Assembly (NCBI GenBank): GCA_963733045.1
Contig: CAVTBZ010000003.1
Span: 31,223-95,222, forward strand
DNA length: 64,000 bases
Direction: 5' to 3'
From: an uncultured Methanoregulaceae archaeon
Lineage (GTDB): Archaea; Halobacteriota; Methanomicrobia; Methanomicrobiales; Methanospirillaceae
In this document: piece after piece, positions 1-64,000 of the stretch
Layout: each line of letters opens with the position of its first letter
Position numbering within the stretch: the stretch's first letter is position 1
Made by a program: the position numbers and the translations under genes
The notes under the pieces: model-generated
Databases searched by the model: none
What the model saw: the letters and a program-made list of their open reading frames with translations, nothing else
Told to the model about the DNA's origin: nothing

Positions 1-1298
1 GCATGACTCATCAGGTCCTGCGATGTACTGGCAATTTCTTCGATAGATGCGGAGAGATCGGATACCTCTTTTCCAACCTTTTCTATCTCTACAAGTTGCT
101 TTTTTGCTCCGTCAGCTGATTTCTGCGTCCCTATTGCAACCTGTTCGGTTGATTTGGAGATTTCCGTTGTGCCCCGGCTGGTATCGTGTGTTGTGACCTC
201 AATTTGTTTCACCGATTTTTCCAGCTCTTCTATGACTTTTTTAATGGAATCGACAGAAACATTGTAGTCCTTTTTCAGCTTGATTAACGGATCTCCGTCA
301 GCGATGGGAAGCTCGGGTTGTGAGATCCCCTTTTGCAATCCTTTCGAGTCCGCTTTCCAGCACAGCAGCACTCAACGAAAGTGCTTCTGTTCTCTTTTTG
401 GATTCTTCCATCAGCTGGTTGATCTCTTTTTCTTTTTTAATCCGGTCTGTGATATTGTTGAACACGATGAGCAGGCTTTCGACATGATCTTCCGCATCAA
501 GAAGAGGTATGTAATACCATTCGAGTACGAAGGTTCCGGAGGGGAATTCTATCGTTGACTCCCCCCTGCTGCGTTTTTTGGATTTTATTGTTCCTTCGAC
601 CGTTTCGCCCTTGTTTTTAAGGTACTTAAATTCCTTCATCGACAGGGATGATGCCCTCTCCTTGGAATATCCCGTAAGTTCCAAAAACGCCTGGTTACAG
701 ATTTTCACCGAAAGGTCCAGATCGATCGTGAAAATGGGATATGGATTCTCCCGGATGATCCTGTCGACCTGTTGCTCAACTTCTTTTACCGCTTCTATCT
801 TTTCATGAAGCTCGGTTTGATCGATCCAGATATAGAAAGCCCCGTCCACATCAGCGTTTTTATCCAGGATCGGAATAGCATTCAGGGTCAGGTATTTTTT
901 AATTCCGTCAGGAAAGGTGACAAGACAGCTGGTAATTGAAAGTTTTTTGGTCTCAAAGCAGGCGTAGAAGTGGTCTCCGGAAAGAACAGTAATATTGAAA
1001 TCACTGAGTTCTTTTTTAAGAGTTCTTCACGGGAATCCCGCCAGACCGTTTCATAGGCTTTGTTGATATGTATCCTGGTCTTGTCCTTTCTCAATATGGC
1101 AATCGCCATAGGATTATATTGGATCATCACGTCAGCACGATGTTTTAACTCCTTTGCCACTGCAGCCTTTTCAAGCGTCCTGTTCAGCATCTGTCCTATT
1201 GCTTTTAATTCAGTGTCAAGTTTACTTTCATCAACACGGGCAGCGAAATTCCCTTCACTGGTTTTCCTTAATATATTTTCAATCTCCTTTAATTCCAT
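1..1298 (-). CDS. Soluble methyl-accepting chemotaxis protein (HAMP/PAS), frameshifted, runs off window
   Basis: ORFs 888-1298 and 298-849 have PAS-like segments (NPMAIAIL, NPYPIFTID, IVFNNITDR) and HAMP-like GDLT; 1-290 reads as MCP heptads; no TM helix in the visible part. Confidence 0.8.
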
Positions 1299-2192
1299 CT
1301 CATCACCTCATCTGCGATGGTTTTGTATGCAATCCCGGCACTGCTGCCCGGGGCAAAATGAGAAATCGGCATACCTCGTTTCTGTGCTTCGTATATAACC
1401 GGAGAGTACGGGACGGTGTACACGCTTGGAAACCTATGCTTGATCTCATTGAGCGTGACAAGCAACCGCGTCTGTTCTTCTTTACGCTCTTCTTCAGCTT
1501 TCAGGCTTTCAGGAGATGCTTCAGGTGGTTTGTAAAAAATGTTCCGAATCCTGGAAAAAAGATCTGTGCCTTCTTCTGATCCAGGTTGCGGACATGATCG
1601 GATTAACCCCTCGCCCCAGCGGCTGACAATTGCCATTTCCGGATGAATCTCTTTACCCAGACCTTCTTTAATGTCAGAGAATATTGTTGTGAGTGTTGTA
1701 ATCCCGTTGAGTGCGAACGATCCCGAATCAAGGGTTACTATGACATGGTCCGCTGCAAAAAGCCCGTTGATAACAAACTGACCTAAACTCGGTGGCGTAT
1801 CAATAAAGATATAAGAATATTTATTTTTAACATTTGCAAGAGCTTGTTTTAATACCCCGGTGGGGAACTCCGCGTGATAGAGATATGGTTCCGCACCGAC
1901 CAGATCAAGGTGCGCAGGTGCCAAATCAATTCCAGAGGCAGTTTTTTTAATAATATCCTGTATTTTGACCGTGGGAAAATCGTCTATACCACTCATGAAC
2001 ACTTGGTACATGGTATTGCCCGAAGCACTGGGGTCGACACCGAGCCCGGCGGTTGCATTCGCCTGAGGATCGCAATCAACAACCAGTACTTTTCTCCCGG
2101 ATTGCTGACAAAAGCCGGCAATATTCAGACAGGAAGTTGTCTTGCCAGTACCACCTTTATGGTGAGAAAAAGTAATGATTGTAATTTTACCA
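1289..2192 (-). CDS. ParA/MinD-family ATPase
   Basis: In frame upstream of ORF 1289-2011: HHKGGTGKTT, VVDCDPQANAT; also IDTPPSLG; start codon appears frameshifted. Confidence 0.88.
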
Positions 2193-2369
2193 CCTGATTC
2201 AAATTAAAAATTAGGTACATATCCTTTAATAAGTATTGTTTACACATGCAAAAATTTATTATTATCCTGATAACCCGGTTGAGGAAACCTGTTTTTCGCA
2301 CAATGTGGCTTCGAGGAGTAAAATGGGGAGTGTGAAGGTTTTTTAATCCTTTCCTGTCCAGTATTGTAT

Positions 2370-3010
2370 GTGGAATCCGGTGACATCATTACCCTCATCG
2401 TGGGCATTGCGATCGTGATCTTCATAGCAGTATTAGCAAATCCTCCCGATCTGATCTGAAAAACCGGTATACCTCCGGAATAGCAGTACAGCCTGCAGGG
2501 ACCGTCACGCAATCCTCTGTTCCTGATATGACAACACTTCCTGGCCCTTCCCCGACTTCCGGCAAAACTTTTGAGGAAACGAACCTGTATCGCATATACT
2601 ATACCGACAAACCCTTCACCTACCCGATATACAGAATGCCGGAAAACATGGAAACCTTTGGAGCATCGGAAATTCCCTGGAAGAACCAAGAGTGGGTGCC
2701 TTTTGCCGTGATTGAGGAGAGCCGGGGAGGTCTGACACAGGTTTTTTCCGTACCTTATCCGGTTTGGGTAATAAACACTACCGTCATTGCAGAATATCAC
2801 CCCCAGTATAGCAACCTGCGATTTGCCCTCTGTTACGCAGATACCGGTGGCATCATTGAAGGTGAAGAAATCCTGAACCAGGGAACTTCATACCGTGTTG
2901 TCCAGACATCAAATACTGATATGTATTTAATTATTGCAACTCAGAATCTCGACCGTTTTCAGATATACCTGGAAACCCCGCGATCATATTTTGATGCGTA
3001 TAATTCCTGA
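2370..3010 (+). CDS. Membrane-anchored hypothetical protein, frameshifted
   Basis: GTG 2370 gives MESGDIITLIVGIAIVIFIAVLANP (TM), continuing into ORF 2528-3010. Confidence 0.6.
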
Positions 3011-3066
3011 TACTTTGGCTGAGTAACAAAAAAAGTGTTTTAATCCACAAAAAATTTTAAAAAATT

Positions 3067-3274
3067 GGCTTTGTAGAAATGTTTTTTAAAAACTTAAACG
3101 CTCAATAGGGGTTTTTCCCCCCGCCGCCTGGCTCCCCCAAATGCGATAACTCCTGAGAATGGTATACAGCACTATCGCGCAGCGCAGGGGCGGTCAGGGG
3201 GGACAGGCACGGTCCCCTCCTTCATATTCTGTGCTTTAATTTTATACTTTGATAAAAATGAATTCTACAGAGCA
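3067..3274 (+). mobile_element. MITE-like repeat family A, copy 1
   Basis: Ends ggctttgtagaa...ttctacagagc; reverse-complement homologue at 22961-23166. Confidence 0.75.
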
Positions 3275-3344
3275 AAAAAATCATTGGAAAATGTCAGAAA
3301 ATCAGTCAAAAACATTGTAGTATAAAGAAATTTTTTTAACCCGG

Positions 3345-4986
3345 TCAGGGTGAAAACTTATACAGTCCCCGGGGAACAAAAATTTCAAAGCGTATTCCTT
3401 TTTCAAAGATACCGTTCTCTTGTATCGAAAGACCGGTAATGGAAAGGATTTCACGGATAAGGAACAATCCATAGCCGGTATTTTTTCCAAAACCCCTTTC
3501 GAAAATCTGCTCTTTGTCCTCATCCGGTACTCCGATTCCATTATCCTTGTAGATAATAGAAAGACCTGAATCACCTTCGTGGAATCCGATATGGATACTG
3601 GTAACCTTTTCTCCATGACGGAGGGAATTATCGATCAGGTTAAAAAAGACTTTTTCGATAAGGAAATCTGTATATATTTCCAGAGTGTTTGGTTCAACAA
3701 TAACTGCTGTCCCGCTCAGATCTATCGTTGTCAGCACTTTTGTAATGGTATCATTAATCCTGTTCCACTGTGGGGGCTGTACTCCGATATTCTGGTAGTC
3801 GCGGGTAAAGGTGATCTGGCGGCGGATGGTTTCAGCAACCTGTTGTTCGATCCGGATAAGTTCTGCCATTTTTTCGTCGTTCTGCATTTTTTTCATAATG
3901 CCAAGATATCCAGTCAGGGTGTTGAGCTGGTTTAGCACATCGTGACGGGTGACGCTGTTGAGCAGGATAATCTGTTTATTTGCCTTTTTTATGGCATCTT
4001 CTGCCCTTTTGCGTTCCGTAATATTCATATCAGCTCCACGGTATCCTGTGAGATTCCCGGATTCATCCAGAATTGGCGAACCGCTTTTTTCAAGGATTAC
4101 TATGCTGCCGTTTTTGTGAATATTCTGGTTGAAAAAATGTTGAAACGGCTCTTTTTGTTCGATTATGGCAAATGCCGATTTTTTCAGATCCTCCCGGACA
4201 TTTGGATCAAAAAGGTCGTAAAAATATTTCTTAAAAACCAGTTCTTCAGGAGAATACCCAAGAATCCTTTCCACCGCATTACTGCTGTAGCGGTACTTGC
4301 CATCCGCATCCACTTCCCAGATCCATTCTTCAGCGTTCTCGGTGACCTGCCTGAACCGGTACTCGCTCTCCCGCAGTGCGTCGTTTGTCTTTACCAGTTC
4401 AGCAGTCCTCTGCCGGACCTGCTCTTCAAGGTCCTGCTGATATTTTTTCATTTCAGTAATATCTTCAAGGATTATAACGACAGCCCGTTCACCTCCTTCA
4501 AAGACAAACGGGATAAATTTCATTCTGAAGAAACGATCTTCTTCAAGGGCATCGAAGTGTACATCAAACGATTGCTCCTGGCCCTCGAGTGCTTTTTCGA
4601 TAGCATCCAGATGTTCCCAGGTAATATAACGGGCAAGGGCAGAGTGTTCAATTTTTTTACCTTTCAGCTCCTCTTTTGATACATGGAAACAGTTGAGAAA
4701 CGGATCATTTAATTCCTGGATAAAAAGATCATTGTCGAGGATAAGGATCAGATCCGTAGCAAGACTTAACAGATTGGGTAACGTCAGCCTGTGGGAGAGA
4801 TAGAATAATTTTGCCGGTCCAAGGTTCCTCATATCTGCCTGACCCGACATAACCAGAGAATTGAGATATTTGGCAGTCTGTTGCCCGGTTGACAATCAGC
4901 TTCTTGGATACTTCTTCAATGGACAAGCCTTTTGGGTTGATCTTCAATAAATCCTTTATCCTTTCCAGCTCGCTTTCCCCTTCCAT
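3345..4986 (-). CDS. PAS-domain sensor histidine kinase with N-terminal HTH-like segment, frameshifted
   Basis: NPKGLSIEEVSKKL N-terminus, two PAS domains, TRHDVLNQL H-box, NLIDNS, DNGIG, GFGKNTGYGL. Confidence 0.88.
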
Positions 4987-5405
4987 GTGATTATAACCCG
5001 ATAGAATTTTATGGTGATTGAATATATAAATTATTATTACTCATCGCTTTTAATAAATAAATCCAATCAACAATAATAATCATCAATATAAGATATGTTT
5101 AAATACTATTAAAAAAAGGAGTAATTACCACAAGTGTTCAGGCCAGAAAAGAGGGGGTATTGTGGTTCCGGATTTTTAAAAGGAAGTGAAGGTGTGAATA
5201 TAAAAGCACAAAACACAGGGATTCATGGAAAAATTTCATCCCGTATTTATTCTGTAAAAAATATTGTGAGGGTTCATTTCACTAGGTTAAGTATTCTTTT
5301 TTGCAAGGATCGGGGAATATCTTGCAATTACGACAATTTCTGCCAGACACGGTTTGGATTTTCAAGGTTTAATTCAGGAATAACGAAGAAGAGGTGGGAC
5401 ATTCC

Positions 5406-5567
5406 ATGATTACAAGGATACCAATGATCACGTTGTGCAGTGGAACAACATACTGGCAAGGGTACAGATTCATGACATTACTTCCCGGAGAGATCATAGT
5501 GCGGGCGCCGGTAAAAGAAATGGTTTTGCCGTGTGCGGATATCCAGAGAATGCAGGTTGCTGGATAA
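5406..5567 (+). CDS. Putative small protein (53 aa)
   Basis: ATG...TAA read manually (MITRIPMITLCSG...), purine-rich gaagaggtgg upstream. Confidence 0.3.
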   Translation: MITRIPMITLCSGTTYWQGYRFMTLLPGEIIVRAPVKEMVLPCADIQRMQVAG

Positions 5568-5582
5568 AAGGGATCGTGCGAT

Positions 5583-5744
5583 ATGCAAACGACTGGCATC
5601 ACGTTTGAAACGGAAGCGAACCGGATGAAATTTACTGATCACGTGTCCTGGACTGATATGGCTTCTGACTGTACCGGTCGCAGATTGAATATCGATGCAG
5701 CACTGGATTATTATCAGGGGTCTATCGTCAGGGAGAATATCTGA
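5583..5744 (+). CDS. Putative small protein (53 aa)
   Basis: MQTTGITFETEANRMKFTDHVSWTD...; tightly packed ahead of the response regulator. Confidence 0.35.
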   Translation: MQTTGITFETEANRMKFTDHVSWTDMASDCTGRRLNIDAALDYYQGSIVRENI

Positions 5745-5767
5745 TCATTTTACCAGGGGAGAGAGAA

Positions 5768-6298
5768 ATGACGTTTAATAATGATATGATTCTGAAAAAA
5801 AACTCATTGGAAATGTTTCTGATTCCTGATACATCTGCAGATACCGTTAATAACCGCCTTATTTCAGTGCTCTATCTTGATGATGACCCCGAACTGATTA
5901 ATCTGATCTGTATGTATCTTGAAAAGACCGGAGAAATGATGGTCGATACATCAGGATCAGTCGAAGAAGCGATGAATAAAATGAGGTATATTTCCTATGA
6001 TGTGATTGTCACCGACTACACCGCCAAAGGAAATAACGGAAACGAGCTCCTGCGAAATGTCCGGGCGAAGGGAGAAAGGATACCCTTTGTGTATTTCGTG
6101 GTGTTCAGGGATACTCAGTATGATGACGAGGCAAAACAGTTCAGGCAGGTTTCAGTCATCGAAAAAATGAGTAATTCCGGTGCGAATTTTTCTAAACTCC
6201 GCCAGGCAATTTTTGATTCAGTGAAGGAGAACAGGATCAATACGATAGTGCATACAAAACAATATGGCGTAAGACCGGATGGGTCGGCGAAATCCTGA
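5768..6298 (+). CDS. Response regulator receiver protein
   Basis: VLYLDDDPEL, YDVIVTDY receiver motifs. Confidence 0.82.
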   Translation: MTFNNDMILKKNSLEMFLIPDTSADTVNNRLISVLYLDDDPELINLICMYLEKTGEMMVDTSGSVEEAMNKMRYISYDVIVTDYTAKGNNGNELLRNVRAKGERIPFVYFVVFRDTQYDDEAKQFRQVSVIEKMSNSGANFSKLRQAIFDSVKENRINTIVHTKQYGVRPDGSAKS

Positions 6299-6504
6299 TC
6301 CCGTTTCTCTATGGCGATGATAATCTCTGTCTTCCAGAGATCACAAAAGTATTTCTGGAATCGCAAAAATGAATTTTGAAGTATCTTAAGCATCCTCAAT
6401 AATGGCAGGATGCAGGTGGTAGTGTTTCGGTTCAGGATATCCCTCAGGTAGTATCCCGGATTCTAAAAAGTGAAAGATGCTTTAAAATTTTTTTGAGAGT
6501 CCTT

Positions 6505-6716
6505 TTTTTTAATAATAATACACAACGGACTGTGTGTTTTTGCCAGCGACCAGGGAGCCCGATCCAAATGATATGTATACTTTTTTTTATGATAGCCTCC
6601 CTGATGGGAGGACGGGCTCCAGACCGGGACCCATGAACATCGCCCAGGTGATCCACTTGTAGCGAAGCGTCACTCCTGTCATTTTTTACGATTTTTCAAA
6701 AGTGGACTGTGTGTAA
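6505..6716 (+). repeat. Short diverged copy of structured repeat family B
   Basis: taatacac left end, gatagcctccctgatgggaggacgggc and ccaggtg...agcgaagcg shared with the 33.9 kb and 50.3 kb copies. Confidence 0.5.
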
Positions 6717-6944
6717 AAAAAAAAGATTTTTTATAACCTCCCTGATACTATCATTTGACTCCGTAGTCATAGAACGCATCTCAAGTCTGTGAACGGGAAG
6801 GTTGGCTTTTAAAAATATCCGTCAACTTTGGGAAGTGTTTACTCTATTCATGTTCATTTACGATCAGGAACGTAGAGACAGACTGCGCCTCACATGCCAG
6901 AACCTGTCATACCTTTTAATATCTTAACATGCTATTTTTCCTGT

Positions 6945-8147
6945 ATGCGGGGAGAGAAGCTTTCTGATGCCATTGCCTATAACAAGCTGAACCTCTTGAA
7001 AAAGGATTTTTTTGGCTATATTGAACGCAATACAGAAAAAGTCGATGCGAACCTTCCGGTTTTTTACGGACATGTGATCTCTACACTCGAGAATTCATTT
7101 CCCGACATTCCCGATGAATCGTATGATGATTTTGTTGATTATATCACGTTTGAAGTGCTGGACGCAAGCAAGAACGGCGGTGATTTTGAATATATCCGGA
7201 AGGTCATCCAGAATGCCATTCGTTTTAAAAAGAAAAAAGATGCAGAAGCCGGTGTCAATATTGTCGTTGGACTCAAATTATTAAAAGTCGGGGACTATCC
7301 TCATGCCATTGAATATCTGAAAAACTATCGTAATCTGGATGCCAAGATTGGCACAGCGCTGGCACACTGTTATTATGCTCTTTCCCTGCGAGAGTTCCGG
7401 AGTGACAATGAGTCTGCCGAAAACCAGCGCCCCGGTGAGATGGAACTTCTCGCACGCGAAACCCTGCTGAATATCGCTCAAAATTCAACACCCATAAACA
7501 GGCTGAAACAGCTGGAGCTGGAAGACCCGTCATTTCTTGAGAAATTTTTCTGGCAGATGATTTTTTTGGGTCTCGAATGGTTCCCCAGTGAGAGATGGTT
7601 TATAGAAATCGGGTTAGAAAACGCGGCTCTTGCCAATGATACCGAGATGAGAAAGCGGTTGCTGGATATAAGTTCAGAGCGATTTTATAATGATTTTCAT
7701 TTCCTGCGTGTGATGTACTATTATTACCTTGATAACCGGGATGCTGGTGGTGCTGCAGGTGTACTCAACCACCTTATCAGGCAGTATCCTGATAATCTTG
7801 AACCTATTTATCTCGGGCTCAGATTCTCCCTCCTGACGAAAAAAAAGATCACCTATCATAGCTTCAGGAAACTGGCCAGCACAAAAGGGATGCCTGATTA
7901 CATACTATCCCTTTTTGATATTGCTTTTGATCTTCTCAACAAGGAAAAAACAGATGCATTACGTGGTATTGCAGACCTCGAAAAAGAATTTCCCCATTTA
8001 CAATACTACGCGACCACAATCAGGTATATTGCAGGCGATTTCTTTTCGAGTGATGAGATGCAGAAAAAAAAGGCTCGAAAGGCGCTTCTGGATTCTATCG
8101 ACCAGTATTGCCTTGAAGACCTTAAAAAGAAAGGCAATCCATCATAA
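6945..8147 (+). CDS. Helical-repeat (TPR-like) hypothetical protein
   Basis: ~400-aa ORF with TPR-like patterns (GDYPHAIEYL, LIRQYPDNLEPIY). Confidence 0.7.
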   Translation: MRGEKLSDAIAYNKLNLLKKDFFGYIERNTEKVDANLPVFYGHVISTLENSFPDIPDESYDDFVDYITFEVLDASKNGGDFEYIRKVIQNAIRFKKKKDAEAGVNIVVGLKLLKVGDYPHAIEYLKNYRNLDAKIGTALAHCYYALSLREFRSDNESAENQRPGEMELLARETLLNIAQNSTPINRLKQLELEDPSFLEKFFWQMIFLGLEWFPSERWFIEIGLENAALANDTEMRKRLLDISSERFYNDFHFLRVMYYYYLDNRDAGGAAGVLNHLIRQYPDNLEPIYLGLRFSLLTKKKITYHSFRKLASTKGMPDYILSLFDIAFDLLNKEKTDALRGIADLEKEFPHLQYYATTIRYIAGDFFSSDEMQKKKARKALLDSIDQYCLEDLKKKGNPS

Positions 8148-8232
8148 TCAGGGAGACAAGCCTCGGGAGTGTATTAATTTTAATACTCGCTCTTAAAAGC
8201 ACGCACATGGGGAAACGTCCTGTCGAGATTAT

Positions 8233-8281
8233 CGGTGGAGGTTTCCGGTAATGGCAACCGTGGAAACCCCCGCAAAAAAAA
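8233..8281. terminator. Hairpin plus A-tract between convergent genes
   Basis: ggaggtttccggt...accgtggaaacccc followed by an A run (T run on minus strand, downstream of cheD). Confidence 0.4.
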
Positions 8282-8310
8282 TGATATGAACCTGATATTT
8301 CTGCTAGTGT

Positions 8311-8823
8311 TCAGAGATCGGTTGTAGTCCCGTCTGCCCTGCGGATGGATACCTTGCCATCACTGGATGGCAGGAATGTGACAGATCGGCCAACCTTCCC
8401 TCCCACATCCTCGGCTGCGAGACAGATGTGGTGCTCTTTTAACAGCTTCCTGACCTTTTCAGCATTTCTCTCACCAATATTGAGATTCGTTCCGAAATAT
8501 TCAAACATACATGCCCCGCCGGCAATCTTTGCCGTGATGGACCGTGATTTACACCCAAGGGCAAGGAGTTCTTTTACCAGCAGCGGAACTGCAGTATCCG
8601 CGTACTTTCCCGGTCGATCACTTCTGCCGGAACTTTCCGGAAGCATGATGTGCACCATTGCACCCAGTTTCAGATTTGGATCATACATGGTCAGCCCGAT
8701 ACAGGAACCCAGACCGATGGTCATCATCGGGAAGGAACCGATACTGTACTCACCTATTCCTATCATGGAAATCAGTTCATTCCGTGTGGGTGGGTCGGGC
8801 ATAACATGCACAGCCTTAATCAA
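8311..8823 (-). CDS. cheD: Chemoreceptor glutamine deamidase CheD
   Basis: GLGSCIG, HIMLP, KYADTA, AKIAGGA, NIGERN. Confidence 0.95.
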   Translation of the reverse strand: MIKAVHVMPDPPTRNELISMIGIGEYSIGSFPMMTIGLGSCIGLTMYDPNLKLGAMVHIMLPESSGRSDRPGKYADTAVPLLVKELLALGCKSRSITAKIAGGACMFEYFGTNLNIGERNAEKVRKLLKEHHICLAAEDVGGKVGRSVTFLPSSDGKVSIRRADGTTTDL

Positions 8824-9431
8824 CTGGTCTTCATCATATTTTCAAGGAGGGTAATGATCCTTTCAAGTGTGCTTCTCTCCGGCATCATAATGATATCACT
8901 ATCAATTTTGTACTCTGCGCAGACAAGTTCGGTAGAGAACAGTAATACCTCATTGGTTTCTTCCTGCATCTGTGCAATGAGAGACTGCATGGCCGCGTGC
9001 GCCATATCGATAGTCAGGGCCGGGGGTGATGGAAGCATCACAAAACCGAGAAGTTCTGCGGTGGCGTCAAGAAATGCCGATACCATGATATTACCCACTT
9101 CGAGCAGTGCACTCTCGTCCATTTCACTGAGCGGGCGGTTGGTCTCCGTAATTCCGAGCATTGTGTTCGTCATGCGGATTGCGGATTCCCGCGTGATGTA
9201 AAAGAGAATATATCCTCCGTGGGGTATATCGCCCTGGAGCTCAAACACTACCATTGCCGCCGACTCTTCACCCATGTAATTTCCCAGCTGAGCGAGATCT
9301 ACTATTTTAATTGCGGGAACGCTCATCTCAATTGTGCTTCCCAGCATCAGTGAAAGGGTGGTTGCTGCATGTGCAGCTCCGATATTTCCCAGTTCCTGAA
9401 TTGCATCTGCCTGGATTGTTGATAATTTCAT
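8820..9431 (-). CDS. cheC: CheY-P phosphatase CheC
   Basis: ELGNIGAAHAATTLS and EVGNIMVSAF. Confidence 0.93.
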   Translation of the reverse strand: MKLSTIQADAIQELGNIGAAHAATTLSLMLGSTIEMSVPAIKIVDLAQLGNYMGEESAAMVVFELQGDIPHGGYILFYITRESAIRMTNTMLGITETNRPLSEMDESALLEVGNIMVSAFLDATAELLGFVMLPSPPALTIDMAHAAMQSLIAQMQEETNEVLLFSTELVCAEYKIDSDIIMMPERSTLERIITLLENMMKTS

Positions 9432-9440
9432 GATATTCTC

Positions 9441-11397
9441 CTATACTATGGTGTTTACATCAATAACCGGAATGACCCCGCCATCTCCGAGAATGGTCAC
9501 ACCGCTCACGCCACGGGTTTTCCCGATAAACCCGCTCAGTGGTTTCACGACCACTTCCTGCTTGCCTTCAACAACATCCACCGGAATACAGCACTTCCGC
9601 TTCTGGTATTGCACAACTATGAGGACCTCACAATTTTTTGATTCTCCTGACATCTCGTTCAGCCAGAGGAGCTGGAGCACCTCATCGCGCAGGAGGATTG
9701 CTTCACCTTTTCCTATCTGGTGGGTTTCATCTTTTTTAAAATTCGCAACTTCCACAATACTGCTGATGGGGATGCCAAACCGTTTGTTATTGATTCTCAC
9801 AATCATTACATCAACAATAGCCATCGTCGGTGGGAGTAGCAGTTCAAACCTGCTTCCTTTATTGGGGGTTGTTTCAACCCGGATAGTGACCTTTCAGCGC
9901 TTCGATGGATCTCCTGACTACATCAAGACCGACTCCCCTGCCACTGATATCAGATATTTTATCGGCCGTGGAGAAACCTGGCTGAAACAACAGGTCAATT
10001 GCCTGTTCGGTAGTGAATGTTTCAGCCATTTCAGCAGTAACAAGGCCCCTTTCAATACCTTTTGCCTTGACTTTATCGACATTGATGCCGGCACCGTCAT
10101 CGATAAGTTCTATGATTACATTATCCCGGTCACGGTGTGCAGCGAGTCTGACAAACCCTTTGCGCGGTTTTCCGGCTTTTTCCCGTACTTCGGGAGATTC
10201 AATGCCGTGATTTACTGCATTCCTGATAAGGTGAAGAAGCGGATCGTTGAGCCCGTCCATTACGCTCCGGTCTAGTTCAGTTTCTCCCCCTTCAATGAAA
10301 AAATCGACTTCTTTACCGTCATACTGGGCAACATCGCGGACAACCCGTGGCAGCCGGTTAAAGATTTGATTTAAGGGGATCATCCTGATATTCATCATCA
10401 GGTTCTGGAGATCGGAGACTGACCGGTCGACCATTCCGATGGCTTCATCCATCTCCTTGATCTTGTGCTTTTCGGCAATCTGTTTCAGTCTGCCCCGGTT
10501 TATGACGAGATCTTCAACCAGATTCATGATGTGGTCAAGCTGATGGATGTCTACCCGCAGATTTTTGATCTCACGGGTTTTATCTGGTATAAGGGACTGC
10601 TTTTTATCGGTTTCCGGCTTTTTTGTATCTTCGGAACCCTCCACCGCTGGTAAGGATGCTGGCCTTTTCACCGGACAGATTATAACTTCGGTGATCTCGG
10701 TTCCGGAAGCAGCAGTTTTTAACGCCTCTTCACCGGCATCACTTGCGATGATAAGCTCAAGCCGGCCCTCAAACTTTCCCTCCTCAATTGCTTCCATGGT
10801 CGGGTTAACGGAATGAATAGTTCCCACGGATTTTAAATTTCCCAGGGCAAGCATGGCACGTACATCTTTCATTATGCATTCACTTGCAACGGTGATTTGC
10901 ATCTCGTATTCCACGCAATTCTCTGCATCAGTACCCGATATATCCCCAGAAGCCTGTGGGACTTCTGCCGGAATGACCGGCATTTCAGTCGTTTTTGCTT
11001 TCGGTGTGCCGCCGCATTGTTCAATCCATTCTTTGAGGGCAGTAACCTGTTCATCCGGGTTTTTGGACGAAGAATCTCCACCCGCTTCAATTTCATCCAG
11101 CATCTGCTCGATGAGATCGGAGCATGAAAGGAGCAGGTTGACCAGTTCCGGTGAAATTTCTGCAGTGCCGCTGCGGATGAGCTGGAAGACATCTTCCATT
11201 GAATGACAGAGATGCTCCATATTGGAAAAGCCCATTGACGCAGATGCCCCTTTCAGGGTATGGATAGAACGGAAGATTTCATCTATGGCATTCTGGTATG
11301 AGCCCAGTTCAAGGAGCAGGAGGTTTTTGACCAGATTTTCATGGTTTTCCCGGGATTCTGCAACAAACAACCCGCGATATGCCTCAAATTCTGACAT
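9441..11397 (-). CDS. cheA: Chemotaxis histidine kinase CheA, frameshifted near 9880
   Basis: Hpt HTLKGASA, P2, HLIRNAVNHG, GFSTA, SGRGVGLDVV; CheW-like P5 domain in ORF 9441-9824. Confidence 0.95.
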
Positions 11398-12431
11398 GAG
11401 TTCCCTCCATCATATGCACAACCCGTTCTATCTCTGCTGCGAGTTTTTTCAATGGGAGGACGAGATCAACGGCATTATTCTTTATCGCGGATCGTGCCAT
11501 CCCGTATACAAGACAATCCTTCTCATCACAGATAAGGCTCACACCTCCGGCTTGTTTTACGGATTGTGCGCCCATACCGGCATCATTTCCCATACCACTT
11601 AATATTACTGAAACAACGTTTTTTCCATATACCTGAGCAGCGGATTCAAACGTTTTATCCACCGCTGGCCTGACGCCATGGACCTGGGGTGAAGAAGTAT
11701 GGACAATTCGCCCTGTTGTTTTGCCATCCGCTCCCATTACTCCGGAAATAACTGTGTGAACGCCCGCTTTCGAAAGCAGGATTTTTCCTGTTTCAAGCAT
11801 ATCGCCGTTCTGGGTTTCTTTGACCGGCATGCTGGCAATCCTGTTAAAACGCTCGGCAAGTGGTGCGGTAAAACCCAGGGGCATATGCTGGGTGATAATA
11901 ATACCGGCAGGGAGATCAGGAGGTAACATGGATAGCAGGGTATCAACCTGCTGGGGTCCCCCGGCGGAAGACCCGATAAGAACGACCCGATCGCCGGGAT
12001 ATGGTGAGATGGGATTATTTTCCGATAGGTTGCCGATGATGGAAGAGTGGCGAGGTGTTTGACTTTGGAAATTAATTCTTCACCGATCTCGCGTAAACGG
12101 GGAAGATCTGTTGGTTTTAGCATAAAATCATCAGCACCAAGTCGGATCGCCTCATGGGTCATCTCGGCGTCTTTTGAAGTAAGGAACTCAGCATCAGGAC
12201 TTTGGGAGACTCCTTTATCTTTTTGAGTTCCCGGAGGACCTCAAGACCGTTCATTTTAGGCATCTCAATATCAAGAGTAATTAAATCCGGATGGTTTTCT
12301 TTGATCTTTTCAAGCGCATCCAGACCATTCGATGCCGTACCTACTATTTCAATAGAATCCTCTTTTGACGGAATATCCCGGATGACCGTGCGCATAAACA
12401 CGGAATCATCAACAATGAGAACTTTCACCAT
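11384..12431 (-). CDS. cheB: Protein-glutamate methylesterase CheB, two frameshifts
   Basis: Receiver domain (DDS, TLDIEMP), QHMP, RPAVD, LSGMGNDG, LVYGM. Confidence 0.93.
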
Positions 12432-12436
12432 AACCG

Positions 12437-12805
12437 TCAGGATGCTAGCACATTTTTAACTTCTTCTAATACTTTCGGGGCCTGGAATGGTTTGATAATA
12501 TAGCCTTTCGCACCGCTTTTGATGGCGAGTTTTACCATCTGTTCCTGTCCTACTGCGGTGCACATTACAATTTTCGCTGCCGGATCAAACGCTTTTATTG
12601 CCTTTAATGCTTCAATCCCGTTCAACTTTGGCATCACGATGTCCATTGTAACGAGATCCGGCTTCAGCTCTTTATATTTCAAAATCCCCTCCTCACCGTC
12701 ACCAGCTTCACCGGCTATTGTATGACCCCCGGAGAAAAGAATATTTTTTAACAGCGTTCTCATGAAGAGAGTATCATCCACAATCAGAATTTTTCCCATC
12801 GCCAA
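12437..12805 (-). CDS. cheY: Chemotaxis response regulator CheY
   Basis: DDTLFMR, TMDIVMP, IIKPF; lies between cheB and cheF. Confidence 0.93.
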   Translation of the reverse strand: MAMGKILIVDDTLFMRTLLKNILFSGGHTIAGEAGDGEEGILKYKELKPDLVTMDIVMPKLNGIEALKAIKAFDPAAKIVMCTAVGQEQMVKLAIKSGAKGYIIKPFQAPKVLEEVKNVLAS

Positions 12806-12866
12806 TCAACAAACTATTTGGCAGATTTCTTTAAAGAAGTATTGGAAATGAAAATATAATCAGGAT

Positions 12867-13675
12867 CTAGTTTGTCTGCGATTTTGTTGCATCAGAAATA
12901 AATCGCACTCCTTTTGTGGTAAGCTGTATCTCCCTGCGTATGACTGCAACTTCGCCAAGACCGAGGTTCAGGATTTTATCATAGATTAAGTCCAGCTGTT
13001 TGTGAGGGATATTGAGCATATTTTCAATTGCGTGCGAGTCCATACCGGAATAAACGAGCATAGCAACCTGCTGGTCGATACTATCCACTCGGTACCTTTC
13101 ATATCCATCCCCTTTGTTGTATCTTTTAAGAAATTGTAGAGTACCTGGAGGGTGGATAACGGACAGAGCACGAAGGATGAGGATACCTCACCTGATTCAA
13201 GGTGATCGATTCGGATGACATCTGTAGGTTTGCCCTGGACGTCCCGCTTGGTGAGTTCAATGGCTGCGACATCATTAACCGGGACACATACCTGTTTTGT
13301 GGCGGAGACGAACCAGATTCCTGATCGGACCACAACTACACTTCCTTTGTCCCATTGCGCATCCTTGATCATTACCCCGCCCCGGATTGCCGGAGACATG
13401 AAATATGCCATGAGACGGTAGGCATTGCAGGACCCAAGGATGAGTTTTTTTAATATTTGCAGGACTTTCTCAACGGACAGGATCCTGTACACTGTTTCTG
13501 CATCCGTTTTTACAGTAATTATCAGGACGTTTTTCTTTTCTGCAATATCGGCAATGGTCTTGAACAGAATTTCTTTGGAAACCGGAGCAGGGATTGCAAT
13601 ACGGTCCTCTCCGATACCCAGTTTGACGACGATCCATTCGTTGTTGTGCTGGATTTTAACCGGGACTTCTTTCAT
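12867..13675 (-). CDS. cheF: Archaeal CheY-archaellum adaptor CheF, frameshifted
   Basis: PAIRGGV motif, C-terminal LVYSGMDS...LTTKG; genomic context. Confidence 0.8.
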
Positions 13676-13741
13676 GTATCCTCACGGGCTTTTCTTTTTT
13701 GAAATGATTTTCTTTTTCGATAAATAATACTATCAGCAGGA

Positions 13742-15044
13742 TCATTTCACTCCCTTTGAAGGCGGAATTATTTTTTTCTTTTGATTCGGGACTGATTTCA
13801 TTGTTTCGTATACCCCTTTCAGTTCATTCTCGATATCATCTGCCGGGGCTTTAAAATCTTTCAATTCTCTTAAAAGACTGGTATTTTTTTCTTTTGTTAC
13901 ACGCTTGACATCCGATGCCAGAGAACTTAACATGTCGGCATCGCTGCCGGAGGCTCCTCCTGTAAAGGAAGCCATTTCAGTCTGGGTGGAGACCTCGTTC
14001 TCTGCCATATCCAGATTTTTAGGCGCGTCTGATGGAATCCAGTCAGTTGTTATGGTTTTTGATGACGGGGAAGGTGATGAAGGAGCAGGTGGTGAAACGA
14101 CCGGATTTTCTGTATTCGGTGAAGGGGTGCCGGATTCCGGCGGAGTTTCTTCTTCAAGATCAATATCAAGATCAATATCATCAAGACTCAGGTTATCCAA
14201 ATCTCCAAAATCCTCATCAATGGATTCCCCTCCTTCAAGTCCTTTGAATTCTTCAAGGCCTTCCGCATTATCTTTGAGGATGTCATCCGTTTCCGAGCTC
14301 GATATCCAGCGGTGGCAGAGAGATATCGGGCTCAGCAATTGCCATATCCGGACCACTTACGGATACTACAAGAGAGGGTTCCTGACCGTGGGACGATCCC
14401 GGCAGGGGACTATCCTGATCATCCAGTCCATCCAGGAGGCTGATGTCAAATTCATCTCCCGAAAGGGACATGAAAGGATCCTGGTCTTTTGCATGTTCCT
14501 GCGACCCTGATCCAGCGGTACCGGCAGGAGGAGAGGTTTTTGAGTTGAGATTATTTCCGGCTTTTGCAAGCGCAGAACCTTTGACTTTCTCACTAATCGT
14601 TTTATCGAGCAGCTCGTTTATGTGTTCAACTTTTTTCTCGTGTCTGCTGCGTTGTTGAATGACAGTTCCTAAAGAACCAAGTGATGAGATAAATGAACGC
14701 AGATGTAAACCAAAACCGGTTTTATTCACCTTAATTATTGGTTTCTCCTCTTTTTTTGCGGGAGAAGCAGGCTTTTTGTCCGGTTGTGCAGGTTTTTTTT
14801 CAAAAAATTTCATATCATCCAGGCGCTTCAGGATACCCTTCTTTTTGAGGTTCTGCTGCTTTTTCCGTGTGAAGACTGACCTGATTTCGGTAACCGTTAT
14901 TGCACCCAGAAGCAGGAGTATCACAAACCCGACTGCCAGAATAATGGGGATCATGAGGATTAACGGTACATCAACCAGGATCATGACCGAACCGGTGATA
15001 ACAATCACGGTAAAGAGGATAACCCTGCGCAGACTCTCTTTCAT
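13742..15044 (-). CDS. Membrane-anchored acidic hypothetical protein in the arl-che operon, frameshifted
   Basis: Two N-terminal TM segments, Lys-rich then Asp/Glu-rich region; ORFs 14283-15044 and 13742-14356. Confidence 0.7.
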
Positions 15045-16690
15045 ATAAGATACATCCCGACTGCGCCCGTAGCGGACTTTCCCATATTCGTCAGCCCCTC
15101 CGGGCTGAAGAATATGTTCACTCCTATGGGGGCGATCAATAATACGAGTCCAGTGATTGTACAGAATAGGGCTGCATAGAAATAAAACATATACCGATCC
15201 CCTCCCCCGACAATTCGTGCAGCGAATATGTTTCCGACGGTAATGATAATCAGGATTATCACCACGAAGTCGCCCATCTCCTTTTCGGGGAAGTTGGTAA
15301 ACATTGACATCCCTCCCAGAGCACTGTTCGCAGATACACCTCCGGCGCTGGCTACTCCTCCGGAGGCAGCAGTCGTTTCCGCGAATTTATTCATCATCGC
15401 TGAAACAGAACCGGTTAGTGTCAGCATTATATGGAAAAGAACAACAAGGATCCCCACCATTGCCGCGTGCATGGGTACGAGGAGCACGATAAAACTGCGT
15501 GCATGCATATCTTTTTTTTCCCGCAGAAGGGTCTGTTCGAGTACCTGATGAGCCGACTACCGTACCGATTGGTTCCGGAGGACCCCCCATAATCACGGTA
15601 TCCAGGTAGATATTGAGATATTTGTAAATGAGGTTGCTTCCCGAATCACCGATGAATTTATCCCAGATCTGTTTGTTATCAAGGCCAAGATTCATCTGGG
15701 AATAGACAGTATTCACGAGAGGTTCGAGAGCGACGAGGGATTTTTTATCAATGGTACCGAGAGCATACACCGCAGTGGTACCCTGACCCCCCATTATCGA
15801 CCCCAGACTCCTTATGAAGGTTGAAAAATCACTGTCCCGGAGGGTGATATTACTATCATCAATAAACCCGATGATACCAAGGGGTGCCATAAGGATACCC
15901 ACCAGGAGGAATACTACCCCTGCATTGATCCCAAGCAATGCCATTATGATAATCGCACCCACGGTCAGGGGGATAATTATCCTCTCCATGGCATGGATTG
16001 TCATTTGTTCCTTGGACGCTCTTTCCGTGAGCCCATGGGATTTTGGGTCATCTGGTACGGAAGTGTACATGAGCAGGTTGCCACCCACACAGATCAGCAG
16101 GACAATCCCATAGGCCATACTCAATGTGGACTCAAGGCCAGTAGGTGAATAGATGGCAACGGAGATCATCAGGGTAACTGCGATGACCGTGCCGGAAAGA
16201 AGCATGGCGATATATGCATCTCCCCATTTTGTGAGCATATCAAGTCCCTGTTCGACCTGGCTGCGATACACGCTTCTGACCGTAGAGAGTTCATTTTTTA
16301 AGAAATCATCATCAGGGACACCGGAGTCTATTGCATTCGCGTACCGGTTCAGCATGCTTCTCAGGATAGTGTTATGAGTCCTCTCAGCCACTATCCCGAG
16401 AGCTTCTGAATAGCTATAGCTCCATTTTTTGACAAACGTATCAACTTTGGTAATATATTTCGCTGATATGTACTCCTTCCGGTTTGATGCATAGGCAAAG
16501 ATCTCCGGGCGGGAGGCACTTGCAAGAGCAAGTGAGGCCATGTAGGTGTTCAAAAAAAGGAGATCGGCTCCCATCAGACGGTCTTCGGTAACCTGTGAAA
16601 CCCGCTCTTTTAAAGCTTTTATATGCGAGGCAAATGGGATTTCACGTCTCTCGGGTTTTTTTATCCTGATTCGGCGTGTTTTCCGCTATA
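15041..16690 (-). CDS. flaJ: Archaellum platform protein ArlJ (FlaJ), frameshifted
   Basis: DLLFLNTYMASL, multi-TM T2SSF-like protein following arlI; start uncertain. Confidence 0.9.
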
Positions 16691-18559
16691 TCAGGAACCA
16701 ATCTTCAGCAACCCCTGTTTCTTGATCTTCGTCAGCATCGAGAACAGGTCCCAGAACTTGGTATACCCTGCTTTGTGGAGGCGCTCAAGAATTTTGGCAC
16801 GTTTTTCCACTTCAAGATAAATTTCTGACTTTTTATTTTCAGGCATACCGAGCATGGTAGCGATTTTATTTTCAAGTAAATAGGAACTCCCTTGCCGGAC
16901 CAGATAAACGTGTCAGTGATGGGTTCCCAGGTGAACATCTCTACAAAGGTGAATCCCTGAGTTTCCGCGTTAAAACCAACCAGTTCATTACAGCTGATCA
17001 TCCGGCGTACCAGCTGGCCATCAGGACGCTTGACCGCGCTCTGGATGATGACAAGGTTGAGGTTATCTACGTAAGTTTTGGGAATGTTGATGGGATCTCC
17101 GCAGAGACGCTGGATAAGTTTTTCCACCGATGCCGCGTGAAATGTACTCATCACCGGGTGACCAGTCTGCATGGCACCAAATGCAACTGCCCCCTCAACA
17201 CCTCGGATCTCACCGACAAGAATCTGGTTGGGACGCTGGCGGAAGAGCAGCTTTGAGCAGGTCAAACATGGAAACTTCCCCGCTGGCTCCCCCACCCTCT
17301 CCTTTTCCCTTGGCGAGAGCGACTTCCCGTATCCAGTTACGGTGAGGAACATTCAGTTCCGGGGTATCCTCAATGGTAACAATCTTATTTTCAGGAGGAA
17401 TGAATCCGGTAATTGCGTTCAGGAGCGTGGTCTTTCCGCTCGCAGTCTCTCCCGATACAAAGAGCGACATACCATACTCCACGCAAATCCAGATATATGC
17501 GGCTGCCAGATAGTCAATACCATTGCTTTCAACAATATTGAGAATACTTAACGGAACATCATTCACTTTACGGATACTGAAGTTACTGCCATGCCGGCTG
17601 ATTGCAGTTCCGTAGACAATGTTGATACGGGAACCATCGGGCAGAGTAGCATCAACAATGGGGCTTCTGTATGTGATAGGACGTTTGATCCGCTCTGCTA
17701 CTTTTACGACAAATTCATCCAGCTCACTGGAGACTTTAAACTCTATCACTGATTTTAGACCTTTGAAAATTTTATGCTCAATAAAGATAGGGCCGACACC
17801 ATCACAGGAAATATCTTCAATATATGAGTCGGACAGGAACGGTTTGAGCACACCCATATCGATCTTATCCCGGATCAGCAGGTACTCGATTGCCCGGTAT
17901 TGTTCATCAGTAAGGATCACTTTACCTTCAGGAGTAAGGGGCACCTGGAACTTCTTTTTGGTATCTTTCATTTTTTTCTGTGCAGTGAAGTCCGTGTTTA
18001 AAAATGTCGTGAATTTTGATTTAAAATCCTGCTGACTGGGACCTCCTCCGGTAAGGAGGGAAATATCTTTTCCTTTTGGCAGAATTACACTGACTGATGC
18101 CAGCATTTTCCTTATAACATCAGCCCGTTCTTTATCAGAAATCGGATCGTCTTCGAGTGCGTCAATCAGGTTAATGAGTTTTGTCTCAATTTCCGGAAGG
18201 ATCTGGTCTACGCTATGGAGAAATGATGGTTCGATAGGGATGTAAAAATTCTGTACATCATCCGGGTCCGGGAGAATATGGACGAACGTAGTATCATTCA
18301 CCGGATAAATAATATTCGGATTCTCCATCTTGCGGAGATCTTTTTTCAGTTCCGAGAAGAAAAGCGGAATTCCATACGTGTTTACCGGGAACGTGTGAAG
18401 GTATTCAAGAAGGTGGGGACTGGCTTTGACGTACTCTTTGGCGTTCGCCGGGAGCATTTTATAGAGTGGACTTGATTCAATATCATTATAAAAATCAACC
18501 GTTGAATCGATTTCCTCCTTTTTAAACGGGAGGTTAACAGCAATTGAGAGAGTACCCAT
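16691..18559 (-). CDS. flaI: Archaellum motor ATPase ArlI (FlaI), frameshifted
   Basis: GETASGKTT, TIEDTPEL, RQRPNQILVGEIRG, TGHPVMSTFHA. Confidence 0.95.
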
Positions 18560-18560
18560 A

Positions 18561-19293
18561 TCAGACCTTCGCGAAACTCATTGGAATGACTTTCATCCCA
18601 TAACCGGGATGGACTTCGAAACTGACAACGTTTCCGGTAAGTCTTATGTGCACCCCGGACCTTTACGACTTCCATCACCATGACATACTTGTTCCCGACG
18701 AGGGCTTTTTTCATGTTCAGGTGGGCATCACAGATTGACCGTATTCTTACAAGCGTGTCTTCCTCAAATGCATACGTGTGCAGGGTTACCAGGACCGTCT
18801 TGCCATGATCGACCATTGATTTGCAGTTTGTAAAGAAGGTAAGAATATGGTCAGTCTGTGCATATTCGGTAAAAAGTGTCAGTGAATCAACAATAATAAC
18901 CTGGGATTTGCTTTTCTCCATATGACTGATAAGACGTGCGAGAATGCCTGCCATCTCTTCTTTTTTCCATTCAAAACCGACAACGTGGAGGGGGAAGACT
19001 TTGAGGTAACCCCATGAGAAATATTCCGAGATATCGAGGCTCATGGATTCCATCTGCTTGATAAAACTCTTACTGGTATTCTCTGTAGTGAACAGATCGA
19101 CAGACAATCCCTGCTTCATCGCCCCCCAGACGATCTGCTGGGTAAGGACGCTTTTCCCGGTATCATTCTCGCCTTCAATAAGGGTAAGGGATTCAAGTGG
19201 AAGTCCATCAGCAATTTTTTTATCCAGTTCGGTGTTACCCGTCGAGATAATCCGCCGGTCTTCCCCTCCCATCAGATCAGAAATGTTTGCCAT
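18561..19293 (-). CDS. flaH: KaiC-like archaellum ATPase ArlH (FlaH), frameshifted near C-terminus
   Basis: EGENDTGKSVL, IIVDSLT, RIRSICD. Confidence 0.93.
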
Positions 19294-19310
19294 CGGACTC
19301 CTTGTTGTTA

Positions 19311-19805
19311 TCAGGGATAAGTTGTCTGTGCATTAATCCCATTGCTTGTTGTCATCTGAAACCACTCCGGACTTGCCCCGGTAAATGTTGCCCAGACCCA
19401 CATCTTCTCACCGGGATCCAGTTGTCTGGGATGGATGGTGTCCGGGACAAGTTCACCGAAAATGCACCATCTGCCCTCCGTTCCGCACGTTGTGTCATAC
19501 GTCAGGTGCTGGTATCCCCCGGAATAGCCGTTGGTACGGATGAGGACATCCATATGAGTAAAGTCACTTATCATCTCGTTGCCGGTATTTGTCACGCTGA
19601 AATTCAGTCCCTGTCCGGAAAGGTTAGTCTCTGTTTTGTTCACGGTGATGCTGGTTCTCAGACGTTCTTCGCTGATCTGGGCAAGATTTTTTTGGGAATT
19701 TGAAATGGTTTCGACTGCGGCAAGGGTACTGCCTAAAACGATATACGCTACTATAATAAGGAGGAATACCCCCACCGCAGCCCCGATAATCTCTGCAGCA
19801 GCCAT
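19311..19805 (-). CDS. flaF: Archaellum stator protein ArlF (FlaF)
   Basis: N-terminal TM, VTNTGN, LDPGE, TSNG; gene order G-F-H. Confidence 0.8.
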   Translation of the reverse strand: MAAAEIIGAAVGVFLLIIVAYIVLGSTLAAVETISNSQKNLAQISEERLRTSITVNKTETNLSGQGLNFSVTNTGNEMISDFTHMDVLIRTNGYSGGYQHLTYDTTCGTEGRWCIFGELVPDTIHPRQLDPGEKMWVWATFTGASPEWFQMTTSNGINAQTTYP

Positions 19806-19811
19806 CTCTGA

Positions 19812-20318
19812 TCAGCTCACCGTGAATTCGGTTGATCTCCAGATACCGGAACCGATAGCAAACTGGAAATAAACCTTGTTTCCCGTGGAAGGAATTGTTG
19901 TTTTGAGGGTTATTTTCACGGTTTCCCCGGGATCCCAGTAATGATTGCCATTGAGATCGTATTCCGGACTCGTAAATGTCTCGGTCCACTGGTTATCTCC
20001 CGGACTGCCGGATGTATGCACAAAGTGCTCGAAATTTCCGGTTGCCCCGCCAAAGACATCGGCCCGCTGGATATCCAGGAGTGCTATGGGCTCACCCCCG
20101 GTATTTTTCATCCATACCTGGGCAGTACCTGTTGATTGGGATGCGTAGGTGGCAATAATCTTAAAATCCGTGCGGATCCTCACATCTGTTTCATGTGTGG
20201 TTGAAGAAAAAGTTCCTGCCATATTTGAGATGACCGGATAAATTGCGTTTATCAGCACTGCCGATGCGACCACTGCGGTGATCAAAAACAATGCCGTAGT
20301 AATTGAATCGGCAGACAT
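19812..20318 (-). CDS. flaG: Archaellum stator protein ArlG (FlaG)
   Basis: SITTALFLITAVVAS, WMKNTG, WDPGE. Confidence 0.85.
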   Translation of the reverse strand: MSADSITTALFLITAVVASAVLINAIYPVISNMAGTFSSTTHETDVRIRTDFKIIATYASQSTGTAQVWMKNTGGEPIALLDIQRADVFGGATGNFEHFVHTSGSPGDNQWTETFTSPEYDLNGNHYWDPGETVKITLKTTIPSTGNKVYFQFAIGSGIWRSTEFTVS

Positions 20319-20321
20319 CGA

Positions 20322-21239
20322 TCAGATCCTATCCGGTAAATTCATCCATTCTTCATCTTTTTCTTTCTTTATGGAAGATTTCCTCTCACCCATAGAGATG
20401 CGGGAAAGATCGATTCTTTCCTCTGCGCTTCGCATATGACTGGCGGGTAAACTCTGGCGTTGTTCCATCATGACTTCTATCATATCGCGGTCAAGCGAAG
20501 TATCGTTTGGTGAAAGAATCCTGTTCAATGCATAGAGTTCTGATACAAACTCATCCGGACCGACTTCATGTTCTTCTCCAAGGTTTGCCGGCATAAGACG
20601 CGAGATCTCACGGATCTCATCACAGGATTCTTTTGTGATATATCCCATCGCCCGGTAAGACTCAAGGATAATCTCCAGCCGGTCATGTCCGACTTTTTTG
20701 ACTGACTGCTGTGTCCACTTGAAGAGTTTGTAGACTTTCTGGAGCCGGAGTTTCTCGCTTGCCTGCTCGGTCTGGGTCTCATAAACCGTTTTTGAAGGCG
20801 ACTGAGTCTGGGATCTCAGGATAGCAAGCATCTGTTCGTCAAGCATCCTTTTACTCTGTTCGGTTGACGATAATACTGGTTCAGTTTTACCGGACAGCGA
20901 TTCTGTTTTATTTTCAGTTTCGCTTTTTGCTTTTACCGCATTAAACTGTAATTCGCGTTCTTTAATTTCTGCTTCACGGGCTTCCAGTGCAGCTATCTTG
21001 CTCTCGTGTTCTTCAAGCGCTGCAGCTGAAATTCCTGCTGGTGATCCGCCAGGTGCAGGAGTCACTAAGGTAAATGGATTTTCCAGTTCATTCATCCGTT
21101 CCCGGATATCCATCAGAAGACGTTTGATAGAGGTTTTGATGAGGTCAACCTCCCGCTCCAGGTTCTGGAGCTTTACTTCCGGATCATCTTCCGATGCGGC
21201 AGTAATAATATTGTCAACCTGAGATTGATTTACCGCCAT
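20322..21239 (-). CDS. ArlC/D/E-like (FlaD/E domain) protein
   Basis: Coiled coil with ELENPF; KWTQQSVKKVG...LESYRAMGYIT resembles the FlaD/E domain; first gene of the arl operon. Confidence 0.7.
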   Translation of the reverse strand: MAVNQSQVDNIITAASEDDPEVKLQNLEREVDLIKTSIKRLLMDIRERMNELENPFTLVTPAPGGSPAGISAAALEEHESKIAALEAREAEIKERELQFNAVKAKSETENKTESLSGKTEPVLSSTEQSKRMLDEQMLAILRSQTQSPSKTVYETQTEQASEKLRLQKVYKLFKWTQQSVKKVGHDRLEIILESYRAMGYITKESCDEIREISRLMPANLGEEHEVGPDEFVSELYALNRILSPNDTSLDRDMIEVMMEQRQSLPASHMRSAEERIDLSRISMGERKSSIKKEKDEEWMNLPDRI

Positions 21240-21694
21240 AATAGATCAAATAATTATATTTAATTCAATGTTAATAAAGTTTTTGTTAAAAAAATAGCAA
21301 TAATTATAGGTTATCGCAGAAATTAAAAAAAAAATTACCAGTGAATATTAAACAATGTATACAAACTCTGTTTTTATTTTATTTGTTTTTTTCCGGTAAT
21401 TTTTCCTGTAATGCGGTACATAATAACAAACCTGGATTTTATGTATAATAATTTATCATTATCCGGTAGATGAACTATTCCCCGGCTTCTATTGCTCTCA
21501 CAACCTGGCTTGGTTTTTTTATTTTAAAAATTCCTGTAATTCTTGTTTTTTTGATTTCCGGTTCGGCTGGTTCTTGATCCATAAAGATATATTCCATGGA
21601 TAATGCGGATATTGCAACAATAGAGTTATAGTCCTTAATGATAAGTATCTATTACTATAAATCGAGCATTCCAACGTGGGAGAAGAACTAAAAA

Positions 21695-22710
21695 ATGGTT
21701 ATGGACGATTATCAGACTTCAAACCTGAGACAGGCAAAAGAATTATCATATGTCATTTTAGGAGATTTGGAAATCAACCAGTGCCCATATCGCAGATTTT
21801 AATGAAGGCAAAACGACTTGCCCGGATGCTGCACGATTCGGACGCTCAGAAATGGCTGGATTATGAGATTATGGGTTATCCTGTAGTATTTGATCCGATT
21901 GATCTTGGTTCCTGTAAAAAATATTACATGAGCAACCGCCCGGTCATCCGGGACGAAAAGACGCGTCGCCCCCACTCCATTGGTCTTCCTCACCTGGAAT
22001 CCTATATCAATTCGACTAAAATCGAATCGGTATCCAAACTCGGGGCAAACGAAAGCCAGAAAATGCAGATCCTGAATAAACACCATGAGCTGGTTAATGA
22101 TTTTGAACGTCTGAAAACTACGATCCATAATTATGTGACAGAAGTAAATATCTCACTCTCCGTAGGAGATTCTCCTGAGGATATTTTTGAAGACACACGC
22201 CTTGCTGCAGACAAATTCATCAGGGAAAATTGTCCACGGGCAGGCAAGCCGACTCCTTGCAATAAATGAGAGGATGAAATATTATTGATCCGGAGTCCTT
22301 TTCACAGGCACTTCATGCGGTACAGAAAATCCTGGTCATAGTTGCCGATACTGTTGTTCCTTCGGCTGAAAAAATATACCTGGATAAGAAAGGCCGGGAA
22401 CGGACATGGAACCCCACCGGTACTCAACCGGATTTTTTCGTATATCGAACAGAATGCAAGAAATGATCCGTTATTATTCATGATCGAGTCAGAAATGGCA
22501 TATATATTTGCAAAATCAGAAAAATCTCATGAAAAAAATAAAGCATTACATGAGCGTTTGTCCAAAGATGATGTCGAGCTGGCAATAATTCATATGTAAT
22601 TAATTATCGCTGAAATTGCTAAAATTAAAAAAATCGAAACGATTTATCTCAAGACTCTTCCTTTAGAGAATTTCAATTCGTCTCCTAAATCTTCCCTGGA
22701 CATAGAATGA
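21695..22710 (+). pseudogene. AbiTii-domain protein, disrupted (frameshifts and in-frame TAA at 22597)
   Basis: ISQILMKAKRLARML...WLDYEIMGY resembles AbiTii; reading continues LIIAEIAK past the TAA. Confidence 0.6.
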
Positions 22711-22960
22711 TAACAATATTTCATAACCGGTGACCTTTTTTATTCAGCCTGATAAGAACCCGAATTTTTGGTATAGGTGCGTTTTTGGTAATTAATCCTC
22801 ATTTGTTCATGAGAACGCGGTATCGGTCTCCGGGTAATCCGGCAGGTAAATCCTGAAATATCGAAATATTATGGTAGGTTATCTCATTTTTTTAATCCTA
22901 TTACCGTAATGTTGCGCAATTGTTTATTTGCCCTGCACTCTTTCATCAGTTGGTTTTTTT

Positions 22961-23166
22961 GGCTCTGTAAAATTCCTTTTATTCTGGCACAAAATAAAAA
23001 GGACACATGCTTTGAAGGAGGGGACCGTGCCTGTCACCTCGGGACCGCCCCTGCGCAATGTGATAGTCCAGTTATTACCTTCTCGGGGGTTATCGCATTT
23101 GGGGGAGCCAGGTGGCGGGGGTGAAACCTGAACGTTCGAGTATTTTTAAAACATTACTACAGAGCC
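22961..23166 (-). mobile_element. MITE-like repeat family A, copy 2
   Basis: Ends ggctctgtaaaa...ctacagagcc; shares cctggctcccccaaatgcgataac and gacaggcacggtcccctccttca with 3067-3274. Confidence 0.78.
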
Positions 23167-23254
23167 GATTTTTTAATATTTTTTTTATAGAAAATTATTT
23201 AGAGAAGTCAGATCTCTCTTGAATAAATTCCCTGATGGACGAAAAAAGAATTGT

Positions 23255-23809
23255 TCAGGATAATACATTGGTAACGGTTATCGTTGCACCTGTGGTCTTC
23301 GTAAATGGCAATGCAGCACCAACCGCAGGCCTGATCTCTAAATTTATTACGGTATTTGCGGGAACCGGTGTAACATTGAATGCAATTTCAATCTGCTGGT
23401 TTTGAACCATTGAATCGAGACTGGAACCTGCACCGCCTTCTTTGGCAGTGAAAACTGTTTCAGAAGATATGGCACCCTGGGTGAGGATTACCGGGGGAGT
23501 GGCAGGTGTGGAGAAGACGACTTTTAATTTTGTTAAATCAATCGGCGGAGCACCCGGGGCAAGACCAATTGAGAACCTGATTTCGGAAATAGTGGCATTA
23601 TCTGTTGAGAGCCCATACACGTTTCCAATCAACAGGAGATTTGTGGTCGATTGCTCAACGCTTTTATATATGGTTTCCTGAGCTTTCTGGGCTGTGAAAA
23701 ACCCGGCGCCAAGTACAACATAGGAAAAGACGGCCGCTACGACAACAAACGCGATGAGTACAATCGCTGCCTCAAGACCCGTGAATGCATCTGAAGAATT
23801 ATTTACCAT
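23255..23809 (-). CDS. flaB: Archaellin
   Basis: AFTGLEAAIVLIAFVVVAAVFSY class III signal peptide and archaellin N-terminus. Confidence 0.95.
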   Translation of the reverse strand: MVNNSSDAFTGLEAAIVLIAFVVVAAVFSYVVLGAGFFTAQKAQETIYKSVEQSTTNLLLIGNVYGLSTDNATISEIRFSIGLAPGAPPIDLTKLKVVFSTPATPPVILTQGAISSETVFTAKEGGAGSSLDSMVQNQQIEIAFNVTPVPANTVINLEIRPAVGAALPFTKTTGATITVTNVLS

Positions 23810-24201
23810 TGTAAAAAATCACCTGAGTAATCTATTTTTTGAAGTGCGCTTTTATAAGAGTATCCTTTTTAAAAGCATCAAACCGGAATTTATTGAAAAT
23901 AAATGCGAAAATGTATTATCAGCAATTTCTCTCTTACTATCTTTGCCTGAATTTTGCTCTGTATGCATCCCATTGGTTGCAAACGATCCACACTAACATT
24001 TAGTCATACATGTGAGACGATTCCGTATGGATTTTCATGAAATAAAGAAGTTATCCAGAAATCATTTGATTTCATATTTAATCGATACAAGGAAACAAAC
24101 GAACCTGGATTTACCGTGAATTATCCGGTAATAGTCAAATAAGGATCCGAATATTCAGTTAACCGCACGTGGATGATGATGCGAACGAAAAAAAGGAGTG
24201 A

Positions 24202-24756
24202 TTAATAGGGTACATTCGTGTTGGTAATTGTTGCAGGGGCTGTCTTTGAGAACGGCAGTGCAGCACCAACAGAAGGTCTCAATTCCATAGTCATTTTGGT
24301 ATTCGCTGATACCCCGGCTACGTTAAATGCAACTTCTACCTGGTCATTGGGATTCATTGAAGTGACAGCTGTAGTACCTATCATAGTGCTAAAGACTGCA
24401 TCACTCGCAGTAGTTCCCTGTGTGAGGATAACAGGAGTGGTGGTGGGCGTGGAGAAGACAATCTTCATCTTGGTCAAATCAATAGCCGATGCACCAGGAG
24501 CGAGACCAATAACGAACGTGATATTGGTTATACTAGAATTATCCGTGGACAGGCCATAGACACTACCTATCATCTGGATGTTTGCAGTCGACTGTTCAAC
24601 ACCTTTGTACACGGTCTCCTGAGCCTTCTGGGTTGTAAAGAACCCGGCTCCGAGTACGACATACGAGAACACTGCCGCGACGACAACGAATGCAATAAGT
24701 CCAATCGCTGCTTCAAGGCCAGTGAACCCTTTATCATTAGCTTTAAACGAATTCAT
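24202..24756 (-). CDS. flaB: Archaellin
   Basis: KGFTGLEAAIGLIAFVVVAAVFSY. Confidence 0.95.
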   Translation of the reverse strand: MNSFKANDKGFTGLEAAIGLIAFVVVAAVFSYVVLGAGFFTTQKAQETVYKGVEQSTANIQMIGSVYGLSTDNSSITNITFVIGLAPGASAIDLTKMKIVFSTPTTTPVILTQGTTASDAVFSTMIGTTAVTSMNPNDQVEVAFNVAGVSANTKMTMELRPSVGAALPFSKTAPATITNTNVPY

Positions 24757-24819
24757 GAATTCACCTTAACACTTTGGACCCTGGATATACCAACGTCCTT
24801 ATTTTTTTAAATGATGTCA

Positions 24820-24832
24820 TAATATAAAGTCA
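24820..24832 (-). promoter_or_regulatory. Putative TATA box of archaellin gene
   Basis: TTTATATT on minus strand about 65 bp upstream of the ATG; GGTGA SD-like motif before the ATG. Confidence 0.4.
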
Positions 24833-25043
24833 TTCTCCTTAAAATCTGTCTTTTTTTTGAGATTTTAAGGTTATTTCAATAAAAAATCCAATAATTGCGG
24901 AGAATACTATGCCATTTTTATTTTTTATATTCACTTTGGGGTATCTGATAAAAATATAATTGATTTATTCCCTGTTAATTACCCTTTCTGGCATGTAAAC
25001 GAGTATTTATGTTAGGAAACCAAAATATTTTTGCCGTAAACAC

Positions 25044-25822
25044 ATGGATAAAAAAAGCTGTTATGTATGCAATCGGAGCGCTGGTGCTGATACTCATTAT
25101 AGCACTGGTTATAAAACCGGTTGTGACCGGGCAGCCGCTCAATTTAGGTCTTCCTGGTACTACCTCGCCATCCCCGACAATGCCGTTGACAACACCCGAA
25201 TCCGTCAATATCAGTTACAGTGTTGTTTCAGCACCATCAACTCCTGTCCCGACAACGGTTCCCACGTGGGACAAGAATGTTAAGGTGGTGGAATTTGTTG
25301 ATCCTTCATCCTATGGTATTTCACTGAACCAATCACTTCCGAACAGCGCACGAATTGACAGTGTTGGTCGTAACACCAGCAGAATACTTTTTGCAAAGAT
25401 ATCGGGGCAATACAGTGCTACAACCCAGGTGATTTCAATCCCGTTTCCCTATTGGGAAATCTGGTATACTGTTGAACCTGCAGGAAAGATGGGAGGGAAG
25501 GACCAGAAACTGAGTTCTTCAACGGTCGATGGTGGTGAGGGAAGCGGGATATCCCATTCTGTTATCCAGGGATCATTTTCCGTAACCACTCCGGTGTTTG
25601 CTGTCAAGGTGATGGATGCTGACGATCCCTAACCGGATTGTCAGAACCATCACGCCCCCGGGGGGTCTTGATTCTACCTTGTGGACTGAATCCGATCCCC
25701 GTCCCTGGAAAGAGAAATTCTTCAAAGGCCGGAAAAACTACTTTTTCATTATCAGCACCCAGTCTCTCGACTCCTACAGCATGGAAATACGGATCCCGGA
25801 AGAATATATAGGCAGGTATTAA
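25044..25822 (+). CDS. Membrane-anchored hypothetical protein, frameshifted
   Basis: MDKK start, TM, Pro/Thr linker, QVISIPFPYWEI; ORFs 25009-25632 and 25616-25822. Confidence 0.65.
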
Positions 25823-25946
25823 AACTCAACCAGAATTATAATACGATTCCGTGCCCCTGAATAGCAAGGGATTTAAAAAATCAAAAAAAGTATTTTACCT
25901 GCTCAACCGAGAGTCAGGAATACAGTCTGTTTAAAAAAAGCACTTT

Positions 25947-26324
25947 TTAATCGATCTTTCTTTTTCCCATAGATTCAATATAGACAATCTCTTTTCCGAC
26001 TTCAACAACACCTTTCTTATCTTCAGGAATGGGAATTTCAAAATTTGAAAAATCTTTCATGTCCATCAGTTGTGCCGTGTTGCCGGCAATAGAGATGACC
26101 TGGCCACTCTTGCGCTCAACTACGGGAATATAGGCTTTTGCTGATACCGGTGAAACGACAGATCGTTTCACACCGTCAAAGATACCTACAGCATCGATTC
26201 GCGCCTTTGCGGCACCATGTTTTCCGGGCTTTGATGTGGCAATACCGAGCACCCTGCACGGCTCGTCTTCGATAACAACATAACGTCCCTCTTTGATTTT
26301 CCCGATTTCGGTCTGCTCTTTCAT
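25947..26324 (-). CDS. eif5A: Translation factor aIF5A
   Basis: SKPGKHGAAKAR hypusine motif. Confidence 0.97.
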   Translation of the reverse strand: MKEQTEIGKIKEGRYVVIEDEPCRVLGIATSKPGKHGAAKARIDAVGIFDGVKRSVVSPVSAKAYIPVVERKSGQVISIAGNTAQLMDMKDFSNFEIPIPEDKKGVVEVGKEIVYIESMGKRKID

Positions 26325-26427
26325 GTAATATACACCTGAATAACCACATATCGTAAACGCGGTAGTAATTTATCTCTGTTGCATTACATAAATACAGCGT
26401 GTAAATAAAGGAAGTGTTCTTGAGCTT

Positions 26428-27204
26428 ATGGAGTTTCTTTCTGCATGTAATCAGATGGCGGAGCTTGTTGAAGAGAGCATCCGTGACCTTGTAGGAACTC
26501 CTGAAGGTGGAGAAATTATAAAGATGGGTGCTGATCTCACTCCAACAAAAAAAATAGATCAGGTCGCAGAGGATTGTATTGTCACGTACCTGCAGGAACA
26601 CCCTCTCTGCTCTCTTCTGGTCAGCGAAGAGGCAGGGAAGATTAAATTTGAAGGCGATAGCGGGACCATCTTTCTTGATCCGGTTGATGGAACATTCAAT
26701 GCCGTAGCCGGTATCCCTTTTTATGCCCTGTCGATTGCATATGCCGAAAAAGGTGTGGTACAGAAAGCATTTGTCCGCGACCTTGCGAGCGGTGAAACAT
26801 TTACCGCAGAAAAAGGGAAATACGCGCGATGCAATGGCAATCCCATACAGGTATCGAAAGTCTCCCGGCTCGATGAATGTGCGATGAGCATCTATGGGAG
26901 AAAATTCGATCTCACACGTATGACGCAGTCGGGCAGAAGATACGACGCTGGCGCCTGTTGGGGGCATCAGCTCTCGAACTCTGTTACATTGGCTGCGGAA
27001 GGGTTGATGGTTTTGTAAGATCTCAGGGGAAGACTCAGGATAACCGATGCCGCCGCCGGAATGCTTATTTGTAGTGAGGCGGGGGGAACGGTGACGGATA
27101 TCGATGGAAAATCAATTCGTTTTCCCAATGAGGTGACGATCGGGCGATGTCTCATTGCCACCAACGCCTTGCTGCACCACAAGGTGATCGAGTACCTGCG
27201 GTGA
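26428..27204 (+). CDS. suhB: Bifunctional FBPase/inositol monophosphatase, frameshifted
   Basis: DQVAE, SEE, LDPVDGTFN, GASALEL, DAAAG. Confidence 0.9.
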
Positions 27205-27209
27205 CGGTC

Positions 27210-28024
27210 ATGCGGTTTCTTCTCGTTTCACGTATTGATATCCAGGGAGCACTGGAATTCACAGAAAAGATCAAAACTGTTCTGGAAAACGAAGGATCAG
27301 AAGTTTTATTCGAGAACGACACGGCAAAATCTCTCGGAACTGCAGGATCTTCCATTGGAGGTGCAAACGCAGATGCCGTAATTATTGTCGGGGGGGATGG
27401 CACTATCCTCCTGTACGATCCAGCAGATGACCGCGCCAATCCCGGTTCTTGGTATCAACTGGGGTGAAGTTGGTTTTCTTGCGGATCTGGAACCCTCTGA
27501 AGCACTGGAATTTATTAAAACACTTCCCTCTGGATTCGCTATTGATGAACGGATGAGGATCTCGCTCTCAAATGAGGACGCCTGTTTTGGCAACGCCCTC
27601 AACGAAGCGTTGATCGTTACTACCCGGCCGGGAAAGATGCTGAAATTCTCGGTAATTATTGATGGAGTCACTACGGAGCAGTTCCGCGCTGACGGTCTCC
27701 TGATCAGCACGCCAACCGGCTCCACGGCCTATGCAATGAGTGCAGGAGGACCTATTGTCGACCCGCGAATACAGGGTTTTTTACTTGTTCCGCTTGCTCC
27801 CTATCTCCTGTCGTCCCGGCCACATCTCATCAGCAGCGACCGGAACCTCAAAATCCTGCTGGAGAGACTCAAAATCCGCCAATCTTGTGATTGATGGCCA
27901 GAAGACTGTCGGGATGGGGACATTTATGACAATAAACATAAAAAGATCCGAATATCCTGCACTATTTATCGATGTTAAACGGAATTTTTTTGAAAAAGTG
28001 GACAAAAAACTCCGGAAGCTCTGA
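27210..28024 (+). CDS. nadK: NAD(+) kinase, frameshifted
   Basis: [29 protein letters not shown]. Confidence 0.93.
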
Positions 28025-28229
28025 ACTATCTGATTTCATTCTTCGAAAATGATTGTTACTCAAAAGAGTAACAGGTTCATCTTTTACGGATGAATCTGTG
28101 CGTAATGATAATTCCCGGGAAATTATCCGGTATTTTTATGATTTTAGTAACATTCCCGGTATTTTCAAAATAAAAGACTTATCTTTAAAGCCGATCCAGT
28201 ACTTGACAGGTGGAAGTGTGCAGGTTTCC

Positions 28230-28722
28230 ATGAAACTCGAGATGAAGGACTCTCCAGGTCAACTGGTAGCTGCCCTCAAACCCATTTCTGAAGTAGGCGG
28301 AAATATCATCGCGGTAATTCACCAGCATGAACCAGACCTTGATAATGATACCCTGAATGTGCAGATTGTCCTCGAGCTGCCAAAAGGGCGTCTGGAGAAA
28401 CTTGTCACCCTTCTGAAGGAACAGGGAGTGCGAATACAGCGAATTAATGAGGAACGCCTTCTGTACAAACGGACGGTGATTATGATCGGGCACCTTATGC
28501 ACACCGATTCTGTCTGACACGGTAGACCAGATTGATAATACCGGTTTTGCCGAAGTCTGTGAACTTTCCATGAGTATGCCAGCCGTGAATGAGCGCTCCA
28601 GTTCGAGAATAACCATAAAAGCGGTGAGTAAACAGGATATGGAGGCGGCTCTTGCAATTCTTCGTCGTGTTTCAAACAAGAAGTCCCTCCTGCTTATAGA
28701 ACCCCTGGAGGAAATAGCATGA
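28230..28722 (+). CDS. ACT-domain protein (homoserine dehydrogenase-associated), frameshifted
   Basis: MKDSPGQLV, GGNIIAVIH, IGHLMHTD; overlaps the hom start. Confidence 0.85.
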
Positions 28723-29709
28723 TGAGGGTGGCACTGATCGGGTTGGGGTCAGTCGGCAAAGGAGTTGCCGGCATGATTGCAAAAAAGGATCTCGGCATTA
28801 CCCTGACCGGGATTGCCGATTCGAAAAGCGGGTGTATGGATCCTGATGGACTGGACATCGAAAACATCCTTTTAAAGAAGAGTAAAAAGGGGTATTGCGG
28901 GGATCAAAAAGTTTCAGCTTCCGACGTTATCAAAAATGCAGAATATGATGCACTCATCGAAGTGACCCCAACCAATGCGCTAACCGGTCAACCCGCGATT
29001 GGATACATCAAAGCTGCTCTTTTACACAAGAAGCATGTTGTGACGTCAAACAAGGGACCGATTGCCCTTGCCTATAAAGAACTCCGCACGATGGCAGAAA
29101 AGCAGGGTGTTGCCCTGCGGTACGAAGCGACGGTGGCAGGTGCGATCCCTGTTATGCATACCCTGGAACATGGGCTTCCCGGTAACGAGATCCTCGCCCT
29201 GTATGGTGTGCTGAATGGTACCTGTAATTATATCCTCACCCGGATGGCAGCAGAGGGACTTACGTATGAACAGGCATTACTGGAAGCCCGGGAGATGGGC
29301 TATGCTGAAGCCGATCCTACCTATGATGTGCAGGGAATTGATGCGGCAATAAGAGCTCGTGATTCTTGCAAATACGATATGGGGAAATAGCGTAAAATTA
29401 AATGATATTGATCGTACGGGAATCGATCTGCTGACACCCGATGCATTACGGTTGGCGGACAGTCAGGGGTGCACGATTCGCCTCATCGCTGAAGCGATTC
29501 CGAGGAAAAATATACTCCGGGTTTCGCCCCGTATCATCGAAAAGAATCACCCGCTTGTAGTAGAGGGCACGCTGAACGCACTTACGCTGGTGACGGATAT
29601 GGCAAAGGAAATTACCCTGATAGGCAGGGGCGCCGGGTCGACAGAAACGGCGAGTGCTATTATCGGCGACCTGCTTTTCATTAAAGACTGTTATGTCCAG
29701 CGTGCTTGA
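28719..29709 (+). CDS. hom: Homoserine dehydrogenase, frameshifted
   Basis: GLGSVG, VVTSNKGP, YEATVAGAIP, LNGTCNYIL, GYAEADPTYD. Confidence 0.95.
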
Positions 29710-30799
29710 GCGCCGGCGTGAGTATCTGCAGCTGATGCGGCAGTTTACGCTGGATAAAGGTTATTTTACGATCACTGATATCCAGCATGCTACCAGTATT
29801 CCCCGCACTACGGCGCAGGACTGGGTAAACCGTCTGCTCGGTGAAGGCTGCGTTCTTATGCGCGAAGAGAAACGCGGGAGGAGCGCGGCACACTATGTCG
29901 CGATCAGTGCGATGCCATCGAGCGCCTGCCGACGGATTTTTACGACGATTGATGAGGACCTCGTAGAAATATATCATGACTGCATGAGCGGGGCCTGCGC
30001 AGCCTTCTGCGGGTATCATCACGCACTGGCAGGAGGTGTACTGGACAGCGTTGAGCGTGACGGCACACTTCTCAGAGAAAGTGCCCGGCTCGGGACGTAT
30101 GAGGTTCGTGTCGGGCTCTCACCTCTCCCGGCCGTTGGGGTTACCGGCATAGAGCGGGATGGGGATACGGTGATCCAGCATATCCGCTGCATCGGCGGTC
30201 CGGCATATTCGTTATCCGATATGATGGCACGGGCAGAAGGCGTGGTACAGGTTCAGACCCGCCAGGCCGGCCCGATTGTTGAAGGCAGTGTCCGTACGCT
30301 GGCGCTGATGCATGTCACTATTGGTATTGATGATACCGATTCCCATGAAGGAGGGGCAACATTTGCTCTTGCACTGGCATTGCTTTCGCATGTAACCCGG
30401 ATCAAAGGGGTTCTCCCCATCAGCCACCATGTTGCGATGCTGAACCAGGACGTTTTTGCAAAAACTGCCGGCAACTCAGCGAGTTTTATTGAAGTGGCAG
30501 TCACTCCTGAAAATTTTTCGGATCTTGAAGAAAAGATAGTACGGTTTGTTGCAGACGAGTCTCTTTCCCGCGAGTGGGGGATTGCTATCCGTCACGGACT
30601 CCGGATGCCCGATGGTCTGAGGGAATACGGGAGGCTTGTCCGGGAAACGGTAATCTCAAAGACGATTGCAGAAGCGACTGCAGAGCGGTATGGCATCACC
30701 CTGCATGGGGGTAATGGCATCATCGGGGCTCTTGGTGCCGTTGCCCTCGCAGGACTCCCCCATGAAGTGTTACTGGATCCGACACGGGAAATCCCGTAA
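29693..30799 (+). CDS. N-terminal HTH fused to a GIDDTD (TiaS/methanogenesis marker 11-like) domain
   Basis: IPRTTAQDWVNRL HTH, Cys/His cluster, IGIDDTDS...GAT, KTAGN, IIGALGA. Confidence 0.7.
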   Translation: MSSVLERRREYLQLMRQFTLDKGYFTITDIQHATSIPRTTAQDWVNRLLGEGCVLMREEKRGRSAAHYVAISAMPSSACRRIFTTIDEDLVEIYHDCMSGACAAFCGYHHALAGGVLDSVERDGTLLRESARLGTYEVRVGLSPLPAVGVTGIERDGDTVIQHIRCIGGPAYSLSDMMARAEGVVQVQTRQAGPIVEGSVRTLALMHVTIGIDDTDSHEGGATFALALALLSHVTRIKGVLPISHHVAMLNQDVFAKTAGNSASFIEVAVTPENFSDLEEKIVRFVADESLSREWGIAIRHGLRMPDGLREYGRLVRETVISKTIAEATAERYGITLHGGNGIIGALGAVALAGLPHEVLLDPTREIP

Positions 30800-31147
30800 T
30801 ACCGGGAAATCAATAGTGGTTTTTGATCGGTAATCGTGGTGTCCAATGTGATGATTCAGATACTGATATTCCGTTTTTTTTATTTTTCGTAGAGAGAGTA
30901 ATTCTTTAGCAATTCTGACCCTGTTGTTGAAAATAAGGTATCTGCAGGTAAAAATCCTCAAAATGCCGCTAAAAATTATTTTTAATGTAAGTAGTTTTCC
31001 CCATACTGGAGAAAATTGTCTCATTTTTACTATAGCACTCAAATATTTGATTTGAACAAAAAGAAAAGTTTATATACAAATATTATTAATAGGAATGGTA
31101 TACATTGTCATGTCCAACGTGGGCATTGTGAAGGGTGTTTAAAAATT

Positions 31148-31536
31148 ATGGTAGTAACAAGAAAAAATGATGAAGCAGTATCACCCGTTATCGGTGTGAT
31201 CCTGATGGTCGCAATCACTGTGATCCTCGCAGCAGTCATCGCTGCGTTCGTGTTCGGTATGTCTGGGAATATCAGCAAGACCAAAGTTGTCGCGTTTTCG
31301 GTTCAAAAAGTCGCTGGAAACGAAATTGTCGTGACTTACCAGGGAGGACAGGATGCGGGGGCCTTCATTAATGCAAGTGTATCTATTAATGAAGTGTTAA
31401 ACACTACAACTACTGTCGCAAATACGGTCGGTACCTCTGTGAAAGTATCCAGGAACCCCAGCTGAAAGATCACGTCGTTGTCACTGGTGTTTTCAACGAT
31501 GGTGCTTCGCAGGTACTCATAGATACCTACGTATAA
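31148..31536 (+). CDS. Archaeal type IV pilin, frameshifted
   Basis: DEAVSPVIGVILMVAITVILAAVIAAFVFG. Confidence 0.9.
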
Positions 31537-31615
31537 ACCTTTTTTTGATAACTCCATCAGGGAGTTACCCAAAAGAATTTCTATTCGGAATGGGTTTGCG
31601 TAAGGTGCTTAATAG

Positions 31616-32063
31616 ATGATATTGAGGAAAACTGACGAAGCAGTATCACCCGTTATTGGCACAATTTTAATGGTCGCGGTAACGGTGATCCTTGCAGCAG
31701 TTATCGGATCCTATGTGTTTGGAATGCCGATGAGCATCCAGAAAGCCAAACTTATGGGGTCATCGGTTCAGATGGAAATGTCCCAGGGTTTAATCCTGTT
31801 ATCATATCATGGTGGACCAGATGACATTTCGCTTGCAGCAATTAATATCACTGCACCCAACGGATCCGTATGGTATACAAGCAGCTCTGATGGTGCGCTG
31901 ACGATCAAGTACGGCGACTTCGCCTGCACCTGTCAAACCTCGGGTTGGTGCCACGATGAAATTATATCCGGCTCCTGATTGGCCAACCGGACAGAAGCGC
32001 GTTTATGCTGTTGGTTTTTTCAGTGACGGGATTAAGCAGGTCATCTTGGATTCTTATTTCTGA
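31616..32063 (+). CDS. Archaeal type IV pilin, frameshifted
   Basis: DEAVSPVIGTILMVAVTVILAAVIGSYVFG; YHGGPD. Confidence 0.88.
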
Positions 32064-32585
32064 TTTCTCCTTTTTTGTTGCTATAATACCAAAAGTCTGA
32101 TTGTTATATCCTCTTTGAATAACCTTGTATCAAACCATAAAACGCATAAATCTTCTAAATCTTCCTCATATGTTAAATTTTATCATCCAAATTCCCTGTA
32201 TTTACCCACACTCAATCCAAGCCCAATAATGGCTCCGATTGATGTCTGACAAGAGTAAAAGAAGCCTGGTTTCAGGCCCCGATTCCATAAGTCCTCAAAT
32301 CATCGTTATTTTGGCAAACTGACGAATTAAAAGACCTTCGTTATTGGCGTTCTGTGAGTCGATCACCTGCCGGGTAGCCAAATCGATAAAGAAAAAAAAG
32401 TTGCCTTTTGACGACCATTTTTGGGCTGTCATGGGCACATTATAATGAGCGCAAATCTGACTCTGTTTTGAAAACAGGGACTGAAATAGTGTCACTTCTT
32501 CCTTATAAGATACCTCCTTCCATAAAACGGAGAGGAAGTATTGACTTTAAGAATCCACAGAAACAATACAATTTCAGGAGTCAGA

Positions 32586-32921
32586 ATGCCAGACAAGAAA
32601 AACGAAAACCTCTCCGGACAAATCCTGAATCCGAAAGATCTCATCGCTTACCAGGAAAACTCTGTCGTAAGCCGGATGATTGTGTACAAAAAAAGTGGCA
32701 CGATCACGCTTTTTGCTTTTGATGCCGGTGAAGGATTGTCAGAACATACCGCACCGTATGATGCAATAGCCATGATCATAGATGGTGAAGCAAAAATTTC
32801 GATAGAGAAGACACAATACGTTTTACATGAAGGACAGATGATCATCATGCCGGCCAACAAACCGCATGCGCTGCATGCAGAGCAACCGTTTAAAATGATG
32901 CTGACCATGATTCACGAATGA
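32586..32921 (+). CDS. Cupin domain protein
   Basis: FAFDAGEGLSEHTAP, MPANKPHAL. Confidence 0.9.
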   Translation: MPDKKNENLSGQILNPKDLIAYQENSVVSRMIVYKKSGTITLFAFDAGEGLSEHTAPYDAIAMIIDGEAKISIEKTQYVLHEGQMIIMPANKPHALHAEQPFKMMLTMIHE

Positions 32922-32998
32922 ACGGAACCTCGCTGAATGGTGAAATAGTGCAGTTTCGTTCGGTCAACTGCAGAAAAATCCATTCCTGGGGGGTGCAC

Positions 32999-33019
32999 CA
33001 TTCATCATAATGATGAATG
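32999..33019. repeat. Perfect 10-bp inverted repeat between convergent genes
   Basis: cattcatcat-a-atgatgaatg. Confidence 0.5.
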
Positions 33020-33063
33020 CAGTGGTAACAATCCCGATGCATACGCTGATTATTACATTATTC

Positions 33064-33462
33064 TCAGGCAATCAATCGTATGTTGCTTGTTACAACATAT
33101 ACATACAGCCAGATTAGATAAATCAGGGCGAAAATTATCAGTCCGTATAATGTCTGGAAATTCAGTTTTATCCAGAATGGTTTTTTTTCCGGTTTTCCTT
33201 CGTTAATGAACACTACCGCGCCTTCCACCACAACAAACAGAATGATGTAGGCAATAATTTTTACGATGCCGTGAAAACCCGGGTTTGTAACGAAGGGAAT
33301 CATATAGGGATTTATTTCAACATTCCCCAGTTGCAGACCAATACTTGTTGTCAGGATATCCAGTCCGAATAATAATCCAAGAATAATCCACAGAATATGA
33401 CGATGATATTTTTTCACGAATGAATAAGGATTCTGAAATTCATTTTCTTTTATACCATTCAT
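33064..33462 (-). CDS. Small membrane protein (DUF5658-like)
   Basis: LDILTT...EINP motif and hydrophobic helices. Confidence 0.7.
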   Translation of the reverse strand: MNGIKENEFQNPYSFVKKYHRHILWIILGLLFGLDILTTSIGLQLGNVEINPYMIPFVTNPGFHGIVKIIAYIILFVVVEGAVVFINEGKPEKKPFWIKLNFQTLYGLIIFALIYLIWLYVYVVTSNIRLIA

Positions 33463-33611
33463 ATATGCTGAGTGCTCTCACACCATTTCTGATAAATAAA
33501 TGCATCGCGCCAGCGCATGGCATTCTTTTCCTGAGAAAGGTGATCAGATCAATCTTTTCTTTTCGGATTATCCAAAAGAAAAGATTAGCTTTTTTTGTGC
33601 TTACCCATATC

Positions 33612-34058
33612 TATTTCTTAAATAATACTCTCTTAAGTGTAATTTTTTGTAAAATTTATCTAATCTGATTTTTGAAAATCGCCCATTTTTTCCGACGAGA
33701 ATGGATGTATTTGTAACATAGTTGTCAAGTCTAATGGGGGCGGTTCGCACCCCCAGGGACACACTCCTATTCATATTTCCTTGACAAATCCACTATTCGC
33801 CATCAGAACGCTTCATGAGCTTCCAGAGGGATTCCAGAAGAACTACGACGCCCCCCTTTACGCTCTCAATCCCCCGGGGGGAGGTAGCGTGACAGGATAG
33901 CCCCATCGAGAGGGGGACGGGCAGGTATCAGAGCATCTCAGCTGATCCAGGTGCCCGTCCGAAGCGAAGCGGAGGGGTACCATGACCCCTGTGAAGAGGG
34001 GAGAACGTGGTTGACAGGTATTTTTTATTTTTATACCCGTCGACCGTAGGTTATTTAA
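33612..34058 (+). repeat. Structured dispersed repeat family B, copy 1 (MITE or ncRNA)
   Basis: Colinear by-eye homology with the reverse complement of 50230-50668. Confidence 0.8.
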
Positions 34059-34063
34059 AAAAA

Positions 34064-34148
34064 TGCGAGGAGCCGGATTCGAACCGGCGAACCCCTGCGG
34101 GAATGGACCCTAAATCCATCGCCTTTGACCTGGCTCGGCGATCCTCGC
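34064..34148 (-). tRNA. tRNA-Leu(TAG)
   Basis: GCGAGGA acceptor stem, ATGGA-TTTAGGG-TCCAT anticodon arm, long variable arm, GGTTCGAATCC; CCA not encoded. Confidence 0.96.
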
Positions 34149-34519
34149 ATGATTGTTCTTATGTAATTTTATGGGTCTTCGTGTGAAGTTTCTCATCTGA
34201 CCCCAAATCCCGCTCCTTTGACGTGAGGGGGATACCCAGACCCTGCAAAGAGATCTGCTTTTTTTAACGAGTATTGATTTCCGATGATGTGCCGGTAGGA
34301 TCAAACCCGCGTGCTAATTACATAGGTGCGGGGAAAATAAGAGCATATCGACATTTTTATCGGAGGAATTCTGGTGCCTGCGTGATCGCAAAAAAAATCC
34401 TGGTAATCAGGGAATGCGTAACGGTTCATTAGTATAACCGGTGGATGACAGAATCATCAGGGACTGGTGGTGATAGGTGCCGGCACTATCGGTCCGGTTG
34501 ACCCTGTCAAAAATCCCGA

Positions 34520-36334
34520 TTATAATTCCACCCTGGTTACCACGCCGTGGATCTTATCTGACGGCAGCTTGTAGAACTGGACCATTGAGGGAGTCAGGCG
34601 TTTTATTGCTGCAAAGATTCGCCAGACCGGATGGGTGGTGACAATGTCTTCCATACCATAGAAGATAGTCTTTTCATCAATCTCGGCTTCTTTTAAGATT
34701 GCACCGATATCGACAATTTCCATATACCCTAAGTATATCTCAAAGATGGAGAGTCCTTGTGCAATCTCGCGGGTGACTCCCCATGTCACGCCAAAGGGCT
34801 GTTCCGTCCGGATGATTGATACGATAATATTATCCTCATACATAATGTTGTTCGTAAACATTATCCGGGGGATATACTGGGGTACCTTGCGGAAGTCGCG
34901 TGCGAAAAATAATGCAGAGCCCGAAATCCTGTTGATGGAATTATATACCTCCTCAAACTGTTTTAAGAAATCGTCAATGGGAACCGGTTTCAGGGCTGCG
35001 GCGAGTTTTTTCTGGCCGTATACATAGATCATGATGATAGCAAACGGGATGAATGCAACCAACAGGGAGATATAACCGCCATTGGGAATTTTATTCAGTG
35101 TGGCAAAGAGAAATACAAAATTTACTCCCATTACGCAGAATGCGAGAATTGTTTTGATGATATCACCGCGGATTAAGAAAATGGATGTTATGAGAATTCC
35201 CGTGATAACCATATCCCCGCTTACGGCGAGTCCATAGGCAAGTGTAAGATTATTCGATGTTCTGAAAATCAGAATCACGAGAAGGACCGCAAAAAGCAAG
35301 AGCCAGTTCATTACATCGATATAGATCTGGGACCTGAGGTGGATGGATGTATATTCTATTTTCAGCAGGGGCATGATGCGTGTGGTAATTCCCTGGTAGA
35401 TAATGGAAAAAATCCCTGATATCATTGCCTGGGACGCAATGACCGTTGCTGCAATACTCAGTAAGAGAAATGGGATATACAGTAACTGCATCTGGGAAAA
35501 TACCATTTCAAAAAGAATATTTTCAGCACCCGGGTGTGTCATAATAAACGCTCCCTGGCCAAGATAGTTCAGGACCAGGGCAAAAAAAACAATATACCAT
35601 GCCCGGATAATCGGATCTCTGCCGAGGTGCCCCATATCAGCATACAGGGCTTCGCTGCCCGTTGCACACAGGATTACTGATGACAGGATGAGAATCCCTG
35701 CAAGGCCGTTCCCCAGCAGGTAATTGATGCCATACATTGGATTGATAGCGAGAATGACCGAAGGTGCATTAAAAAGTGCCACCAGTCCAAAACCGGCAAG
35801 TGCCAGAAACCACACAACCATGACCGGCCCAAAGGTCCATGCAACCCGCTCGGTACCTTTGGTCTGGAATGAAAAAAGGGCGATCGCAATAATGCCGGCA
35901 AGGATCATAAGAATCGTTTGCGGAGTATCCCCAAAGCCGGGTATAAGAAGGATGCCTTCAACTGCTGACAGAATGCTGATTGCAGGAGTAATAACTCCAT
36001 CACCGATAAATAATGAAATCCCGATAATAGCGAGCAATGAAACAAATACAACTTTATTTCCGGATTTCAGGAGGGGAAGGAGCGTCTCCTTGAGCACGAT
36101 TGTCCCTCCCTCACCTTTTTTCCCAAGATGCATCGCAAGAAACGTATATTCAACGGTTACAAGGATCGTAAGAGTCCAGATGATCAGGGACAGAATACCC
36201 ATTACGTTATCGGGGGTGGGGGGGATGAGAAGGAAAATTGCGGTGAGAGCGTAGATGGGACTTGTTCCGATATCGCCAAAGACAAGTCCCATGGACTTGA
36301 CGATTTCGGACATGGATACAGTGTGTTTCGGCAT
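34520..36334 (-). CDS. kup: KUP/HAK/KT potassium transporter
   Basis: GLVFGDIGTSPIYA, GEGG, DGVITPAISILSAVEG, EALYADMGH. Confidence 0.96.
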   Translation of the reverse strand: MPKHTVSMSEIVKSMGLVFGDIGTSPIYALTAIFLLIPPTPDNVMGILSLIIWTLTILVTVEYTFLAMHLGKKGEGGTIVLKETLLPLLKSGNKVVFVSLLAIIGISLFIGDGVITPAISILSAVEGILLIPGFGDTPQTILMILAGIIAIALFSFQTKGTERVAWTFGPVMVVWFLALAGFGLVALFNAPSVILAINPMYGINYLLGNGLAGILILSSVILCATGSEALYADMGHLGRDPIIRAWYIVFFALVLNYLGQGAFIMTHPGAENILFEMVFSQMQLLYIPFLLLSIAATVIASQAMISGIFSIIYQGITTRIMPLLKIEYTSIHLRSQIYIDVMNWLLLFAVLLVILIFRTSNNLTLAYGLAVSGDMVITGILITSIFLIRGDIIKTILAFCVMGVNFVFLFATLNKIPNGGYISLLVAFIPFAIIMIYVYGQKKLAAALKPVPIDDFLKQFEEVYNSINRISGSALFFARDFRKVPQYIPRIMFTNNIMYEDNIIVSIIRTEQPFGVTWGVTREIAQGLSIFEIYLGYMEIVDIGAILKEAEIDEKTIFYGMEDIVTTHPVWRIFAAIKRLTPSMVQFYKLPSDKIHGVVTRVEL

Positions 36335-36414
36335 TCCTTCAATACCAATTAGTGGAAATAGGAATAATCCTTTCTCTTTTTCTTTAAAAAAACGAATGAA
36401 TGGAAAAATTGAGA

Positions 36415-38232
36415 TTACATCTCTACCCGGGTTATAACCCCATGGATCTTATCCGGAGGCAATTTATAGAACTGGACTACAGAGGGTGTCAGTCGTTTTA
36501 TTGCTGAAAAAATCTGCCATACCGGGTTCGTTGTAATGATTTCTTCCATTCCATAAAAAATGGTCTTTTCCTGAACACCCGCTTCATTCAGGATATCCCC
36601 GATATCAACAATCTCCATATATCCAAGATATATTTCAAAAATTGACAGGCCTTTTGTGATTTCACGGGTGAAACCCCATATGATACCAAATGGTTGTTCT
36701 GTCCTGATAATGGAGACAAGGATATTTTCATCATACATGATGGTATTGGTGAACATAATCCGAAGGATAAATTGAGGGATCCTGCGGAAGTCGCGTAGAA
36801 AGAAGAGTGCAGATCCCGGAATGCGGTTTGCGGTAGTATAAGCCTTTTTAAAATTAGAGAGAAAATCCTCCCATGTTACGGGAACTAACGTGGCTGCAAG
36901 TTTTTTCTGCCCTTTGATATAGATGAAAATAATACAAAACGGAATAAATGCGATCACAAGAGACCAGAATCCCCCGGAGGGTATTTTATTGATATTTGCG
37001 AGCAGGAACAGGAAATCTACCCCGATCACCCCAATTGCTAAAAGGCTCAGGATTATCCTGCCGCGCAGGATTAAAATCCAGGCCATCATGATTCCGGTAA
37101 TTGCCATCGTGCCGCTTACCGCGAGTCCATATGCATGCGCCAGATTATTCGACGATCCAAAAATAATAATGACAAGGAGAACTGCCCCCAGTAAAAGCCA
37201 GTTGATTACATCAATATAAATTTGTGAACGAAGGTGAGGTGAGGTGAAATCAATTTTAAGCAGGGGCATTATCCGTGTCGTGATACCCTGGTAAACAATG
37301 GAAAAAATGCCGGAAATCATAGCCTGCGAAGCAATTATGGTAGCTGCGATACTTAACAGAAGAAATGGAATATACAGGATTCCAAACTCCGATAATATCA
37401 TTTCGAACAGGATGCTATGGACGCCGGGGTGTGTCAGTAAAAATGCTCCCTGTCCGAAATAACATAAAGCCAGTGCGATAAAAACAAGGTGCCATGCCTG
37501 TATAATCGGTTCCCTGCCCAGGTGTCCCATATCTGCGTACAGTGCTTCACCACCGGTAGCAACCAGGATGACTGACGACAGGATGAGGAACCCTGCAATC
37601 CCGTGATGTGTCAGGTAATTGACTCCATACAACGGATTGATTGCAAGCAGTACCTGGGGGGCGGATAGTAATGCAATAAAACCGGCTCCTGCCAGTGCGA
37701 TAAACCAGAGGACCATGATAGGGCCAAATGTCCAGGCAATCCGTTCGGTGCCTTTTGTCTGGAATAAAAAGAGCCCGATTGCGATGATACACGCAATGAT
37801 CATAAGTGTTGTCTGGGTGGTATATTCAAATGAGGGAATGAGCAGGATACCTTCAACTGCGGAAAGAATGCTGATTGCAGGTGTGATAACACCATCGCCG
37901 ACAAACAGTGCAATGCCGATAATTGTAAGGGTGGAAACAAACGTGACTTGTTTTCTGGATTTCAACAGTGGCAGAAGAATTTCTTTTAATACAATTGTAC
38001 CCCCCTCTCCCTTTTTTCCCAGGTTCATGGCAAGAAACGTGTATTCAATGGTCACCAGGATTGTCAGTGTCCATATGACCAGCGAAAGAATTCCCATTAC
38101 ATTTTCAGGTGTTGGGGGGATAATTAAAAAGATTGCAGTAAGGGCATAAATGGGACTTGTGCCAATATCGCCAAATACGAGGCCTATTGATTTGACAATT
38201 CCCTTACCGGAATTTTGTTTTTGCATTATCAA
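36415..38232 (-). CDS. kup: KUP/HAK/KT potassium transporter (tandem paralogue)
   Basis: Same signature motifs as 34520-36334. Confidence 0.96.
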   Translation of the reverse strand: MIMQKQNSGKGIVKSIGLVFGDIGTSPIYALTAIFLIIPPTPENVMGILSLVIWTLTILVTIEYTFLAMNLGKKGEGGTIVLKEILLPLLKSRKQVTFVSTLTIIGIALFVGDGVITPAISILSAVEGILLIPSFEYTTQTTLMIIACIIAIGLFLFQTKGTERIAWTFGPIMVLWFIALAGAGFIALLSAPQVLLAINPLYGVNYLTHHGIAGFLILSSVILVATGGEALYADMGHLGREPIIQAWHLVFIALALCYFGQGAFLLTHPGVHSILFEMILSEFGILYIPFLLLSIAATIIASQAMISGIFSIVYQGITTRIMPLLKIDFTSPHLRSQIYIDVINWLLLGAVLLVIIIFGSSNNLAHAYGLAVSGTMAITGIMMAWILILRGRIILSLLAIGVIGVDFLFLLANINKIPSGGFWSLVIAFIPFCIIFIYIKGQKKLAATLVPVTWEDFLSNFKKAYTTANRIPGSALFFLRDFRRIPQFILRIMFTNTIMYDENILVSIIRTEQPFGIIWGFTREITKGLSIFEIYLGYMEIVDIGDILNEAGVQEKTIFYGMEEIITTNPVWQIFSAIKRLTPSVVQFYKLPPDKIHGVITRVEM

Positions 38233-38294
38233 GCTGTCATCAACATGGTGAGTGTATAATCCTTTCTCTGGAGAAAAAGGGATTTTATTATATA

Positions 38295-39312
38295 TTAAAA
38301 GAAGGTTTCCCGCGCTTTTTTCTCTTCAACATACATCCGGTAACTGGTGATGATCAGGACAATGATGACCGGGCCTAAGACAAAACCTGCAAGTCCCATG
38401 GTGAGGATCCCGCTGATGATGCCGATAAACATGATTAACGGGTGAATTTTAACGCGCCTGCCCACGAGCACCGGACGGACATAGATCTCCGGTAAGCAGG
38501 AAACGACCAGGTAACCAAGGAGAAATAAAATAAATACTCCCCGTGTATCGCCAATCGCGAAAGCATACGTACCAATCAGGATAAATGCAACCGATGATCC
38601 GAGGATGGGAATCAGACTCACAGAATGCGGCGAGGAAAGAATAAAAAATAATATTCCCGTATCCCAGCAGGTAAAAAACCGGTAGTGCAATAAAGAATGT
38701 GAGGACAGCAATTGCGATCTGGACGATATATATTGCATACAGGGTATCAACTGTCACTTCAGATAATTTACTGATATATCCCGTAAATACCAGGGGCACG
38801 TGGCGCGTGAGTTTCATTTTCAGTTCCTCTCCCCACCGGAGCAGTGAAAATAATGAAACAAATAACACGAGCATCTTGAACAATATGAGGGAGAGATTGC
38901 TGATAAGCGTCTTTTGGTAATCGACAAAAAGAGCGTTTCCCTCATCAAGGATCGCTGAGAGGGTTGCCTTGGTAACCGGAATACCAAAATCCATGGGATT
39001 GGTGGCAGGGTTGTTTAACCATATCCCGATGGATCCAAATAATTCTTTGAGTGTAGCGGCGTTTGTAGTCAGGACATAAAGGGTAATGATTATCACTATC
39101 GCCAATGCAATGAAGACAGCGAGCGTCACCATCACGGCCGAGACACGTGGCCGTGCATATTTTGAAATGTGGTGGTGCAGCGGAAGGAGAACGATTGCAA
39201 CTGATGCGCCCAGGAGCACCATATCCATCACCAGCCAGAAAATCACAAACGCTATGAGGGTGAGTACAATAATCAGAACGAACGGGAACAGATCGGTCCG
39301 GTGCGATTTCAT
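38295..39312 (-). CDS. AI-2E family transporter, frameshifted
   Basis: LIPILG, YVRPVLVG, IHPL, GLAGFVLGP. Confidence 0.88.
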
Positions 39313-39429
39313 GATTGAATACGTAGTGTGCCGTACCAGAAATTAATAGGTGTGTTTTTTTAAATGAGAGTTTGCCAGAAAGAGCGATACCCATAACACT
39401 ATTAAATTACCAATCAGCTTGGATATCTG

Positions 39430-40944
39430 ATGAAGAGTACCGAGCATATCGTCATGATCGCGCACGACATGGGGCTCATTTTTGAGTTCCTTGGCATCGC
39501 GTCATTGCTGCCTTTTCTTGTACTCGTCATTTTCGGTGAATGGGATATGCTGCTTCCCATGGCCTCTGCCCCCCTCCTGTTTCTGGTATTTGGCGGAATA
39601 ACCTCGCATATCTCGTATAAAGACCTCGAGCCTTCGTTTTCCGGTACCCTTCTCGCTGTTGCATTCTCATGGTTCGCAATTGCCCTGATCGGTGCACTTC
39701 CCTTTGTGTTCGGGTTGCACATGTCCTACACGGACAGTGTTTTTGAGGCAATGTCAGGATGGACAGGGACCGGTTTTTCAATGATAACCTCCCTTGACAC
39801 CACTCCCAAAACGCTTCTTTTCTGGCGGTCATTTACCCAGTGGATCGGGGGTATCGGAATCATCGCTTTCGGGATTTCATTGCGACGGAAAACCCGGGTC
39901 TCATTGTTCCGGTTGTATCGTGCGGAAGGACGCGAAGAAGAACTGATGTCCTCGGCCGTATCAACCAGCCGGCGGATGTGGATGATCTATCTTGTGTTAA
40001 CGTTTTCATTCACCGGTCTCATCATGCTTGCAGGTATACCGTTATGGGATTCGCTGAATCTGGTGATGGTTGCTATTGCGACAGGAGGTTTTACGGTTCA
40101 TACGGGTGGGCTGGCATATTACAACAACCCGCTTCTTGAAATCCTGTTGATTCCGGTGATGTTTGCAGGTGCGATTCCCTTTAAGGTCTTCTTTTTTCTG
40201 TATCATGGGAAAATCCGCGAGATGTTTCGCGATAAAACCGTTAAAATACTGGTGCTGATAGCCCTTGCAGGATCGCTTATCACATCCTGGGACCTGTATA
40301 TCTTTAGCAATCTGCCGGTCACTACAGCACTTCGCCAGGGAACATTTACCGCTGTATCGGGCCTCTGCACCTGTGGACTGCAGAACTCTGATCCGCATCA
40401 CTGGGTCGTCATCCCTATTGCCATTGTCGCGATGATGATGTTCATCGGTGGGGCAATGGGAAGTGCTGCCGGGGGAATCAAGGTGAACCGTGTAATGCTC
40501 GCGTATGAAGGAATAAAGTGGTGGTTCCGGCGTTTCTTTGTAAGCAGCCGGGTACTGGTGCCACTCCATTTTGGCGGGCGAACTCTTTCCAGGGAGATCT
40601 CGGATCTTGCGATCTCGAAGAATATGCTCGTTATCATTGTCTATGTTCTGACAATATTTGTTGCAACTATTGTTTCCCTGCACGTGTATATCACCTCGTT
40701 CAGGCTTGAAGAAGTAATCTTTGAACTTGTTTCCGCGCTAAGTAATGTCGGTCTCACTATCGGGTTCATCTCCGCAGCGAGTCCCCTTTCCATTAAATGG
40801 ATTTTTATTATTCTGATGTGGCTGGGAAGACTTGAGATCGTTCCGGTGATAATTATTGCACTGGGTGTTTTCAAGGGGATACAGGAGGATATTACAAAAC
40901 AGAAACCGGCGCCTCCGGTGTACGATCATCAGGACATGTATTAG
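39430..40944 (+). CDS. trkH: TrkH family potassium uptake protein
   Basis: FEAMSGWTGTG, QWIGGIG, ATGGF, GGAMGSAAGGIK, SALSNVG. Confidence 0.93.
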   Translation: MKSTEHIVMIAHDMGLIFEFLGIASLLPFLVLVIFGEWDMLLPMASAPLLFLVFGGITSHISYKDLEPSFSGTLLAVAFSWFAIALIGALPFVFGLHMSYTDSVFEAMSGWTGTGFSMITSLDTTPKTLLFWRSFTQWIGGIGIIAFGISLRRKTRVSLFRLYRAEGREEELMSSAVSTSRRMWMIYLVLTFSFTGLIMLAGIPLWDSLNLVMVAIATGGFTVHTGGLAYYNNPLLEILLIPVMFAGAIPFKVFFFLYHGKIREMFRDKTVKILVLIALAGSLITSWDLYIFSNLPVTTALRQGTFTAVSGLCTCGLQNSDPHHWVVIPIAIVAMMMFIGGAMGSAAGGIKVNRVMLAYEGIKWWFRRFFVSSRVLVPLHFGGRTLSREISDLAISKNMLVIIVYVLTIFVATIVSLHVYITSFRLEEVIFELVSALSNVGLTIGFISAASPLSIKWIFIILMWLGRLEIVPVIIIALGVFKGIQEDITKQKPAPPVYDHQDMY

Positions 40945-41336
40945 AAAAGATACATTATCCGATCACGCCGCCGTTTCCTGCCATACAAAAAGATTGCAAC
41001 TGCAAGGATTAAGAGTCCTGCAACAAGTATCAGATTTTTTATTGCCTTGTCAATGACCCAGAGTATTAATCCTGAAAAAATGGTCAGAGCGGTAGGCGCT
41101 GGCGGGGATATCTCTTTTTCCAGGACAGGAGCCTGGATTGTTGTTACTGGTGCAGAATGTGGTGGAGAAACCGCCCTGGTGAATAGCGCGAAACAACAGA
41201 AATGCGATGCATGGGTAGTAAAAACCCCGGTTTCCGGGTTATATGTGGTGGGATTATCCTCCCAGGTTGCTGAGGTGTGATTTTCGTGAATCGTGACAAC
41301 TTCCACAATCGGTATCTTCCACACGCACCTCATTCT
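40941..41336 (-). pseudogene. Fragment of a surface-protein C-terminal domain with TM anchor
   Basis: WEDNPTTY...SHFCCFALF, Pro/Thr linker, TM, RKRRR; no clear signal peptide. Confidence 0.45.
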
Positions 41337-41379
41337 TAATCTGGATGAAGCGCAAATAATGGTGGAATAACGGAGCACA

Positions 41380-42588
41380 ATGGCAGAGGTTAAGATTGTC
41401 GGGACAGCACATGTCTCACAGCAGAGCGTCGATGAGGTGCGGGCAGCGATCGGGGATTTTAAGCCCGATGTCGTAGCCATAGAACTTGATTCTGCACGGT
41501 TTACCGCCATTAAAAAACAGGCGCAGGATCCTTCGGTAAGTGACGTGCTGGAAGTGAAGAACTTCAATTCGCTCCTTGTCCAGTGGTTGCTTGCCTATCT
41601 CCAGCGCAAGATCGGGATCGATGTCGGTGTTGAGCCCGGCGCAGAAATGAAAATTGCAATCGAAGAGGCAGAACAACGGGGTATTCCCATAGCTCTGGTA
41701 GACCGGGATATCCGCCTGACACTCCTGCGCTTCTGGAGTTCGCTGGGAATTTTTGAAAAGATCAAGATGTTCTGGGCGTTAATTACCTCGATCAGCTGAA
41801 ATCGATAACGGGCAGGAGATCGATATCGAGTCGCTTAAGGAACAGAACGTAATCGATGCGGTTATGGAGGAATTCCGGAAGTTCTCTCCGAATGGTGCAC
41901 GTGCGTTAATCGATGAACGCGATGCTTTCATCGCCCACCAGCTCATCTTATTGAAAGTCCAGAGGCCACAAGGACGTATCCTCGCGGTGGTTGGAGCCGG
42001 ACACCGCCAGGGGATTTCAAATTATCTTGACAAACCAGACACGCTCCCTCCCTATGATCCTCTCATAAGGGAACCCGCATCATTTCCCTGGGCAAAAGTG
42101 TTTGGATTTGGCGTAACAGCCATTTTCATTTTGCTGCTCGCCGCGATTGCATTCTCCGGTGTTGGTCTGGATGTGCTGCTCTATGCGTTCCTCTTCTGGG
42201 TGATCATCCATGGGGTACTTCTCTGCACTGTTCACGCTTCTCGCCGGAGGGCATCCCTACTCGGCCCTGACGTGTTTCTGTGTTGCATGGTTTACCTCGC
42301 TCAACCCCATGATCCAGGCAGGCTGGATTGGTGCATATGTTGAGGCAAAGGTGAGAAAACCACCCGTCTCTGACTTCCGGAAAATATATCGAATCTGAGA
42401 CCCTGACCGATATGTCAAGAATCCCGCTCTTCCGGGTTGTTCTTGTCGCGACTCTCGGCAATCTCGGCAGTATCCTGGGCACAGTCTTCTATTTCATCTT
42501 CGTTTTCCCGGTGCTGGGAATTGATCCCCGTATCGTGATCTCGGCCGGACTCCACAATATGTGGGTATTTGCAACCGGGTGGATGTAA
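41380..42588 (+). CDS. TraB/PrgY/GumN family protein, frameshifted
   Basis: VGTAHVS, VAIELD, PGAEM, LIDERD, VVGAGH. Confidence 0.9.
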
Positions 42589-43255
42589 AAATCTTTTTCC
42601 TTTTTTCCCGGGCTTGAAATGTCAGGAATGACCGACCAATCCTGCTTATTCAGATAACAAATCCTCTTTTTCTTATCATATCATCTCTTTGTCGTGACAA
42701 AATATCGCAAAAAAATCATGACTATCAGCGAAAAAAACCTGAAATATTCGTCTATTCTCGATCCTTGGTAAACAGGTCGCCAAGGGCGTTTAGAGTGCCG
42801 ATCCTGTTCATGATTTAATGAAGTAAGCACGAGATTAAAACTCACGCATTTTTTGGGTATCGAAATTGGGGTTCATAATGTGGATATCTTGCCAAATAAG
42901 TCTTGAATTTTAGATTTTTGATGAGAGCCCAATCGGAGTATTTTACAGGGAGAAAAAATTACAATCAGGAAGTCCGACATGTTTTCTATTAAGGGAAGAG
43001 TGGTTTTTACAGGATCCGGGTTTGTTGTCGTGTGGTATCATGAACATGAGACCCGAGAAAGAATTTTTCATAACCCACTATCCCCTGAAAGAGAAAAGAC
43101 CATATTTTCCAATCGGCATCGCAATAACAGTTATACCCAAAGATATCTGAAAGAGTCCATGAATAAATTCAAGGACAGAAGAACCATTCGTAGGTCCGGT
43201 GAATGTTAATCGCAGCGGATAATCTGAATACTCCGTGATAAATAAATGAAATCTA

Positions 43256-44258
43256 GGCTCTGTTGAAACCCTGAAGTTTCCGTGGATGAGGTTAATAGCA
43301 ATAAGTTGCTCCTTGTAAAAGTTATGGCAAACCCAAACAAGGAGCACTACTTCTTCTCAAATTAGAAGTATATTTGTTTTCTGACATCGTGCCAGAATGC
43401 GGTTAGGCTGACCGGTGTCCCAGAATACTCCTCACGCTTTTGAGGAGGGATTTCACTCAGGATCAATTACTCACGTTACTTTTATTCAAAGAATATCTGG
43501 GAACTCATTATAGTGATTTGGTACAACTTGTTGAGATCATGGGCATTGTCCAGGAACAATTGCAACTCAATGAGATCCCCCATTATTCCACTCTCTGTAA
43601 ATTTTCAAAACGAGTTCCTGCAACCGTCTTAAACCAGTTATTCCGAAAAGCGTGTTCATTCATGACGGAATGGAAAAACTTCTCGTCGGTAGTTGCAATT
43701 GACTCATCCGGTTTTCACACCGGACTCTTCCAGGACCCTATTACTCTGTCAGAACCGGGAAGACCCGTCATGACTATCTCAAAACGACAATCTCCGTAGA
43801 TTCGGATCGTATCTACCTGCTAGCATTTCACGTCACAAATAATCGACGCCACGATTCACAAATAGCTCCGATCGTACTTCGTGCATCGAATCGGGTAAAA
43901 AAATCAAGGTGTTACGTGATGGATAAGGGCTACGATTCTGAACGTATTCACCAGTTGATCCATGAGGATTTGGAATCTCAATCCATGATTCCAATCAGAA
44001 ACTGGCTCGCCTCTTATGTTTCTGGAAAATATCGACAGATAATGGCTAACTCCTTCGACGAAAAACCTACGGCCGTAGAAATATGGCCGAAACGGTTTTT
44101 TCGATCTTGAAAAGACTCTTCGGGGAGACTATCTACTCTCGATCTTACCGTCTGCAAGTAAAAGAAATCAAGTTGAAATGTATCATTTTCTCCATCGATC
44201 GTTTCCTCAAAAATCAGCGGGTGTTCAATGTGCTATGACGCGTTATTTCAACAGAGCC
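43256..44258 (+). mobile_element. IS5/IS4-like insertion sequence (~1.0 kb)
   Basis: Perfect 13-bp terminal inverted repeats ggctctgttgaaa/tttcaacagagcc around a DDE transposase. Confidence 0.9.
43324..44238 (+). CDS. DDE transposase (IS5-like), frameshifted
   Basis: PHYSTLCKF, AIDSSG, RHD, DKGYDSE, AETVFS. Confidence 0.85.
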
Positions 44259-44423
44259 ACAATTTATATAAATGTTCAGTCTGGATAAGGAAAATACGCA
44301 TAGGCAACATTATTCTGCAATACTAAAAAATGCGAAAATAATAGAGCCCCCTCAAAAAACACAGCCTTGGTGATTCTGCTTTTTCAGGCTGATGGATGGC
44401 TTATTCAGCCCCAGAGTTTTGTC

Positions 44424-46969
44424 ATGAAAATCTTTAGAAATCAGATAATTCTGTTAACGGTATTTTTCTTACTCATAATAATCATATCTTCAGCATCCGC
44501 TAAGATTGTAACTAACACTGGCTCAGCCGTATACAGCGGAGAACAGACGGTAATAAACGGAACGGCTCCCGGAGAACCGGGACCTGAATCTTTGAACGAA
44601 GCCGGTGATAATGATGGTATCCTTGACCCGTTGGATGTAAGTTTGTTGGAGACTGGTTCAAAAATCGGAGTTTTCCGGAATGGTGAATGGAAGCTGGATT
44701 ACAACAATGACGGAGTTACAGATTATTCCTTCTATTTTGGAACATCCACTGATATCCCGATTACCGGGGACTGGAATGGAGACGGCATTACGGAAAGCGG
44801 CGTTTTCCGACCATCTGCACAACAGTTCATCTTAAATACTTCACCAATAACACGAATTATCTTCGGTTTAAATACCGATATCCCGATTACCGGGGACTGG
44901 AATGGAGACGGCATTACAGATATTGGTGTATTCCGACCGTCTGCCCGGCAGTTCATCTTGAATACTTCACCAATAACCCGGATTACCTTTGGACTGAGCA
45001 CCCGATATTCCGGTCACCGGGGACTGGAATGGAGATGTCATAACAGATATTGGTGTATTCCGGAACGGAGTTTGGAAGCTGGATTACAACAATGATGGAG
45101 TTCCTGACGCAACGGTGAATTTTGGCACAACCGGTGATATCCCGATTACCGGGGACTGGAATGGAGACGGCAGTACGGATGCTGGTGTTTTCCGACCATC
45201 AACGCGTCAGTTCATTTTGAATACTGTACCAATAACCCGGATTACATACGGACTAAGCACGGATAAGCCGGTTTACCGGGAAATGGATTCAGACATCGTA
45301 TAAGGTCTATGCGGAAGTTGGGGAGTGGTCGCTTGTTGATTCAGCACGGGGATTCTGGGACAATATACGCAGTGGTCAATACGGAGGGATAACATGGGCC
45401 GATTCGGGGAGGGGATTATTAGTAAAGCCGTCAGGTCCTAGTTGTACTGGTGATTCCTGTCCCAGGGCAATTCACTGGACCAGTGATGCGAGTCAGTGGA
45501 TAGGCCAGGCAGATTTTCTATTTTATTCCGGTCATGGATTCCCAGAGGGTCTTGCTTTTACTGATGACTACGGTAACAACGCGTACTCTACAAATATGGG
45601 ATTGAATAGTACCGGGCGAGTCAAATGGGCTGTTCTAGATGCGTGTTCAGCGTTGAATGGTGATGGCGACGGGTGGCAGACCTGGGCCCTTTCATTCAAC
45701 AAGGGATTGCACATGCTGCTCGGATGGCACACCGATGTTTCACCATCAAATGATGATTATTCCAATTATCGGGGAGAGGCATTCGCCGAGCTTTTAAAAG
45801 GTACATATCCCGGTAACCCGACGCTTTATACAATTAGAGATGCTTGGTGGTTGGCGGGATGGTGCACTTATCAAAGACATCCCGGACATTCATCGTTCGA
45901 TATATATAATGCAGTCATATACTGGAATAACTGCGGAAATGATTACCTTCCCGGCTATGGCGATATATGTACTGAATCCGGGAGTAACGGAAACCATAAT
46001 TTGGGAACCCAGACTTGTATTTGCAAAAAACACTGCCGGCCGTACAAATTCCCTCCCGATGAACCTGACTGCTGAAAATTTTTCACTCATTGCATCTTTC
46101 CCTATTGCAGGGAATAATACTATGATATATGTGGCGTTGAAGTCTGGATATGCTAAAGAATGGGTCAGTTCACTTGCGAAGAATCTTGGAATGTCCGGTG
46201 ACATACGGGAAACGGAAGATTCATTTTATGCCGGCGATAAAGACAAAGAACAATTTCTTTTTGTTGTTCAGAAAAATTCTTCAATGATCCTGTTTAGGAA
46301 TAATAATAGGAGTTTCAATGGGATTTCAGATGCTCTGCAATCGGATAATCAATCTATATCCGTGGCGAATACGTTCCTGCAAGAAAATAATCTTCTGCCC
46401 TCTAAAAATCCGGAACCTCGAGTTGTAAATATTACCGCTGTGAGTTTTTCCGGCACGGGTGAACGTATAGGTGAACGGAAAACATATATTGTAATTTACC
46501 CTCAATTGATCGATGGATTGCCGGTATTCAATGCCCAGTTTAATGTTGAAGTAGATTCTGATGGAAATATAATCGGGTTTACCAGAAACTGGCGCGAATA
46601 TGAATCCTTCAAAGAGATCTCCCCGAAATCGCCAGAGGATGCATTCAGCGAGTTCCGGATCATCATACACAGAATTTCAAAGGACTACCGGAAAAAGTGA
46701 CCGTGACTAAAGTCCTACTCGGTTATCAAATAAACCAGTCGGGTGTTTCAGAATATCTCGAGCCGGTCTATATTTTTGAGGGAGATATCTACAACGAAAA
46801 TTCAACCGATCCTTTTGAACCGGTAGTGATAGCAGCAAACAAAGAGGGTGTGCAAGATGCGTTAATTCCCCTAACTTCTAACTATAAACCAGAAGTGATG
46901 AATAAAATCTCCGGTAATTTTTCTGCACCGGTCTCTAACACAATCGCAGCACAGAATACCCCTGGGTGA
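44424..46969 (+). CDS. Large secreted protein: FG-GAP/VCBS-like repeats, DUF6345-like domain and C-terminal domain; several frameshifts, possibly more than one gene
   Basis: Signal peptide; repeated DIPITGDWNGDGxTDxGVFR; YSGHG, WAVLDACS, GLHMLLGW; C-terminal YLEPVYIFEG. Confidence 0.65.
44750..45290 (+). repeat. Intragenic tandem repeats (~125 bp) encoding DWNGDG motifs
   Basis: gatatcccgattaccggggactggaatggagacggc recurs about four times. Confidence 0.85.
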
Positions 46970-46975
46970 GTTGAT

Positions 46976-48777
46976 ATGCCCAAATTATTCCACAAATGCA
47001 CGAAAATGAAATTCTTCATTGCCTGTGTTCTGGTCTCCCTCTTGGTTTTAACGGGCGGCTGCATGTACCAGTCCACCCCGGCAAACGAATCTTCGAATAA
47101 TGGCAGCCCCCGTTTTACCGCAATCGCCTCCTTGGGAGTTGCCAATCTGGCATTGAGAACAGATGGAAAGGTTGTGTGTTGGGGATTGAATGATGCAGGG
47201 ATTATGTGATATCCCCTCCAATCTTACCGATGTTAAATCTATTTCCTCTACGAACTTTGCTGTAAAAAATGACGGCACAATTGCTACGTGGGGACTGGCA
47301 AATAAAAGTCCGATCCCTTCAAATTTAGCGAATGTTGTTGCTGTCACACGATCACAATTCTTTAACATCGCACTCAAGGGTGATGGTACCTTAGTGGCAT
47401 GGTCGCCGTCGGATTCTCCTGAGTTTTACAAGCCGGAATCGGATGCACAATTCGCGAGAATCGCAAACCAGTCGGGTCTCACCAGTGTCTCCGGCAATCT
47501 CGGGCTGAAAAAAGATGGCACGGTTGTTACTTGGTATATTAATGGATGGAATGTTAGTGAAAATATCCAACCTTCATTTCCAGATCTGTCAAATATAATC
47601 GCAATATCTAATCAGGGTGAGTACTATGCGGCCCTGAGAAAGGATGGAACAGTTGTGGCATGGAAGGTCCTGGATACAGGCCCAGAGAATGCTGGTACGG
47701 TTGTCCCGATACATGTTGTGAATAATTTAACAGAAATACGAGCGATATCGGCAGGGTATGACCACGGTCTTGCCTTGAGACAGGACGGAACCGTTTTCTC
47801 ATGGACAGAGGATTCTCTGCGATCACAAAATCTCACCGATATCGCTGAAATTTCAGCGAGCGGGTATACCGATCTTGCCCTGAAGAATGACGGTTCGATC
47901 ATCGCATGGGGTAGTAATGAGTACGGCCAGTTATTCACACCGGGCAAACTTAGTAATGTGAAATCAATATCTCCCGAAAATCGACGTATTCTGGTCCTGA
48001 GAAATGATGGAACAATTGTAACTTGGGATAATGGGTTTAAGGGTTTATGTTGCGTGTATGGGCATGAGACCGGAAGGTGTCAGGAATGTAACTGGGATAC
48101 GTTCCGAAGGTTATCAAAATCTCATTCTCATGAACAACGACACCATCTATAGATGGGGAGACGACGAATTTGGTCCATACCCGGTGAAACGTATTCCCCA
48201 TAAATACCTAACACTTTTCGGTGGAGGCAATGCGCTGTTCGCGCTGAAAAACGGGAACCTTGTTGTCCTGAGTTATAACCTGACCGGTTACAATATCTCG
48301 CAACGACTGGACAATGTAACCGATGTTTCCTCGATATATGGTCAACATACTGTCGCACTGAAAACTGATGGATCGGTCACGGCATGGGGAAATAATATGC
48401 AAGGACAAAACAATGTTCCCCGCAATCTTACCGGAGTTGTAGCGGTATCAGAAGGATGGGGCTATGATCTTGCCCTGAAAAAAGATGGAACTGTTGTCGG
48501 ATGGGGTGATAATGCGGCGGGGCAAACCGATATTCCGAAAGGGTTGACTGATGTAACGGCAATCGCAGCGGGATTTAGTCAAAGCCTTGCCCTGAAAAAA
48601 GATGGGACTGTAGTATGCTGGGGAGGTAATAAAAGGGGTGAATGCAATGTCCCGGAAAATTTACATGATGTTGTTGCCATCGCAGCGGCTAATGGTCAGA
48701 GTCTTGCCCTGAAAAAAGACGGGACTGTTGTTGCATGGGGCCAGCTGAGTAATCCCGGACTGGAGTGGATGAATTGA
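46976..48777 (+). CDS. RCC1/BLIP-II repeat protein with lipoprotein-like signal, frameshifted
   Basis: LVLTGGC signal; many ALKKDGTVVxWG repeats. Confidence 0.85.
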
Positions 48778-48962
48778 GATGACTGAGAAAAAATCATGTA
48801 AGGATTATCTCCTTAACTTTTCTGGTAAATGACATGAGCCAATGGTTCATCACCTCCCAAAAAATGAAATTCTTAATTGCCTGTGTTCTGGTCTCCTTGC
48901 TCACCAGCGTTATATCAGAAGAGAATAAAAAAGAGTGTAAAAAGAAAATTCTGCTGAAACCG

Positions 48963-49311
48963 CTATGAAAATGGATCCGATGTGTCACATGTTTTCTTGG
49001 CTTCTGCAATCTCTTTATCTATCCAGTCCTGAATGAGGAGTTTTATTTCCTGGTTATTCATGCCCGGAATAATAGCGGATCCTGATCTCAACTTCAAGCA
49101 GATCCAGGAGCGGCTGTACCGTGCAAAAATACGATTCCGTGCAGGTAAATCCTCCGCCTTTATCGATGTGGAGCATGATCAGCTCGTTCAGGTGTTCGAT
49201 CTCTCCGGTGAGATCGATAATTTTTTCCAGTGTCATTCCGACTTCAGGAGGTACACTATCATCAGCCTGCAGTATCATTGTTTCCCGGAATATCGCAGTT
49301 ATTATTTCCAT
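48963..49311 (-). CDS. Hypothetical protein, probably frameshifted
   Basis: ORF 49054-49311 with a plausible continuation in another frame. Confidence 0.4.
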
Positions 49312-49503
49312 GTTGGTCCGGCATTTCGGTTCTCATCCATTGAATCACAAACCTGTCTGACAGACTTAAAAGGCATAGAAGAACAGGTGATTTACAAACC
49401 TCTTGTCCGTAAGAATTTATATTTTCTCTCCTGCAGTTCAGACCAGAAAGGTTAATCTTCTGAACGGTACTCTCCTTTTTAAAGCTTATAAAGATGTGAT
49501 CCT

Positions 49504-50208
49504 ATGTCAAGTGAAGCACTCCTCGTTATAGAAGGGCTCTGGTGGACTCCGGAACAAAAACCCAAACGCCCGTCAGTCCTGCAATTTTTGGAAGGATTGG
49601 AAAGTTACCGTGGGGATTTCAACATCTATTACGCGAACTTTTATGAAAAAACCGGTTTCCGCCGGGCACTTGAGGATGATTTGACAAACACCCGCGAAGA
49701 CCGTCTGTTCCTGTATGTTGCTGCGCACGGGACCGGTAAACGTATCGGGGGCTTAAAATCAAAGACCGGTATGAAACTTCCTGCAATGTTCAAAGCAGTG
49801 CGAAGTGCGGCCAATTATGCAAATATTGAAGGTGTGCTTATCGGATCCTGCAGTGTGGGTAACAATATCAATGATTTCATTTCAACAACGAAAAATTCGC
49901 ATATTGCATGGATCTTCGGGTATACCTGTGAAATAGGATGGATGGCAAGCACGCTTATCGATGTCTCAATCTTTGAACACCTGATGAAACTGAAAAAAAG
50001 CGACCTGAAAAGCAGGAAAAAGATCCTCGATGCCTTTGAAAAAGCCCTTCAGCGTTTCAACGGTAATTGTGTATTGTGCAAGGAAAAAGGAAAAAATATC
50101 CTGCTGAAAGATGCGATAACGCTGGTCGTGCAGCCCCGCAGTGCCGGGTACAAGGCACAGGACGAGACAGGAACCCTGATTGAAAAGCTCGGCTGGAACA
50201 AAAAATGA
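49504..50208 (+). CDS. Hypothetical protein with caspase/CHAT-like His-Gly and Cys motifs (DUF6642-like)
   Basis: LFLYVAAHG, VLIGSC, IFGYTCEIGW. Confidence 0.65.
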   Translation: MSSEALLVIEGLWWTPEQKPKRPSVLQFLEGLESYRGDFNIYYANFYEKTGFRRALEDDLTNTREDRLFLYVAAHGTGKRIGGLKSKTGMKLPAMFKAVRSAANYANIEGVLIGSCSVGNNINDFISTTKNSHIAWIFGYTCEIGWMASTLIDVSIFEHLMKLKKSDLKSRKKILDAFEKALQRFNGNCVLCKEKGKNILLKDAITLVVQPRSAGYKAQDETGTLIEKLGWNKK

Positions 50209-50229
50209 GGTATGTAGCTTTTTAAAAAC

Positions 50230-50668
50230 AAATACATATCCGACTCGAACATATCCGACTCGAAAAAAATAGAAAATTATCTTGCACCCGTTATCTCTTC
50301 CATCGGGGCCATGATACTCCTCCGCTACGCTTCGGACGGGCACCTGGATCAGCTGATATGCTCTGGTTCCTGCCCGTCCCCATCTCAATGGGCCTATCCT
50401 GCCACGCTCCCTCCCCCCGGGGGATGGTGAGCGTAAAGGGGGGTAATATTTCTTCTGGAATCCTCCTGGAAGGATTATAGATTCGTTCTGATGGTGCCAA
50501 ATGAATCTATCGGGAAAAGAGCCGATCCTGGCGGGCTCGAAGCACCCGCCTTTGATCTTGATATCTATGCACCGAATAGAATTTCTTATGTCGAAGAAAT
50601 TTAGGGATTTCCAAGAGTCAGATAAAATAAATTTTAAAATAATCACCGTTGACCGTGTATTATTAAAA
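50230..50668 (-). repeat. Structured dispersed repeat family B, copy 2
   Basis: Reverse complement matches 33612-34058, e.g. tcagctgatccaggtgcccgtccgaagcg is identical. Confidence 0.8.
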
Positions 50669-50679
50669 AAAATTGTGCT

Positions 50680-51988
50680 TTACGCAAACATAGCGCCTTC
50701 AACGTCGTCTGAACCGCGGTGGAAGTCTATACGGATTTTTGTTATTGCAGACTGGAAATCTTCCTGCGTAATTGCTGGGCGCTCCTTCCTGATTGCAAAC
50801 ATACCGGCTTCCATGCAGATTGCACGAAGATCTGCACCGTTTTTGCCTTCTGTTTGTTTTGCAACTTCTTCGAGGTTCACACTCTCATCAATTGTCAGCG
50901 CCCGGCAATGGACTTTTAAGATTGACAGGCGTCCCTTTTCATCCGGTAGCGGGATCTCGATAATCCGGTCAAAACGCCGGCCGGAGCAGTGCCCGGTCGA
51001 GGATGTCTATCCGGTTTGTCGCACCGATGATTTTCACATCGCCCCGGTTCTCAAACCCGTCCATGCCTGCAAGGAGCTGCATGAGCGTACGCTGGACTTC
51101 CCGGTCACCGGAGGTATTTGCCTCGGTCCGGGACGCGCCAACGGCATCTATTTCATCGATAAAGATAATGGTCGGGGCCTTTTTCTTGGCAAGATCGAAC
51201 AGCTCCCGGACCAGTCGCGCACCTTCCCCTATATATTTCTGGACAAGCTCGGATCCCACCACCCGCATGAAGTGGGCATTGGTCTCGTGGGCTACGGCTT
51301 TTGCAAGCAAGGTCTTTCCTGTGCCCGGAGGTCCGTGGAGGAGCACACCCTTTGGAGGATCCACACCGATCCGGAGGAAAAGGTCGGGACGCTTCAGCGG
51401 CAGTTCGACGGCTTCAACTATTTCATTTATCTGTTCTTCAAGACCGCCGATATCTGCATAGGTTTCCTGCGGGGAATCCACCAGTTCCATGCCATATATC
51501 TGCGCATCGAAGCTGGAGGGAATAATCTCAACTATCGCCAGCGACTGCTGGTTGAGGGTGCAGCGGACACCGGGCTTGAGTTCCTCGGCATTGATGGATG
51601 GAGAACTCCGTACCATAAATCGTGGGCCTGCACTGCTCCTGACTATCACCCTTGATGAGTCCACTACATCAGTGATTGTACCGATAATCAGCGGGGGGCT
51701 GCGGAGCTGCTCGCTCTCGCTCTTGAGTTTCCGTACCTCCCGTTCGTACCGGATCTTCTGGGTCTCAATATATCGTTTATCTGCCTCAACCTGTCGTAAC
51801 TGTTCGCGGAGTTCAAGGTTGCGGGATTCGAGGTTTCCGACACGCTCAAGCATCTGCACTTCGAGGTCGTGCTTGTCATTTTCTATCTGGCTCAGTTGTC
51901 CCCGAAGCTGCTCTGAAAGGGTACGATACAGCCTGTAGAGCTCTTCTGGCGTCTGAGGATCCGGTGACTGGTGGAGAATGTCTCCCAT
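50680..51988 (-). CDS. pan: Proteasome-activating nucleotidase, frameshifted
   Basis: Coiled coil, [30 protein letters not shown]-terminal HbYX-like MFA. Confidence 0.95.
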
Positions 51989-52043
51989 TTTGTTTCTCAA
52001 TTCAGCTATATAGGGAAACTGCATATAAAGTGTTTGTGAGAAT

Positions 52044-52557
52044 ATGCAGTGCGAAATGTGTGGAGAAACGATTCGCGGCGCCGCGAAATTAGTCCGTATA
52101 GAGGGTGCCGAATTACAGGTATGTAACAGATGTGAAAAATTCGGCACCGAAGTGCAGCAGGTGCGGCGCACCGATCTTGTGCGTCCGGGTGCTGCACCTC
52201 CCCGCCCGGGGAGATCTGCGACAGCAGCAGTGCCCGCCGAACGGAGAAAACGGGATCTCTTTGATTACATGGAAGGAGAGATTGTCGAGGATTATGCAGC
52301 CCGCATACGGAAAGCACGGATGGATAAAGGGCTTTCCTCAAAAGATCTCAGCTATGATGATTAAGGAACGTGAACACCTTATCAAAAAGATCGAGAACAG
52401 CGAGCTGATGCCAGAGGAAGACGTGCGGAAAAAACTTGAGAAGGTCCTTGAGATACGACTCATCGATGCACCGGAAACGGAAGCAGAGAAAAAGGTGCAG
52501 AGTAAACTTACTCCCACACTGGGCGATCTTACCATCATTAAAAAAGTAAAGAAATAA
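52044..52557 (+). CDS. Archaeal multiprotein bridging factor aMBF1, frameshifted
   Basis: CEMCG...CNRC zinc ribbon, HTH, TLGD; divergent from pan. Confidence 0.9.
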
Positions 52558-52758
52558 CCCTTTTTTCGCGATCAATAACCCGCTGATGTTTATTGGCCTC
52601 AGGTGATTCATCATTGGTCATCCGGATGGGATGACATCTGGTTTTTCTATCATGTATTTCATTGATTTTTTATTTTTTACGGGATTTGTTGGTGAATTGT
52701 GACTTTGTATCAGGTTTAGATAGAATCAAAGCAAAAAAAAGGATTTAGTGAACCAGGT

Positions 52759-53958
52759 ATGGTTTCTCTCTCTGTGCTGAAGAGTTCACTGGCATTCAGG
52801 TTAATTCTCCTGATGGGAATAGTAAGTCTCTTTGGTGATATCGTCTATGAAGGCAGCCGAAGTATCGCCGGACCCTATCTCCTTTACCTTGGGGCTTCTG
52901 CATTTACCGTTGCATTCATTGCCGGTTTTGGCGAATTCATCGGCTACGCAGTACGGCTGGTATCCGGATACTTTGCCGACCGGACGCGGTCGTACTGGAC
53001 ATTTGTCATTATTGGCTACCTCATGATTGGTGCAATTCCCTTCCTGGTTTTTGCCCGGGCATGGGAAGCCGCTGCGGTGCTGATAATCATCGAGCGTCTG
53101 GGTAAAGGGATCCGGTCACCGGCTAAAGATACTATCGTTTCCCATGCTTCCCATCAGATCGGGCGGGGGTGGGGATTTGGCATCCATGAAGCTCTTGACC
53201 AGATTGGGGCGGTATTGGGTCCCCTGATCTTTGCTGCTTCGATTGCAGTGACCGGAGGGTACCAGGAAGGGTTTGCACTGCTCTCGCTGCCGTTTATCCT
53301 GCTCATCGCGGCACTGGTTCTCGCATACCGGAATGTTCCGGATCCTTCTTTGCTGGAAAATTACGAGAATAAGAGGGAACCTGCGGATGCAGACCAGTTC
53401 CCCCGCCTTCTGCTGCCCTATGGCATATTCACCGCGCTGACAATGGCCGGGTTCATCGTCTTCCCGTTGATTGCCTACCATTTCAATGCAACATCAGTTG
53501 TTCCCGAAGTCCAGATACCCGTCTTTTACGCGATCGCCATGGCTGCGGATGCTTTCTTTGCCCTTGCTATCGGCAGGCTGTATGATCAAAAAGGGATACG
53601 TGTTCTGCTCGTAGTGCCGCTCGTGAACATTCCTGTTGCAGTGCTGGTATTTTCAAGCGGGTATTACGGAGCGCTGGCAGGTGCCATCCTCTGGGGACTT
53701 TCAATGGGAGCACAGGAAACTATTCTCCGGGCAGCACTTGCGGATCTCACCTCAATAAAAAAACGGGGCACAGCCTATGGCATTTTCAATACTCTCTATG
53801 GCGGAGCCTGGTTTGCCGGGAGTCTTGTGCTCGGCTGGCTCTATGAAATAAATCTTGATGTCCTTGTCGGATATTCTGTCCTCATGCAGATCGCGGCTCT
53901 TGGAGCATTCCTCTGGCTCTGGAAATCTGCGCAACCCACTATTGGCAAACAGAACTAG
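52759..53958 (+). CDS. MFS transporter
   Basis: Multi-TM, SGYFADRT, ERLGKGIRSPAKD. Confidence 0.92.
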   Translation: MVSLSVLKSSLAFRLILLMGIVSLFGDIVYEGSRSIAGPYLLYLGASAFTVAFIAGFGEFIGYAVRLVSGYFADRTRSYWTFVIIGYLMIGAIPFLVFARAWEAAAVLIIIERLGKGIRSPAKDTIVSHASHQIGRGWGFGIHEALDQIGAVLGPLIFAASIAVTGGYQEGFALLSLPFILLIAALVLAYRNVPDPSLLENYENKREPADADQFPRLLLPYGIFTALTMAGFIVFPLIAYHFNATSVVPEVQIPVFYAIAMAADAFFALAIGRLYDQKGIRVLLVVPLVNIPVAVLVFSSGYYGALAGAILWGLSMGAQETILRAALADLTSIKKRGTAYGIFNTLYGGAWFAGSLVLGWLYEINLDVLVGYSVLMQIAALGAFLWLWKSAQPTIGKQN

Positions 53959-54003
53959 TTTTTTACTTTTTCCGGTGACTATTCAGGCCTGCGATTCATC
54001 ATC

Positions 54004-54444
54004 GTGAATGAAAATCTTCACCAGCATAGTGATTCAAAGGGTCTTTTAAGGAGAGTGAGGCAGGTGACAAGGAAGAATGATCTCCCTGCCGTTTTAGAAG
54101 TGTTCGCCAATCCGCTCATCGTCAAAGTCTTCTACAACCTGATAGAAAATGCCATGCAGTACGGCGGGAACATCACGACAATCCGGTTCACTGTCGAGGA
54201 CCGCGACAGGGACCGGATGATCGTCTGCGAGGATGATGGTGTGGGTGTCCCGGCCAGTGAGAAGGAGAAGATCTTCGAACGGGGATTCGGGAAGAACACC
54301 GGGCTTGGTTTAGCCCTGTCACGGGAAATTCTTGCGATCACCGGTATCACCATCCGTGAAACCGGGGAAATTGGGAAAGGGGCACGGTTTGAGATTGCGT
54401 TGCCGGAGGGGGCGTGGCGGAACGCGGGTAGAGGCAATACCTAA
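54004..54444 (+). pseudogene. Orphan HATPase_c fragment of a histidine kinase
   Basis: NLIENA, DDGVG, GFGKNTGLGL with no H-box or sensor domain. Confidence 0.7.
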
Positions 54445-54548
54445 CCGGAATATGGTTTATCACCTTTTCATTCCTGGTTGATTCGTCCGGAAATAATACA
54501 TCATGGGGTGGGGGTGATCCCTTCCGATTCGATGAAGTTGAGATTGTG

Positions 54549-55115
54549 TCACCCGGAAGGAGGAGAGTTTAAGGTTGTATCACGGAGCAGGATCGCAAGG
54601 ATAAATGCAATACATGCTCCGAGTACACCAGAAGTTATCCAAAATATCAGATCATGTTCAGCCTGTTTAAAAAAACCACTATTTCCTTTGCCCTGCAGGG
54701 GGACGGAAATCATCTGCCGGGTCATTGCTCCTGAGAGCGGGTCAGAGGCAATCAGCATGAATGTACCGGATGGAAACTCCTTAACTTCGACTGATGTGCG
54801 GTAAATACAGGTGTTATCTGATGTGCATACTCCATCAATTCTTGGGATTGGGAAACTTCCGAGCCGTGAACCATCCTGTACAAAAAACACATCTATCATA
54901 ATTTGTTCGGGTGGTTTATTGTATGAAACATATCCATTCCAGGTAACCGAGAGGATAATGGTGGGATTCTGATCCGAGACCTCAAGGAGCAGTGATGGCT
55001 GGATTGGAGGTGTGGATGCCGTACATGCTACAGGCAAAAAAAAGAGAACCAATATAATGAGAGCACTATCCAATTGCATACTTCTGCAGACTTCAGAACG
55101 CATGAAAAGCGCCAT
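54549..55115 (-). CDS. Hypothetical secreted or membrane-anchored protein
   Basis: N-terminal signal and C-terminal TM. Confidence 0.6.
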   Translation of the reverse strand: MALFMRSEVCRSMQLDSALIILVLFFLPVACTASTPPIQPSLLLEVSDQNPTIILSVTWNGYVSYNKPPEQIMIDVFFVQDGSRLGSFPIPRIDGVCTSDNTCIYRTSVEVKEFPSGTFMLIASDPLSGAMTRQMISVPLQGKGNSGFFKQAEHDLIFWITSGVLGACIAFILAILLRDTTLNSPPSG

Positions 55116-55480
55116 ATACGTAATGGGGTTTTTTAGTCAGGATAGACTTTTCGGTCATGTATACGTCCCTCACTGCAGGATAATAAATACCCTCATCCGG
55201 TTCCTTGTGCCGGTGGGTGGCCGGTTTAAGCAGTGGTATCAGCGGGATCTGTTTTCCGCTCCTGTAAAATTATAAAAACAATACAAACCCCGTATTTTTA
55301 AATTGCATTTTTTCAATACTGATTTTCCTGTTTTAATACCAGAATTTTTTTTTACGGGTGAAAAAAAGATACAATATCCAAAGAACTATACCCGATTCTT
55401 TACTACTATACAACGAACATCAGGTGCTCAAATTCATTCCCTCTCCGGGAATTTTTTGATCCAGGTGGTTTGATATAATT

Positions 55481-57218
55481 ATGAATATCCCCTTGGGGAA
55501 TGATCGCTGCATGTCTCACATTCCGCGTATCGCTATTTTAGCAGTAATTGTGGGTGTCTTCCTGCTCGCACTCTGCCAGCCGGTTGTTGCGGCACGTGAT
55601 GTCAGGGTGGCGATCCACGAGATCCGGCCTTCACTTTATACCGATGAACAGGGAAAGCCCGCGGGAATTTTTGTTGACCTGATCCAGAACATTGCCAAAA
55701 AGGAAGACTGGAATCTCATATACGTTCACGGCACATTCCAGGAAAACCTTGATCGTCTTTCCTCCGGCCAGATAGACCTCGTTATGGCGCTGACCGACAC
55801 TCCGGAACGGGAAAATGTCTACGATTTCAACCGCGAGGCGGCAGTCTCTTCCTGGACGCAGGTCTATGCAGCACCGGGAACAGACATCAATACAATCCTT
55901 GATATTGACGGAAAGTGTGTTGCGGTTCTCAAGGGAGATGTCAACGCGATCTCATTCCGGGATTATGCGACAAAATTCAACATAAATCCCACGTACATTG
56001 AACTAGGCACCCTGAGCGAGGTTTTCGAACAGACCGCTGCAGGAAACGCGGATATCGCAGTTGCGAGCCGGGTGGCAGGCCAGTATTATGAACAGAAATA
56101 CGGTCTTTTCGCGACCCCCGTGATGTTCTTTCCCAATCCTCTTGGTTTTGCGGTGCCGAAAGGAAAGAACGAGGATCTCCTGCAGGCTATCGACCGCTAC
56201 CTCATAAAAGAAAAGCGCGACCCTTCTTCTTATTACAGCCTGACGATGCAGAAATGGTTTGGTGAAGAATCAGGCTGGGTTATCCCGCCCTATATCTTGT
56301 GGGGCCTTGGCGTAACAACCAGCCTGGTTGCCCTCTTTTTAGTTATGAGTCTGATTCTCAGGCGGAATGTCATGAGCAAGACTGCCGAACTTTTCCGGCA
56401 GAATGAGGAACTGCAGTCAGAGGTTGCCAGCCGTACACGGGCAGAAACAGAGCTGGTCCGGAAAAATGAGGAACTGCAGGCTGCATACGAGGAGCTGACT
56501 TCAATTGAGGATGAGCCTGCGGGTGAACTTTTATGAACTTGCCAAAAGCGAAAAGGCCCTCAGCATGGCGAGGAAAAAACTGAACCTTTTGAATACGCTC
56601 ACGTTCCAGGATATCCAGAACGGAATATTTTCGCTGTCCGGTTTTATTGAACTTGCAAAGGAAGCCGGGTGCAACGAGCCCGCAAAGACATACCTCGTGA
56701 GAGGGGTGGCAATCATGCGTTCTGTCGAAAGCTCCCTGCGCTTTGCGAAAAATTACCAGGATATGGGGATCAGCCAGCCCAAATGGCTGAACGTAAATTA
56801 CGTTTTTACCTATGCGATCTCCCATCTTGATTTTTCCCGGTATTCACGGACAATGAACCTTGGTGATCTCGAAATCTATGCCGATTCCCTTCTTGAGAAT
56901 GTCTTCTATAACCTCATGGAAAATATCGTCAGGCACGCCACCGGGGCAACCATGGTCAGCCTGACCTACCGGGAAACTCCGGACGGCATCACGATCCTGA
57001 TCGAGGATAATGGCCCTGGCATCCCGGCATCGTCAAAGGAAAAGATTTTCGAACGGGGATATAATGGCCGGGATGGGTCCGGGCTGTTCCTTGTCCGCGA
57101 GATCCTTTCTATCACCGGTATCGCTATACAGGAAACCGGCACTGAAGGAGTCGGGGCCAGGTTCGAACTCCTTGTGCCGAAGGGTGCATACCGGTTCCAA
57201 AAAAAGGGTTCGGTCTGA
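55481..57218 (+). CDS. Sensor histidine kinase with extracellular family-3 substrate-binding domain, frameshifted
   Basis: GIFVDL/FAVPKG binding domain, TM, coiled coil, NLMENI, DNGPG, GSGLF. Confidence 0.85.
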
Positions 57219-57420
57219 AGCCGGGCGTGCGAACCAATGGGAATATACGGGAAAAAAAAGCATCTGAAATCCCATTTTAGTCTCCTGTGGGGCAACCTCA
57301 ATCCAGATGCAGGTTTCAAAGTACCAGGGGAACGTGAAGGGAATACTGGCTAATCCAAAGTTCAGCAACTCTATATCAGATCGGCTCTGATATTCCGGTC
57401 AGCATACCGGTGATTGTTCC

Positions 57421-58033
57421 ATGGCGATGATCCCCCAGCTTCCCATTTCCTCTTCCGGGTACTGAGGCATTCCTCTTTGCCATAGCGTTCTTCGGATGGA
57501 TCGCAAGTGAGATCATCGGGGCCACGATCCTTCCCCGGCTCCGCCGCCACCGCGAAGGGACAAAACTTGAGACGAAGGACCGGCGGTCAGGGCTGGTCGT
57601 GATTATCGGACTCATCGCAGCAATTTACCTTGCTTTTGGTCTTTCCCTTGCAGGAATTGCACTCTTGCCCGACTGGTTGTTTTACCCCGGGATTGCGCTC
57701 ATGGTCCTGGGGATCTTTCTCCGGCAGTGGTCCATTTCGCTCCTCGGCGGGTTCTTCTCCGCGCTCATCAGTGTCCAGGAAGGCCAGACCATCATCAGGA
57801 AAGGGCCGTACCGCTACGTCCGCCACCCGTCCTACACGGGAGCAATTATGATCTTTACCGGGATAGGACTTGCCATCCTGTCATGGGGAGCGGTACTCGT
57901 CCTGCTGCTGGCTTCATGTATTGTGTACGGTTACCGGATCAAGGTAGAGGAGAAAGCGCTGGTCGCGAAGTTCGGGGAGGAGTATAGGGCGTATATTGAA
58001 GAGACGAAGATGCTGATCCCGTTTATGCTGTGA
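57421..58033 (+). CDS. Isoprenylcysteine carboxyl methyltransferase family protein, frameshifted near start
   Basis: GPYRYVRHPSYTG, RIKVEEKAL...FGEEY. Confidence 0.88.
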
Positions 58034-58153
58034 AGAAGCAGGTGATCTGGTAAGATAGGTCCGGCGTAGCCTCATGATGTCGTGATATGATTAAGGTGCG
58101 GCAAATCCCATTCCTGTTAACAAACGTCTCACTCATAACCGGTGTTGAACTGC

Positions 58154-58814
58154 ATGGTATTTGCGGAAGATATCCTCCAGACTGTTATCAAAAAATATCC
58201 CGGTTGCGCAGCCTGGGCAGTCTCCATTCCATTGCTGGATACGCGGGAACGGGAATTTTTTTCCCGGTTCTTTCCGGCATCCGGAACAGCGATCGTGCTT
58301 GGTTATCATATTGTGAGAAAAGATGAATGGACATGGTTTGAAAAGGAAGACGGGCTGCATCACTGCGATGCAGATGATCACAGTAAAAAAATCTGTACAG
58401 AGATCGCAGAGACTCTTGGAGTTCATGGATTCCGGACGGATCTGATCCCGTACCCCGGAGAGAGTGGCCTGCAATTCCGGTCGGTTGCACAGGCCGCAGG
58501 AGCGGGCAGGATCGGGATCAATGTCTTTCTGTTGCACCCTCTCTGGGGCCCGTGGATCCAGCTCGAATGTTCTTGCGACCGATGCGCCGTCACGGTACCG
58601 TCCGGTATGTTACCCGCCTGTCTGCACCCGCTGTGGTGAATGTATCGTATCGTGTCCGGGAGGAGCAATCCGGGAAGATTCATTTGACGGGCTCCGCTGC
58701 CGCAGTTACCGTACAGAAAAAGGGGAGTATGTCCCGATCGGGCCGGAGAAGGAATTCAGGTACTGTACGATATGTGCCGATGTCTGCCCGGTTGGCCGGA
58801 AACCTCAAGGGTAA
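58154..58814 (+). CDS. Epoxyqueuosine reductase-like 4Fe-4S protein, frameshifted
   Basis: AAGAGRIG, HPLWGPW, CTRCGECIVSCP, CTICADVCP. Confidence 0.8.
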
Positions 58815-58815
58815 G

Positions 58816-58927
58816 TCCGGTGATTGTCCCATAATGATAATTCCCCAGCTTCCCATTTTCTCTTCCGGTACTGGGACACTCCTCCTTGCCATGGTGTTTG
58901 AAGGATAGATCGCAAGCGAATCACAGG
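58816..58927 (+). repeat. Degenerate duplicate of the ICMT gene 5' end (57405-57520)
   Basis: ccggtgattgt..., ccccagcttcccatt, tcttccgg and gatcgcaag shared. Confidence 0.75.
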
Positions 58928-59017
58928 ATTCAAAGGTTCTGACAGTGGAGAGCCGATGTTCAATATCCCCAGAAAATGATTGCCGGTAATCTACAATAGG
59001 TTCTGCAATTTCTTATC

Positions 59018-59872
59018 GTGAAGGTTTTCTCCAGAGCAGATAAAATAAAATTTATGCAATATGCGCCTGTTGCAACAAGTATCGTTTCCGGGACACTGTT
59101 CAGTGTTATAGCGGGCATGGTGTTCATTATCCTGCTCCATGAACCGGGTCCGTTATTTTACCCTTTCGCTGCCCTTGTTTTCCTGGGCGGTCCGCTCATC
59201 GCCGGAACGACAGGCGCTGTCCAGTCCCGTGAACACAAATACAGGGCATTTCTCATTTCAGGTTGTGCCGTGTTCGGCGCAGTGCTCGTAGTGTTTTTCG
59301 TTACCTACGCGGTCCTGCCTCACTTCGATCGCACAAGTGTGCTGCTGCCGGAATATTGCGACGGCTTTGACAGCAGCCCTCATCCTGCTCCGATGCTTGC
59401 ATACGAACTCCCGGGCACAGGAACCGGCATGTTGATCACAGGCGATGAACAAACCGCTGTGCTCGTGATGATCGATTACACCAAAGCGCCTTACCCGAGC
59501 ACTGTCTATGTCGTGAACAGGAGCGACAACAGGATCCTGCTGCGCATGGACTTTGCAGACGATACCATCATTGCGACAATCGACAGCGGCATTGTATATC
59601 TCTACCATGACAAACTGGGATATCTCATCAATGCCCGGACCGGCGCATCTGAAAAAACATTCCTGCTCATCGACAACTATGGCGGTTTGAGCGGGAGCGA
59701 CCGCCCGGTCCTTCCCGGCGCGTCCGAAGGGCGCAGGTATCTGGAAACCACAGCGGTGATTTCATCGTGGAGCACCGATGGGACGGTCCGGTCCCGCTCC
59801 CATTTCACGATGAACGGTATTGCTTACAACTGTTTTGTCAACGGGGAAACCGGAGAGATTGTGGAGATCTGA
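59018..59872 (+). CDS. Hypothetical membrane protein
   Basis: Three N-terminal TM segments and a soluble domain. Confidence 0.7.
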   Translation: MKVFSRADKIKFMQYAPVATSIVSGTLFSVIAGMVFIILLHEPGPLFYPFAALVFLGGPLIAGTTGAVQSREHKYRAFLISGCAVFGAVLVVFFVTYAVLPHFDRTSVLLPEYCDGFDSSPHPAPMLAYELPGTGTGMLITGDEQTAVLVMIDYTKAPYPSTVYVVNRSDNRILLRMDFADDTIIATIDSGIVYLYHDKLGYLINARTGASEKTFLLIDNYGGLSGSDRPVLPGASEGRRYLETTAVISSWSTDGTVRSRSHFTMNGIAYNCFVNGETGEIVEI

Positions 59873-60164
59873 TTTTCGTTTCCTTGAACTAAATCACTCT
59901 GACTTTTTTCGATTGCTTCAGTATTTTCCCCGTAACCTGGGATACAGCGATGCCCCCCATGTCCAGAAACACGTGCCTTTGTTTTTTTGCCCCTCTAACA
60001 TCGCCAAATACGACCGCACCAATTCCTGCCGGAGAACGGCCAATTAATCCGACCCGGATTCCGCGTTTTTGCGAATTATGACCGCTGGAATCCGGGGGTG
60101 AGGGAAAAGAGGTACAACCGGGCCCAATTCAGGCTCCGGTGCAGCCGTGGAAATGCAGGGGTTT

Positions 60165-60581
60165 TCAGGTGGGGGATACTCCCCCCTCACTGACAGGAGT
60201 CCCGGTCACGTACGCAACTATCTGACCCGACTCAAGCCGTTTGCCCTCGCGATCGATCTCGACCAGCGTGGACGGAGTGACGAGAAAGAACCGCCACGTC
60301 CCGTGCTTCGACCGGAGCCAGAGCTCGGCCGTGATGGCCGCATCCCGGGCAATAATCCGGAGCTGGGCGATCTCCTCCTTGAAATCCTTAGCAAGCTGCT
60401 GAATGGTCGAGAGGATTGCCGGTGCGAACATGACCCGGGCGAACGTGACCGGGACCTTCGAAATGATCGCGATGTCAAAGACCCGCTCCGGCCCGCCCAT
60501 TGCCAGCTGGACAATGCCCCGGGCCTTCGCGATCGGGACCGCTTCCGCCAGCGCCCGGTGGGGACGGGGACCGCGGGTCAT
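60165..60581 (-). CDS. Hypothetical protein, possibly PD-(D/E)xK-like fold
   Basis: MTRGPRP start with SD-like gagga upstream; FDIAI, ELWLRSKHGTWRFF. Confidence 0.65.
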   Translation of the reverse strand: MTRGPRPHRALAEAVPIAKARGIVQLAMGGPERVFDIAIISKVPVTFARVMFAPAILSTIQQLAKDFKEEIAQLRIIARDAAITAELWLRSKHGTWRFFLVTPSTLVEIDREGKRLESGQIVAYVTGTPVSEGGVSPT

Positions 60582-61469
60582 GGGGTTTTCCTCGTCTCTC
60601 TATAATTTTTCGTTGGTTTATTCATGATATGTTACCTCCTTTTTACTCAATGCGTCTCCGGGTCCTTTGACAAAGGAACATCGATCTGGATAGATAGTGG
60701 GCTTTTATTATAAACCGGTTAAAGTAGAAAATGATGAGATTTATGAACGATTTATCTCCATCCTGGGCTGTTGCTTTGGTTTTTTGAAGGAACAGAAATG
60801 TTCCTTGGGCGGGCGCTCCGTTTTCATCACTCTTTTTTAGTCCTGCTCCAGTCTTATAGTCCCTTTGACAGAATGCATGGATCTGCTAAAGGAAATGCGC
60901 TTGGCTGAATAAATTCCGGGAACGGAAATCCTGGGATTTTAACAATGGATTTGAAGGGAAGGGGGCGCGGATATTCGAGACTGGTTTTGTAAAAATGGGA
61001 TGAGGCCGGAAAGATGAAAGAACCTGGAGGCGGAACTGAGGGCCGGATAGGGTGCGGGAGGGGATGCCAGTTTAGCGGGAAAAATAGCGTTTCACCGGGC
61101 GAGTGCCGGGACTTTGCCAAATATTTTAAGTTTCTTATCCCCAGGTCAGGTGATTGGTCGGGTCAGTGAAATTTCCGATGTTCCAATGGAAGGCCGGATT
61201 TGCACTATCTCATAAGGGGTTTTGGTAGGGGTTGGGTAAGTGAACATTGATAGAATGAGGTGGAGCGACATTGCTAAATTAGGCTCATACGTAGATTACG
61301 GTTAGAATTCGGTTAACATTTTGCGCTCAAGGTCTGGTTGATGAAATTTCAATTGAAGTGTGCCTGAAAAATTTCAATGTTAAATTGATCAGGATTTTTC
61401 AATTAGGATCATAGGTCATTAAAAAAATTTTGAGATAAAAAAAATAATAAAAATTCAGATTTTTTTTAA

Positions 61470-62479
61470 TTAATTCAACTTTTCGGGATTAAATTGCATA
61501 GTTTTTGGTATCTTCGATTCATCATGATATTCGATATCAAGTGTTGCATCGGATATTTCGAAATCTGGATTTTCGTAAAACACAACAATATTAGATTTTT
61601 TAATTACCGGATAATTGAAAAGCTCTAATGAGAATTGGTCTCCCAAGAAATTGGCCTTCAAATTCAGATATTTGAGCAAACACCTCCACATCTTTGGCAT
61701 TTTTTGTTCTTTTAGTATATTTGCGTTTAAGTTTTACTGATATTTTTATTTCATCAACTAAAACATCGAAACGCAATTTCAAGAAGTGAAAGATCAGCAA
61801 ATTTGCCATTTACCAATAATTCATATTTAGCTCGAATTTTGTCACTAACAAAAATTTGGTGCTCAATATTTCTCTTTGGTGCAGTTGGAAATATTTTTTT
61901 TATTATCGCTTGAAATTCTGGATGTGAATGGATTAACCGAGTTAGCCTTGCCTCGGAAAGGACTATGCCAGACATTTTCTCTCGTATGATTATTCCCTCG
62001 TATGGAACGAAATTTTTTTTATCGATAAAGGAGTGCACACCAAACTCGATATTTGAAATTTTAATATCTGGCTTTCTTACTTTCATTTCTGAAAGAGTAA
62101 ACCATAATCCGATATCTTTGGCAGTAACTTCAGAAATTAGTCTAATTTCAATGTCATATTTTTCTGCGACATTTCTCGCGGATTTCGAAAAATCTGATGT
62201 AATGACTGCAATTAAATGATTAGCGCAAAGGTGCTTTTTTTTAGTAACTAATTGCTCTATCCATGTGATATCCTGCACTGCATTCCAATCTCTTACTTCA
62301 AAAATGATTAATACATCCTCGGAGGCTTCTTGCTTTTTTAATGATATGTCGACTTCTCTTTTCGTCAGAGCAAATTTATCCCAAATCCAATCTGGAGATT
62401 TTATTATGATACCCTGCCCAGCTAATTCGCGTTCAAAATAGGCCACTAAGTCTTGGATTTCTTTCCAAGGTTTTTCCAT
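61470..62479 (-). CDS. Restriction endonuclease-like (Mrr/PD-(D/E)xK) protein, AT-rich, frameshifted
   Basis: REVDISL, IIFEVRD, IAVITSDFSKSA. Confidence 0.7.
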
Positions 62480-62642
62480 ATATTTTCATGTCTGAAATCG
62501 GCATTATGGATTATTAAATCTAGTTATAAAAAATGCAAAATTTTTCTCTTTAAAGGATTTTGTTAAAATTTTCCCACTCCCACTCACCATCCGCCCCTAT
62601 TATATCCTATTCCGCTTCGGGGCAGCGGAACCCATCCGAACC

Positions 62643-62672
62643 GTGCTACACTGTAGCACACATCCTTAAATA
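62643..62672 (+). promoter_or_regulatory. Palindromic operator candidate plus TATA-like box
   Basis: gtgctaca-c-tgtagcac (62643-62659) followed by cttaaata (62665-62672). Confidence 0.55.
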
Positions 62673-62695
62673 GCAGCACTTCAATACAATAAAGT

Positions 62696-62761
62696 ATGCA
62701 GGACGAGTGCTACAGCATTCATGAGGGTTTTTTCGCCCGTGAAGGCCTTTATCTCCACTAG
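62696..62761 (+). CDS. Putative leader peptide MQDECYSIHEGFFAREGLYLH
   Basis: ATG about 24 bp after the TATA-like box; Tyr, Phe-Phe, Tyr codons; upstream of aroA'. Confidence 0.45.
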   Translation: MQDECYSIHEGFFAREGLYLH

Positions 62762-62812
62762 TTCACCCGCCCGCTGCATCAGTGAAATCGTTTCTGAACA
62801 GTCTTTGAATGC

Positions 62813-62846
62813 GAAGACCGCATGGTCCCGCGTCTTTGGTTTTTTT
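62813..62846 (+). terminator. Hairpin plus T7 tract in the aroA' leader
   Basis: gaagac(c)gc...gcgtcttt then ggttttttt. Confidence 0.45.
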
Positions 62847-62940
62847 AGCTTTTATTACCGGTATTATTTCTGGTATTGATCAAGCCCTCTGGTTTGCACA
62901 ATAAATTTGTGAGTGAACGCAGGGGGAGGTTGTTGTTGTT

Positions 62941-63732
62941 ATGAGAGGAAAGGAAATTCGTCTGGAAAGGATCATGAACCGTAATACGAAAAAAACCGTC
63001 ATCATACCGATGGATCACGGCGTGACCAATGGGCCGATACCGGGCCTGATCGATCTCGGCCAGGCCGTCAACCTGGTGGCGGAAGGCGGGGCGAACGCGG
63101 TGATCGGCCATGTGGGGCTTGCTCTCCACGGCCATCGGCAGGGTGGTCGGGACGTGGGGCTGATCCTGCACCTGTCCGCAAGCACGATGCTCGCACCGGA
63201 CCCGAACGAGAAGGTGCTCGTGAACTCGGTGACCAATGCCCTGAAGATGGGTGCCGATGCGGTGTCGATGCATGTCAACATTGGTGCGGAGTCCGAGGCG
63301 AAGATGCTGCAGGACCTTGGGATGGTTGCGGTGGAATGCATGGAATGGGGCATGCCGCTCCTTGCCATGATGTACCCTCGGGGCAAGAACATCGCTACCT
63401 CCAACGACCTTGAACAGGTGAAGCTGGCTGCGAGAGTTGCTGCGGAGCTCGGCGCTGATATTGTGAAGACGGTGTATACCGGTGACCCGGAGAGCTTCCG
63501 TGAGGTCACCCGGGGCTGTCCGGTGCCGGTTGTGGTGGCCGGAGGTTCAAAGACTGATGACCGCACAACGCTTGAACTGATAGAAGGCGCGATGGCCGGG
63601 GGTGCGGCAGGCATCTCCATTGGCCGGAACGCATTCCAGCACAAGCACCCGGCACAGTTCGTACGGGCAGCGGCGTGTATCGGACATGCGAACAAGAGTG
63701 TGGATGAAGCACTGAAAATTCTGGAGGAATAA
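62941..63732 (+). CDS. aroA': 2-amino-3,7-dideoxy-D-threo-hept-6-ulosonate synthase (DhnA-type class I aldolase)
   Basis: [38 protein letters not shown]. Confidence 0.9.
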
Positions 63733-63734
63733 TC

Positions 63735-64000
63735 ATGATTGGAAAGGACATCAGGATCGAACGGATCATAAACCGGAACACGAACCGGGCGGTCGATCGT
63801 ACCGATGGACCATGGTTTCTCAATGGGACAGATTGAAGGACTGCTGGATATGACGAAAGTCATCTCGGACGTGAGCGAAGGCGGTGCAAACGCGATCGTG
63901 CTCCACAAGGGGCTCGTGAAACGCGGGCACCGGAAGCACGGCCGCGACATCGGCCTGTTCATCCATCTCTCGGGGAGTACGTCGCTCAACCCGGACCCGA
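63735..64000 (+). CDS. aroA': Second AroA'/DhnA-type aldolase paralogue, partial
   Basis: [14 protein letters not shown]...VPMDHG...LHKG...IHLSGST. Confidence 0.88.

Follow-up and report, generated by a model that had tools for sequence, protein, structure and literature searches.

Gene-less repeats of a Methanoregulaceae archaeon share their ends with a one-gene tyrosine-recombinase transposon and are probably moved by it

We analysed a 64,000-nucleotide stretch of DNA from an uncultured Methanoregulaceae archaeon (the window, G000:C3:31223-95222; the assembly of its genome, G000, is 74% complete) together with the genome of a sister species (G164, 86% complete). A preliminary description had marked a non-coding repeat with covarying hairpins at 33612..34058. 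The repeat is real, but the element proper is a copy of 433 bp at 33622-34054, and it has inverted ends that the description had missed. Its other basic observations hold. The interval aligns colinearly with a reverse-complemented copy at 50.2-50.7 kb (E 6e-61, 73.8% over 424 nt), and the GC-rich core is the best-conserved part of the repeat. The copies are located 3' of tRNA-Leu(TAG) and 3' of a gene that was there called pan, a name that we carry over as an assumption. The stems that it had named were found at the five positions given below, and there is no convincing open reading frame, the longest ATG-started frame having 51 codons. The features of the locus and of the related copies in the window are as follows.

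33622..34054, plus strand: family A non-autonomous element, focal copy; ends set by analogy with intact copies and autonomous elements; orthologous copy in G164
33622..33641, plus strand: left end motif, decayed in the focal copy; family consensus ATAAYACACWGTYRACTGTG
34033..34054, minus strand: right end motif, inverted, with a GTCGAC core
33616..33621, plus strand: 6 bp to the left of the focal element, putative crossover overlap placed by comparison with autonomous elements
34055..34060, plus strand: 6 bp to the right of the focal element, putative crossover overlap, within the T-tract 3' of tRNA-Leu
33736..33754, unstranded: GC hairpin 1
33860..33890, unstranded: hairpin H1, ACGCT..AGCGT around C/G tracts
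33893..33922, unstranded: CAGGATAG-hairpin-ACGGGC module, common to family B and to the long inverted arms flanking ArdC/DUF6876 cassettes
33915..33960, unstranded: long stem H3
33959..33972, unstranded: CCGAAGCGAAGCGG motif, the best-conserved stretch of the family A core
34063..34149, minus strand: tRNA-Leu(TAG), host neighbour, whose 3' T-tract is the insertion site
50229..50663, minus strand: another family A copy, downstream of the pan-like gene
6515..6717, plus strand: family B element, 203 bp, with the same ends as family A; the G164 site is empty

The pan-like gene itself (window 50679-52171) seems to be frameshifted near 50975, possibly through an assembly error, and the listed open reading frame stops at 50969.

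A profile search found 17 loci with family A interior homology in G000, plus end-only matches; G164 has 15 family A matches and G162 has 2. BLASTN with the focal copy gave no match in 40 sampled relatives. A pattern for the family A core matched 5 of 228 family genomes, and the matches in G047 and G088 are not elements. Among the viral contigs searched, neither the family A core nor the recombinase described below was found, and the end motif had one unrelated match. Both ends of family A carry an inverted motif of about 20 bp, ATAAYACACWGTYRACTG, within T-tract/A-tract DNA. In the focal copy, which is an old one, the 6 bp on the left differ from the 6 bp on the right.

The sequence near 6.6 kb, previously counted as a further copy, belongs to a separate 203-bp family (family B), which has only its ends and a hairpin module of about 27 bp in common with family A. 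The two families share the same inverted ends, with the consensus given above, each abutting a host T-tract. Family B has 9 copies at 91-100% identity in G000 and at least 40 matches in G164. When 39 family B loci of G164 were compared with G000, 13 were plain T/A tracts lacking the end motif, that is, empty sites; 3 shared the element, 6 held another insert, 14 lacked an orthologue pair and 3 were not parsed. The pan site holds a family A element in G000 and, in opposite orientation, a family B element in G164. The filled and empty sites and this difference indicate that the end motif arrives with the element and that sites are reused. Intergenic T-tract/A-tract DNA is the favoured target. 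The suggestion that the repeat is mobile and MITE-like was thus borne out by filled and empty sites, by inverted ends and by a matching autonomous element. Elements of 280-410 bp with family B ends and a family A middle were seen in three other congeners (L322, L316 and L324), which suggests a common ancestor of A and B. Another repeat family of about 270 bp, with different ends, lies just inside an end motif at G000 C8:46130-46400 and at 8 other places.

Next, we addressed the role of the hairpins. The preliminary description took the stems to covary and the structure to be selected as RNA, perhaps an undescribed non-coding RNA. In 24 core sequences from three genomes, 87.9% of the 703 cells of a 30-pair structure were paired. 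Changes on both sides affected 9 cells in 8 of the 30 pairs, nearly all of them in single sequences, against shuffle means of 2.8 cells and 2.6 pairs; none of 500 shuffles reached 9 cells, a control that is inflated by related sequences. The hairpins exist, as described, but they show more conservation than covariation, which is weak: pairing was broken in about 85 of the 703 cells, and the RNAalifold covariation term was +0.32, a penalty. As mismatches of the G-U type (28) and the A-C type (34) were similarly frequent, neither strand is favoured. The pan copy folded better than its shuffles (z -1.66 and -2.77), and the focal core did not (z -0.58 and -1.20). A search of Rfam gave no match at gathering score and five chance-level matches by E-value.

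Conservation was examined in 8 orthologous pairs between G000 and G164. The element was less conserved than both flanks in 5 of them, intermediate in 3 and never above both; the focal copy is 87.7% identical to its G164 orthologue, and its flanks, which are largely coding, are 94.0% and 91.2% identical. When 30 loci were read per site, G000 and G164 alone had an element downstream of tRNA-Leu or of pan. It was found at none of 28 other congener loci for the tRNA-Leu site and at none of 28 for the pan site; one locus per set is truncated, and as no more than 11 of the 28 tRNA matches outside G000 and G164 reach 99-100% identity, some may be other Leu genes. A functional structured RNA, selected or needed for mobility, would fit the high proportion of paired cells, the excess of two-sided changes and the folding of the pan copy. 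We nevertheless regard it as very unlikely: there is no strand bias, the element decays at least as fast as its flanks, covariation is penalised, Rfam gives no match, no element was found at the orthologous sites of the 28 other congener loci, and family B and solo end sites spread while lacking most or all of the core. The hairpins are real and compensated slightly above chance, and the evidence does not favour RNA. Since family B and solo sites spread with little or no core, the inner hairpins most likely act as signals at the DNA level or represent captured passenger DNA carried by successful lineages.

Family B junctions were then measured in 41 copies, after 6 had been dropped (3 orthologous duplicates and 3 with damaged ends). 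Junction lengths fit 4+6+4 bases, with a sum of 13-14 in 18 of 41, and copies with a longer left junction tend to have a shorter right one (rho -0.45, p 0.003). The two 6-bp flanks were identical in 6 of 41 copies, compared with 3.0 in shuffled data (p 0.07). An earlier 5-bp coupling model, under which identical flanks numbered 3 of 44 against 2.3 shuffled, was dropped for the 6-bp register read from autonomous copies. With regard to the one-sided 6-bp footprint of Tn554 and SE elements, the target spacer was kept on one side only at L128 and on both sides at L103. These junctions fit a recombination overlap that is often, not always, matched and is blurred by homopolymer slippage; taken alone, they would also accommodate a short duplication of the DDE type.

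Prokaryotic MITEs are mobilised by DDE transposases and have a fixed target duplication. Like them, and like passenger-carrying IS derivatives, the elements described here are short, gene-less, intergenic and multi-copy and have inverted ends. We weighed whether they are classical MITEs that some DDE transposase not yet found, for instance an IS701- or IS1634-like one, moves while making a short A/T-rich target duplication. The partial duplication signal at family B junctions speaks for such an origin, as does the end motif, which agrees with the IS701 end signature of PMC2266710 at 6 of its 7 positions. However, family B has no sharp duplication length, the best being 9 of 47 at 8 bp against 4.3 shuffled, whereas an IS5-type control was sharp at 8 bp only (16 of 39 against 0.5). 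The transposase check covered IS5, IS256 and 30 DDE_5 (IS701-type) loci: none of the latter carried A/B ends, and the IS5 and IS256 elements found have different ends of their own. With a tyrosine recombinase that does carry the A/B ends at hand, a DDE origin appears unlikely. An IS256 element adjoining one end site was rejected as a partner on account of its own ends, and the IS5 elements match another MITE family (D), which in G000 behaves as a DDE-type MITE. For the family D type, 39 paired-end elements were counted. In the window, family D copies of about 208 bp with GGCTCTG ends and 8-bp duplications lie at about 3067-3274 and 22961-23166, and an apparently frameshifted IS5-family element with GGCTCTG ends lies at 43256-44258 and has two near-identical copies elsewhere. 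One family D copy sits inside the right end of a family A element (L050, C5:2710). Elements of the IS200/IS605 or REP type (HUH Y1) were also discarded, as no PF01797 match was found in G000 (74% complete) and the ends are inverted.

The end motif was found at both ends of a tyrosine recombinase gene in G141 whose product (444 aa) has intact catalytic motifs. Relatives of this recombinase at E<=1e-30 are present in 66 of 228 family genomes, and a large collection gave 537 protein matches. An end profile trained on 133 other sites was scored at 46 recombinase loci. Five of these scored at both ends (17/24, 17/27, 17/21, 8/32 and 6/14 bits) and a sixth scored 15 bits at its only available end; the other 40 did not exceed 4.2 bits upstream and 7.5 downstream, where the background 95th percentiles are -0.4 and 5.4. 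The five lie in four congeners. In a quick tree of 45 rows, from which one duplicate had been removed, their recombinases group on a single branch (support 100). Four elements have clear borders and measure 1,753, 2,370, 2,592 and 1,127 bp; in the shortest, the gene is truncated. All four are flanked by identical 6-bp sequences (CTGATG, CTTGAG, TTTAAA and TTTAAA), and three are inserted in a TTTT-N6-AAAA target. Autonomous element L454 lies in a non-T/A target, and the left end of L455 is weak. A single recombinase gene is found between the ends, and it is the one gene that L454 holds; at least two of the five autonomous elements carry extra open reading frames, and four of the five have GC-rich hairpins 3' of the gene. 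A sister recombinase clade (L473, L475, L476, L477 and L480) has a different palindromic end after a T-tract upstream.

This recombinase does not reach the cut-off of the XerA, XerC/D or integron-integrase models (22 bits with the last, against a cut-off of 265). Mobilisation by the host XerA would be in keeping with the sole tyrosine-recombinase match in G164, the genome with the largest expansion, being a XerA-like gene. We consider it highly improbable, as a dedicated recombinase clade carries the A/B ends and XerA is nearly universal in archaea while the end motif is patchy; nor are the ends a plain 11-6-11 repeat of the dif type (PMC2958812). Five tyrosine recombinases of G000 were rejected as partners, with no such ends nearby (four were read and three scored).

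Because it has inverted ends, no coding capacity, many copies, filled and empty sites and an autonomous element with the same ends, we conclude that the repeat is a non-autonomous mobile element. Its ends match those of the one-gene tyrosine-recombinase transposon of related methanogens, whose enzyme probably moves it in trans. From these comparisons we infer the following course of events. The recombinase would bind both ends of the element and excise it or copy it in circular form, the two ends being joined across a 6-bp spacer. This circle would then recombine at host sites of the form TTTT-N6-AAAA. If matching spacers, most often TTTAAA, were preferred, the terminator-like nature of the targets would be accounted for, and unequal flanks would arise where spacer mismatches are tolerated. 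Each junction would stay a target, allowing site reuse and arrays. Several observations stand against the recombinase reading. The clade was not found in G000 or G164 at their 74% and 86% completeness, even though family B has at least 40 copies in G164. Identical 6-bp flanks are in modest excess in family B, so that the 6-bp rule is putative for the miniature elements. The target of L454 and the left end of L455, noted above, also fit less well. The interiors of families A and B showed no homology beyond the ends with the five autonomous elements, and thus do not derive from these sampled ones.

We also compared the elements with known systems. Tn916-family ends and their T/A-rich host flanks have the same geometry as the elements described here (PMC12229494). 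Tn916/Tn1549-type elements and low-specificity IMEs (Tn5520, Tn6218 and MTnPi) likewise have A/T-rich imperfect inverted ends, a short spacer between end and host, TTT/AAA host flanks and many sites per genome (PMC12229494 and PMC5704250). By contrast, our elements are archaeal and only 1.1-2.6 kb long; their flanks are identical in 4 complete autonomous copies, no excisionase, relaxase or conjugation genes were seen inside complete elements, and the autonomous form is far rarer than derivatives that lack genes or carry only cargo. Tn554, SE, GInt and RIT are tyrosine-recombinase transposons too, and in SE and Tn554 the inverted repeats are imperfect and the spacer is 6 bp long (PMC10214605). 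All four, however, encode 3-4 recombination proteins instead of one recombinase, and are listed, with ICE/IME excepted, for bacteria only. The Cryptons and Starships of eukaryotes resemble our elements, by description only, in having one tyrosine recombinase only, short direct repeats interpreted as target microhomology and, in Starships, cargo (PMC13465315); Cryptons, however, lack terminal inverted repeats, whereas direct repeats and inverted ends occur together here. Cumulatively, the elements work like Tn916, Tn554/SE and Cryptons but fail a defining feature of each, and so are members of none. No description of this element family was found in the literature searched, a scope that left ISfinder and most subscription papers outside.

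The end motif, with up to 2 mismatches, is present in 84 of 220 family genomes as against 4 of 180 other genomes of the order, and a reversed control gave 0. Many of its sites open a cassette with a small passenger gene, and such genes recur in different species at differing locations. A pyridoxamine-oxidase-like gene (PF01243) occupies a 614-bp segment bounded by the end motif and a T/A tract; the G134 and G145 versions of this segment are 86% identical and have different flanks. Small membrane-protein cassettes are common to L158 and L162, and to G000 C15:91809, G141 and G145. On metagenome contig L137, a cassette with a gene that we take to be HEPN-like occupies the site that holds a family A copy in G000. 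Cassette right ends are more degenerate. Some solo end sites are old and common to G164, and since many neighbours of solo sites are ordinary host genes, not every end site marks cargo. Arrays of directly oriented end sites with single open reading frames between them were seen at L182, L183, L187, L196 and L197, and at L187 and L137 a start codon lies about 12-20 bp from the junction.

Hairpin-dense, GC-rich arms of 290-570 bp form inverted pairs around small ArdC (ArdcN + MPTase) or DUF6876 cassettes in G000, at C4:24905-27915 (L034), C13:1167-3653 (L033) and C3:1-659, and at L314, L317, L318, L321 and L323. These arms contain the CAGGATAG-hairpin module that is also seen in families A and B. 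In our judgement they resemble leading-region signals of conjugative elements, and the reverse complement of the module presumably resembles a MOB_P nick site, which would hint at an oriT; a PF03432 relaxase over the cut-off was found in none of the 228 family genomes.

Integron cassettes are similar in being single small genes beside a palindromic site and in forming arrays of directly oriented sites. The present elements differ in their dispersed targets, their degenerate second end and the low integron-integrase score of their recombinase, and their edges lack attC R/L boxes as we understand the integron definition. We tentatively entertain the possibility that Methanoregulaceae run a dispersed, integron-like form of gene shuffling, in which one recombinase transposon would serve both miniatures and cassettes in trans. 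Single-gene cassettes for flavin-binding proteins, methyltransferases, HEPN-like and membrane proteins might insert at the T/A tracts of terminators, restore the target and accumulate in arrays, and the GC hairpins might act in single-stranded form as signals for copying or transferring the circles.

This analysis ties an anonymous family of repeats to the enzyme that likely moves it, and delineates in methanogens a family of one-gene tyrosine-recombinase transposons with miniature and cargo-carrying derivatives, elements that searches for IS transposases would miss. A compact recombinase with two 20-bp ends might serve as an integration tool for methanogens. If confirmed, these elements would represent a route for accessory-gene turnover in Methanoregulaceae.
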